Positions 1-64,000 of a stretch of 64,000 bases of DNA are shown here, piece after piece (within the stretch, counting starts at the first letter, position 1; every line of letters begins with the position of its first letter). A program made the position numbers and the translations under genes. The DNA lies in contig NC_088862.1 of the NCBI RefSeq assembly GCF_963853765.1, positions 24,180,001 to 24,244,000 of the forward strand, read 5' to 3'. This DNA comes from Magallana gigas. Its lineage: Eukaryota. Below the pieces are notes generated by a model. It was given only the letters and a program-made list of their open reading frames with translations. It was not told the DNA's origin and did no database searches.

Positions 1-3000
1 AATATCAATGTATATACATAGATATAAGCTTTGTTGAATGTATATGTGATGTTAAGTCAATAAAATACTTTTATAAAGAGAATTAAAACGAGTTTTAATA
101 TCTGATTGTTGTTTTTTTTTTATTTTCTAACATACACAATATTATCGAAAAATGAAGGGATAAAAACAGATTCTGCTTTTGCTCACAAAGGGGTATTTTT
201 AGAACAATATACGCAAGCATCTCGATATCAAGTCACCTGCTGTTACATTACAATAATAGAATACTACACATTGCCCGTACTAATAATATAACATATTTCA
301 AATCTGCGGCCCACGTGCACCGAACGACACGACAGTTCTATTTTTACATCTTAACGCGTGTGTTTACAATAGTATAAAGCAATGGTATTTTAGTGCATTA
401 GACCTACATTTTTATCGCAAACAAAGAGAGGTGTACATCGATCTAGGTCAGACAGAGAACATAGTAACCATTTTATAAAGCCTAAAAATAACAATACAAA
501 ATATTTTTTTCTCTGAAAATTAAATTAGACTATAAAGCTTAAAATTAAGTTAATTTTTGAAGGTCTGACAAGATGGGCCTATTAATTTTCTACAATTCTT
601 GGGGGTAATAAGCTTTTGCTGTTGTTTTTTTCTTCTGCTTTTTGATTTTTGTTTTGTTTTGTTTTTTTGAGTTGTTTTTTGGTTTTGTTTTGTTTTACGA
701 CGCAAAATTTCATATTCCAAACCCCCCCCCCCCCCCGATGATAATGATAATAACAAAACCATTAATGACTCGCCCTAGTAGTTAAAAGCTGAGGGGTTTT
801 ATCAAACTGTTTCATTATGGCACGTTACATTTTTGCGCTACCTCGCACGTTTAAAGTATAATGCGCAACGAAGGTCACGCTACACACATGCCTTTGCCTG
901 CAGAAGACTTCGAGCTTCTGATAACGGTAAAGACAAACCAGGCACTAGAGCAAAGGAAAAGGGAAACATGTGTATGTAGGAAAAAAAACATCTTGTGAGG
1001 TTTTAAATTTTGTTATACAGGAGCGATATTGACATAACGATAAAACAATTTCTTAAATAAACTATCAAAGATTAAACTGCCTGTCGATTCAGAAGTTTCA
1101 GAAACTCACAACGGAAGTAGAAAACGCAGATTAATATTATGTCTGTTAAAGCGAAAAGATCTCGTTAAAATCAGGGGGTAATTCCGACGAGATATTAAGA
1201 AAAACAAAATACGATCAATTTAGTTCGAGGAACAGGTAAAAAAAAAACCAATCGTTAGAAATAATATAACATTAAAAACTTACTTTTAATTCTCGGAAAT
1301 AGGGATCAGAGTCAATTCAATAACAATAATATTGTGACGTGCTGTAAATAACCATTCATAAATACGACTCCCACGTTCTTGAGTGCCTCTATATCAAATA
1401 TCGAGTCCCCGGCATATATACAACATTTCCTTAAATTTCGTATGCAAATCACATAAAAAAAAATCCACCCTTATTCACCTTTTTTCTCAAGTTCTTTTCC
1501 TAACATAAAGAAAACCGCCATCAAGGTAAAAACATTTTTTTTTCTTAGAGTTAATTTTATGAATCGTGGCTTGTATTTCTCCCAGCCCTCTTTTGATCAA
1601 AGTGAGGGTTCAGTTTTGGGCTACTGATTGTATCCGTCGATCTCTCGAGTCAGGTGAATACCAGAATTCTCTCTTTGTTGGGATTATAAGTTATTATTCT
1701 TTAAAGCGGGAACCCAAAGCCCCTGTGTAGCGTTACAATGAGATATCAACAGCGCATGCCTCAGTGCTTCTTCTTTTTATACCCACCAAGTATGCCCACA
1801 CCGGTGAAATATACAATGTATGCTCTTCTCAGTGTACATCAACAGGAGCTGTTCAGATTGCAGCTTTTCCTTAATGTAAAATTGTTTCATACGTCATATA
1901 CACTTGTGTTAAAAGGGCGTGCATGATATTTCTGAGATTACTTTTAAACTTAAAAAAAAAAATTCGACCGCAGATTTTTTAAGAAGAAAAAAAATTGTAC
2001 CAAAACGGTTGTGCATCAAGAGATCTTGTAATTTTTGCTAACAAGGTCTATTTAAATGCACATCGGTTATTAGTAGAAGATGTATTCTGAGACGCATTTT
2101 CGTAATCGTAATTACACCTATGACGTGGAATCTTTTAAAATTATATACCAATTTATTTCTAGATCCGTCCATAATTATTCTATTTTAAAATCAAGGAACA
2201 AACTTTTCAGTTTGATATTAGTTTTTATAATTATCATACTTCATTAACAGTACCAATATCGCACAATTTATCTAACTGAATGTATTTATATTGCTCTATC
2301 TAATTGGAATCTTACAATATATGATTAGAATTATGTACATTGTGTGAGGTGGGTTTCAAAAGACAAAGTGCTATCCTATGTTTCTAACATGATCAAATAT
2401 TGTTTAAAATCATTTGAATAAATAGCCACAAATTTTAAGCAAGACTCTGAAAACAGTTTTAATAATTCCTTGTTACACTGATCTGCTGGAAGATTTTCAA
2501 ACTGGTAACTAAAATTGTTACTGTATACAATTCCACAAAACACTTTGAACTCACATCATTTTAAAATTACAGCTCAATGAAGTCAGCTATTCATTTATTT
2601 TAAGCCCTAGGTGTGTTGGAAAATATAGTTTAAAAACAAAACTCTTAATAATTCCATTTCCGCATATATCTCAAATTTTTTCAAAACTGCAAATTACTAG
2701 TACATGTATATTGCAGATGTATACAACAGTGAATATTTTCGATGTCTCCTTAGTTGAAGCATGCAGTAAAACTGCAGTACAAAACTGGATGTAAATTATT
2801 AATTTTTACTTACTTGTACCTGGTTAACTGTTCTAACATTTCTTGAACATCTATCATTAAACGATATAGAGGTCTTCTCTCCAACAACTTAAGCAAAATA
2901 ATAATGGATTTATTTTGTTGTCGTTTACGAAGTAAAGATTACTTGTATGGTTTTTTAAATCCTTTAAAAAACCCATTTCCTTAATATTTGCAAATATCGA

Positions 3001-3742
3001 GGAAAGATGAAGCTCTAATGTTTTAAAACAACAAGAATATCAGAGCTATTTTGGTTATATTTTTTCTTAGCGATTCTAAAGATCTCTTCTTTTTCCCCAA
3101 AACAAAAAAACTTAAACAAAATTAGCCAACTGCAACAAAACGGGAAATATTTTTTATAGCATTGTTCCTAAATGATTCCTATTTTTGACATATAGTTCCT
3201 CACAATTTATTTTTATATAATCATCATTTGTATTTCCTTGTGTGTTTTTCATTTGAAATTGAAATAAATTATGCATAATCCCCTGTTGTTTCTTTCAAAT
3301 ACCATATTTATCATTTCTAGAAAATAGAATTGCAAGAATGAGTATTTTTCTTTATTTATTGATTTTTCTACGTACATGTAACACGTATATGTTTTATTTA
3401 AAAATGCTCATCATTCAGATATGTTTATTATACATTTCATAGTTTCCGTACCTCAAAATGCCTCGTCATTTAATCATTATTTTGTTGGAAAATATTGAAA
3501 AAAGACAAAACTTCAAAATTTAAATAAAATGAAGTGGAGGGTGGGAACGTATAATTAAACATAACAGGCTGCTGTTTTATTGTTAATATCCTAAAATATC
3601 ATACATGTATGATACCAATATGTTCATATAGTTTATGACTTCTATTTAAGAGATAGGGCGAATTAAGTTTTTGATCTTTTGCCTAATCCCAGTTTTAATT
3701 TTGTACAATAAATATGTTCAAATCAAACTATTAAAGGGATAT

Positions 3743-3880
3743 GGAATCATTCTTTGAGTATTTATGAGGTGATAACTACAGTCGGTGGTGAACAAATCAA
3801 ATAAAGCCCGAAGGCCATATCATAGATGTGATCACACCTGACAGTATTTGATCACCTCATCAAATTCAAAGAATGGTTCC
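3743..3880. repeat. Degenerate palindromic element with GCCCGAAGGC apex (Crypton-like non-autonomous type)
   Basis: Left arm ggaatcattctttgagtatttatgaggtgat matches the reverse complement of the right arm (ggaaccattctttgaatttgatgaggtgat); centre gcccgaaggc. Confidence 0.55.
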
Positions 3881-6800
3881 TTATTACAGATGTTTATCTT
3901 ATTTTCAGCAATTGTACTTTTAAATTTTAAAATAGTCATTGACGAAATGCATCGAACTATATGTTAAAAACTCGTTTCGTATTGTTACAGTATTATTCAC
4001 AAAGAAAGTAGGAAGTTAAAGGTAAGTATTGAAATTCAAAGTAATTATACAAGTCCCAGAAATGTGCGTCTGAATAAGAAGTAGTATTAATTCCTATTAA
4101 TAGAAAAACCGTCATTATCATTATTGGAAGGTTATTCTATCATTATAGAATTTTCTTTAAAATCATGCATATTGGTTCTATCTGCAATTGACTCTAATGA
4201 TTGGGGTATCTTGCTACATGGTATATTGGTTTAATACATTGTCATACTTAAACTAGTTAAACAATGCCCCAAAATACCTATAATTTCTTCTAAATTAATC
4301 AGATGATCTGTGTTTAATTCTCTCCAGCACAAGAATACAACACAACCGCTTTTTAATACGCTAAATCATCATGGTGTCTTTCCCAATCGTAATTCTCCTC
4401 TTTAGAACACCTATTCGTTGCCAAGTATTTTGAGTATCCTTGGCAATGTTCCATATTGAGAGGTTGCAAAATTCATTACAAGTGGTTTTTATGCATGCAG
4501 CGTTTTCCACTGCTTTTTACTTCCTTGATTCGAGAAAATTAAAAACTTTTTTTTCTCTTTTATTTATGATATGAATTCTGTAAAATCTGAAGTATTTTTT
4601 ACACGATTAATTGGACACAGCTTACATTAATTTTTGGTGCACTGTACAATTGTAATTTGTGTGTATTTTTGATTAGATAAAAAAGTTATAATTGATACTT
4701 CTTCTCGAACATTTTATATTGACATTCACGAAATAAATTCAGATATAATAACATCACAGAGCAATTTAGGGATAACCCAGCGGACATGTTCTTATCAAAA
4801 ACGTTAAGTGTCATTGCTTCGTTCGTACTGACAACCCCCATCTGGTATCCTAGCATCATCAATTAAATGTCCATTCAAATTATCTCCCGGCATTCAGCAG
4901 TTAAAGTCCCCGGATGAACACGTGCTCGGAATAGCGATATAAAGTGAGGCTGTAATTTATTGGGTTAAAGCCTTAGAAATACGGCGGTTGTTAGTGTGAT
5001 GTTTGTTTATATTGTATATCATAATGCCCCGAACACCCAAATATTTGAATGGGTCATTGCCCGCTCTTTGATATTGACTCTCTTTAGCTTGTTTGCTTTA
5101 AAGTTTCTTAAGATTCATTCAACTTTTACGCTACATTTGAATTCAACGTTGCGTCAAAAAATTTATGAACTATTCTGCACTTAATTTTTAAAGTCTTAAT
5201 TTAAAACAGCCGATATATTGAATTTAACTTAATGTGTATGTTACACAATCTTTTTATTTTTCGATTTTTGTAATAGCATACTGATATTAGATAAAATGAA
5301 ATATAATTCATTTGTTTGTCTACAAATTTTTACCTAAATAATTTAAAAGACATACATTTTAAAGTTGTTGCAGTCATTTTCATCTGTTCGAAAAAAAAAA
5401 CATTTTTCATATTGTACTTAAAATCATCATTAGGTTTATTATATGTTATTTAGCATTACACTTACATCTATAAAAATACTTATATATTCATTGGGTATAT
5501 ATTTATTTGATAATCCTATATGTTGAACGTAAATTCCTTATCAAACAATAAATATACAACGTAATCGGACGTGTACGTTTTAAAAGTCTAAATTTATGGT
5601 CTAAAACCTAAACGTTAAGGACAACTTCACGAATTCCGAACTTGAGAGGCGGCCTTAAGATCAATGCAAATATTTACAAAACATTCTTTTCCTGCGAATT
5701 CCATTTCACAGTGTCCCTTAACTTTCCTGGGTTTTTTTTCCAATTCTGATATACTATTCCTTCTCGATGTAAATTACGGGAACATATATATATTTATATA
5801 TATGGGTTACTTTTTATACTATTTACACAGAGTTAGAGGTCAATACAATTTTGTCCAAATCAACTGAATTGCAATACAGTTTATCTATTTACAAGCTTAT
5901 TTACAAACAGATAAGATTATACGACAAACTGAAAGCTTACTGGGTTTAGTAATTTGATATCGTTGACTTTATACTGTGTTTTTATTTTATTTTATTGTCA
6001 GTGGACAGACGTATTGCAGATTTTTTAACAAACTGAGCTTTCACGATGTGAGATAGTCGGAATAGACTTTTAATTTGCTTGTTCTGTTGCATTTGAATAT
6101 TATATTAACAGATTCTGAACTAAATACATTACAAAACACCCATTTAAAATTTCAATTTGAAGATAAACATATATAAAGATATAAAGAATAATAAATTTTA
6201 TTTTAATATAAGTGGGTTTAATTTATTACTTTTTGTTTTCTATGCTAAAACATAAGCGGAATTACTAACTATATTAATTACAATAAAAAGTACACTAACT
6301 TTAGCAATGAAAGTTCTCATTTCTTTGATGAAGCGTTAATATATAATTAAATTTTGTAAAATGAATCGGTTTTTAAATTGAATAACTTTGCAAGATGGGG
6401 GTCTTTCTATTATCATGTCTTAGTGAAGAAATATAATCTTTTCATGCAGATCTTTATCAAACCTTAGTTTATAAAATAATTTATTGCCCTTACTTTTTAC
6501 GATTTGTGTTTAAGAAGTTTTTTTTTCATCATCTATATAATTTTCAACATGTAAAAAACACAATGAAATTCATGATATCCAAAACATAAGTAATAGGAGA
6601 TTATTTATACGTTTCGGCTTTAATGAACAACCTTACGAATAAAACTGTATCGTTTTTCGTAAATAGCAGTCAAGTAAAAAAAAACCCACACTTAATTGTT
6701 TTCTCGATTTTATGCATAAATTATACATAAAAGTAAAAGTGCGAGAGACGAAAAAGAAAAATTTCAGTCAAGAAAGTACGTAAGGTACTAAACGACACCT

Positions 6801-8440
6801 AGAAGTAAAAAAAAAACACACAAGTTTCGCTGCCTCGCCATGACAGACGGATCTTATCAGATGATTCGTACAAAGCCCCCGTGTATTTATTGTGTTTCTC
6901 TCGTCCCTCGTTTCTTCACTTTATCGCTCTGAATAGTGTAATTTGTATAGTCTGAGCAAGTCGTTCTGGCGTCATAGCAAGGCACTTGAAACTAACAAGG
7001 TTTTTTTTTTTCTTTTTGGAAGGAGCATGAAACTTACACGATTACCTGTGTGTTTTTTTTAGTCTGTTTACGACTGTGACGATGTTAATAGGTGTAAAAA
7101 CAAAATTCAGACCATTTCTTTTTTTTTTTGTTTAAAAAACAAAACCAAAACCATAAAAAAAAATTACCCAGAAGGTGGACATTGCTATAGAACAGAAGGC
7201 ATGACCTAGTTTTATAAATGTTGTTTTATCTTATTCAGATGAAAATTATTCTACAATAAGGTAACATTACGATTTGGAGGAAAGGCTTATTGGTTTTTTT
7301 TAATGTGGGTTTTATACACTGTTCAAACTACAATTTTCTCTCCATCTAAGAGAATAAGACACAGAATTGTTATCGTACATACTAATTTTTGACCTTTATA
7401 GGTCAAGTATACTTTTAACTAATCAAATCTACATTTATACTATTATTAGCAATGCTAATGAGATATTTTTTTTCTCGGGGGAGGGGAGGTTCGAAAAAAT
7501 GATTTCTCGAAGTAGTGCCAACTAAGACATAGTCTTAAAATGTGTCAAATTTGGAAGGAATTTCAAACTTCTATTACCCTTGATGTGGTTTTTTATGACC
7601 CATTGTCTTATGCTCCAAAGGTCACGTGATGACCCCAATGCTTGGTTGTCCCATGAACCACAATGCTCAACGAGGACATCTCATTTCATACGCTATGCTT
7701 TCAATGTTAAAACCTTTATTTTCAGGAACACTTTATGCAAATGATTTGAATATTCATGTGACATTTATTGTCTAAGATTAAACCAAAAAACACATAATTA
7801 TACACATGTAAGAGGAGCATAAAGATATACTCTGTAGTCGTTGGTTCTATGACGTAACGGTATTGCAAGCTTCTGATCTTTGGGAGGAGAAGAAAACCCC
7901 GACTTCAATTATAGCTCTAGCGCTTACAGAAATTAACAAAAGAATGTGAAAATTCTTTCGATGGGGGAAAACATGGCTTGAATTACATTAAAAAAAAACT
8001 AAATGAATGAAATTTATGCTAATACCGGTATTTCTATATGCTCTTGCGTTCATGTTTTTGGGGAACACATGAATTATTTTCTCCGTGACGATTCGGTGTC
8101 AAAGTTCAGATAAAATTAGGAACTCTTCCTTGTGTAAACGGAACGACGGTGCTGGTTCTCTGTTACGGAATTTATTGTCGTCGTATTACATTGTATAGAA
8201 CAGTTCTTTGTTTCTTGGGTTTCTTTTGTTACACTGCGCGGTTAACTTTAAGCGGTGGATTAGGACGAAGTCGAAAAACAACGAAGCCTAACTGAATTTC
8301 TCGTGGAAAAAAACCCCAAATAGAATTGTTTTAACTTGTAAAATATGATAATGTTTTATCATATATATGTTTTATACAAATGTAATTAATTTCATCTTTA
8401 ATTTCTTTCGTAAATGTTGGGGCATCTTTTGTACAATCGT

Positions 8441-8444
<4 letters not shown>

Positions 8445-8497
<53 letters not shown>
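8445..8497. repeat. (CT)n microsatellite
   Basis: Perfect dinucleotide run. Confidence 0.98.
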
Positions 8498-8501
<4 letters not shown>

Positions 8502-8927
8502 TGTCGCCAACTACCGATACTCTAAAAGCAATCATTGGTACAGGATTAATCATTTTAGTTAGACAAAATATCGAGGTTCATTACGATTAAACTTGTAATA
8601 TCTGTAAATCATGCTTATTGCAATATTATGTACGCATTTTTTTCGGTTTTCATCAGATAAGAAATCAAATAAATATACATAAACATCGTAGAAAATACTG
8701 ACTTTCGTAGAGGTAAGGCGAATCAGACCAGATCAAGTCGTTCGGTAATTCAGATGATTTTAAAATTTCCTCAACAATTTCAAAACGACGTTAAACCCTA
8801 ACAAGTTAAGAAGTAGAAATTAAAATAAAAATTGAATAACAAAATGTACGGTTGTTGTAAAAAAAAAAACCAAGTAGTGCAACTAGTGTAATTAACGATA
8901 ACAAATTGGATATGACTACAGTACATG

Positions 8928-9146
8928 TACTTCGGAAACATTGAAATTCGTGGGGGTCAATTTTCGTAGATTGCTTAAACTTTACATGTTGAAACGTAAT
9001 TGCACGTTTTCTCTTATAAAAGCTTAAGGAAATGTGACTTTCTAACCCTAATTAATTAATTCGTGGAGGATGATAATTCATGAATGAGAGGTACCCACGA
9101 ATTCCACGAAAATTGAGCCACCACGAAATCTAATGATTCCACAGTA
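8928..9146. mobile_element. TA-flanked MITE (tactgtgg...ccacagta family)
   Basis: Imperfect TIRs tacttcggaaacattgaaattcgtgggggtcaattttcgt / cgaaaattgagccaccacgaaatctaatgattccacagta; relatives at 31201 and 59693. Confidence 0.75.
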
Positions 9147-12060
9147 ACCCATCAGATAAATTCTTTCTCTAAAAAATCGATTATTCCTTCTTTTGCTATG
9201 AATCCTTTAGAGAATACTCAAAGAATATTAATGATTATTTATTTTCTGATGTATACATAAAACGTATATTTACTATGAAACCTTTATTGGTAAATTCTTT
9301 GCCTCATCTTTTCAGCACTTACGTGTAATTTCTCCCCCATCCCAACAATAAAATTTGATTCTGTTAAAAAACCGCCCCAGGAAATGATTCTTTTTTAAAT
9401 AAAAATGAAATTTTAATGGAATATATACCTTTTTAAAAAGGACCCGTATCTTGTATCTGCAATTCTCATTAGGGCTTTTGAGAATCAATTATTTTTAGCT
9501 TTATTTTGATAATGTGTGAATGCACATGTTTTTTTTTATCTTTCTTACATGTCAAACTACTGCAACAAAAAGTGCATTATAGTCTTGTGCGCTTCTTCTT
9601 GAGAGATGAACACTTTACTTCAAATAAATCAAATAAAGCTTTCGGATTGCCAACCTGCATACGAATGTCAAGAAAATACCTCAGTTATACGAATACTTTC
9701 ACTTTTCATAATTTGTCCATTGCCAATAGTAAACGCATGGGACAATGCAATTCTATGGACTCCATCTGAAGTTATTGCATTAATTTTAATCGATCAATTT
9801 TCTATTTCTTAAAATAATGACCTTTATGTTATTGTTTTTATGTATAAAAGACTGGTGGGGATTAGTTTGTTGATGAGAAAAAAAGTGATACAATGTACAC
9901 GAAATCCTTTTTTACGATTAAGTTGATGTTTTCTCTGATATGTCGGTACAACGTTTTATTGTTGTCATATTATTAATTTAAAAACTACACTGGGTAGTTG
10001 TAAATACAAAATTAAATATTGTAATATGACAATTAACTTCGTATTTAAGCCCACCTAGTTAATTCAAAACTTACAATATGGTGTTGTGACGTAATTTCTT
10101 TTGAAATAAACAGTAAAATTAAGCATAACCTTGTTGGTATTTCCTTTTATAATCTTGTTATCAAACAGCATTGCGCAATATGATAAAGTGTCAGCTTTAT
10201 TGCTTCACAGGTCTTGAGCTCAAAACCCGTTGGGGCTTTTTACCCAATTTTTACCTTTCAGAATATTTTGAAAATGTCTTTAATGGTCAAATATTACACA
10301 GATTGAGAATTTTTAAACGGTGAGTTAAGTATATTTTGAACATGATGCACCTTTCTTTATATCTCAAAATGTTTAACACCACTTGAAGTGATAGAAAGGT
10401 GTGAGTTGAAAGTTTTTCTTATGTTCTCAACACAATTTATCAAAACATGAATAAAACGAACGCTGCTGTGTCAATTATCGTCCGTGCAAATCCTGAAGAA
10501 GTAACAGTTCTCGAATTTTAGAACAGGCATCGGTTGGAAATGCTCGGAATAATAAATAAAACCTCTCGCTGTAGCTATTTGATCACGCACAGGGCGTCTC
10601 CTATCGTACATCGCCACTATAGTTCGGAGGTTCAGTCCAGTGTGTGTCAACAAGAACAAGTCAACAAACTCCTCCTATACCCTTAAGGGGGTTTCACAAA
10701 ATAGAGAAAAATGTCCAAAAAATCGACTGCTTCCAAATATGCAGTTTAAAAAAAAAGAAATAAAAGAAAAAAGAAACAGTGATAAATCAGGCAAAGGTTA
10801 AATATCGAACAGGCAGTCTTATAATAAAGAAAAAATAACGGATATAAAAAAAAAGATTCTGAGATATTTCCAATGGATTACGTTTGGCTTTTCTGTGCCG
10901 TTCTAGTGAAGAACTTTTCATGGGGTGGTTTATATACGATTCGCTAGAACAAGACCGCTTTCCCATTTTTACACACGGCTTTTAATATAAAATCTCTGAC
11001 ATAAAATCAATGAGCCGGCAGAGATTAGCACTCGCATCCGAGGTTACCCGAGGACATGTCCGGGAATGAATCGATTTTCAGTTTCCGCTTCGACATCGAC
11101 GCTCGGCGCATGTGCACTGTGTCGTGTCAAGTCAAATTCTAAAGTTCTGCGTCGGCGGAAGTGGGTGTTGTGTATCCAGGGTTCTTTATAGATTATAGCA
11201 TGCAGAATATAGATTAATGCATTCATTGAGCTCAGATAGACGCAGGGCACATGTTGATTGAAAATCGATACACGTTAATTTTTTTGGCCCAACTGCGTTA
11301 TAACTTGGGGAGAAAATTAAACAACTCTGTAGTGTCAAAACGAATCTATGGACAACCAAGTTTCAGGGGGAAAAGCGTTCGTTACGCGCTTTTCAAGGCT
11401 GGGTTTAATTAAGTCTTTTGCATTAGGAAAAATCCCCTATGTACCGAGAGCTAAACCGAGAGAACAATGCGAAAACAATAACCTGCCAATGGAAAACGTT
11501 TCTAGCTTCCCCTAAGACACTCCAGGGAATCGAATTCCACGGGAAAAGAAACTTTTTTTATGGCGGAAATATTGACATTTTCACATGATAAAACAAAACT
11601 TGACTCAATGTTTCGAAATGTAGAATTTAATTACCAATGTATTGCGTAACACTGCAACAGAAGATTTTTTTTAGTCTAGCATTTCATTTTTTTTAGTCTT
11701 ACATTTCATTTTTTCTTTTTATCATAATAGTAGTAAATGTTTTACAAGACGAATTATATTGGTTAGTTTTACAAATTACTGAGAAATCTCAGAGTCTTGT
11801 CAGAGAATTCTGCTGGTGAAGAAATAATTTTTTTAATTTAGTGTTTTTCATAAAAAGAGATCCAATATTGAATGTCATTCTCGTAAATCCCAAAGATTAT
11901 CCTAAATGTAATCGAGGTCAAAAACAATATGATAAAAATCTCTGTACTGTAACAAAAAATGAAACCATTTGAATAAAATAACAATTCAGGAAATGGAAAT
12001 TTTGTGGCTTTTAGTTCTTCTTGGTATTCTGATAAGCCAATTAAAAGAATAAATCATTGT

Positions 12061-12063
<3 letters not shown>

Positions 12064-12118
<55 letters not shown>
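12064..12118. repeat. (AG)n microsatellite
   Basis: Perfect run. Confidence 0.98.
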
Positions 12119-12121
<3 letters not shown>

Positions 12122-12252
12122 CCCCTAGGGATTCGTTTGGGATAACGTTAATGTTATTTTCTGATTAACGATATTATAGAGTACATGATTTGCATAAACC
12201 AGTAAGGTTCATAGAATGTGTTTTACATGGTATAGCTGATACGAATGTAAAC

Positions 12253-12254
<2 letters not shown>

Positions 12255-12342
<88 letters not shown>
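12255..12342. repeat. (AT)n microsatellite
   Basis: Perfect run. Confidence 0.98.
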
Positions 12343-12345
<3 letters not shown>

Positions 12346-13300
12346 TCATGAGCGAAAATAATACTGGGCTGTACTCTTAAAAGAGCCTCAGTCTTCTAAT
12401 CAAACCTTCCAATGAATACAAGAGTACCCCCCCCCCCCCCCCCTTGTTTTATTAAGACTATTTGTCATATTAATACAGAAAGTGTTTCGTTATACATCCG
12501 TACATTGTAATTATTTTATTTTCAGTCATAACATGTTACCTTTTTTTATTTTAAAAAATGAAATCTTCAATTCTACATAATTAACTCAGATTTAACTTTT
12601 TCATTTTCTATTTAACAATTCGCATATTTTTCTTGCTATTGGTGCGTGGACACGTGCATATCATGTGCGTTTTATTAACAAAAGACTATAAATTCATAAT
12701 AACTGCATGCATGCACTCGATTTTACAAGTATTCATAGTTTGGGGAAAACATGCATATAATTCCGTGTGTTCAAGGAACAAACAACCTATATATCTCGGT
12801 GAGAGGCGGAAGTTGAACTTGTCGGATGCATATCAAATAACGCAGTTCCTTGTTCATAAACATATCGACTGTCATCAGCATTCAATGTTACGTAATGCAC
12901 ACACGATGTCAATTCATCCTGTATATTTTTCAAGTTTACAATTTAAGTTGACACACAAACATGTAAAAAAAAATTTTTTTTTTAAATTTGAAAGTTAAAT
13001 ATTATATATCGTATCCTTATGAGAATTCCTGCACAACTTGACTTTTTTGTTCAAGCTAGCTGTATTGATTTTTTTTTCGCGGGGCATAGTTTTGTTTTGT
13101 CATACTTTTAATATCTTACGTTATTTTGTGTTCAGAGTTTTTATTACAATACTATCCTAAAGATATTGAATGAATTATTACTCGGTAAGTAAGTCAACAG
13201 CTTAAAATGCAGTTATATAGAAGGTTGAATTTGTGACGAATAGCTCTTGTGGGCGTTAAACGGCGCGCGCTCACTTATGCATCTAATGCAAAAGGCACGT

Positions 13301-13301
<1 letters not shown>

Positions 13302-13360
<59 letters not shown>
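13302..13360. repeat. (CT)n microsatellite
   Basis: Perfect run; source of spurious SLSLSL ORFs. Confidence 0.98.
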
Positions 13361-13362
<2 letters not shown>

Positions 13363-15229
13363 GCTTACTTATACGCGTGTGCGTTCAAAGGTTATAATTT
13401 CAGGCTTAATATACACGTATATATTAAAAAAAAAATTAAATAAGGGCAATTAATGATTTTAATAAGTAAAATTTTTCTAAAAAGTTCAATTAAGTAAACC
13501 CGTCCTTCCCCCCTTCCCCTCTTTGACGTTGGGGAAGTTAAATGAAAATTGAACCACCCCCCCCCCCCCCCGACATTCCCACACCCTCCAAAAAAAGTCT
13601 ATCACTGCAGTGATAAGGCACATATTGGGAAAATCCTGGAGAATCGTTAACAAAATCCTAGGAAAAATAAATCACTCTCTGCATTCTTTCGAACAGATAA
13701 ACAGCCCATTAGAAAGAGAAAATTTGCACAGCTTAAAAATCCTTGCCAATTTCCTCGCACCAATTCAAAATAGCGAAAACCCAGCCGCGATCATCAACTT
13801 GCGACTTTGCAGCAAAATCTATTAAAAGATGCGCAGATATCGCGCTGGAAAAGACATCGTAAAATTGCAATGAAAACCCCCCTTTTTAACCCTATATTAT
13901 ATTTTTCTCTCTTCCCGTTCAGTTTCTTCCTTGCTCGCCTGAAGACCACTGTGTCGACGCTCTGCTGTCGGAATTTTTATTCCAATATCTCAAATAAACG
14001 AAAATCGATTCAGAAAGCACCAGAGACCTGGTAATCATAAAACACTACTGGCACCGAGAGAAGAAAAAAAATAATCGGCGGCTGCTTTACAATGAAAGGG
14101 CTTATATGCGGAATCCATGGATATTGAATACATAATCACGTAAAAACAAGCATAACTGTCAAATACAGATGTAAATCTTTGAAACATTAACTCTTATGGG
14201 ATGATTTCGCCATAAAATTTTCAAAGCCATCCTTTTTTTCTTCCAAGAGGCATTTTTTTTTTAAATTTTCCATAGCAATGATGTAATCTTTCTTTCTTTT
14301 TCAAAATTGAAACTTTCTAGTTCTTTCTCATATATTGAATTCTACAAAAAAAAAATTTTCTGAAAGAGAATGGCAGTTCTAGTAGCATGTACAAGTTTGC
14401 CTTATTGAATAATAAGTATACGAAAGTGGGATCTAATTGACGGAAAAGAAATTAAAAGTGATGTAATATCATACTCATATTTTCGGTTTTTCTATTACAT
14501 GTGTAGGTGACCTAAGTGACTGGCTTGGACTATGATTGGCCAGATTTTTTTATACGCCTTATATTTTTTAAGAGCAAAGTAAGTAACTAAAAAGTTCGTA
14601 TGTACTTACATCGCAAGAACAAGTTCATAACTTACTCCAGTTATAAGTGGCTTTTCCTAGGAAATGCGAGAAAAAATTATGTGTAACACGATTTTTTAAT
14701 TTTCCGTTCTTAACTTATTAATAACCGTAAAATGAAAACTATAGTTATATACCAGGCACTAGTAAATTTTCATTTGATTAATTAAGTATAACGCAATTAA
14801 AAGTATCCGCATATTTTTAAATTTCATTATATTCAACAGAAAGAAAAAAAAAGGTTTTAATTGATCGATTTTTTTTTGGTAAAGGAAGGATTTCCCTATT
14901 TTAAAAAAGAAATTAGCATGTGTATGTATTTTTCCATTACAAATCGTAGTACACACTTTTAATTCCGAGAGCTAGCGTAGAGATTAAATTATTTAGGTCG
15001 CATTCGGCACAGCATGCATTTCTCACCATGAATTGACATGCCATTATCTCAAACGCGTGTTTAAATTCCACGTCGAACGAGTCTCCCCCTTTATCGCAGG
15101 GAGAGAAAAACCTTTACACGTGTGTTGCATGTCTGTGATCTGATTACACGCTGGTGTGCAATCGACAGAAATAATCGGTGTGTCGGCCTGACCAACATTT
15201 TCTGTGTGCGTGTGTGTATTGAGTAAACT

Positions 15230-15745
15230 ATCGTCTGCTCGGCGAGGGGGCGGAGCCTCGATATGGCAGCCTGCCAGCGAATTTACATATAGCTGATAAA
15301 TTAATTACCAATTTACTTTCAACAGAATCGAGTAAAACTTTTCAATGAACGAAATTAATTTAAGGCAAATTTCATTGAAATAAATTTCGTAAAACTAAAC
15401 TGATAGAACTATCTCTTGAATCAGACGAGAAAGAAATGACTGTGTAAATATGTTGGCCTTGTCACCGTCGGCCATGTTGGATCTAGTCGGCAAGTAAATA
15501 TCTTTAATGTCGATGAATTTAGCATTCAATTTTCCAGGCTTAGAGATTGAATTCTACCAGATACTGTGAAAACAAAATTTTAAAACAAATCAGAAATTTA
15601 CCTACCTTTAACAGTCACGAGTTCTCTGCGTGAATTCTCTCACAGTCTTTACACTTCTCTAGGGTTCTATATCGTCGGTACATGAAAAAAAAATCCGTCT
15701 GATAACTCAGTAGGGTCACGTGACTCCGAGTAATTTATAAGGTTT
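15230..15745 (-). promoter_or_regulatory. Candidate Pol II promoter and first non-coding exon
   Basis: Minus strand: TATAAAT (15733-15739), palindromic E-box GTCACGTGAC, then exon-like sequence ending AAG|GTAGGT at 15606; YY1-like CAACATGGCC near 15470-15479; GC box GGGGGCGGAG near 15246. Confidence 0.4.
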
Positions 15746-16627
15746 TTGCTTTGAGGGGCTGGTTGAATTCTCATTTTAGCTGAAGAGAATGTTGAAGCGT
15801 TGACATGGAGAATAGCAGCGATAGTTTTGAGCCTGAATTTTTTCTAATGAAAAATTAATTCGTATTATATGAAGTTTTCGTTGATTATTATTATTTTTTT
15901 TAATCTTTTAGTTTACAGAAAGAAATGACAGCCTTTTCACACACAATGGCCATTCATTCAATAGATCGGTGCAATGTTCTCGTATTTTCTCGTAAATTTT
16001 TAAACGAGCTACACATTACCCTTGTGAAAATGACAAAAGGTGTCAGTAGATGTATAAACGTACATACTTGAAGACATGGCGGGTTAAAGCGAATTTGCGT
16101 TATAAACCCGTGACGGAAATATGTTGCTAGACTCTCGGAAGAAACCCTTCAGTTTAGGCATGTAATTATTCCCCGTACCTGCTCTGCCTATATCAATTTT
16201 TAGATGAGAAAAAAAACCCCACTGCTAAATATTAATTGCAAAAAATTTCTAACGATGATTACGAAAAAAAACTAATTAAGGATCAAAATTCAATTTCCGA
16301 AATTGTTGTCAAATATTATTAAAGGAAAGTTTAATTGATTTCTTAAAAAATTCTATTTATATATTTTCTATACTTTTTTGGGTCTAGCTCCAATAAATAG
16401 TTTACATGTATGTATTCGAGTGGGCCGGGTTGATTTCGTGGAACAAAAATGGGTTAATTGTTTAAAGCAATATGGGTTTTAACAAATTCGCACAAAGCCC
16501 CATTATATGGCCATTATGTCACACAACATACACATATACACAAATACACACATGCAAGGCCATGCTTGTCTGTCATTGTTGCAAATCTCATATATATGTG
16601 TGCACCAGTAAACTTTTTCAGTGTTCG

Positions 16628-16630
<3 letters not shown>

Positions 16631-16668
<38 letters not shown>
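16631..16668. repeat. (GA)n microsatellite
   Basis: Perfect run. Confidence 0.97.
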
Positions 16669-16670
<2 letters not shown>

Positions 16671-17226
16671 CATGTTGTTTGTATATAAATTCTTTCTCTC
16701 TGTCTGCCACCGTATGGATCTTTTCTCCGAAACTTTGCAGCTTGATATCCATTACCAAGACGATATCTAGATATCATCTACAAACAATACCATCGATATT
16801 ATCCTTGCCCTTTCTAGCATTTTTACCCTCTAAGTCGCTGAAATTTTGAAATGTTAATCTATATTATATTTTATATTTCAACCATTTGTTCATTTCAATC
16901 ACTTGAACAAATTATGGAAGGGGTTTTAATGGTATTAAGATAAATGACGTTTGTTGTTTCTACTTAATTGATAAATTAAAAAAAGAAAATCGAGTACCTG
17001 ATTTTTAAGAGCATTTAATCGAACATTTACTACGTTGTAATTCTGAGTGGCTTTAACAAAATCTGAAGTTCGTTGTAGTAGAAAATGAAAATTGGTTTTA
17101 TAATAAATTACCTGTCATAAAAATATAAAAATAGTTTTGCTCTGTAGAGAACAAAAATACGGTGTACTAAGTCTACATTTGAGTACAATATTTACTGAGT
17201 ATTATACTAAATAAATTTCGTTTAAC

Positions 17227-17227
<1 letters not shown>

Positions 17228-17293
<66 letters not shown>
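17228..17293. repeat. (CT)n microsatellite
   Basis: Perfect run. Confidence 0.98.
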
Positions 17294-17296
<3 letters not shown>

Positions 17297-18333
17297 CAAC
17301 TTTTACTTTCCATAAAATTCCCTCGAAATTCAAATCGACATCTACGCCATGAATTGTTACAAAAATAATTTCTATTGTAAGTTTAGCCAATTACATGTAC
17401 AGATACCGTACAAATCCGAGAATTTCTGATTTTTGTAGTAAGCAAGCATCGGGCGGAGAAAAGTGTGTGTGGGGGGGGGGGGGGGGGTGAGGGGTGAATC
17501 GAAAGAAGAAAGAAAAAAATGTGAAAATAATTACACGCAGACAGGTAAGTCCAAACAAAATCGAGGGGATAAAGATCAGCCTGCTTTTGACACCTTTTGA
17601 TTTATACTTATAAAACCTTCCTATGATTTTACATGCTCTCGCCGACAGATTCGCCACTCGTAACATGCATTAAGAAAGGCCCGCGGGGTCCGAAGGCCTT
17701 TTGCACACAGTTGTTGACATGGCGAGAGTGAAAGAGATTAGTCCCGTGTTCCAATAGATGACAACTCCATTTAATCGGGTATATACACTACTACACCCAT
17801 TCAAAAGCCTGGCCAAGGATTTTCCACAGTTCATTGCTCGGTTTAACGCCGGAGATAAGAGTATAAGAAGATTGGGGGGTGGTGGTTGTTATTTCATGTA
17901 CAACTTGATTTTGGCCAAAAAAACTAGTTGAGATATAATACACATGAAATGCCAAAAAAAACTACATGTAGTTGAGATATAATACACATGGAATTAAATA
18001 AATATTGTGTCTCTTAAATCTAAAACCGTAATTAAAAAAATTATCAAATTGCGAATACGTTGTCATCTTGAATGAAATTCATTATTCTTAATGGTTGTTT
18101 TTTTTTTTTTCGTAGAAAATGATGATTCCATCGTATTAGTATTCCAATAAAAAAAAAAACAACTTTGAAAAGTACGTCGCATTTACGATCCCTATTGGGT
18201 GACTTACAGGAGCCATAACTTTTCTGCGATAAAATTTTTTGTTTACAAACTTTCGGTTTTTGGGGGGGGGGGTTTCATATCTAGCAGCGTTAGATGCTAT
18301 TTTGCTTTGAACATTGTTCAAGATATTAAATAC

Positions 18334-18337
<4 letters not shown>

Positions 18338-18396
<59 letters not shown>
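18338..18396. repeat. (AG)n microsatellite
   Basis: Perfect run. Confidence 0.98.
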
Positions 18397-18399
<3 letters not shown>

Positions 18400-20432
18400 A
18401 GCCGTGCATTGTAGTATGCGGCAACAAGGCTGCTTATCTCAGTTTGCAAACACGTTGTTAGGGTATATATATAATATACCTTGGTTGAGGCCATTAGACC
18501 ATTAAACCTCGATGAGGTTGACCCCAAAAACCACAAGCACAACCACCAACAGCCAAAGAGACTTGCCGCAAAAAAAAGCATTCTATGTGTGATCTAATCT
18601 AGACACTGGTTCGGTGGAAATTATTTCCAAATGGATTCACATGAATGGGCCTGCATATCATGTTCACGTTGTGGCAACACGGGTTCTTGGTATTTGTTTA
18701 CTGTTCTTCAATGAAATGCTTTTTAAACTCCGAATTCAAATTAATTTTTTTTTTATACCAAAGATGAAGGATTTTTTTTCAGTCGTTTCATGATCTATTA
18801 TTTGCCTTCTGCAATAGAAAAACCTACACCTGAGAAATGCGCCTACCTATGCAAATTATGATATACCAAAATATAATCTTTTCAGACATCTTTTTTTTTC
18901 TAATTTATTGCCGAAACACTATCCTGATGCGATATGATACGACGAGAATAAAAACGTCCAATAAAATAGGGAAAATTATTATATGATATATGAGAGAGTT
19001 TTGCGAGTATAATTTTATTTTAAGTTTCTGTATTTAACAACAATGTTAAAAACATATAAAACCCCCACGAAAAACAGCTGCTATTTGGATTATTTGTGGA
19101 GAAAAAAAAAAAAAGAAACCCACCCAAAATACACCAAGGACGACATTATCGTTTTCCATATTAAATATCTCAATGTGTAAAATTCATGAGGAAGAGTTAT
19201 TCGACCTGATTTTATTATTCCTAATTACACCGATATACAATTGGAATTCCAATACTTCGCTCAAGGTGTAGACATCTGTTTAATTCTGCCATATTACTTG
19301 CATTGTTATTACTTTATTTGCAATAGAAATCAAAGTTATGCAAAACATTTCTTGAATTTAAAAACAGAATTCAAAAGACAGAAATTAGGAAGAATCTGCT
19401 TACCTGTATATGTTAAAAAATTAAAAATTAATTGCAAGGGGAAAAAATCTCTATATACCAGTGTGATATGAACTTTCGTCATAGAAATAATTGGAGATTC
19501 TATTTTTATATGGAACCTTGAGAAATAGTAATTAATCAAAATTTCTAGTGCATTAAGACTATCACGTGGACGTACCAATTGTCTTGTGAACAAAACGCAC
19601 TTCCGTTTTGTTTGAAATAATGCTTCATGGTATTTCAGTATAATATGTCAATGTGTCACACTATTATAAATATACGTTCTAATCATCCATGTATAGTTAA
19701 TGAATTAAGAGGGATGGATGGATGTGGCCATTTTTGTACTTTATTAATCTCCTACATTAGAAGAGTGCTGTAAAAATATAAAGATAAAAATTACGAATTT
19801 CAAAAGGCTAAAATATTTGGAATTTTTCTTGGTTCCAGAATAATTTATGGGTAAAAAAAAAAAGTTGTGAAAATATGTAACTTAAAGATCTTAACAGATC
19901 AATAGATCAATTGATTGATTATTCAGCATCCTTAAGATAAAATTGTAGTTTAGAAATCTTTACGCGCCAAAAAGTCTTAGTGGAATAAGTCCAAAAATAT
20001 GTTTATGTATCTTATTGTTTGAACTCCGTTCTCAATACCCCAAGAATGATATAAATCATTAGAAATACAAGATCAAAGCATTATTTTCATTATATGAATC
20101 ACGTTTCGTTCATTTGCACTCCAAACGGAAGTGAGGCATGATCAATCTCAATGATCACAGCAGATTAATAAAATTAATTTCAGTGACACCAGACTGTACA
20201 GGTTGTTTTTTTTTTAAAATGTTGTCAACTTGGAGTGCATATAAATGTTTCCAAGTTTCAAAAACAGCACAACAATTTACAACGTGTGGTGAAAATGAGA
20301 AAAAAGGAGAGAGAAAAAGTTATTCTTTCGTGCATACAATTTTTTTAAAAAATAAAACCGCCTTAAGTTTCCAATTAAACTTTTCATAATAAAAATTTTT
20401 CGGATAGATAATAATTTTTAATTATCTGAGAC

Positions 20433-20498
<66 letters not shown>
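20433..20498. repeat. (GA)n microsatellite
   Basis: Near-perfect run. Confidence 0.97.
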
Positions 20499-20502
<4 letters not shown>

Positions 20503-20809
20503 AAAATAATCAGTTAATAGCGGATTTAGATTTTACTATATCAAAAACCGATGTCCCCATATGATGTTCATATGATGCACTTTCGTAAGAACACGTGACT
20601 GTCTATATATAAATTCATTGACTAATTATGAATAACTTCCTATCCTGAATAAAAAAAAAAACCATTGATCACCATTAATTACAAACCTGCTTAAAATTTT
20701 AAATGTTTCATTTCATTGATAAATTTTAAAGCAAAAAATGGAAATGTTACAAGTTCGCGACGAGCCAAACTTGACTTGAATATTTAATAAGATATTTATC
20801 TTTAAACAA

Positions 20810-21165
20810 ATTCAATTCAATTCAATGGTTTATTGACATCACCATGTTGGCATACAGTCAAAATGAAATCAAATGACAGACAAAAGAAAATTGTAGCATA
20901 AAGGCTACAGCATGCAAGACAGTTTTATACAATACTTCATAGTCCCTGGAACTGTTTTCTCTGAATAAAACATTTATCCAAGTAGATACAAAGACGTTTT
21001 GTAGTATTATAATCACATGGATTAACAATTTCTTTTATGGGATCAAAACCACAGTACAATTCATCATTGAAAATATCACAATAATGAAATCGAAGATTGT
21101 CATACACAGGACAGTAAAGTGCAAAATGTTTTTCATTTTCGACTAATAAAAAACAAATAATAAAC
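20810..21165 (-). mobile_element. 5'-truncated LINE 3' end (CR1/L2-like), ORF2 C-terminus plus (TTGAA)n tail
   Basis: Minus-strand peptide ICFLLVENEKHFALYCPVYDNLR...KQFQGL* resembles the C-terminal Cys/His motif of non-LTR ORF2; followed by a 3' UTR with aataaa and (ttgaa)x3. Confidence 0.8.
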
Positions 21166-24100
21166 AAATAGATTGAACCATGCTGTATCATGCATTCAAA
21201 TATTAATCACTGAGCATTTGACTTAATAAATTAAAAAAAAAAATGCTAAAATTGTTTGTCATTTATCACAGAGTCGGTCAAGGTCAAAAAAGGAGGAGGA
21301 AAAATCAGATTATAGAACATAAAAAACAAAACAAAACCATAAACAACCCCCCCCCCCCCCCCCCCAAGCACCATAATCCCCCTTTAAAAAAAAAGCAAAC
21401 CACAACTGCATTGCTTTTATTATTTATTACATGCATAATTCTTTATTTAATTCATACTCTTTTAGATACTATATTCTCCCTATATGCACTTCAGTATTGA
21501 TCTTAATGAATTTTCTGTTGAAAAATATCTTCAAATTCTATTTAACCCTCCCTAAGAATTTCAACGGACATTCTGAACATAGATTTACATTTGAAAATAG
21601 GTGCTATTATTGTGATATGGGAAAACATTGAAATATGAAAACTGTGATCTTTTTTTCTCTGCTTAATCATAGTTCATAGCATAAAAATCACATGATGATA
21701 AAAAAGTAAGGTTAAACTAATGGCTAATTTATTGACCACATAATATCCTTCATGAAAGAATTTAATTTTCTTTTATTCTCGGTCCTCTACAGCTCAAAAC
21801 TTTTATCAAAATCGGCATTGGATATTTATAATTAAGACATTTAGATGATGTGCACTTCTCAATTTGACAGTTACAATTTATACATTGCTGATTAATTACG
21901 TTAGTCATGGCCATACACATTCTGCTTTGTTCGTTAGCTGGCAATAAATAATTTTAATGTTCATTAATCTTATCCATCTTTATCTTTTTTTGCAGCTCAT
22001 TTTTCAAACTTGAAAAATCGTTAAAAAATTGATTAAGCTTTTAGGGTGTTTTTTTTTTCATCATAAACTATAAGATGAAAAATCAGGGGAAAGCCCACTC
22101 TACATTTAAGATGTTATTTTGAAAAAAATAATTTTAAACGAATTTTATTCCACTTTGATAATTCTTGCAAAGTTGGAGTATTATTATTAATGGACAAAGA
22201 AAGAATCATTATTTTGTTAGAGTTATGCGAAAATTTATACGGAAAAAATTCAGGAGTTATTTGACTCATATAATTAAGCGCATCGTTAGTACATGTATTG
22301 ATTATAGAATTTATATACATGTTTATGACATAAAGTTTATGTTATCATCATTAAAAAAGATATACAAAATTCGAAACATCATGTTCGTTTTCATATGCCC
22401 ATTCCTATTCTTCTACGAGGTTCCCAAATAACACCGTTGAAAGAAATGTATCAATTATATAACGTGACTGTATGCAACTATTCTAGTTATTTTACAATTT
22501 TCACACTATCTAAATAATGAAACATATTCATATATCTATAGGGGTTGTTCCTATAATATGCATTTAATAAATGAAAAAATTGTACAAATATTTGTAATTT
22601 CAGCATCGCTTTTGCAATGTCAATCTTTTTTTTTGCGTTAACCATTATCTATATCTGTAGTAGATTATGTGAATACATTCTTCTTTTATATCTATTCAAG
22701 TAGTATCATAAACAAAAATAATCAACCAAATTTATGTTTGATAAATAACATCAAGCCTCAATATCCATGTTACTACCAATGACCCGCATTTTTTTTTGTC
22801 TTTTTTTTTTTAATTGATGATAGTTACAAAGGAATTGGAACATTCCACAAAAATGTATAACTTTTGCCTGGTTTCCAAATCTGATTGATTTTTTTTTTTT
22901 CAATAAAAATATGTTGAACCGGATAATTAATCTCAGCCAGGTGATATCGATCCAGTAATACTTCTACATTCCGCAAGTAAAGCGCTTATCGCTAGCGTAT
23001 AGTGGAGTGTATTCTACAAGTATATTCACCTTTATAGACGAAGGGCTCTATATAAGATATAGGAATATGTTAAAATTTTACAACTATTAAAGTATTTGGA
23101 ATTTGTTTTTTTATATTCAAAGATAGTTTATGGCTAAATATTATAAGATTTGAACGTTTAGGACTGATCTAAAAAGTAATTTGTTGTTCACCCAGCCTTC
23201 GGAATTAAAAAAATACAAAACGACCACAAATATTTTTTTAGAAATATGTTTGCACATACTCCCCAAAGGACACAGATATCTACAAATACTTCGACAAAAG
23301 AATTCACAAGTACTGAAACAAATCTTGAACGCTAATTCCGATAAAGAACAAGCTTTAGGGTCCTGAATAAAATAAAATGCACCAAATCAAATCCAATGGC
23401 ATCAGTGCCACACCACTGGAATGCTATATATATATTATATATATATCGACAATTGCTAATGTTGTGACATTAAAAGGCATGTTACACGCTACTGACCCAA
23501 TTCCGTCAAAAAATTGCAATGGATGACAATAGGAAACACCACGCGACATTTTTTTCACTGAGGGACTTACACCTCAACCGACTCCATGAATATATTACCC
23601 TGAAGGGAATACACACGTGAAGTTAAGCAGACTTTTCATATTAAGTATCTTTTATTTCTCAACTCTGATATTTTCTCATAAATTTCACGTGAAATTGTTT
23701 TATGCATAAAAGTGTAATTAGACTAATTATTTATTTCTGTGGTTCAGGTGTAATATTTTATGCAGAAAAAAAATTAATCATAAGTAAAAAAATTCAAATC
23801 ATTTTTAATGCGAGTTTTTTGTACGCGTGGCACATTTTTGATAAGAGTTGAACAATGCCCAATGAACGATTAGTTTGTATCATCACCGATTCATTCGAAC
23901 TAATAAATGAACGAGGTAAATGTAACATAAATGTAATATAGAATTTAATGTAAACCTAATGGAGGGTTTCTGATAAACACCAGTTTATGTGGAGTTGAAT
24001 TAACGATATGTTTGTCTTGAGATTCACGTCCCCTATAATTAACGTGTTGCAAGTTTTTTCTATGCATTTTATTTAATTGTTAGTTTTATGTGCAGTTAGC

Positions 24101-24186
24101 TAAGCCTATAACTAACGTCAAAATCGCTTTGCATGATTTTGTTTGTTTGATATGTTTTCCGTAAGATTAATGTAGGGTTTATGTAA

Positions 24187-24850
24187 GATTACGTTGCAGT
24201 AATTTTTTTGTACGATTACGTTGCAGTAGTTTTTTTGTAAAATTACGTTGAGTAAGTTTTTTGTACGATTTCGTTGCAGTAAGGTTGTTTTTTTTGTAAG
24301 ATTAAGTAATTTTCATGTTGATAACGTTCAAGGTCAGGTTTTTCGAAAAGCGGTTAACCTTAAGACACCGTGTTAACTCTGTGTTAAAATCAGTGTTACA
24401 TTTAACCACATGGTTAAATGTTTTTAAAAAGTGGGTGAGAGTTTAACCAATGTGTTAGTTAATCAGTGGTTTTAACACGTCGTTTTCCTTAACACGGTGG
24501 TAATTGTAACCACCTATCGAAAAACCAGATCCATTAAGTTTATGATGGATGACGCCCAGTAAAGTCATTACGTTGCAGTTGCAATGTCTTATTTATGATT
24601 ACGTTGCAATAAGTGTTTTTTTATGATTACGTTGCAATAAGTGTTATTCATGATTACGTTGCAAGAAGTGTTATTAATGATTACTTTGCAATAAGTGTTA
24701 TTTATGATTACGTTGCAATAAGTGTTATTTATGATTACGTTGCAGTTGCAATAAGTGTTATTCATGATTACGTTGCAATAAGTGTTATTCATGATTGTGT
24801 TGCAGTTGCAATAAGTGTTATTTATGATAACGTTGCAGAAAGTTTTATTT
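24187..24850. repeat. 27/33-bp minisatellite (core GATTACGTTGCA) in two blocks, 24187-24305 and 24566-24850
   Basis: Unit gattacgttgcaataagtgttatt(t/c)at; some units carry an extra gttgca. Confidence 0.92.
24334..24529. mobile_element. MITE with imperfect TIRs lying between the minisatellite blocks
   Basis: tcaggtttttcgaaaagcggtta...ccgtgttaa vs reverse complement of right end tctggtttttcgataggtggtta...ccgtgttaa. Confidence 0.65.
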
Positions 24851-25236
24851 ACAATCAATCTTTCGTAAAACCAATTACAATTAGTTTATTCTTAGTGTAG
24901 GTACAGGAAGTTTGTAACAAGTTGTCTATGCAATTAGTTCCTCGTAAGCTTAGTGTAAAGTTAGTCAGTAGCAGTTCGTCGCATGTTAATATGAAATAAT
25001 ACTTTGTTTTATGATTAATGTACAAAGAGTTGTGAAAATGAATGAATTGATTTAATATGTTATTGTAATAAACTTTAAGTGCGATTAAAGTTTTACATGT
25101 GATTATATAGTTTATCTTTACATTTCAATCATTTATGATAAGATACTCCCCATAACTCTTTTTCCTTATTTAACCATTTTTATTTATGTTAAATCAATCA
25201 AACGCAAAAGTATCAAAAAATAAATGAAGCAGCCAG

Positions 25237-25426
25237 CTGGATGAAGCTCTGCCATTAAGTCAAATAAAAAGAGACTGAAATGTAATTTAAAGGAAACTCA
25301 AAATGTAATACTATGCCATTCAGTCAACTAAAATATGACTGAATGGCATAGTTAAAATGTAATTCAGTCACCATTCCAGACTCTTTCAGTCATCAGTCAG
25401 TTGACTGATAGCAGAACTTCATCCTG
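25237..25426. mobile_element. MITE, TIR c(t/a)ggatgaag.tctgc
   Basis: ctggatgaagctctgccattaagtcaa / ttgactgatagcagaacttcatcctg; a solo end of the same family ends at 53547. Confidence 0.7.
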
Positions 25427-25480
25427 TGTACTATTCCTACTCCTATATACGCTCAACCATTGGTTTTTTTTTCCAGATAA

Positions 25481-25526
25481 GTCCTATGTTACGGTAGGCG
25501 TTGGCACGATAAAGAACCCCTCACTG
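25481..25526 (+). mobile_element. Short fragment of a bivalve SINE-like repeat
   Basis: gtcctatgttacggtaggcgttggcacgataaagaacccctcactg resembles a common oyster SINE body (recalled, not searched). Confidence 0.4.
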
Positions 25527-27247
25527 ATCAGTATCCATAGACACGTATATTTCTGATTTTCAATGGATTGTTTTACATAATAAGCAGCAATATATTCAAA
25601 TACAAATTTCCTTATAATGTTTTTAATTCTTTGGAGCAGAATTAAGTTTTTTTCTTCTTCAAATATGATTGTTGGATGCAGGGATAACATTACTTGATCC
25701 TTGGTGACGGCATTTTCATGGTACGTATTTGACACTTGTATTATTTTCGAGTTCATTCGAACAACAGAAAACAAATAATCCAAAATTAAAGCCGGTTCAC
25801 TCGGCAATCTCGGCAAACAAAACGACAAATAAAAACTAATAGACACGTTGTCACACACTACACGGTCTTTGAGATAGATATAAAGTACATATGAAATTCA
25901 ATTTGGAAATTAGAAAAAAATATTAATTGGTTTATTAGGCTGAGTTTTCGATGTTGTTATATTTATGCTTATTACACCATGTACTGTTTAGATAATACTT
26001 ATCTATTCATTTATAAAATGAATAGATAAATAAATGATAAATGAACTGCATATAATGATTGACCCCGTGTACCATTTCATGGTTTGAGCGAGTTATCCTC
26101 AATTCAATTTTCTTCGTTATTTTATGCAATTAGATAAGAAAGTGACGAAATTGCTTTCTTGTTTCTTTTGTGTGGTAAACTAATTAGCCATTAGATCTAC
26201 CTTGAATGAAATCTTTAGATATGATTTTTGAAGCAATAAACGACCAGCATTATTAAACAAAGAAGAATTCCATGTGTTTTAGCTTTAAATTTTGAGCGTT
26301 TTAGCTTTTTTTCTTAAGAAATCTATTTAGTATAAAAACTCCATTTCTTTTAACCATCAACAATACTAGACATGGTTTAAATTATGTTTTATATAAAAAA
26401 AAAAATAATTTTCCAAAATAATCTATAATTAAGTCATGACTCAGAAAGTAGATTTTTTTATGATCATTCACTGCATTGCCCAATTCATATAGCTGAAGCA
26501 AAATACAATCGATAAAATACTTAACATTCGATATCCTAATTTTCCTTGTTTGGATATTGATATGAAAATTAAATAATAGAAATATCTGTATAACCTATCA
26601 CACTGTGGGTATTATTTGATTGTGATAACATTATAATCAATCACAAGATTTTTTTAAAGTACAACAAGAATCTTCTTTTTTTCGTCAGGTGACACGCAAA
26701 TTTTTTTTAAACTCGACTCAAGGATCTGTCATTGCAAACATGTGTTTGCTAAATACAGGTAACACAGATTGCCCGATATTTTCTAAGCCTTAAATCAAGT
26801 TTTTACTCCAACGGGCATTCATTGAAAGTTTTTCAACACGATCGAGCAATAAATGGCAAGAGTTTGGTCATTCTTTATACAAGTGCTAGCTGTGTGACGT
26901 GTGTAAACACAGCCCCATTGTCATGCATTGAAATTCCAATGTTTCCTTTTAAAGGGTCTTTATCAACCACTATATCGGGTTTTTTTTTAATTATGTTTTA
27001 TTTCAGGGCTGTGTTTAACCGCACAAGTAAGATTGTCAGAGTGTGAAAGATTTCTTTTAAATAAAGATAAACTAGATTTTTGAATTCTTTTTAAAACCAT
27101 GTATTTAATGCAAAAACTTGATGTTTGCTTAAACCTGTGTAACTCTTTCATAAACTAGATAGAAATATGCGCATATTTTATACACTTAGGTAAACACCTT
27201 ATGCTTGCCATTAAATACAAGAATTTATTGACTCATAAACGGGTTTT

Positions 27248-27250
<3 letters not shown>

Positions 27251-27279
<29 letters not shown>
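27251..27279. repeat. Poly(A)29
   Basis: Homopolymer. Confidence 0.97.
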
Positions 27280-27281
<2 letters not shown>

Positions 27282-28228
27282 AATAGAATAAAATATAAAA
27301 AAAATATATATATTCAATTCATAATTCATATGGAGTGAAAGGTGATGTCCAAAAAAAGGGAATTAAGAAAATTCCACATTTTCAAAATTCGCTTATTCAC
27401 AAGCACTTTCTGGATTTGAACCTTCGTCTTCAAATGAACGTACATAACTTATCTGTGTGTACGGATAAATATAATTACTCGTATTAATTTGGTTTAGTTA
27501 TAAACATATTAAAAAACCAAACGAAATGGTTTGGCGCTGCATGTATTGTGCTCTACGTGTCAGCAGAAAAAGACTCAATTTCATGCCACCTGGGTTTTTT
27601 TATGCATTTGAAGATCGTTGAATGACACCATATTGATTTATCATAATTAGCATTATACGATGAATAATAAATTGATGCTGTTTAAAAATAAATCAACATA
27701 TTTTTAATGAACTATTCATTGTTTATTGTCCCTAAGGTTTAGGTCATTTATGGTGTATAGCCTTTTTGTACTTAAGCTACGGTATATAATAGAACATTAA
27801 AAGCACAATGTTTTTATAGCTAACATCTTAACGTTTATCTTGAAAGCTATACTTTTTTATGTGATATCTTTTGCTCATCTTTTCCTCTTCCCTGTCATTC
27901 CCAATGAAATCTCGATACATATCTGCTTGGTAATAAATGGCATGTAACTTTGAACAACATGTGCATGTACTCTAAACCGAATAATTTTTAAAATAATTTT
28001 TTTGTTTATTTTTTTTCATTTTAGGGAGGGGAGTGTGACTGAAGTGAAGCCCAGGTCAGGCAAGTAGTATAGGACATGTATACTTTGAATTCGATGATTT
28101 GATCGATTTCAGTTATATTGGGGGGGGGGGGGGGGTGACGTATACAGTTGATTTGACTCTCACAGTACGTCAAACGGGGAAGTCAGATTTTATCTTGTTT
28201 TAATGTGTTAAGAAGTCGGTCAACAAAT

Positions 28229-28480
28229 TAGAACCATTTTAACAAGGCCTTGGACTTTCAGTAGGATGTAACTATCTATTTTTGCGTCAAACCAAGTTAA
28301 AATGACGCTGATTTCAAAGGAAATATACACCGATTGCTTAGTTTTCGCTTAAAAGCCAGACAAATCTTGTTGATTTCAAAGAGCTGTGACCGAGTGGCCT
28401 ACAATGAAATAGACAGGCCTACGTCACAACGCCGATTGACATAACTTTCCAAAGTCCAAGCTCTTGTTAGAATGGTTCTA
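28229..28480. mobile_element. TA-bounded MITE with 30-bp TIR
   Basis: tagaaccattttaacaaggccttggacttt / aaagtccaagctcttgttagaatggttcta (3 mismatches); internal aaaagccagacaaatcttg(tt)gatttcaaagagc recurs at about 40839 and 48335. Confidence 0.7.
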
Positions 28481-28888
28481 CCTTTACAAATTTTAAAGCT
28501 ATACTAGTAAACTATGATTTAGCAAAGAAAAACCTAAGAATTTTAATAGTTTCTTATGTCTTACTACAGACTGATATCTTCTGAAGGAGATTGATATATT
28601 AGTCTAAAAATGGTCTCGACCATCCAGTCCTCTTAATGACTTAAGTCATACAGAAACTGTGAAAGAGGCTCTCCTCAGTATGAATTCCCTTTGCAGCTAG
28701 TACGATCGAATGACTAAGTTTATCGTCAACTCAGAGCATGGCAATGACCTAAATCGCATCTGTGTTTACCATAAGAGGCTATTTCAAAAAAAAGAAAAGA
28801 AAGGATGAATGTATTGCGACGTGAATCATTCAGAAAACAAGCCTTATTCATAAAACATGTGACATGTATTCATAATATTCATAATACG

Positions 28889-29095
28889 TGTGATTATAAT
28901 ACTACAAAACGTCTATGTATCTACTTGGATAAATGTTTTATGCAGAGAAAACAGTTCCAGGGACTATGAAGTATTGTATAAAACTGTCTTGCATGCTGTA
29001 GCCTTTATTTTACAATTTTCTTTTGTCTGTCATTTGATTTCATTTTGACTGAATGCCAACATGGTGATGTCAATAAACCATTGAATTGAATTGAA
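28889..29095 (+). mobile_element. Second, shorter LINE 3' end with (TTGAA)3 tail
   Basis: About 97% identical (6 differences counted in about 207 bp) to the reverse complement of 20810-21017. Confidence 0.85.
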
Positions 29096-30365
29096 TACAC
29101 AGCTACACTTTTAACATACATGTACTAGACTCTCGCCCTGTGAATATTCAATTTATTACAGCTAATATATTATAATTCATATAATAAATTTCTTAGATAC
29201 ACATTTTTGTGTGTTCATTATGATAATTGTATATGGGGAATATGATTATGGCACTTTGGCTCGAATTAAGATCAGAAAGTTGAATATAATAATTATGTTA
29301 TAACTTTTGTTCCATTTTTAATCAGACTGAAAATATATAATTATAAAGAGGATCTAACGAAATCTCGAATGGAACTTTGAACAGTTAAAACTGCAACACA
29401 TAGCGGAATTTGACATTTAGCGATAAATAATAGCTGTTAACAATATGTGATATTAATAAACGTAAACTTTCAATTAATAAGCTATGACATTGACGCATAA
29501 ATATGAATACATATACGCATGAACAGATGAGCAAACAAAATAGGATATGCAATCTCCTCACTCATTCACAATGAAATCTCTTTAATAGTTTTGTTTTATT
29601 CTGTTTTACTATAAAACACAAAAAGCGGATTGTTTGACGTCATGGCTATAGAGAACGTCTAGTATATTAATTTCCTTAATGTGCCGATAAAAATCGCGCC
29701 ATACGTCACGGGGATATTGAGAAAGAACGGAAAGTTCAACGATTGACGAAATCATTCGATTTAAATACGTACGGTAAGCTCAGCACAAAAAAATAGATGA
29801 AGAGTTGGAGAATAATACACCACTGATTACTGGAATTATTTCGAATATAAACTTCTTTATGAAACGGTTCAGCTGATCGTTTTTCGATTATTTGGTTTGA
29901 TTAACTGGTATTTAGAAATAACATCGCAAGATATTTCGTTTTGAATAACAAAACAAAAATACAAAGGAAAGTAATTTAACATTTAGTTTAGTTTAAACAA
30001 TATTTATTGGTATTTTTTACAATTGCAGATATATATATATTTGACATAATGTACAATAAGATTGGGGAAACAAGCAAAAAGGCCTATACAAATCCTTCTC
30101 TTAGATTTAGAGAAAATATGAGAGGTGCAAATTTCATGCATGTAAAGAATCAGAAAGCTTATATAAAGAGGGAAAAAGCCCAATCAATTTTAACATTATT
30201 TATGAAATTGTATTTTTGAAAAAAGATAATGGCAGATTTATTATTGAATTCTCTTGAACCGGGGGGAGGGGGGTCATGACATGCTTATATGGGTGATATA
30301 AAAGGAATAAAATTAATTAATCTTTAAAGTATATAATTATATTTAAAAAAAAAAATAATCCTAAC

Positions 30366-30368
<3 letters not shown>

Positions 30369-30434
<66 letters not shown>
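30369..30434. repeat. (CT)n microsatellite
   Basis: Perfect run. Confidence 0.98.
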
Positions 30435-30438
<4 letters not shown>

Positions 30439-31006
30439 TCGCTTTAAATTATGATATCTCATTTCCCTTAGACCAAGTCACTGCTTGTTTTTGCTCTACG
30501 GATTTCCGTTTGTGTACATGTTTATAAAAAAGAAAAATACCTCTTTTCATAAAAAAAATGCCTCTCTGTGCACGCATCAAGATTATTGCGTTCAACACTT
30601 AGATCAATACTATCCTATTTATTCTGATAACCGCGCTGCGAAAATAAAACAGAATAAAAATGTTATCACTCATGGCTAAACAAAAATAGGAAGGAAAAAA
30701 TACGAGAGTATGTATGTTTTCCCCTAAAAGCAAATCTTAATCTTGGGGTTAAACCACTTGCCTTAAATTTCATTTTCTCCATAATATTTCGTTTGGGTCA
30801 ATTATTTTGACCGCAGTTTTGTAGAAAGCTGTACAATTTACATTTTCTCGACACTTGGTTTCAACGCAATTCTTAATTGACGATTTCATTTTCTATTCTT
30901 TCCAATCTTGTTTGATTTTTTCTTAAGGAGAATGGGTGGTCAAAAGATGAACCATCCGATCTACATGTATCTTAAGTTTTCATATATTATTTGTTAAGGT
31001 ACACAA

Positions 31007-31427
31007 TACTGTAGATTTCTTACTAAACACGAGGAATTGATGTCCGCGTAAAATCGCATGAAGCAGCCTTCACGGATTTTAAAATATTGCCATTTTCTGA
31101 GAGTTAAGAACTATAAAGATATTAGGAGAAAAGTTCGCGGTTTTATATTCTCGCGATTTGATACAAAACAGCGGGATCGCGGAATTAGGTACTCGCGTAA
31201 TACTGTGGATTTATCAATATTTGCTGAATACCAATTTTCGTGGAATTCGTTGTTAAGTTTATCCATTAAATTGAATGTTCATTGAAGTGCAATTTCTACT
31301 ATCAATTTGTATTCATGCGGCCATTGGCCACGAATTTACGTATCCTTGAAACTTTGATTTTCACTTTTTTCACGAAAATTGATACCCTTGAATATTAATG
31401 TAACCACAGTATAAGGAATTTACAGTA
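31007..31427. mobile_element. Outer TA-flanked MITE (tactgtag...tacagta), interrupted in its right TIR
   Basis: tactgtagatttctta vs reverse complement of right end tactgtaaattcctta. Confidence 0.75.
31201..31411. mobile_element. Inner TA-flanked MITE (tactgtgg...ccacagta)
   Basis: TIRs tactgtggatttatcaatattt / aatattaatgtaaccacagta; TA duplicated. Confidence 0.8.
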
Positions 31428-31683
31428 TCATTTTGTAAAGAAATATCAAATATATTTCAGCTTCTAAATTTGATTATTTTCCTACATTTTTATACAAAGC
31501 TCTTCTTTTCAAGGAGATCAATAAAGTCTAAAAATGACCATAACCATCGAGCCGTCTTAAGCATTATATTATTTGAAACTATCAGTTTTTCCTTAAACAA
31601 GATACATATGAGGACTCGTGTTAACTTCTCTCTACCAGATTATTGTTCAGATGTCTTGACCCCAATCCATAATATAGAATTAC

Positions 31684-31803
31684 TAATAAGGTTATGAGAC
31701 ATGAACGTTTGATTCCATGTCAATATTACTTTTGTAATAAGGTATGTATAATAAGGTTATAAGACATGAACGTTTAATTCCATACCATGTCAATATTACT
31801 TTG
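31684..31803. repeat. Local tandem duplication of about 55 bp
   Basis: taataaggttat(g/a)agacatgaacgttt(g/a)attccat...gtcaatattacttt occurs twice. Confidence 0.8.
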
Positions 31804-31994
31804 TCAAACCTTTGCCTTACGCTAAAGTTCAATGAACAATGTACTTTTTTTTAATAGTTTTTTTTAATTTCTTTGAATAACAAATAGCAAATAACAATTA
31901 TTATAATCTTAGTAAGTATATTTTTTAAAGATATTATTTTCAAGGGAAAATATCTTAGTTGGTTTCTATATTAAAAAAGAAAAGAGAGTAGAAG

Positions 31995-31996
<2 letters not shown>

Positions 31997-32074
<78 letters not shown>
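31997..32074. repeat. (TA)n microsatellite
   Basis: Perfect run. Confidence 0.98.
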
Positions 32075-32078
<4 letters not shown>

Positions 32079-32857
32079 TATAAAAAAAAATGGCGGCAAC
32101 TCATTGTATAAATGTATAAATTGTATAAATGTATAAATTGTATAAATGTATAAACAGGCATTGCAATACAACATACGCATAAAGTGAGGCTATTGCTGTT
32201 GTTTTTTGATATTTAAAATATTGATAGACAAATTTGATTGTGCAATGTACGTATATGACATATTTAACATTGCTTGTTTTCATAAATTGCTAGTAGAGTA
32301 CACCTGTTAAATTTTATTATTTCAAAATGCATAAATTATCTATATATAGATAAGTGTAAACCTTGAAAAGTGTTTTTTTTTTCTGTATATCTGTTCTTTG
32401 TAGTTTCCGGCAAATCTCATTCGGGTTTTTTGAACCAATAGTTTAAATGTAAACCATAATTGAAAAAAAATATTCTTCCTCTTTTTTATTTTAAAATATT
32501 TAGTAACTATGTTAAAATCACAACAAATGTCAAGTGTAAATTGCTTCCTTGTTACAAAACTCTTTAATCATTCCGGTTTCTTTGGGTTTTTTTAAATTTG
32601 AATTCAAAGGATATGTCCTTGTGAAATATTTTAACTTTACAGAAACATATTCATAATGCATATTTCTATTTCTTTAAATTCATATATGTCAGAGAGGGAA
32701 AGCGATACAAAATAAGATAAGTATAATATACTAGAACAAAAGTTTGTGTGCGAACACAGACTTCCTGAAAAAATCCATCAACCCATTGTTGATGATATAT
32801 GTGCATTGCCTGAACAAAGTATTTAATTATGAGCGCACACAAATGAGAGAACGTACT

Positions 32858-33570
32858 TGATAATGTACGTAAGTTGGGGGACGAGTGTATTGATAATGTA
32901 CGTAAGTTGGAGGACGAGCGTATTGAAAATGTACGTAAGTTGGAGGAAGAACGTATTGATAATGTACGTGTGTTGGAGGAAGAGCAAATTGATAATGTAC
33001 GTAAGTTGGAGGACGAGCGTATTGATAATGTACGTGTGTTGGAGGAAGAGCGAATTGATAATGTACGTGTGTTGGAGGAAGAGCGAATTGATAATGTACG
33101 TGTGTTAGAAAAAGAGCGTATAAATAATGTACGTAAGTTGGAGGAAGAGTGCATTGAAAATGTACGTGTGTTGGAGGAAGAGCGTATTGATAATGTACGT
33201 GTGTTGAAGGAAGAGTGTATTGATAATGTACGTGTGTAGGAGGAAGAGTGTATTTGATAATGTACATATATTGGAGGAAGAGCGTATTTGAAAATTTACG
33301 TGTATTGGAGGAAGAGTGTATTTCATAATGTATGTGTGTTGGAGGAAAAGCGTATTTGATAATGTACGTGTGTTGGAGGAAAAGCGTACTTGATCATGTA
33401 CGTGTATTGGAGGAAGAGCGTTTTTGATAATGTACGTGTTTCGGAGGAAGAGCGTATTTGATAATGTACGTGTGTTGAAGGAAGAGCGTATTGATAATGT
33501 ACGTGTGTTGAAGGAAGAGCGTATTGATAATGTACGTGTGTTGTAGGAGGAGCGTATTGATAACGTACGT
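32858..33570. repeat. 33/34-bp minisatellite, about 21 units
   Basis: Unit attgataatgtacgt(gtg/aag)ttggaggaagagcgt; explains the ORFs at 32666-33584. Confidence 0.95.
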
Positions 33571-34362
33571 GCATCAATGGTCAAGCCTATTTGATTACAT
33601 ACTTTTTTGGAAGTGAAAAAACCGTATTTGTGACGTTATTTTCCGGAATGGTTATATTATGTAAACGTGAAAGAATGTATTGTATATTTTATGTACATGT
33701 AGTTAAGGATAGACGTACATGTATATAGATGTATACGTCACATTTTTGAAGAAACACATATAAAACGATTCAAAATGCAAGCCTAGCGTCATGACGAATG
33801 CAGTTCTACTAAATGGCATATATATCTGTTATAGATTTGATCAGCTTTCAAAGCGGAGGTAATGACTTTATGCGACGCTAGGATCAATCAAGTCATTTCA
33901 TTTGTCGCATGGAACAGAAAACGCTCCAAGAATTCAATTACACTCGGGAACCTTTCCAATCTCTCTGCCATAACTATTTTTCCCCTTGAGCGAGCCGTCT
34001 CTGTGTGTAACGCTCTTCCGTCAGTTAGGAGCTTCGTGGCCTTCCAAACGCATTTGCTGTAAAAGCTGGTCCCATTTTATCGATCCCTTGTATTTTTGTT
34101 CCTGAACTGCTGGCAATGCATATTCCAATTGGCAATCCTATTGGAAATGTCAAATTGACAGTTCAAATAGATTGAGTCCCTTGGGTTATGCGATATTTTA
34201 ATACTTGAGCGATTTCAATTACCATGAAATATTTACATTGTGTTCTTTGCAGCAGACACAGGGCTTTCGTCGTTTCAATGAGTGAGTAAGATGTTATAGA
34301 GATAGTCTGAGGACTGAAGTCTTTTCTTTTTGAGCTCTGGAATGGTTTACTTTTTCAAGTGA

Positions 34363-34366
<4 letters not shown>

Positions 34367-34427
<61 letters not shown>
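34367..34427. repeat. (CT)n microsatellite
   Basis: Perfect run. Confidence 0.98.
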
Positions 34428-34430
<3 letters not shown>

Positions 34431-35529
34431 TTTTTTTAAACCGTAACTATATACCCATATTTTTATGACATATAAATGATTTAACAAAATAATACAAAAA
34501 TTGATATACAAGAATTATTATTTAGTAAAGGAAAACTATGGAAAATTTTGTATACAGTAAATATCTATTAAGATGAATAATGAAGTGTACGTTTTTATAT
34601 CCTTTACCCATAATTCAACGTTCCACAAGCGGAAGTGACATAATCTTGGGATTTGTTTTAAACCTGGACGATAAATTCTCAAAATAACCTATTTACTAAA
34701 CTATAGGGCACTCTTTATTGAGATGGTCTTAATAAGAAAAGTATATGAGTCGGAAGTCTTTAACCGTATTTTCATCCGCTAACATTGTAAGATGAAATTA
34801 AACAACATCAAAATGGGAAGTAAATTATCAAGAACACGATTAAAAAACGGTCTTTACATTTGTATTTCATGTAAAATGTACGTGTCTTACTACACTTACT
34901 TTAAACGACACCAATAACACACAATAAGGCAAAGGGAAATAACGCATGTAAGATACGTACAACATAGCGTTGACGAGTTATCCTTCCTTATATATCAGCG
35001 CTCATGCGCAATTCAGAATGCCACAGAAATAACTATCAAAAATACCTTTACTAAACAATATATAATAGTTTTAAATCTGAAAGCTTATTTTCATTGAAGC
35101 GTTAACCATACAATTCCTAACATATACTCCAGTACCTTATAATGACATCATAATTACAACCACAGATGAAGCTTCACAACAAAGTCCGTAGACTCACGGG
35201 TTAATCGGTCCGTTGTAACTGAAAATTGAAATGAAATATAAAAGGAATAAAATACTTGGATTTTTTTTTATCAAATATCATTATATAAAAATTAAATATT
35301 AATATGAATAATTATATCATTTAATATAAAATGTATTAAAAAGAAATATAAATCTCTGTATGTGATAAAATGCGTGGTAGATATTATCTTTCGTATAAAT
35401 AAATGAATCAGTATTTCATCAGTGAGACTAACAACAATACAGTTGATGCATGTATATCACACCTTTTGTGTTAAATTACCACTTGAGTGACATAAAAAAT
35501 ATTACTAATATTTATCAGAATGTGAATTA

Positions 35530-35659
35530 TGCAAGCCATGTAAATTTTACTCGATTTATACTAGATTCAGAAGCTTCACAAAAATACAAACAATATACAA
35601 AAAAAACACACCCCCAAAGATATAGAGCAGATTCCAGTTGTAAATATTCTACCAAGCCT
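35530..35659 (+). pseudogene. Penelope-like RT fragment, left of the insertion
   Basis: Degenerate equivalent of LYWIPKLHK.PYK.RYIA.S.KCSTKP; contiguous with 39491 in the paralog. Confidence 0.7.
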
Positions 35660-35940
35660 TGTAGCAACCTCTAATGATACAACGTCCACTAATGATATAA
35701 TGTTGCATTAGTGGTCAGGATGTTGACCACTAATGATATAATTTTATCATTAACGAACAACCTAACCGTCCGCTAATGATATAATTTTAGATTTATATCA
35801 TTAGCGGTCAAAAACCGTAGCCTCTAATGATATGGGAAAAAAATGAGAAATAAGGACTACCTTGACCACTAATGATACACATTTGCATACATTTTTAATT
35901 GCATTAGTGGATGGATTTGCAACCTTTAATGATATAATAG

Positions 35941-36083
35941 NNNNNNNNNNNNNNNNNNNNNNNNNNNNNNNNNNNNNNNNNNNNNNNNNNNNNNNNNNNN
36001 NNNNNNNNNNNNNNNNNNNNNNNNNNNNNNNNNNNNNNNNNNNNNNNNNNNNNNNNNNNNNNNNNNNNNNNNNNNNNNNNNNN
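35941..36083. other. Assembly gap (N)
   Basis: N run. Confidence 1.
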
Positions 36084-37128
36084 GATACTGCATAAGAATT
36101 GGTTAATTTTTTTATTATTTTTTTTTTTTGGTGGGGGGGGGGGGGCGTTATTTGATCATATACATGTATTTTGTCCGTTATTGTAAAATACACCATTCTG
36201 ACATTACCCTGATATTTTGCCTTTTTACTTGAACTGAAATAGTCGCATACAGACAAAATACATACCTTTTATGACTTCGTCTGTTTACTTGAAGATCCAA
36301 ATTGATTATCATTAATCAAAAAGGACTTGTGCTAAATATTTTTAGTTGAAGAAAGTTTGAAGAAAAGCAATTTTACGATATTAAAACATTATTGATAAAC
36401 TTTTAGCGGGATTTTATTAACATGAAAAAGGTCCAATTCATAAGACTTATTCTGCCTGGTGCAGGCAGATAGCTATTCTTGCACAACGCAAACAAAAGTC
36501 ACACGGGTTTCATACATGTATTTTGTGTGGAAACGTTGCCGTCATGAATAATATTGGTAAAAAACTACAACAAATAGAAATAACAAATTACTAAATAGGA
36601 ATATATAGAATTTAACTTTATACCTTTAACTGTAAATTACTTTAAAGACCATAATGGTGTGCCATACTTTTAAGAATGTTTTATCTGTAAAATAAATTTC
36701 CATCTGTAACTATACTTCAAAAATACAATTTAATACTAACAAATTTGAGCAATTACTTCAATAAAAAAGACTTACTTAGTGGTTCGAGGCACGCATCTAA
36801 CAAGATTGAAGACGATTGACAAAGTGAGATCGGACTGGTCAGTAAGGCTGACAGGAAGTGAGTGATTGACCAGATATAGTTAACTTGTACCAAAAATGAT
36901 TACCGGGTATATTAAACTCAAAGTGGTTAGCTTGTAAAAAAATATTTCTGAAGAATTTTAAAATTAAACCATAGACAACACAAGACTATTTGCTATTATG
37001 GTCTGTAGCACAATTGAATCACTAATTTATTGTTAAGTTGAATATGTGGGTTTGTTAATTATACCTTAGAACAACAAAGAATATGAAATAATGTTGGTTG
37101 AATTAAAACTACTTCAACAATGGTGATT

Positions 37129-38999
37129 ATGTCGGTGTAACAAAAAATGTTAACCCGGGTTAAAAATTGACCCGGGTTTGATAAAATTATATCATTAGTG
37201 GTCAACATTCTGTCCACTAATGCAACATTATATCGTTAGTGGTCAGTGTATCATTATATAAATAGTGCCTGTTTGGGAGGTTAACAGTTGAAATTGACAC
37301 CCCGAGAGAACCATTGTCAACCGACCGCTTCGCGTCGGTTGACAATGGTTTTCGAGGGGTGTCAATTTCAACTGTTATCCTCCCAAATAGGCACTATTTA
37401 TTTTATTATACTGAATGTCTTAATTTTAAAGAAATTTTTCTGCTTTTGTATAGAAATGACGTGAATTCTACGGCGAACTGTACGCGCATAATTTACGCGC
37501 ATGTAACAATTCGTTGTGTTACCCGTTGCCAAGTGTGTTGCTAACGCTGAGGGTAATAGAGCAAATTATCAACTGCGTCTAAACCAATCAGATTTCAGTA
37601 TTTAACATGAAAGTATAATAAAAGAGGTTGCTACATACCACGTTTTCAGTCAAATGAAATATTAAATGATTGAAGTCAGAAAAATCAACCTTTGAAATGT
37701 CAAATTACCCAAGACGGCAAATATAGCGGATAGTATGAAAGAGTTAAAGTTTTGAAACCGAAACTTTTAAGTACACACATGTACAATTAAACTGTGAAGA
37801 GCAAGTTACACTTCTGTTCAAAGACAGTTCAAAACTTTGAAGTCGGAGTCAATTTTCAACAGGGTCAGTTTTCAACGTGTCGATGTCCTTAGAAGTTTGA
37901 AAAATATTTTTCAAGCTGTTGAAAACTGACCCCAGGTATAATTTCACGACTTTTGGTATCAATTTTTCAACGTTGAAAAATGATATCCGGGTCAAATTTC
38001 AACCCGGGTCAAGATTCCTCGTTACGCCGGCGAATGCGTCATAAATGTCCAATACTCCCTAAACACACCCACGAAAAAGTTTCTGTGTAGTGTTTGTATC
38101 TGTATTGAACACAATATTTTTTTCTGTCAAATCAAGATAAGTAGCTTATTAATCATAATTTTGTTAATCTTGCAAGTTTAAGAAAAGTTATTGCTAAGTT
38201 GAATTAATTAAATAATCACTGATCGCGACTTGTCTGATAAAAATATGAAAACTGCTCATTATTGTGCTGTCAGTTAATTATCATGACTTCTCAAAATAAA
38301 TTAAAGTTGAAGCGATTTACCGGAAATATAACATAAACGGCCGGTATTGGTTTGACAATCTTAGCAAACCACGGTCAACATGAACGATCATGGTGGAGAG
38401 AGATATATATATAAACGGACACCGGACCATGGCTTGAGACGATGTTGTTTGACATATATTCCTTTTAGCTCTATCTACACAGTTTAACAACAAGAGACAG
38501 AGTTCTTAGTCTTAATAACAAACTGTTGCTATCGGGAAAAAAACCCGAAACAAAAACAAGCAAAAACAAAAATCCATATCAGCATGAATATCGGACAATA
38601 TTAGGAATTTAAACATGGAGCTGAATTTTTTTATCAGATACAAAATAATTAGGTAGAGCAAGTTCCATTTCAGAGACAGTTCAAAAACCTGTAGTTGGTC
38701 AATTTTCAACGTGTGAGGTCATCGGAGATTAGAAAAAAAAACTTTTTTGAGCGTTTGGTCGCAGTTTTAACGTTAGAAAAGCCCCCGCCCCTCCTCCCCC
38801 CCCCGCCCCCCAATATCCCAAATCAATAATCAATGTTGAAAAATGAAATCCGGGTATACATTTCACGACGTTTGGTCTCAGTTTTCAACGTTAAAAAAGC
38901 CCACCACCCCCACCCCCTCCCCGAATCAATAATCAATGTTGAAAAATGAAACGCGGGCCAATTTTTAACTTGGGCTAATATTCTTTGTTACAACGACAT
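37129..38999. mobile_element. Nested TIR element (atgtcg(g/t)tgtaacaaa...) with ttttcaacg-rich subterminal repeats
   Basis: atgtcggtgtaacaaaaaatgttaacccgggttaaaaattgacccg vs reverse complement of right end atgtcgttgtaacaaagaatattagcccaagttaaaaattggcccg; a further right-end-like copy ends near 38030. Confidence 0.6.
37259..37619 (+). mobile_element. Palindrome-plus-tail element (Crypton-like non-autonomous)
   Basis: Palindrome 37259-37400 with arms of about 67 bp and apex cgcttcgcg, then a tail of about 220 bp; inverted relative at 45403-45677. Confidence 0.75.
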
Positions 39000-39056
39000 G
39001 ATCCCTATTGTTTAAGTAGTTTTATTTCAACCAACTTTATTTGATATTCCTTGTTG

Positions 39057-39215
39057 NNNNNNNNNNNNNNNNNNNNNNNNNNNNNNNNNNNNNNNNNNNN
39101 NNNNNNNNNNNNNNNNNNNNNNNNNNNNNNNNNNNNNNNNNNNNNNNNNNNNNNNNNNNNNNNNNNNNNNNNNNNNNNNNNNNNNNNNNNNNNNNNNNNN
39201 NNNNNNNNNNNNNNN
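39057..39215. other. Assembly gap (N)
   Basis: N run. Confidence 1.
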
Positions 39216-39490
39216 TAAAGGTTGCAAATCCATCCACTTATGCAATTGAAAATGTGTGCAAATGTATATCATTAGTGGTCAAGGTAGTACTTATTTCTCA
39301 GTTTTTTTCCATATCATTAGAGGTTACGGTTTTTGACCGCTAATGATACAAATCTGAAATTATATCATTAGCGGACGGTTAGGTTGTTCGTTAATGATAA
39401 AATTATATCATTAGTGGTCAACATCCTGACCACTAATGAAACATTACATCATTAGTGGACGTTGTATCATTAGAGGTTGCTACAAAGCCT

Positions 39491-40215
39491 ATTTCTTTCC
39501 TACTTACTAGAATTCTTAATACTGAGTATAGTGAAGGAGAAACTTCAAAAATACTATACAACAATATACTCCAGCTAGAAGCGATGTGAATCAGATATAG
39601 TTACTTAAAAACTCTAACGAATTATTAAAAACTTTGAGATCACAAAATCTTACCTAAATCAATAACATCAAAACGTACAATTTTTCAACACTTTACACAA
39701 CCATTTCCCCATTACAAATTAAAATTTAGGCTTTTTGATATCATCGATAGTTGTTCCTTAAATACAAATGGGACTCGTAAAATTTCTTTAGTTACCTTGT
39801 CATTGGAAGTCTACAAAATAATAATGTTAAAAGCCATTCTGACTGTACACACAGGTACTCTAGGTCTGCTGTTTACATTAAAGAGGTGTGTGAATTTTCT
39901 GTTACACAACATCTGTGTAGAGTTTAAAGACCAAAATTTAATATTCCAACAATCAGTTGGAATTCCAACGGACACAAATTGTGCTCCTCTTTTGGCTGAT
40001 TTAGTTTTATATTCATATGAAGCAGAATTTATTCAAAAGCTTGTGCAAGAAAAAAATAAAACACTTGCCAAGGCCTTCAACGCGAGATTTAGATACATTG
40101 GTGATGTTCTATCCATTAACAACATAAGTTTTTTAATACTTGTTTGTCATTATTTATATACCAGACTGACAACGGTTTCGGCAGGGGGTGCTTAGTCCTC
40201 CTAAGCGCCTGCAGG
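39491..40215 (+). pseudogene. Penelope-like element reverse transcriptase, decayed
   Basis: KTYNFSTLYTTI, QQSVGIPTDTNCAPLLADLVLYSYEAEFIQKL, FRYIGDVLSINN correspond to PLE RT motifs DFSTLYT / GIPMG / YIDD, with catalytic Asp substitutions, stops and frameshifts. Confidence 0.9.
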
Positions 40216-42561
40216 CATATTCAGAAACTTTCCTAAGATATGACCAATGTATGTTCCTATGATAGGACCCAGGAAAAAAAGTAGGAACATTCTTAGATCA
40301 ACTTAGAACACGTCTTTAGATGTAGCTTGATGTCTTAACTTAATAAAATTATTCTTATTTTTCACATTTAATCATACAGATGGAGTTTGAGATACTTTTG
40401 TAAGGAAAAATCATTAAACTTTACGAGAGAAAATTGTACGTGTCGATCTGTAGTGACATGTAACACGAAAGGCCTAAAACCAGTAATTTTATATGTAAAC
40501 ATTTTCAAAACTTTACAGTTATCTACAAATATATATCAGTGACTAATCCCAATTTAGTCAAAAAAAAAACAAAGAAGGAATAACAAATAGGAAGAGAGAA
40601 AACGAAGCAACCCCCCCCCCCTTGAAATCCAAATAATTGCTGTTTTTTTTTTTAAAGAAAATATGTAACAGGACAGAATTGGCTTTTAAGAAAATGATTA
40701 TTTATTAAACACGTGCACATTCTTTGAGTGTTAATTAACATTTGCAAATTTTGTCATTTAAGTACCTGAATGTCAAAACAAGTTAGTTATGACATTGGTT
40801 TCAAGTGAAACATACACAGTTTGCCTTGTCTTGGCTCAAAAGCCAGACAAATCTTGTTGATTTCAAAGAGCGATGCCTGATTGGCCAGAGGTGAAATACG
40901 CAGGCCTACCTCAAATTCTGTCTGACACAACTACCCACACTCCAAACACCTGTTAATTATAAAATGGTTCGAATGGTCACAGAATTGCATAACTGTATCC
41001 TCTTCAGTCACCATTCCAAACCTGTCAGTTAACATTCAGGTAACTTATCATCTTGTGTATTATCTTTTATTTCTGTCGTTGGAAATATTGATGCATTTTC
41101 CCTGCAACTTATTTAAAATTGATACAATTTAACTTTACATGCATAATCAAATAAATTTTGTCGGATGTTAATCACAAGTAAGTGTTTGTTTTCTGTTCTG
41201 TGGGATGAACGGTCTATAGTTTAATCACACATTACTTAGACTGTTGGCTGCGATGCTTGTTTTTAACTTTAATTAGACTGTCTATCCCATACTTAATCTA
41301 ATGATGTCATTGTGTGGTTGATACAGACTCTATGAGTTTTTTATATCACAAAAAGGACGGACTGTATTTGGTATTGTCAAATATCTGACCCAAATTTAAA
41401 CGAATTCTAATAGTATCGTATCGAAATTAAATCTTCATAAAACATTATACAGAGGATGTCAACTACATTTATCTTAATATTCATCATCATTGTCCAATAG
41501 GTGTTCATCTATGACGTCACAAAAATGAGCATATTCCCGCCTTTTGGCAAACAATTGAAAATATTTTCATTTTTCCTTCATATTTTGCCTTCAAAATCTT
41601 TGCATATGTTTTTGTTCTTATAATTATTCAAATCAAAGTAACGAATGGTACAAAAGATGAAACATGCGCTCGATGCTTCCCAGTCGAAAACGAAAATCCG
41701 TCGAAAAACACCAATAGTTTGCTTTAAAACATTGATTTTTCAAAATAAGGCAATTTTTATGACGACAATTTATACATTAAAACGTCACTTGGATGCTTAA
41801 TTTTTACATACTTATATTTGATATGGTTTTAACTATCTTCAACCTTATTTTATAAAGCTTTCTATTAAAGCTTAATTTGGGGGGCGAAACATGCTCAGTA
41901 CCCGACAAAGTCTTTCACCCTTTGATGCAAATACCATTGTCTTGGTCATATAAAGTGCAGTGACTTCCCACAAAGTCTACGTTTGTTTGAATTGATTTAT
42001 TTACAATGGTCTTGACGTTGAATCTTAAATACGTATGTCATAGTCATTAGGTTTCATTCCCACTTTAATTTTCCATGAAAGAATGAAAAAGTAAAACGTT
42101 AATGTGTCCATCAGTTGTAGAACACGAAAACAATTTAAGAAGGCTCAATATTGTAGCTATTTTTAGACTCTATTGGTCTCCTTTAAAGAAGAAGCTCTGT
42201 ATCAAAATGTAGGAAAATGCCAAAATTTAAAAGATGGGATATACGGAATTTTTTCTTCAATAAAAATATTTATAGCTTAACAAGTCATATCCTAAAATTT
42301 TTAGGTAGATCTGATGGTTAAGGACGAGTGCACTTATGGGCCGCGGTAAAAAGTGAAAAAAAAATAAGAATCAAATTAAGCGTAATTTTTCACCTAACAT
42401 CACCAATTGATATCCAATCCATAAGAGTCAACATGTTTTAGTGCTGAATTTACTGTATATCAAAAGCACAAAGCCTTACAACATAGTAGGGGTCAGCCGA
42501 TATTGTGATTTTGTATAGTAAATCGAGGACGGGCATTCAATTTAAAGCCTTTGTTTACTGT

Positions 42562-42658
42562 CAGCCTAACCGAGTACAAACTTGTGGAAAAGACAAAATA
42601 CGAATTATACGTATAGAAAACTCTTGTGAAAATAAGAAGTTTGTACTCGATTAGGCTG
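42562..42658. mobile_element. 97-bp MITE with 22-bp TIR
   Basis: cagcctaaccgagtacaaactt / aagtttgtactcgattaggctg (1 mismatch). Confidence 0.75.
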
Positions 42659-42894
42659 GTACTTAAAAAATGAAAAATGTACGAAAATTTCAAGGTTTTT
42701 CCTATAGCAAGGTTGAGCTATTACCTGCGTGACCTATGTTGAACCCACGCATGGAATAAATTATGTTGAATAGTCACGTGGGTTCTATCCAGGTAAACGA
42801 TTGTCAAATGTGCTCACTGCAAAACACTGACACGTTGAAATCGCTTTCATAATTCAAAAGGGAGTGGAGAAGCTGCTTCGCAAAAAACAAACTG

Positions 42895-45302
42895 TGTTGT
42901 AGCCTCTAATGATAAAATATCCACAAATGATATGAAGATGCATTCGTTGTCAGAATCCTGATTAACTACTATGATTTGATTTTAAAAAAATGAACTATCT
43001 AACCGTCAATCAATGATAAAATGTAAAAAGTATATATCCACATTCATTATATAATGATTATAAGAGAAAGATTCAAAATAAGTACATTGTTGATCTTTAA
43101 TGATAAAAGTTTTTAAGCATTAATGGATGAACTTCAACTTTTATAGATACAACTATGTATAAAATAGTACTGTTGTAAATTTTGGCCTGTAACTCTTTAC
43201 ACATAATATTGATACCATTCATGGCAGAAGATCCACCTACCAGTCATATTCCAATAAAAAGATACTAGACTACGTATATAATTATTATTATTATTGATCA
43301 ACTAATAGATGCACATGTTTTGAATTGTGTGCTTTGTTAATAATCCATCAAATGCATTCTTCTTAGCCAACAGAGAAATAGACAGATGGGCGTGTTAAAG
43401 AGCACGACTTGTCTAAAATTTGACCACAACAGTTATATTTCATAATAAATGTATCATAAATGGGTGAGGTCTATCTTATAATGCAATGAAATTACATAAA
43501 TAATATTGAAGAATATCGATATAATTATTTGTTTTAAAGGACTATCTATGGTATGGGCCTAAAGTGGCCCCTTTAAAGGAATATCATTATTTTACTGTAA
43601 TTCTTTGTTTTCTTTGTACAGATATATATGTGATGTTTTTATTTAATGTTCATTTTGATTCAAGTGCCCACAATTTAGAAATACGGCATTGTAAAGACAA
43701 CCTTTTCCCACCATTTTTGCATTTTAGGATAAAAAAAAGCTTGTTTTCAAGTAGTTTTTCTTTCAGGAAACATAGAGCGCATGCTTGAACCAACAAAATA
43801 TTTAAATCAGAGATGTATCTAGCCAAGTCTAATAAGTGACAAAAAAGTTGTCCTGGTTCAAGCATGCGCTCTATATTTCCCATTAATAAAAAGATTAGAA
43901 AAATGTCAATTTTCGACTGAATTTGTTTGAATTATAGAAATAGCGTCACTTCTGACGTCATATACTGCAAGTAAGTGCAAATAAATCAAACAAATATGTG
44001 AAAATATATTTTAAATCAACTCTTCTAAATTATAACAAAACCTTTTATTGTACCCAAAACACTTTAAAAAATAGTGAATTATGGGGGCCAAATTTAACTC
44101 TTGTCATATGTAGTTCTTTCAAATCATTATTAAATGTGATTTTGGACCAATAGTGATCATTTTTTGTACATTGTATCAATAATGGACGAGTATGTCGTAC
44201 ATTAGTGATAAAATTATAACACAGTTAATCAGGATTCTTACCACTAATGAAACTCTATGGTATTAGAGGATATTTTTATCATAATAGGTTATTAGATGGA
44301 CATCAACCAATAAGAAAACATTTATGTATGTTAACACTGTTTTGATAGCATGCCTTTTTGCATGCATATGCCCCTCTGTCTATTTACTTGCTACATTACT
44401 GAGATTTCAACTTTGGTTTTAAAATTCTTTTTCTACTATACATTTTAAACGAAGTCACATGTTTGTTGGAAACACGTCTAAATAATAAGATCACATTCTG
44501 GATAATTTATGTTCAGTTGTCAAGAGAAAGAAGTGAACTTAAAAGGAGCTGTTTTGATTTATTTATTTTTGGTAAATTTTGTCATTACTGTAAATGCTTA
44601 CTTTAAATGCAACAAAACCAACCAAATCTCGAAAAAAGATAAATAAACTTCAGCAAAGTATTTTGAACAGTCTTTAAAGAGGTTTCTTTCTCTGCTTTCA
44701 AACATTTTTTTAACTTCTAATCTGTAAAAATTCTGCACCATGTACTTTTTTTTTATCATATATAAATTATGATGTACAATGCCAAATAAAGATCATTGAT
44801 TTAACCTTGTAATAGCTAGGTTTGTAGACAGATTTGTAAGAAGTCATTGTTATAATAAACATGTGCCTAAAAAATAAAACCTTATTAAATCAAAGGAATT
44901 GGAAATACATATCAAACACCGATTAAATGATCTAATGATGCTTTTTTTAGCCAACAGAGAAATAGACATGGGTACAAGCAGAATTTTAAACATTACTTTT
45001 TCACTTATAATTGTATCATTACTGATTAAAGTCCACTCACTATGGCAATAAATTTTTATCATTAATGTTCAACGATGTTCTTATCTTGTTGTTTACTCTT
45101 ATATTTTTAGTTGATGTGAATTTTGACAATTACATGTATCTAACTGTCCATTTATGATACAATTGGAAAATTATATCATAAATGGACAGTTAGATACATG
45201 TAATTCGTAAATGATAGATATTATATCATAAAGGGTCAGTACTCTGACCACTGATGCAACTTTATATCATTAGTGGATACTGTATCATAAGAGATTACTA
45301 CA
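42895..45302. mobile_element. Older member of the TGT...ACA / 6-bp TSD family (TSD AAACTG)
   Basis: aaactg|tgttgtagcctctaatgata ... tatcataagagattactaca|aaactg; ends homologous to the 35660 TIR. Confidence 0.7.
43534..44121. mobile_element. Kolobok-like non-autonomous element, degenerate
   Basis: ttaaaggactatctatggtatgggcctaaagtggcccc vs reverse complement of right end ttgaaagaactacatatgacaagagttaaatttggcccc; internal inverted repeat agagcgcatgcttgaacca. Confidence 0.5.
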
Positions 45303-45341
45303 AAACTGGTTTAGAAAATGGTGGGTACAACAAATCCAATT

Positions 45342-45346
<5 letters not shown>

Positions 45347-45380
<34 letters not shown>
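45347..45380. repeat. (GA)n microsatellite
   Basis: Perfect run. Confidence 0.97.
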
Positions 45381-45386
<6 letters not shown>

Positions 45387-45402
45387 AATCTTTTATATAA
45401 TA

Positions 45403-45677
45403 TTGTTATACTTTCATGTTAAATACTGAAATCTGATTGGTTTAGACGTAGTTGATAATCCGTTCTATTACCTTCAGTTTTCTATTTAAAAGCAGAAACA
45501 AATTCTCTAAATTAAGACATCCAGTATAATAAATTAAATAGAGCCTGTTTGGGCGGATAACAGTTGAAATTGACACCCCTCAAAAACTATTGTCAACCTT
45601 CGCTTCTAGTCGGTTGACAATTGTTTTCTTCAATGGTGTCAATTTCAACTGTTACCCTCACAAACAGGCACTATTTA
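45403..45677 (-). mobile_element. Second palindrome-plus-tail element, inverted and internally deleted
   Basis: Homologous to 37259-37619. Confidence 0.75.
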
Positions 45678-45733
45678 TGTAATGAAAACCAATGACATCA
45701 AAACCGTAAAAATTGTATTATAATAATGAATGA

Positions 45734-45841
45734 TTCCAATGTACAGTTGTGGGTGATGATGAAGAATCTGACAGCTGGTTCCAGGTAACAAATGGTGTGA
45801 AACAGGGTTGCACCATGTCTGATATCCTATTTCTGACGGTC
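45734..45841 (+). pseudogene. RTE-like LINE RT fragment
   Basis: Translates FQCTVVGDDEESDSWFQVTNGVKQGCTMSDILFLTV, matching the non-LTR RT motif F.V..GV.QGC.(L/M)S..LF. Confidence 0.75.
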
Positions 45842-46292
45842 AAATACTCCAGTACTCATAATGACATCATAATGACAACCACTGATGAAGCTTCACAACA
45901 AAGTTCGTAGACTCACGAGTTAACTGGTCCGTTATATCTGAAAATTAGAATGACATATATAATAAAATCCTTTTTAAATATCATTAAATAAAAATTAGAT
46001 ATTAATATGAAGAATAATATCATTTAATATTGTATGTATAAAAATGAAATATAAAATCTTTGGTCCTCTAGACCCATATGTGAAAAATGCGTGGTAGACA
46101 TTAGCTTTTAATTATAATGAATGTATTTCATCAATTAACCGAATACAACTAATAGCATTCAAGTTGGCGCTTGTATATCGCGCCTTTTGTGTTAACTTCC
46201 CACTTAAGCGATATAAATACTTGTGAAAATCTATGAGTAATCCCTAGTAGTTATCAGACATTGTATTATCCAAGACAAATGAATTTACTCGC

Positions 46293-46484
46293 CTACGGGG
46301 ATCCAGTATTTTTGGGGGTTGGTGGTGGAGGTCCAATGAATAAATTATTATTTTGTTTTCCGGTAATGAGAGGGGGCGAGGCATACGCTTATATTTGGAA
46401 AAACTATAATGTAAATTTATTAAGTTTCAATTTTTAAGAGGTTATGCATATCACCCTTTACGTCGCCCCTCTGGATCTGCGCAT
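46293..46484. mobile_element. ggatccag...ctggatctgcgcat MITE-like repeat
   Basis: Short degenerate TIR with G/C tracts; common oyster repeat type (recalled). Confidence 0.45.
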
Positions 46485-46989
46485 AAGTCTGAGGTAGGTT
46501 ATGATAAATAAGTTGTTTTTCTTGATTTGCGTCTTTGTATTCAACAAATTAATTGTCAGATCTACCTTAAAACTTAAAGATAGATTTCTTTAGCCATAAA
46601 TTATCATTTAAGAAAGAAACATTCCAAATATTAGAGCTTTAATATATAATATTTTTCCTATATCTCCTTCATAAGAAAAAAAAGTAGTCAAAAATGGGCG
46701 AGGCAATTTTTTTTCCTGTATTTCATCTAAGTTTAAAGATAGTTACAACTGTAGCAATGTAGAAAAAAAAGCATAACCTGAGTTAGCTGGCAACACAATA
46801 TTTTCTGCACTGGTATCTATATGTATCGCCATACCCGCATCGCGCATCAAAGAAAGCCTTTTGTTGTCTGTTTTTAAATGAATGCACATTTCTAAGTGAG
46901 TAAGACTAGGTAAATTAAAGCAAACATCATATAATCCACATATCGATTTCTCTCTCATTTGGTTAAGCAAAGAGTAGAGAATTATAACT

Positions 46990-48040
46990 AAATGCATTGT
47001 GGCACGAACTTTGATCTTCCAATCACAAGACAGGTAAAACATTACTTGTCATTGTTTGTAATGTACATTATAATAATTGCATTATTAAATTCAATTTTAC
47101 ATGTGGCAAACAATCCTACTTACACCAACAGCAGGCTTTCCAAGGAGGAAATACGTCAAAATATTGAATCGGTATTTGATATCTTTAATATCCCAAATAA
47201 ATGAAATGAATTTGATTTTCGTATTTATACTAGATACCGAAGCTTCCCAAAAATACAAACAATATACCAAATAAAAAACCCCCAAAGATATAAAGCAGAT
47301 TCCTGTAAATGTTCTACCAAGCCTATTTATTTATTCCTTACTAGATATCTTAATACTGAGTATAGTGAAGGAGAAACTTCAAAAGCACTATACAACAATA
47401 TACTCTAGGTAGTAGCGATGTGAATCAGATATATTTACTTAAAAACTCTAACGAATTATTAAAAACTTTGAGATCACAAAATCTTACCTAAATCAATAAC
47501 ATCAAAACGTACAATTTTTCAACACTTTACACAACCATTTCCCCATTACAAATTAAAATTTAGGCTTTTTGATATCATCGATATTTGTTCCTTAAATACA
47601 AATGGGACTCGTAAAATTTCTTACCTTGTCATTAGAGGTCTACAAAAAATAAAAAAGCCATCCTGATTGTACACACAAATACTTTAGATCTGATGTTTAC
47701 ATTGAAAATGTGTTTGAGTTTTCTGATAGACAACATCTGTGTAGAGTTTGATGACCAAATATTCCAACAATCAGTCGGAATTCCAACGGACACAAATTGT
47801 GCTCCTCTTTTGGCTGATTTAGTTTTATATTCATATGAAGCAGAATTTATTCAAAAGCTTGTGCAAGAAAATAATAAAACACTTGCCAAGGCCTTCAACG
47901 CGACATTTAAATACATTGGTGATGTTCTATCCATTAACAACATATGTTTTTTAATACTTGTTTGTCATTATTTATACACCAGACTGACTACGGTTTCTTC
48001 ATCTTTTCATGATGTTGACAATGAGCACACGGCGGATGAC
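46990..48040 (+). pseudogene. Penelope-like element reverse transcriptase, decayed, paralogous copy
   Basis: NPTYTNSRLSKEEIRQNIESVFDIFNIP through GIPTDTNCAPLLADL and FKYIGDVLSINN; shares the disabling substitutions of copy 1. Confidence 0.9.
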
Positions 48041-49379
48041 TAATCCCAATTTAGTAAAAAAAACAAAAACAAAGAAGGAATAACAAAAAGGAAGAGAGAA
48101 AACGACGCACCCCCCCCCCCGAAATCTAAATGATTGTTTTTTTTTTTTTAAGAAAATATGTAACAGGACAGAATTGGCTTTTAAGAAATAAATAATTTAT
48201 AAAAACACGTGCACATTCTTTGAGTGTTAATTAACATTTGCAAATTTTGTCATTTAAGTACCTGAATGTCAAAACAAGTTAGTTATGACACTAGTTTCAA
48301 GTGAAACATTCACAGTTTGCGTTGTCTTGGCTCAAAAGCCAGACAAATCTTGATTTCAAAGAGCGATGCCTAATTGGCCAGAGGTGAAAGACACAGGCCG
48401 ACCTCAAATTCTGTCTGACACAACTACCCACACTCCAAACACCTGTTAATTATAAAATGATTCGAATGGTGACATAATTGCATAACTGTATCCTCTTCAG
48501 TCACCATTCCAAACCTGTCAGATAACATTCAGGTAACTTAATGGCAAAGTATCAACTTGTGTATTATCTTTTATTTCTGTCGATGGAAATATTGATGCAT
48601 TTTCCCTGTAACTAATTTAAAATTGATACAATTTAACTTTACATGCATAATCAAATACATTTTGTCGGATGTTAATCACGAGTAAGTGTTTGTTTTCTGT
48701 TCTGTGGGATGAACGGTCTATAGTTTAATCACACATTACTTAGACTGTTGGCTGCGATGCTTGTTTTTAACTTTAATTATACTGTCTATCCCATACTTAA
48801 TCTAATGATGTCATTGTGTGGTTGATACAGACTCTATGAGGGTTTTTTTTATCACAAATAAAGGACTGTATTTGGTATTGTCAAATATCTGCCCCTAATT
48901 TAAACGCATTTTAATAGTATCGTATCGAAATTAAATCTTCATAAAACATTATACAGAGGATGTCAACTACATTTATCTTAATATTCATCATCATTGTCCG
49001 ATAGCTGTTCATCTATGACGTCACAAAAATGAGCATATTCCCGTCATTTGGCAAACAATTGAAAATATTTTCATTTTTCCTTCATATTTTGCCTTTAAAA
49101 TCTTTGCATATGTTTTTGTTCTTATAATTATTCACATCAAAGTAAAGAATGGTACAAAAGAGGAAACATGCGCTCGATGCTTCCCAGTCGAAAACGAAAA
49201 GCCGTCGAAAAACACCAATAGTTTGCTTTAAAACATTGATTTTTCAAAATAAGGCAATTTTTATGACGACATTTATACATTAAAACGTCACTTGGATGCT
49301 TAATTTTTACATACTTATATTTAATTTGATTTTAACTACCCTTTGATGCGAATATCATTGTTTTGGTCATATAAAATAG

Positions 49380-50317
49380 AATAGAGAGGTTAAGATTTTA
49401 AAGGGGCATGGTCACGATTTTGGTCAAATTCTATTTTTCTATTTTAATTATTTACAATACTTTAGAAATGCATTTCTGATGATTAAATGAAATTTTAGAA
49501 TCTTTCATGAAGTTATAAGCAAGATACAGAGCTCACAATTCTTTGTTATGTTAACAAGGCTCGTGCCCTGTTTTTGTTTACATAGGTTCAATATACCAAT
49601 AAACAATCTTTTTTTAGCTGATTTGTCTATCTTCTTAATCATTTAAAGTATAAAAACAGTTCCTAATGTTTAATACATTCATTTAAAGTCTAAAATTGAG
49701 CTTTTCACGTCAATATTCAAATCGTAAACAAAAGATTTGTTTACATTGTAAAGAATTGTAAGCTCTGTAATTTGCTTATAACTCAAAGTTAAGAATGACA
49801 CTCAAATTTAGGTTGCATATAAAAATGCCTTACTAAAGCATTGAAAACATTAAAATCGGAAAAATAATTTTTGACCAAAATCGTGACCATGCCCCTTTAA
49901 ACGTGTACGGGTACGCGTACGTGTGTTAAAACTACACGTACACGTTTTTGTAATTTATCAGTTGAGATTTCTGAACTTGTAGGATATAAACGTGTACGTA
50001 AATCGACGCCGTTTTGTGACATGAATTTATTTAGTTAATTCCAAATAAATGGTCAATTTCTGACCAATTTTTATGCAAACGAAGTTTAGAAACCTCTATA
50101 ATGTATCACAAGAATACATTCACTCATCAATAAGATTTTATTTGTAGTAAAAAGCTTCGAGTTTGTACTTACGTGTAGACGACACTCTACAAGTTTAGAG
50201 AACGTGTAGAAACCATGTCATCACAAAAACTGATGACGTAATATGCAAAGAATTTAGGTGATTACCCTAGTTCACGTACACGTACCCGTACACGTTTGAA
50301 ATCTCAACCTCTCTATT
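49380..50317. mobile_element. MITE (aatagagaggtt...aacctctctatt) interrupted by a Kolobok-like insertion
   Basis: TIR aatagagaggttaagattt[insert]aaacgtgtacgggtac / gtacccgtacacgtttgaaatctcaacctctctatt. Confidence 0.8.
49402..49896. mobile_element. TTAA-flanked non-autonomous element (Kolobok-like)
   Basis: TTAA TSD at 49398-49401 and 49897-49900; perfect TIR aggggcatggtcacgattttggtcaaa. Confidence 0.9.
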
Positions 50318-50509
50318 GCAAAGCATGCGGGTTAAATAAACCCAATCGTTAGGGGGACGAAGCCAAACGGTTCCCTTTTCTCAACATTCAAATGATGCAG
50401 TTTGGTTTTTGTTTCCTTATAAAGAAATTATTTTGTTTATTTATTCTAACTTTGAAAGGAGACCCATTCTGCTGGTGTTAATAAGCGAAAGTCTATCACT
50501 TTCTAAGAT

Positions 50510-50948
50510 AATAGAGAGGTTAAGCATTTAAACATGTACGTCTACGGGTACGTGTGAAGCTACAAGTCTGTTTACACGTACACGTACCAAAATTTGGATA
50601 ATGTTTTATAACTGTAAGTGTACGCGTACGTGAAAAATGTTTAGATTCAACGTTTTCAACATCTTTAGTCTACTCTTATTGTTTATGAAATAATTCTATG
50701 ACTTTGATGAAACCAAGAGCATAGTTGTCCTTAATTTATCGTCTGCTTTACATTACACAACATCTGATATACACTTAGTCTATATTCTTATCAAAAAATT
50801 TCTTCTACGTGTACTTTTGATTCTACACGTTTTATACAACTTGTAGAATTACGCGGTATACGGAAAATGTGACGTAATACACATAAAATTAGAGGATTCC
50901 CCTAGTTACACGTACTCGTACACGTTGAAATGCTTAACCTCTTTAATT
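50510..50948. mobile_element. Second MITE of the atagagaggtt family
   Basis: aatagagaggttaagcattt / aaatgcttaacctctttaatt; tacacgta-rich subterminal region. Confidence 0.75.
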
Positions 50949-50998
50949 GGTTGAAAATTAATTGATACCGTAAGAGCGAAAAAATTCGACCATGCAGT

Positions 50999-51317
50999 TT
51001 AAAGATGGTATGGCACACCCGTCGATAATAATGGAAAAAAATGTTCATTATATTCATAATACTTTCTCCGGTTATAAATTTTAGAATTTAACTGCATTTG
51101 ACCAAAAATTACGTTTTAATAATGTTTGGAAATGTAAAATATATATAGACCCGAGACAGATTCGAACTAATTAAATCGAGATTAGTAGCTTATTTGTTTA
51201 TTTCGAGACATCTTAACGAAGTCCGTCACCATACAAAGGTGTCCAATGCCACCTTATAATGCATACACACCTCAGACTGTAAAGAAATTATTTTAGAACA
51301 AGAAATACCGTCTTTAA
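50999..51317. mobile_element. TTAA-flanked Kolobok-like relic
   Basis: ttaaagatggtat / ataccgtctttaa; internal gattcgaact (reverse complement of a B-box-like GTTCGAATC). Confidence 0.5.
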
Positions 51318-52451
51318 ATTAATAAAAGGAGAAGTCCAATGGTTTAGTAATTTCAGTTTTATTTTATTTGAAATTACGATATTTACAAAAAGAAAAAAAG
51401 AAAAAAAAAGGTTTAAGCCAAATGCATGTTTGGTTTACCTTCAATAGTAAAAGCAATATCAGGCTGCATATTTCATAACATTTATACGCTGCAATATAAG
51501 CTTTTACAGTAATTTCAAATGCATCCTACACTTGCATATAAGATAGAAATAATAAACAGTTGTTGACTTGGGTCGAGGGCAATAGTTGATTTGTCAGACA
51601 GCCTCGCAAGGCCGAAGGCAACAACTGGTTTGTTTTATCCCTTCTAATACAATAACTCGTTTTTGCGGAATGTGACGTCACCGGTCAACAGTTTTTTAAC
51701 AGTCGATTTTAACAGTTCCAATCGAACAGTTAAGCTTCTTGCTTAATAATTTAATTAAGGATTAAGGTTAAGGATATGTATTGATGCAGTGTGTATTATT
51801 ACAGATATTAATGAATTTCGTGTTATCAAAAATGTATATTTGTAGAACATTAATTAAATTCATTTCTTAGATTTACATGTAAGAATATAAAGGAACTGAA
51901 AAAAGATCTGAAGAAAAAAGCCCTGTAATATAGTAAAAGGGTTTCTTAGAACCTTAAAAGTAGAACTCAAACACATTTTCACATCTCCTTCAAATGAAAT
52001 TAAGAGGGGCCAAAATCTCTCACGTGCAAGCGTGTGATTTAAATATTAAAAAAACCTGGAAACTAGATGCACACAGTCGTCTGCAAGGAGGTGAAAAAAA
52101 AAATGACCAATGGTTTCAGCGCATTCAAAAAATAGTCTTTAATTTTCACATACATGTGATCCGTGAACATATTCTGTACAAAATGTCTTAAGAAGACCTG
52201 TTGCAACAGATGATACATGTTCGTAGTCAATTAATTAAAACAACAACTGTAGAATACTTCATACAATGTCAATAAATGAAGTTTGATTAACAATAAAGAA
52301 CTTCCATCCGCCCCCAAGTTTTCACAATTGCGCTAAAAGGGATCCGGTGTTGGTCGAACTGAGTGGTAATTGTATTACTTAATTAAAGGTTTTCACGTGT
52401 ACAATTGATGTCAACATGTGATTTTAGATACTGACATATCAAAATTCGGTC

Positions 52452-52830
52452 GAAAAGTAGTCTTACAAAACAACCATGACTGTTCTATAATCCAAAATTA
52501 ATTGAAATGACTATAACATCGTATATACAATGATTTAGCATTTGTAAACAATTGTCCAGGTTAATTTTGTATGGCATTTACAGGTATAGGACAATGCAAT
52601 CTAATGATAAATACCTTCATAGGAAGATATCGGAAACTTTAAGATATTAACATATCAGGCTTTATACGAAAAGTTGTCCTACAAAATCAATAACAACATT
52701 TCTATAATCCAAAATTAATGAAATGATTATTACGTCATATACAATGATTTAATTTTTGAAAACAATTTGCTACGCTAATAATGTATGACATTTTAAAGGA
52801 CTATGCAATCTACTGATAATTTTCCGAAAC
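52452..52830. repeat. Diverged tandem repeat, unit about 216 bp, running toward a gap
   Basis: gaaaagt(a/t)gtc.tacaaaa...ttctataatccaaaattaat recurs at 52452 and 52668. Confidence 0.75.
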
Positions 52831-52864
52831 ATCCTTTCATAAATTTTTTTTATCGAAAACGCAT

Positions 52865-53113
52865 NNNNNNNNNNNNNNNNNNNNNNNNNNNNNNNNNNNN
52901 NNNNNNNNNNNNNNNNNNNNNNNNNNNNNNNNNNNNNNNNNNNNNNNNNNNNNNNNNNNNNNNNNNNNNNNNNNNNNNNNNNNNNNNNNNNNNNNNNNNN
53001 NNNNNNNNNNNNNNNNNNNNNNNNNNNNNNNNNNNNNNNNNNNNNNNNNNNNNNNNNNNNNNNNNNNNNNNNNNNNNNNNNNNNNNNNNNNNNNNNNNNN
53101 NNNNNNNNNNNNN
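52865..53113. other. Assembly gap (N)
   Basis: N run. Confidence 1.
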
Positions 53114-53356
53114 TACATCAACATACTGGACACAATACAAAAAAAAACTATATCAAATAATTTGAATCAATGAAAACAGCTGGTGAGGTTGAATGTACTC
53201 TAAATCATACTAGAAACCGACCTTATGTGGACACTGCTTAAAGTTAGGAATATAAGTTGAGCATGCGCAGTAATTTAGATAATTATATAAAAAATAAAAT
53301 GCACTTCCTGTTTGACTAATGGACAAAAACAAGTCTACACATTGCTGACACAAAGA

Positions 53357-53547
53357 TGACTGAAAGGTCTAATGAAAGGTCACTGAAGGTCACACGAAAG
53401 GTCACGGAAAGGTCACACTAAAAGTCACTGAAAAATTTGAAAGAAAGGTGACAAAATGTGACCTTTCCATGCGGTTTGAAAATTTCTCTCTGAATGGCAT
53501 AGCTGGCAGTTAATATTCAGTTGACTGAATGGCAGAGGTTCATCCTG
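53357..53547. mobile_element. Partial MITE with gaaaggtcac repeats; end shared with the 25237 family
   Basis: ttgactgaatggcagaggttcatcctg|ta. Confidence 0.55.
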
Positions 53548-53886
53548 TAATATTCGACTTTTATTTTATAGGTAAATCCAATGGCTACATGTAATTTGTT
53601 GACTTTCAAGAAGTTGGGTTATTCTTAGGTTATTTTGACCTCCATTAATCGGAGACTTCTGCCGTGAATCTGGTGCATATTTTGTTGACCAACCAGCCAT
53701 CAGTTCATCTTGTTTTTAATGACAAAACTGTGCATGATTAATGGTATGATATTGAATATCTGGCATTCTCTAAGATTTGTTTTTATGAGACAATGTCAAT
53801 GAATTCGGCAATGTTTATCAAATAAAACTTATAGATAAGTTTACAATGTAGACAGAAAATCTGAACAATGACACAAAACTTTATTT

Positions 53887-53942
53887 TTATGGTTTGTTGC
53901 TTTTTCTTTGGAAATTATCTATTCGTCTTCCTTTTTCCAGCA
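53887..53942 (-). CDS. Candidate terminal exon of a small membrane protein
   Basis: Acceptor tttatttctgtattccag; phase 1 reads (M)LEKGRRIDNFQRKSNKP*; AATAAA 1 nt after the stop. Confidence 0.35.
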
Positions 53943-54377
53943 CTGGAATACAGAAATAAACACATAAACACATATTAAACACTAAAAATGAAATATATAC
54001 ACATAGTATACACACATATATTATAGGGGCATGGCCAAGGTTATTACAAACCATTCTGCCCTCAAACGTTAATTCATACAACTACGCTTACACAAACTGA
54101 ATATCTTGATAAAAAATAAAACAACCTTGGTTGTATTTTTGCATTAGTAATGAAAATACAATTTTTAAAATTAAAACCAAAATATTTTGACCAAAATTGC
54201 CAAATAAAATGAGTAAAGTGAAGATAAAGTGATTTAGGAATGGAAGTGATGAAATTTAATGAAACTAATAGATTAAACAAGTAAAAAATTTTAAAAATGA
54301 AATAAAAATTGAGAATTTCATAATATATTATTCCCACGTAAACATTGATTGCTTGATGAGACAATTCGAACACTTAC

Positions 54378-54525
54378 TACTATCGAGGCTGCTTTGTTGC
54401 ACACAAGATGCCTCCGGGTCCTCGGTGTTCCTGACGCAGATCCAGAGAATTAAAATCAGGACCCCTATACCAAGAACAACACCAACAGACATGCAGCTAA
54501 AAATCAGCGTTGGACTTATTGCCAT
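54378..54525 (-). CDS. Candidate coding exon with a transmembrane helix
   Basis: aaaATGG start context; MAISPTLIFSCMSVGVVLGIGVLILILWICVRNTEDPEASCVQQSSLDS; GC-richer than flanks; GTAAGT donor in phase 1. Confidence 0.55.
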
Positions 54526-55546
54526 TTTCTTATGAGAAAAACAACGGTCTTGTAGAGAATTTGTCTTCAACAACGACTCTCTTCAGAATCAGATTTATCA
54601 TCTACGAAGGTCTTTGGAATATTTGATAATAAATTTGTCTCCAATGCTTTAAGTGATATAAAGGGTATCTTTCAGAAACAACCCAGAAGGCGGTTTGAAA
54701 AAATTCTATAGTTAATTTCATTGGACTAGTGCTGGAAACAATTCCCAGCAATCAATTTTGATCCCGCCTTTGTTAATTGTATTGTCACGTCTAGTCTGAG
54801 TAATTTGTTTTTTGTTCTCCGCTAATTGAATAAAAATATACATTTATACGTAAAATGAAGTTACAAATATAACGTAAGCAGTGAGAGTTATGGAGATGAA
54901 ACTTATTCTGGTTTATAAAGAGACATTAAGAGACATATATTCTTATAAAGCAACACGTGTATCGTAAAATACTAAATCTGCAAATTGAAATGTAGGAATA
55001 TAGTTTTTCAAGCAAGAAATTTTCTTCTTTCTCCCCTACTTTTTCTGTTAATGCTTCTGTGTCCAATTTTGAGCATTTTCGCTCATGAACTCATTCCTCA
55101 CGATATCAAATTTGCTATAAGGTAAGACATGGAATTTAAATGTAGAGAAAAAACATATCATTGGGGCTAAATGGTCAATAAATAAGCAATATGATCTACA
55201 TTTGATATTTATAAATATACAATTTTTATTTATAAACTATGATTTAGTTAAAAAAAATGAAAAAAGGCATATTTTTAGCTTTAAATTTTGAAAGTTTTCT
55301 TTACAGCATTATAATTGTAAATGATAGCATTTATGTAATTTGTGATATATTCTTTCTCAAGGATAATTAAGGTAATTGTGTTTAATTTTGAATATTTTAA
55401 CCATATATTATTTCTAAACTTGTGGCTTTACACCTGTTTTTGAGTTGAAAAAATGGAAAGAACTGCATGATTGAAGTTTCTGTCTTACAAACCGCACTTA
55501 TAAATGATTTCAAATGCAGACAAACGTGAATAGAATTTTGCAGTAC

Positions 55547-55550
<4 letters not shown>

Positions 55551-55583
<33 letters not shown>

Positions 55584-55860
55584 ATTCTGATCACATTTTT
55601 ACATTTTGAACTTCTTTTCTAAAACCGCTTGGCCAATTTGAACCAAATTTGGCACAAAGCATCCTCCTGGGAAGGCAAATATAAATTGCAGAAATGAACG
55701 ACCGATCTTTATTTAAAAGGGAGAAAACCTCGAAACTGTAGAAAAAGGGGGGTGCATTTAAAAAAATCTTCTTCTCAAGAACTACTGAGTCAAATTCAAC
55801 GTAATTTTACATAAATAATCCTTAAGGTAAGGAAAATATAAATTCAAAAATTATTGGCGA
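55551..55860 (+). mobile_element. Helentron-type non-autonomous element (HINE) 5' end with about 1.5 Cg170-like units
   Basis: T-run then agctcacctgagctgaaagctcaagtgagct (subTIR plus hairpin), then ccaaatttggcacaaagcatcct and aaaaatcttcttctcaagaact. Confidence 0.85.
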
Positions 55861-57574
55861 ATTCTGTTTCAAATTTGAGTTATTTACGAAAATAAAAAAA
55901 AGAGATAATCGCAGTGAATCAGTTTATAACTTCGGATTCGGTATTCCACATCGAAAACGAAAGTTCTTTGTATAAAGCAGACATGTTTGAATGTTGACGC
56001 ACGACAAACGGGTCAAACTGACAACGATGAATTTGCTTGTTGTGCAACAGTTAACGTGCGAAGGGATACTTGAAACATGCTAAATATATTTGTGCCGATT
56101 TCGTGAAGTGAATTGAGGTTAAATATCTTAATGCGTTGACATTTTCACTCGTGACCGTGGTTTTACGTTGTTTTGAATTTCGCTTATGCTTTTTAACTTG
56201 AGGGGAAATAGTGCCTGTAATTTGGAATTTTTACGTATCGAATCAAATATAGACTTCGGTAAATCAGACAGTTCATTGTTTACCTGCGCAAAATGAACAA
56301 AATCTGATGCACTAACAACATATTATATTATAAATATTATACATTCTTTTGTAATTCGGTACGATCTCTACGTTATGGTTGATTATAATGTAGCGTGTTT
56401 TGTTAAGATGCTCTGCATTTTCAGTCTAAACGGAGATTGTATTTGCTGCTAGAAATATATAAAATATATATATTAGGAAAAAAATTGTGTTCTTTCTTTG
56501 TTTAAGTGCATGTTTTCTCTTTACTAACCATATTCAGCTGTGTCAGGTTTCGAATTATAAGCAAGGTACAGAGCTTTGCTTACAGAACTGAGGCCATGCT
56601 TTTGTTCATTTTAAATAGGAAATACCAAGTTTAAAAATAGAAAAAAAAGTTGAATGTAATTCACTCTTGTGAACAAAAATTGACTCAAACCAAGCAGAAT
56701 TGTGAGTTCTGTATCTTGCTTATAATTCTACAATTGACGCTTAAATTTCGATTTATCACCAGAAATGTCTCACTAAACCATAAATACTTGAACAGAAAAA
56801 TTAAAAGGATGATATGCTGTAACAACTTTTTGGGGCCCCCTCCTTATACGATGAATCTACACCAACTGTTATTGGTTTTTCAGACACAAATGAAAACGAC
56901 CTCTTTAAAACAGTTTAAAACATTACTGTTACGAATATAAATGTATTGTCGCTATTCTTAAGAAAATAGCGGAAAATCAACTTGATGATTTAGCCATTTG
57001 ATTTTGAATAAAGATGAAAACAAGTATTCCTTTTAATGGAATGATCGGCATGAAATACCATTGGTCAACTCTGTTTATATAATATACGCTACATGTAGTA
57101 AAATATATATAACGCCTTTTAATGATTTCCGAAATGGCAAGGCATGAAAGAACACTTAATAGGCGAATCATACTTCCGACTAATCTTCTTACGCATATGT
57201 GAAAAAAACGTGATTTGAATCATTATGTATGTAACCCTATAAATGTTTTATTTTCAGGGTAAAATGATAAGAGTAACGTTATAGTAATCTTCGTCTATTT
57301 ATAGATTTAAATAAGGTTGTCATTGCATAGTAAATAAAATACTGCACGGCGCAATGTGTTTGCAAAAAGTTAAATTTGCCGGATGCCTCATATGGACACA
57401 ACAGTGATCGGCCGAAGCCGATCACAATAAAGGGTGGGCCTAAGTGAAATAGAGCAATATGCCTGTCAATACATTGCAGTCTGAGGCTCATTGAGATGAA
57501 GGGGGGCCTAGACCTTATCAAAAATCCCGACAAGCAAAAAAAAACATTTTGGATACGGCTATGTCTAACTTTGC

Positions 57575-57657
57575 AAAAAAAAGTGAAGGACTCCCCCCCC
57601 CCCCCCCTTTAACCCAGCCCCCCCCCCCCCCCTTTTAACCCAGTTCCGATGCCTATG
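57575..57657. repeat. Solo end of a C-tract MITE (ccagttccgatgcctatg) with duplicated C-run/tttaacccag
   Basis: Resembles a common oyster cataggcgtcggaacc repeat end (recalled). Confidence 0.4.
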
Positions 57658-58224
57658 CATTGATTATACATATAAAAGCTCTTGAACATATCACATGACA
57701 ACATTTTTCATTCGAGTGAATTCATCGATCAAGTGAGTAAGGTTATAAAACATCGCACGAGTTCACGCCTGGTAAACAACAATCGTTTATAATGCGGAAG
57801 ACCAATTACATTTTTGAATGTTTTTAATTTGAGCGCCTTGAAGTACAATTTTCTTCTTTCACATATAGGAATTGTTTTAATAAAATACAATAACTACCTT
57901 GTACAATGTAGTTGAAGATGAATATGTACCTGTATGCATATTCTCATACATAATTTGATTGTTTTATAAAGTGAGGGGGCAGAACTAAAATAAAGGGAAT
58001 TGGAAGTTAACAGTGTACCCCTACCAGAAACTTAGCTTTATATCTTGCATAGGATCTTGTTTTTGGTAAAAATGGTATTTCATAAGGGTATAATGTCAAA
58101 GATTAAGGGTAGGAAGATAAGTGTAAAATTTGGATACAGTTTATTTTATTGTAATCTTTTTTTGTTTTTCTACCGAGGGGCCATATGGGACAATATCCTT
58201 TGAACAACCAATGCATATAAAGCC

Positions 58225-58266
58225 ATTGTTGCTCAGGTGAGCGATGTGGCCCCATGGGCCTCTTGT
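58225..58266 (+). mobile_element. Helentron-type 3' end
   Basis: gctcaggtgagc (exact reverse complement of the 5' subTIR), short hairpin ggccccatgggcc, then tcttgt. Confidence 0.85.
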
Positions 58267-58530
58267 GTATTACTACGCAGCCGTAAAATGTAAACAAACA
58301 TCGTATTCTATAAGTAAATGATAGAATGAGCTGATCCCCTAAGTCCGTTTTGTGATTAATTGATAACAATTTACATGTATCATGATTTTAGTAAAAAAAA
58401 ATGTCGTATGCTCTCTTCTTGACTGCATAATTTGTAGTACGCGGAGGTATAAACCGAAAGAAAACTTTTGAACTTCGTATTAGAAAGTTTTCAGACATTG
58501 TTTTTTTTTAATGTAAAATAATGGGAGAAA

Positions 58531-58686
58531 AATAGTCATTATTATATACTCGTGGGGGATAGTGAAATTCCACCTCTGGGCCAAGACTCATGGTCTTGGA
58601 ATCGCCAGAACCTCTTCCTAGACAGTAAATCTTGTCCCCTCGGTGGAATTTCACTATCCCACACTCGTAATAACGAATGATTCTAT
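58531..58686. repeat. Degenerate long palindrome (Crypton-like)
   Basis: Perfect 19-bp core gggatagtgaaattccacc / ggtggaatttcactatccc within longer imperfect arms. Confidence 0.7.
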
Positions 58687-59368
58687 TAGTATCTACCAAA
58701 CAGAACGTGTTTATTTGTTTACGTGGTCTGGAAATTGCACAGTTGGTCCATTACCTCCTGCAAAGGACTGTATATGAGGCAGAAAAATAAAGATCATAGA
58801 CGTTTTGTCTTTAGTTGATAATCACTGTCAATGTATTATAATATCGTATAAATACAGCCTTAATACACCAAGACATATAAACAGAGATAAACATGATCAA
58901 TGCATCGCCATTATAGATTTCTTTTACAGAGACACAATAATAACAATAACATTTTTTTTAACCATTAAACGCAGTACAGCTTTACTAGCTATGAGTTTCT
59001 GATACACTTCGTTTCTCATACACTGACTAGCGATGATGAACACAATAAAGACAGTAAATTTTCATCTTATCTACGACATCCGAATTTGCTCGATTTTCTA
59101 GTGTTTCTTGTATGTTATTAAAAAAAAGTTTTTACATTGTTGTAAAAAATCATACCATAAACGAGTCAACGAACTACACCTAAAACATCAAATTCTTACG
59201 AGTTTTAAACAATAAATTGCTTTTATTTGGTGATTCATATGGGATATGGAGGTGGCGACATTGAGGAAAAAATACAAAACCAGCGTTAGAAAATGTTTAT
59301 TCGTTGAAAATTCAGCTGGCCGTGTGGTTTGATCCAACGGAGTCATTTTTTAAGATTGGTCTTAGGTT

Positions 59369-59682
59369 TTGGGAACAAACTAAGTTAGAAATATCTGGCA
59401 AACTAATTAAAATTAGATCCTTCACCCTCTCGTATTTGATATGTCGTTAGATTGAGATATCTGGATGCCTCTCGTCAACACTGCAAGTCCCCCATGCATA
59501 CACAAAGATTGTTCCGCATTGTGAGTCAGTCGCCATATTGTCTCACAAACAAACTTGTGGGAGGTTTGTGAAATCGCACAAACGTTCAATTATGGTCTTG
59601 CGATGTTCATTGGGAACTTGCAGTGATGACGAGAGGTATCCGGATAGGTTTCAGAATGGTGTAAAACTTATTTTGTTCCCAA
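59369..59682. mobile_element. Foldback/MITE-like element with nested inverted repeats
   Basis: ttgggaacaaa(c/a)taagtt at both ends; a 38-bp inverted repeat at 59459-59496 / 59608-59645. Confidence 0.6.
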
Positions 59683-59692
59683 TCTGTTTCCG

Positions 59693-59781
59693 AGGATGTA
59701 AATTCGTGGGGGGACTGGGGGAGTGCTACACATGAAAAACGCGAAAATTGGGCATTCACGAATTTTTATGATTCCACACTA
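59693..59781. mobile_element. Right half of a tactgtgg-family MITE
   Basis: cgcgaaaattgggcattcacgaatttttatgattccacacta. Confidence 0.55.
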
Positions 59782-59784
59782 TTT

Positions 59785-60385
59785 TTAGCCGGACTCTGCT
59801 GAAAGCAGAGTCCTAGCTGTAGGCAGGCAAATCGCTAATGTTACTATAAATAGCACAACTTCAAAAGTAAACAAAAAACCTAACAGCGTCAAAGTAAAAG
59901 CTTCCGCTATACCAAATAGTTACACAAAGAGCCACGTTTTGTCAAACGTTTTGGCATTTTGTTTCTTTTATTCTAATTTTGAGAGAATTGTCTATCTTTT
60001 TTAGTTTTCTTATTAATAACTTGTTTTAAAAACAAGACTATGCATTTTGGATACATACAATGCGCATGAATTTTTATGAACCACTTTGCTGCGCGTTGAA
60101 GAAATTGGGATTGAATATATAACGCTTGTTGCAAAATTCAAGGCGGCAACTGTTGAACTTTTTTCTACTAGACAGATATATTTTTGTTTGTAGCCGCTTA
60201 CAAAATTTGATCGCTCTCTGACGCTTTGCCGACATTAAAAGCATAATTATGAGAGAAAGAGAGAGAGAGAGAGGGGGAGAGAGAGAGAGGGAGAGAGGGA
60301 GAGAGATATATTAATTTTCAGTCTTTACCACACAATATGCATAAAGACACACCAAAAGAGCCCGGCTTTCAGTACTTCAGTACTT
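59785..60385 (+). mobile_element. Complete-looking Helentron-type HINE, second family, about 600 bp
   Basis: T-run, subTIR agccggactct plus hairpin ggactctgctgaaagcagagtcc; internal (GA)n; 3' subTIR agagcccggct plus agtacttcagtact hairpin, then TT. Confidence 0.75.
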
Positions 60386-60461
60386 TGATTTAATCAGGTC
60401 TACACAAGTGTGATCAGGAATATGCGTAGTTGTTTCCCACACTCTTTCATTCCCATTAACA

Positions 60462-61240
60462 ATTAACATTCTCTTACAGAGGAGATTGTGTGATAAATAA
60501 CAACCAATAATCATGAAAGTAATATGATTGTTTTAATAATATAAGCAATATTTATTGATGAAAAAATTGTCAACCAACAAATGACCTATATTTTCGAGAC
60601 AAAGTCTGAGAAGACAGCTAGCGTAAGAATATGAAATTTCTTGTCTACAATTCTAAGTAAAAGAGATTTTTTTTTAAAAAAATCACTGTACGTTCATTTT
60701 GTTTCATGTTGTTCCATGACCATTCCGTGATTCCAAAAAGGAAAAGAAAAGAATAACTCTTTGACTCCCTATGAACTATTAACATTTTCTCATAGCGCAG
60801 ATTGTGTGATAAATAACAACCAATAATCATGAAAGTAATATGATTGTTTTAATAATATAAGCAATACTTATTAATAGAAAAATTGTCAATCAAAGAATGA
60901 CCTATATTTTCGAGACAAAGACTGAGGAGGCAGCTAGCGTAGGAATATGAAACTTCTTATCTACAATTCTAAGTAAAAGAGATTTTTTTAAAAAATCACT
61001 GTACATGTACGTTCATTTTGTTTCATGTTGTTGCATGACAATTCCGTGATTCCAAAAAGGAAAGAAAAGAATAACTCTTTGACTCCCTATGAAATATTAA
61101 CATTTTCTCACAGCGCAGATTGTGTGACAATCAAAGAATGACCTATATTTTCGAGACAAAGACTGAGGAGGCAGCTAGCGAAGGAATATGAAACCTCTTA
61201 TCTACAATTCTGGGTAAAAGGGATTTTAAAAAAAAAAAAT
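60462..61240. repeat. Tandem repeat, unit 316-318 bp, about 2.5 copies
   Basis: Units start at 60462, 60778 and 61096; third unit has an internal deletion of about 80 bp. Confidence 0.92.
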
Positions 61241-61543
61241 TACGTTAATTTTGTTCCACGTACTACATATGCGTCGATATTTTAAACATTTGTTGTAATG
61301 TTGTGTTTGCTGATCAAGATTGGAACTATATTTTTTTTCTCAGAGCAATTGTGTAAAGAGTTCCGGAATACAGTGATATATCTTGAATAAAAAAAAATGA
61401 ATAGATAGTAAGCACACGTAATAATGCGATACATGCAACTCGTTCTGATGAGAACTTCTATACGTCGAAAATTGACCATGGTCATTATTCTACAGGGGAC
61501 ATAATCTGCTTTACACCGGTCATATCTGTATGTCCGTTTGGTG

Positions 61544-61863
61544 CAATCGCAGCTTCTCGGGCCTTTCCGGCAAGCTCGGAAAAACACCTAGAATGTATTA
61601 CATAGGCATCCATGACAACCCCCCCCCCCCTTTTTAAAAAATTTGATATTAATACAACATATTTTACGATCTGTTGAGATGTGAGCTTAACTTCATTAAA
61701 GTTAATGATATACCCTAAAATATACCACAGAAACGACGTACAAGGCTGCCTGGCCAATACTTAAATACTTATTCTAATGGTAAGCGACTCCATTTTGTAT
61801 AAAATTCTAACATCCGGTAATGTTTTTCCGAGCTTGCTGGAAAGGCCCGAGAAGCTGCGATTG
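61544..61863. mobile_element. 320-bp MITE, 43-bp TIR, 9-bp TSD CGTTTGGTG (Mutator-like signature)
   Basis: TSD at 61535-61543 and 61864-61872; TIR caatcgcagcttctcgggcctttcc(g/a)gcaagctcggaaaaaca with 1 mismatch. Confidence 0.9.
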
Positions 61864-62925
61864 CGTTTGGTGAGAACTTATATTTGACAATTATGGCCAA
61901 CGCTACTGATTTCGACATTTCATAATATTTAAAATAAAAGCTGAGTTTTGTAAGTTCTTGAAATATAAAGATAATTTGCTTTTTGAAAGCACTTTAAATA
62001 AGAGTAATTGCCCTTTAAATTGACGTCACCTTGTTGTGGTTGGAACTGAATAAAATGAAAGCGTCGCAATTTGTGCAAACCTCGACGATGCAAAGGGTGA
62101 AAATTTTTCACATTAAACAGCATCTAAACATTATAAATGAACAAAAGTTGAGCGAAGATTTTTAAAGACTTCTTTAAACGTAAAAATAAGAATTTTGAAG
62201 AGTTAGAAGATATGTAAGTCTACTTTTACATGGAGTTTTTAAGATCATGCCCAGGTCGCTTTTTGTGAAAAAAATGCCTCGCTTGATAGTCCTCTAGAAA
62301 CAAAACACTCACTAGGTTCGTTACTGACTGACTTCGCCTCGTCGTCTATGAGACTGTTCAACCCGATATATCTTTATTGTAAGCCAGTAACAAACATAAT
62401 AAGTAATAGTAGAAAAGCGTGAGATTTATTTTGTTGTCACAGAAAAAAGAGAAGTACGACATAATTTGTACACATTCACAACTATGCTTCCCTCGCGGCT
62501 CATAAAAAAATAGAACTAAGAGACTAATTATGCTCGAACAATTAGAGGTCTTTTCACCCTATTTGTTTAAGTGTAAAACATTTCTTCAGTGCAATTCATG
62601 AAATGCTTTCCTTGCATCACATCATTAAAAAATGTCAAAAGACTTAGCATGATTTTTACACTTTCTTTTTACCTTGACGTTTGACTTTTATATCATGTTT
62701 GATTGGTCAATATCAACTTTTCACTGGGTCTGGTATCTCTACAATGTACGGTAAAAGGTTGTTAGTCTATTATAATTTCCTGACATTTTCAAAGCAATCG
62801 TGGCTATGTGGATATATGGCGAGTTTTGCTGTACTTGAATTACGTGGGCAATCATTCGACACTCAAACCGTAAACATATTCGGCGTATTTTTCTTACGTT
62901 TGTAGGACACTCAAACATTTTCAAA

Positions 62926-63128
62926 TACTGTAAACGTATTTTTTTCCGCGACTACTTTATTTCACGATTTAATTTTTAAAAAAAACAGTTCGCGACGGCT
63001 AATTTCCGCGAGGACGCCTTATTCAGCACCGTGTTGTTACTATGAGAGCTGGTTCGCGGCAAAAAATGTTCGCGACGACTTGGCTCTCGCAATATTTTTC
63101 CCCCGCGAATAAACTTTGGTTTACAGTA
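62926..63128. mobile_element. TA-flanked MITE (tactgtaaac...gtttacagta)
   Basis: Terminal inverted repeats; tcgcg-rich interior. Confidence 0.75.
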
Positions 63129-63177
63129 TCTTGGGAGTTACCTCGAGTGTCTTAACGATTTACTACAAGTGGTCCTT

Positions 63178-63240
63178 GAATGAATAATTGACGGTTGATG
63201 TCGTGTCCTCGAATGAATAATTGACCGTTGATGTCGTGTG
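63178..63240. repeat. 33-bp tandem duplication
   Basis: gaatgaataattgac(g/c)gttgatgtcgtgt occurs twice. Confidence 0.85.
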
Positions 63241-64000
63241 CGATACCAGTGCTTTGTGACTAGAATACGAATTAGTACAACGGGGCCAAATTTGGTTTCA
63301 TTATATTACAATATACATGTGTATTTAAAACCTTTTTTATGTTACAGTTGAAACACTGTCTGCCTACATTACACAGTCATGTAGTATATACTTTCAACAA
63401 GAATTGTGTTTTCTTTATTTGTTATTCAAAATAAAAAGATAAATATAAACATTGATGCTTCTTTGTTTTGGTTTATTAACGTATTTTCTTGTCTACTTGT
63501 TTGTGGACTATAAAAGTTATAGTAAATGTCTGTCAGTAAAATGTCAAGAACACTTTTAAGTCAAAAACAACAAACATTCTAGATGAATCCTTCTTCGGGC
63601 CATTGGTTTTGCAGTTCGTCGGTCAGAACTAACGAATTTTCATGTTCGCTTAAATACATGTATTTGCAAAATACTGCCACTTTTTAAAACTAATATAACA
63701 CATAAAAAATATAAGTACTACTTTTTTTCAGATTGTCATCACGTACAGAATTGTTTACATTATTTATCATATTTGTTTTATCAATTGCATCATTTAAAAC
63801 ATTAGCTCAGATTTTTAAAGGTAACATTCATATAAATTTGGATATATGTCTACAACAAAATATACATCAAACTGAAGGTAAGGAGTGTAATTGACATTTT
63901 TTTTTAAATGTCAGTTATGGTCGACACTAAAACAGAAACTAGTTAAAATGATCTTCTCCATTTGTCCATAGTTTTGTACTTTGAATGTTTTAAGTAACCA

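What the first reader, a model, noticed from the sequence alone, without database searches (positions are those of the whole stretch)
35654..39490. 3.8-kb element with TGT...ACA ends, long TIRs and a 6-bp TSD, confirmed by an empty site
Seen: termini tgtagcaacctctaatgat / atcattagaggttgctaca; about 95% identical TIRs of at least 270 bp built from CACTAATGAT sub-repeats; AAGCCT on both sides; the paralogous Penelope copy has a single aagcct (47319-47324). Established: TG...CA ends typify retroviral-integrase-like DDE enzymes (LTR elements, Ginger), whose DNA-transposon members usually make 4-5 bp TSDs, while the 6-bp-TSD Polintons end AG...CT. Inference: a non-autonomous member of a poorly classified or unclassified superfamily. 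No transposase ORF is visible.
Basis: partly seen in the sequence, partly recalled or inferred. Interest (0 to 1): 0.7.

Follow-up and report, generated by a model that had tools for sequence, protein, structure and literature searches.

The report
Young oyster transposon lacking known enzyme
This is a real, recently spreading, non-coding jumping element in an oyster genome that duplicates six bases at GC-centred target sites and is absent from this spot in some other oysters; it is likely moved by an integrase-type enzyme encoded elsewhere, which was not found.

Summary
Confirmed. The element is 35660-39484 (TGT...ACA), flanked by AAGCCT. It belongs to a multi-copy non-coding TIR family: 170 exact 20-bp ends occur in the 564-Mb genome. 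Of 68 end pairings, 49 have an exact 6-bp duplication and none an exact 4-, 5- or 7-bp one, so the 4-bp reading is refuted. Targets are palindromic and GC-centred (40 of 49). TIRs are about 314 bp with nine CTAATGATA boxes. Copies are young (0.13-1.24% from their nearest neighbour), and public oyster runs hold the empty allele of this locus. No copy examined encodes a transposase. The ends match none of 54 IS3EU/GingerRoot, 30 hAT or 12 Polinton loci sampled; Ginger transposases and Repbase could not be tested. Best reading: a non-autonomous element moved in trans by an integrase-type DDE enzyme with a 6-bp stagger, lineage unresolved. The scan had not noted this family; a 4-bp look-alike was noted in another genome.

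The parts
35654..35659 (+). Left target-site duplication AAGCCT
   Evidence: family-wide 6-bp TSDs
35660..39484 (.). Whole non-autonomous element, 3825 bp, TGT...ACA
   Evidence: nearest sister copy L037 differs by 0.34% substitutions
35660..35940 (+). Left TIR, visible part (about 314 bp in gap-free copies), with CTAATGATA boxes in both orientations
39216..39484 (-). Right TIR, visible part
39485..39490 (+). Right target-site duplication AAGCCT
37179..37635 (-). Internal truncated (about 90 bp) copy of the TIR ending GAGGTTGCTACA at 37635, split by a nested element; it is the true right end of shorter 1.1-1.2 kb family members (L044, L233, each with its own 6-bp TSD)
37253..37623 (.). Nested palindromic high-copy repeat (another copy at about 45403-45685), absent from older family members
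37136..38026 (.). Captured ends resembling a Ginger1-type miniature element (TCGG|TGTAAC at 37136, GTTACG|CCGG at 38026; a third similar end at 38992); classification inferred
   Evidence: I5, D8; the ends at 38026 and 38992 are 70-77% like the TIR of a TGTAAC...GTTACA element in L290; CCGG target rule from PMC2836005
47319..47324 (+). Single AAGCCT in the paralogous copy of the flanking repeat (paralogous empty site)
42895..45302 (.). Older member of the same family in the window, 2408 bp, TGT...ACA, TSD AAACTG, ends 72-78% identical

Best explanation
It is a young, multi-copy, non-coding DNA transposon that duplicates six bases at GC-centred palindromic targets and is likely moved in trans by an integrase-type DDE transposase not found in this assembly. 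Shown: fixed TGT...ACA ends, a 6-bp duplication, a target of the form A-n-n-[V W G C W B]-n-n-T, TIRs of about 314 bp with nine CTAATGATA boxes, interchangeable non-coding interiors (324 bp to 9.6 kb), and a presence/absence polymorphism at this locus. Inferred: the enzyme binds the CTAATGATA boxes, pairs the ends, frees the 3'-CA-OH ends and joins them to the target with a 6-bp stagger, which host repair fills to give the TSD. Cut-and-paste is assumed from the anatomy; excision was not observed. The lineage is unresolved; a Ginger-like enzyme with an unusual 6-bp stagger is the leading guess.
For: 170 exact 20-bp ends, control 0. 49 of 68 end pairings have an exact 6-bp repeat and none an exact 3-5 bp or 7+ bp repeat; TSD positions 1 and 6 are complementary in only 12 of 49, which excludes the 4-bp reading. 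Two long copies seen across separate loci also have exact TSDs, AAGCAT and CAGCCC. GC centre in 40 of 49, and A at -3 in 68 of 98 symmetrised sites, against a background GC dinucleotide rate of 2.6%. Nearest-neighbour divergence is 0.13-1.24% among 22 full-size copies. In run X6 a contig matches 35435-35659 with 1 difference in 225 nt and continues straight into the window's own right flank, not the paralogue's; X7 and X8 (probably one data set) show the same over 90 nt. Ends are conserved while interiors differ. The termini fit the TGTNR rule of Ginger elements and Gypsy LTRs (PMC2836005, passages), and 6-bp TSDs occur in the integrase-type groups GingerRoot, IS3EU, Polinton and IS481 (PMC6839031, PMC10045372).
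Against: No transposase gene or remnant lies between family ends. Of 140 ORFs scanned with Pfam the transposase-family hits were a neighbouring MULE with its own TIRs and a fragment inside a 4.6-kb nested insert. 170 local TE-locus proteins against 58 element stretches gave only 3 weak hits in a nested repeat. The enzyme class therefore rests on end sequence and TSD length alone. Described Ginger elements make 4-5 bp TSDs, with CCGG or RTATAY targets (PMC2836005). A trinucleotide end is a weak classifier: fungal PlavakaA, a non-integrase lineage, also ends TGT...ACA (PMC12730594). 19 of 68 pairings lack a perfect TSD (7 have 5 of 6 matches; the rest are old, rearranged or alternative pairings).
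Confidence: 0.68

Rival explanations
1. A TG...CA-ended, non-autonomous member of IS3EU/GingerRoot.
For: 6-bp TSD, occasional TG...CA ends and GC-rich targets are described for GingerRoot, and homologues are reported from Pacific oyster (PMC6839031, parts 2-4 of 7 read). The genome has 92 PF24764 matches, in elements with long sub-repeat TIRs and 6-bp TSDs.
Against: None of 54 fetched PF24764 loci matches the TIR beyond its AT-rich tail. The ends that could be placed begin TAYG and carry tandem 21-bp arrays. 0 of 51 such end motifs have a GC-centred flank against 40 of 49 here; the 51 include both ends of some elements and possibly internal motif matches.
Confidence: 0.13
2. A miniature element mobilised by a Polinton integrase.
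For: A 21-kb Polinton in this genome has TGCTGC...GCAGCA ends, a perfect 262-bp TIR with TAGAGGT sub-repeats and a 6-bp TSD (rve+chromo integrase). There are 128 PF03175 matches, so integrases with a 6-bp stagger are abundant.
Against: No TIR match in 12 Polinton loci (2 read over 30 kb, 10 on one side only, and an end was located in only a few). The two TG-ended Polinton sites seen (TATGTT, CACAAT) lack the GC centre. The family lacks the repeated terminal triplet (TGCTGC, AGTAGT) seen in the local Polintons.
Confidence: 0.12
3. A non-integrase transposase with a 6-bp stagger (hAT6-like or another lineage) moves it, and the TGT end is coincidental.
For: hAT6 families with 6-bp TSDs exist (PMC12730594, passage). 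Subterminal repeats are typical of hAT elements (recalled). There are 123 hAT dimerisation-domain matches in the genome.
Against: No TIR terminus within 1.5 kb of the 30 best hAT matches; this is only 30 of 123 and short flanks. hAT ends are usually YA...TR (recalled).
Confidence: 0.17
4. An assembly artefact or chance inverted duplication.
For: Two N stretches lie beside the TIRs in the window.
Against: Dozens of gap-free sister copies at independent loci, each with its own TSD, and an empty allele in other runs.
Confidence: 0.01

Closest known systems
Ginger1 and Ginger2/TDD (PMC2836005; passages and tables seen)
   Same: TGTNR termini; TIRs up to 260-297 bp (TDD-4, TDD-5, Ginger1-1_HM); palindromic target preference; non-autonomous copies known
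   Different: TSD is 4 bp (5 for TDD) with CCGG/CCGT or RTATAY targets; here a full 6-bp GC-centred hexamer is duplicated; no Ginger transposase was linked
IS3EU / GingerRoot (PMC6839031 parts 2-4 of 7; PMC10045372 and PMC12730594 passages)
   Same: 6-bp TSD; occasional TG...CA ends; GC-rich targets; long sub-repeat TIRs in the local families; capture of cargo
   Different: Usual ends TA..TA (TAYGG); local families have tandem 21-bp arrays and no GC-centred target; no sequence match to this TIR
Polinton/Maverick (PMC6839031 and PMC3014272 passages; local copies)
   Same: 6-bp TSD; long TIRs; one local family ends TG...CA
   Different: No polymerase, integrase or capsid genes here; no TIR match; no repeated terminal triplet; different targets in the two sites seen
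Bacterial IS481 family and eukaryotic IS481EU (PMC10045372 passages)
   Same: TGT...ACA ends in IS481EU; most IS481 members make 6-bp TSDs
   Different: IS481EU is known from parabasalids only, has TIRs mostly under 50 bp and TSDs of about 4, 15 or 25 bp; no genome match reached the NF033577 cut-off
Repbase unclassified oyster families named by TSD length (DNA2-, DNA3-, DNA4- names seen in PMC8268682 Table 1; a DNA6- series is recalled)
   Same: Non-autonomous oyster TIR elements without an assigned superfamily
   Different: Could not be compared; this family may already be catalogued there

Membership tests
Ginger1 / Ginger2-TDD | TGTNR termini | tested here: met
   TGTAG; rule from PMC2836005
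Ginger1 / Ginger2-TDD | 4-bp (TDD 5-bp) TSD | tested here: not met
   49 of 68 exact 6-bp, none exact 4- or 5-bp
Ginger1 / Ginger2-TDD | CCGG/CCGT or RTATAY target | tested here: not met
   V W G C W B consensus
Ginger1 / Ginger2-TDD | Gypsy-integrase-like transposase between related TIRs | tested here: inconclusive
   The rve search scored 150 of 1341 candidates; the best 30 loci read as LTR-type pol genes and had no TIR match within 1.5 kb; no Ginger transposase was obtained as a seed
IS3EU / GingerRoot | 6-bp TSD | tested here: met
IS3EU / GingerRoot | TA..TA termini, occasionally TG..CA | tested here: inconclusive
   TG..CA fits only the minority form (5 of 77, PMC6839031); local families begin TAYG
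IS3EU / GingerRoot | PF24764-type transposase inside an element with the same ends | tested here: not met
   0 of 54 fetched loci; some ends lay beyond the 10 kb fetched
Polinton/Maverick | 6-bp TSD and long TIRs | tested here: met
Polinton/Maverick | pPolB, integrase and virus-like genes, or TIRs shared with such an element | tested here: not met
   No ORFs; no TIR match in 12 loci sampled from 128 PF03175 matches
hAT6 | 6-bp TSD | tested here: met
   PMC12730594
hAT6 | hAT transposase with the same ends | tested here: inconclusive
   0 of the best 30 of 123 matches, 1.5-kb flanks only
IS481 / IS481EU | IS481-type transposase | tested here: inconclusive
   50 of 1605 candidates scored, none over the cut-off; flanks not read
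Existing Repbase/Dfam oyster entry | Sequence identity to a catalogued consensus | not testable with these tools
   No repeat library held; paper searches found no description

The most novel reading that the evidence does not exclude
The family marks an undescribed animal lineage of integrase-type DNA transposons (TGT...ACA, 6-bp stagger, GC-centred 12-bp palindromic target, IS481-like in signature) that is still inserting in oysters and whose autonomous element segregates in the population or is borrowed from a Polinton.
Probability: 0.27. Interest if true: 0.7.

Novelty: new variant of a known kind. Interest (0 to 1): 0.42.

Why it matters
A young, polymorphic, target-selective family with fixed ends is a ready handle for finding its enzyme. 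If that enzyme is a new integrase-type lineage, it adds a branch between bacterial IS481, Ginger, IS3EU and retroviral integrases, and a 6-bp, GC-centred integrator could be studied directly. If it is a Polinton integrase, it would be a case of a miniature element exploiting a virus-like integrase. Otherwise it is one more orphan non-autonomous family, useful as a source of 3-4 kb presence/absence variation in oysters.

Tried and rejected
4-bp AGCC reading with TTGT ends: rejected, TSD positions 1 and 6 are complementary in only 12 of 49. Long copies as autonomous partners: the extra length that was examined is nested inserts. L057 holds a 5.8-kb element with its own TIRs and no TSD; L069 has a 4.6-kb insert carrying a PF20700 fragment in an otherwise ordinary copy; L095 holds an IS3EU-type element with an ATTGCC TSD. 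The 12.6-kb and 25.5-kb pairs had no transposase ORF. The MULE beside L068 has its own repeat-array TIRs. IS3EU, hAT, rve, Polinton and IS481 family searches gave no end match; all were partial samples. A degenerate end pattern gave 4 hits in viral contigs, which look like chance matches without the rest of the TIR, and 0 in metagenome contigs. Rfam: 0. The first read lay on the whole element was swamped by repeats and listed no joint across it; run X4 did not cover the junction. The Ginger1-like element in L290 had no Ginger transposase to use as a seed. Paper searches found no description of this family (62 returned unrelated papers); the original Polinton paper was not obtained. The GingerRoot supplement (one small zip) was listed but not read and may hold animal end sequences that bear on membership. 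An idea that the 3.8-kb form is two short elements in inverted order was dropped, because the older members already have symmetric TIRs of about 265-300 bp.

Full report
Observation. The element runs from 35660 to 39484 and is flanked by AAGCCT on both sides. The visible inverted arms are 273 nt and 95% complementary. The paralogous copy of the flanking repeat has a single AAGCCT at 47319-47324. No meaningful ORF lies inside. The host is an oyster, judged from the run labels and the ten large contigs that hold nearly all hits in a 564-Mb assembly.

The family. The terminal 121 bp has 366 candidates in the genome; of 40 scored, 28 were 100% identical. The terminal 20 bp occurs exactly 170 times and the reversed control 0 times; 162 of these were listed by place. 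From the fetched loci and the window I formed 68 end pairings. 49 have an exact 6-bp direct repeat, 7 match at 5 of 6 positions, and 12 match at 4 or fewer; a few of the 68 are alternative pairings at one locus. No pairing has an exact repeat of 3-5 bp or of 7 bp or more. The first and last TSD bases are complementary in only 12 of 49, so the 4-bp reading fails. The target is palindromic: GC at the centre in 40 of 49 and A three bases upstream in 68 of 98 symmetrised sites. Lengths with an exact TSD run from 324 to 9619 bp.

Anatomy. Gap-free copies show a TIR of about 314 bp with seven forward and two reverse CTAATGATA boxes. Older members at 72-82% identity keep the same ends and boxes; one lies in this window at 42895-45302 with the TSD AAACTG. 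The interior is a patchwork. It holds a truncated internal TIR ending at 37635, which serves as the real end of 1.1-1.2 kb members, a nested high-copy palindromic repeat at about 37253-37623, and ends resembling a Ginger1-type miniature element. Conserved ends around interchangeable interiors are what a trans-mobilised element looks like.

Age. Among 22 full-size copies, nearest-neighbour substitution rates are 0.13-1.24%; the window copy is 0.34% from L037. Contigs from public runs show the empty allele of this locus. In X6 a contig matches 35435-35659 with one difference and continues with the 30 bases that follow the right TSD in the window, which differ from the paralogue's. It begins upstream of where the paralogous homology starts (35554), so it is this locus or a close duplicate of it. 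X7 and X8, probably one data set, agree over a shorter piece; X4 did not reach the junction. None of the four showed the flank-to-element junction. This is a pre-insertion allele and does not show excision.

Search for the enzyme. No copy examined carries its own transposase. Pfam scans of 140 ORFs (L079, low-complexity and redundant ORFs dropped) and of 12 selected ORFs found only host genes, retro-element pieces, a neighbouring MULE with its own TIRs and a fragment in a nested insert. 170 proteins from local TE loci against 58 element stretches gave three weak hits in a nested repeat. IS3EU/GingerRoot was the first candidate, because GingerRoot makes 6-bp TSDs and 5 of 77 elements end TG...CA (PMC6839031). 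The genome has 92 PF24764 matches. In 54 fetched loci none matched the TIR, the ends that could be placed begin TAYG with tandem 21-bp arrays, and 0 of 51 end motifs had a GC-centred flank. The 30 best of 123 hAT matches had no TIR terminus within 1.5 kb. The rve search was swamped by LTR-type pol genes, with 150 of 1341 candidates scored, so Ginger was not properly tested. Among 128 Polinton polymerase matches I sampled 12 loci. One 21-kb element ends TGCTGC...GCAGCA with a perfect 262-bp TIR and a TATGTT duplication; another appears to begin AGTAGT (by eye). None matched this TIR, and the two TG-ended sites seen lack the GC centre. The IS481 profile gave no match over its cut-off among 50 of 1605 candidates scored.

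Mechanism. Shown: fixed ends, a 6-bp stagger, a palindromic target, recent spread and polymorphism. Inferred: a DDE transposase supplied in trans binds the CTAATGATA boxes and joins the 3'-CA ends to a GC-centred site. The enzyme is probably integrase-type, because TGTNR ends are the Ginger and Gypsy rule (PMC2836005) and the 6-bp groups IS3EU, GingerRoot, Polinton and IS481 are all of this type (PMC10045372). I put this at 0.68 in the form 'Ginger-like or unclassified integrase-type', recognising that a three-base end is weak evidence; PlavakaA also ends TGT...ACA and hAT6 makes 6-bp TSDs (PMC12730594). Since the terminal 20 bp are shared by old and young subfamilies and almost all exact ends were placed without finding a coding copy, the autonomous element is likely absent from this haploid assembly or has diverged ends (inference).

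Comparison and verdict. It works like a non-autonomous Ginger or IS3EU element but fails a defining feature of each: TSD length and target for Ginger, ends and target for the local IS3EU families. It should not be filed under either. It may already exist in Repbase as an unclassified oyster family; this could not be tested, and paper searches found no description. Papers seen: PMC2836005, PMC10045372, PMC12730594, PMC8268682, PMC10294476, PMC3014272 and bioRxiv 2021.09.26.461848 as passages; PMC6839031 parts 2-4 of 7. The scan held no note on this sequence and one on a 4-bp look-alike in another genome. The finding is real and better supported than first stated, the signature is uncommon but not unique, and the missing enzyme keeps it open. 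Novelty: new variant of a known kind. Interest 0.42.

Noticed in passing
G000:C1:58012852-58033909 (L295-L297): A 21-kb Polinton with TGCTGC...GCAGCA ends, a perfect 262-bp TIR and a TATGTT duplication, i.e. TG...CA instead of the usual AG...CT; a second end of this family lies at C1:40248471-40248493.
   Followed up: partly
G000 contig C1: The large majority of the 128 Polinton polymerase matches lie on one chromosome-size contig, C1.
   Followed up: no
G000:C4:40202330, C1:35692974, C5:28504388, C4:20106707 and four more: A multi-copy family matching the IS481 profile over positions 63-283 (up to 111 bits, open frames up to 1043 aa), longer than the other integrase hits; flanks not read.
   Followed up: no
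window 37253-37623 and 45403-45685: A very high-copy palindromic repeat nested in the element's internal end; summed contig depth is over 100 times that of the rest of the element.
   Followed up: partly
L134-L173, L278-L291: At least six IS3EU families with TAYG ends and TIRs built of tandem 21-bp units, several with 98-99% identical copies.
   Followed up: partly
L057:1286-7105: A 5.8-kb insert with its own TIRs, no TSD and an AAA|TTT-like site, resembling a Spy/PHIS element (label recalled; no Pfam hit).
   Followed up: partly
L243 and L068 (G000:C1:48.33-48.35 Mb): A MULE with an ALS2CR8 domain and very long TIRs made of tandem units of about 138 bp.
   Followed up: partly
L290:366-5480: A 5.1-kb TGTAAC...GTTACA element flanked by ACGG/GCGG, Ginger1-like by ends, carrying IS3EU fragments but no Ginger transposase.
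   Followed up: partly
window 35554-35659 + 39485-41835 and 47223-49338: The flanking RT-like repeat is duplicated within the window at 89-94% identity; Penelope by a recalled motif only, no Pfam hit.
   Followed up: partly
window 32848-33613: A 33-bp tandem array of about 22 copies.
   Followed up: no
L080:9563-9637 and G000:C4:1078742-1078813: Mini-elements of only 72-75 bp made of two family ends.
   Followed up: no
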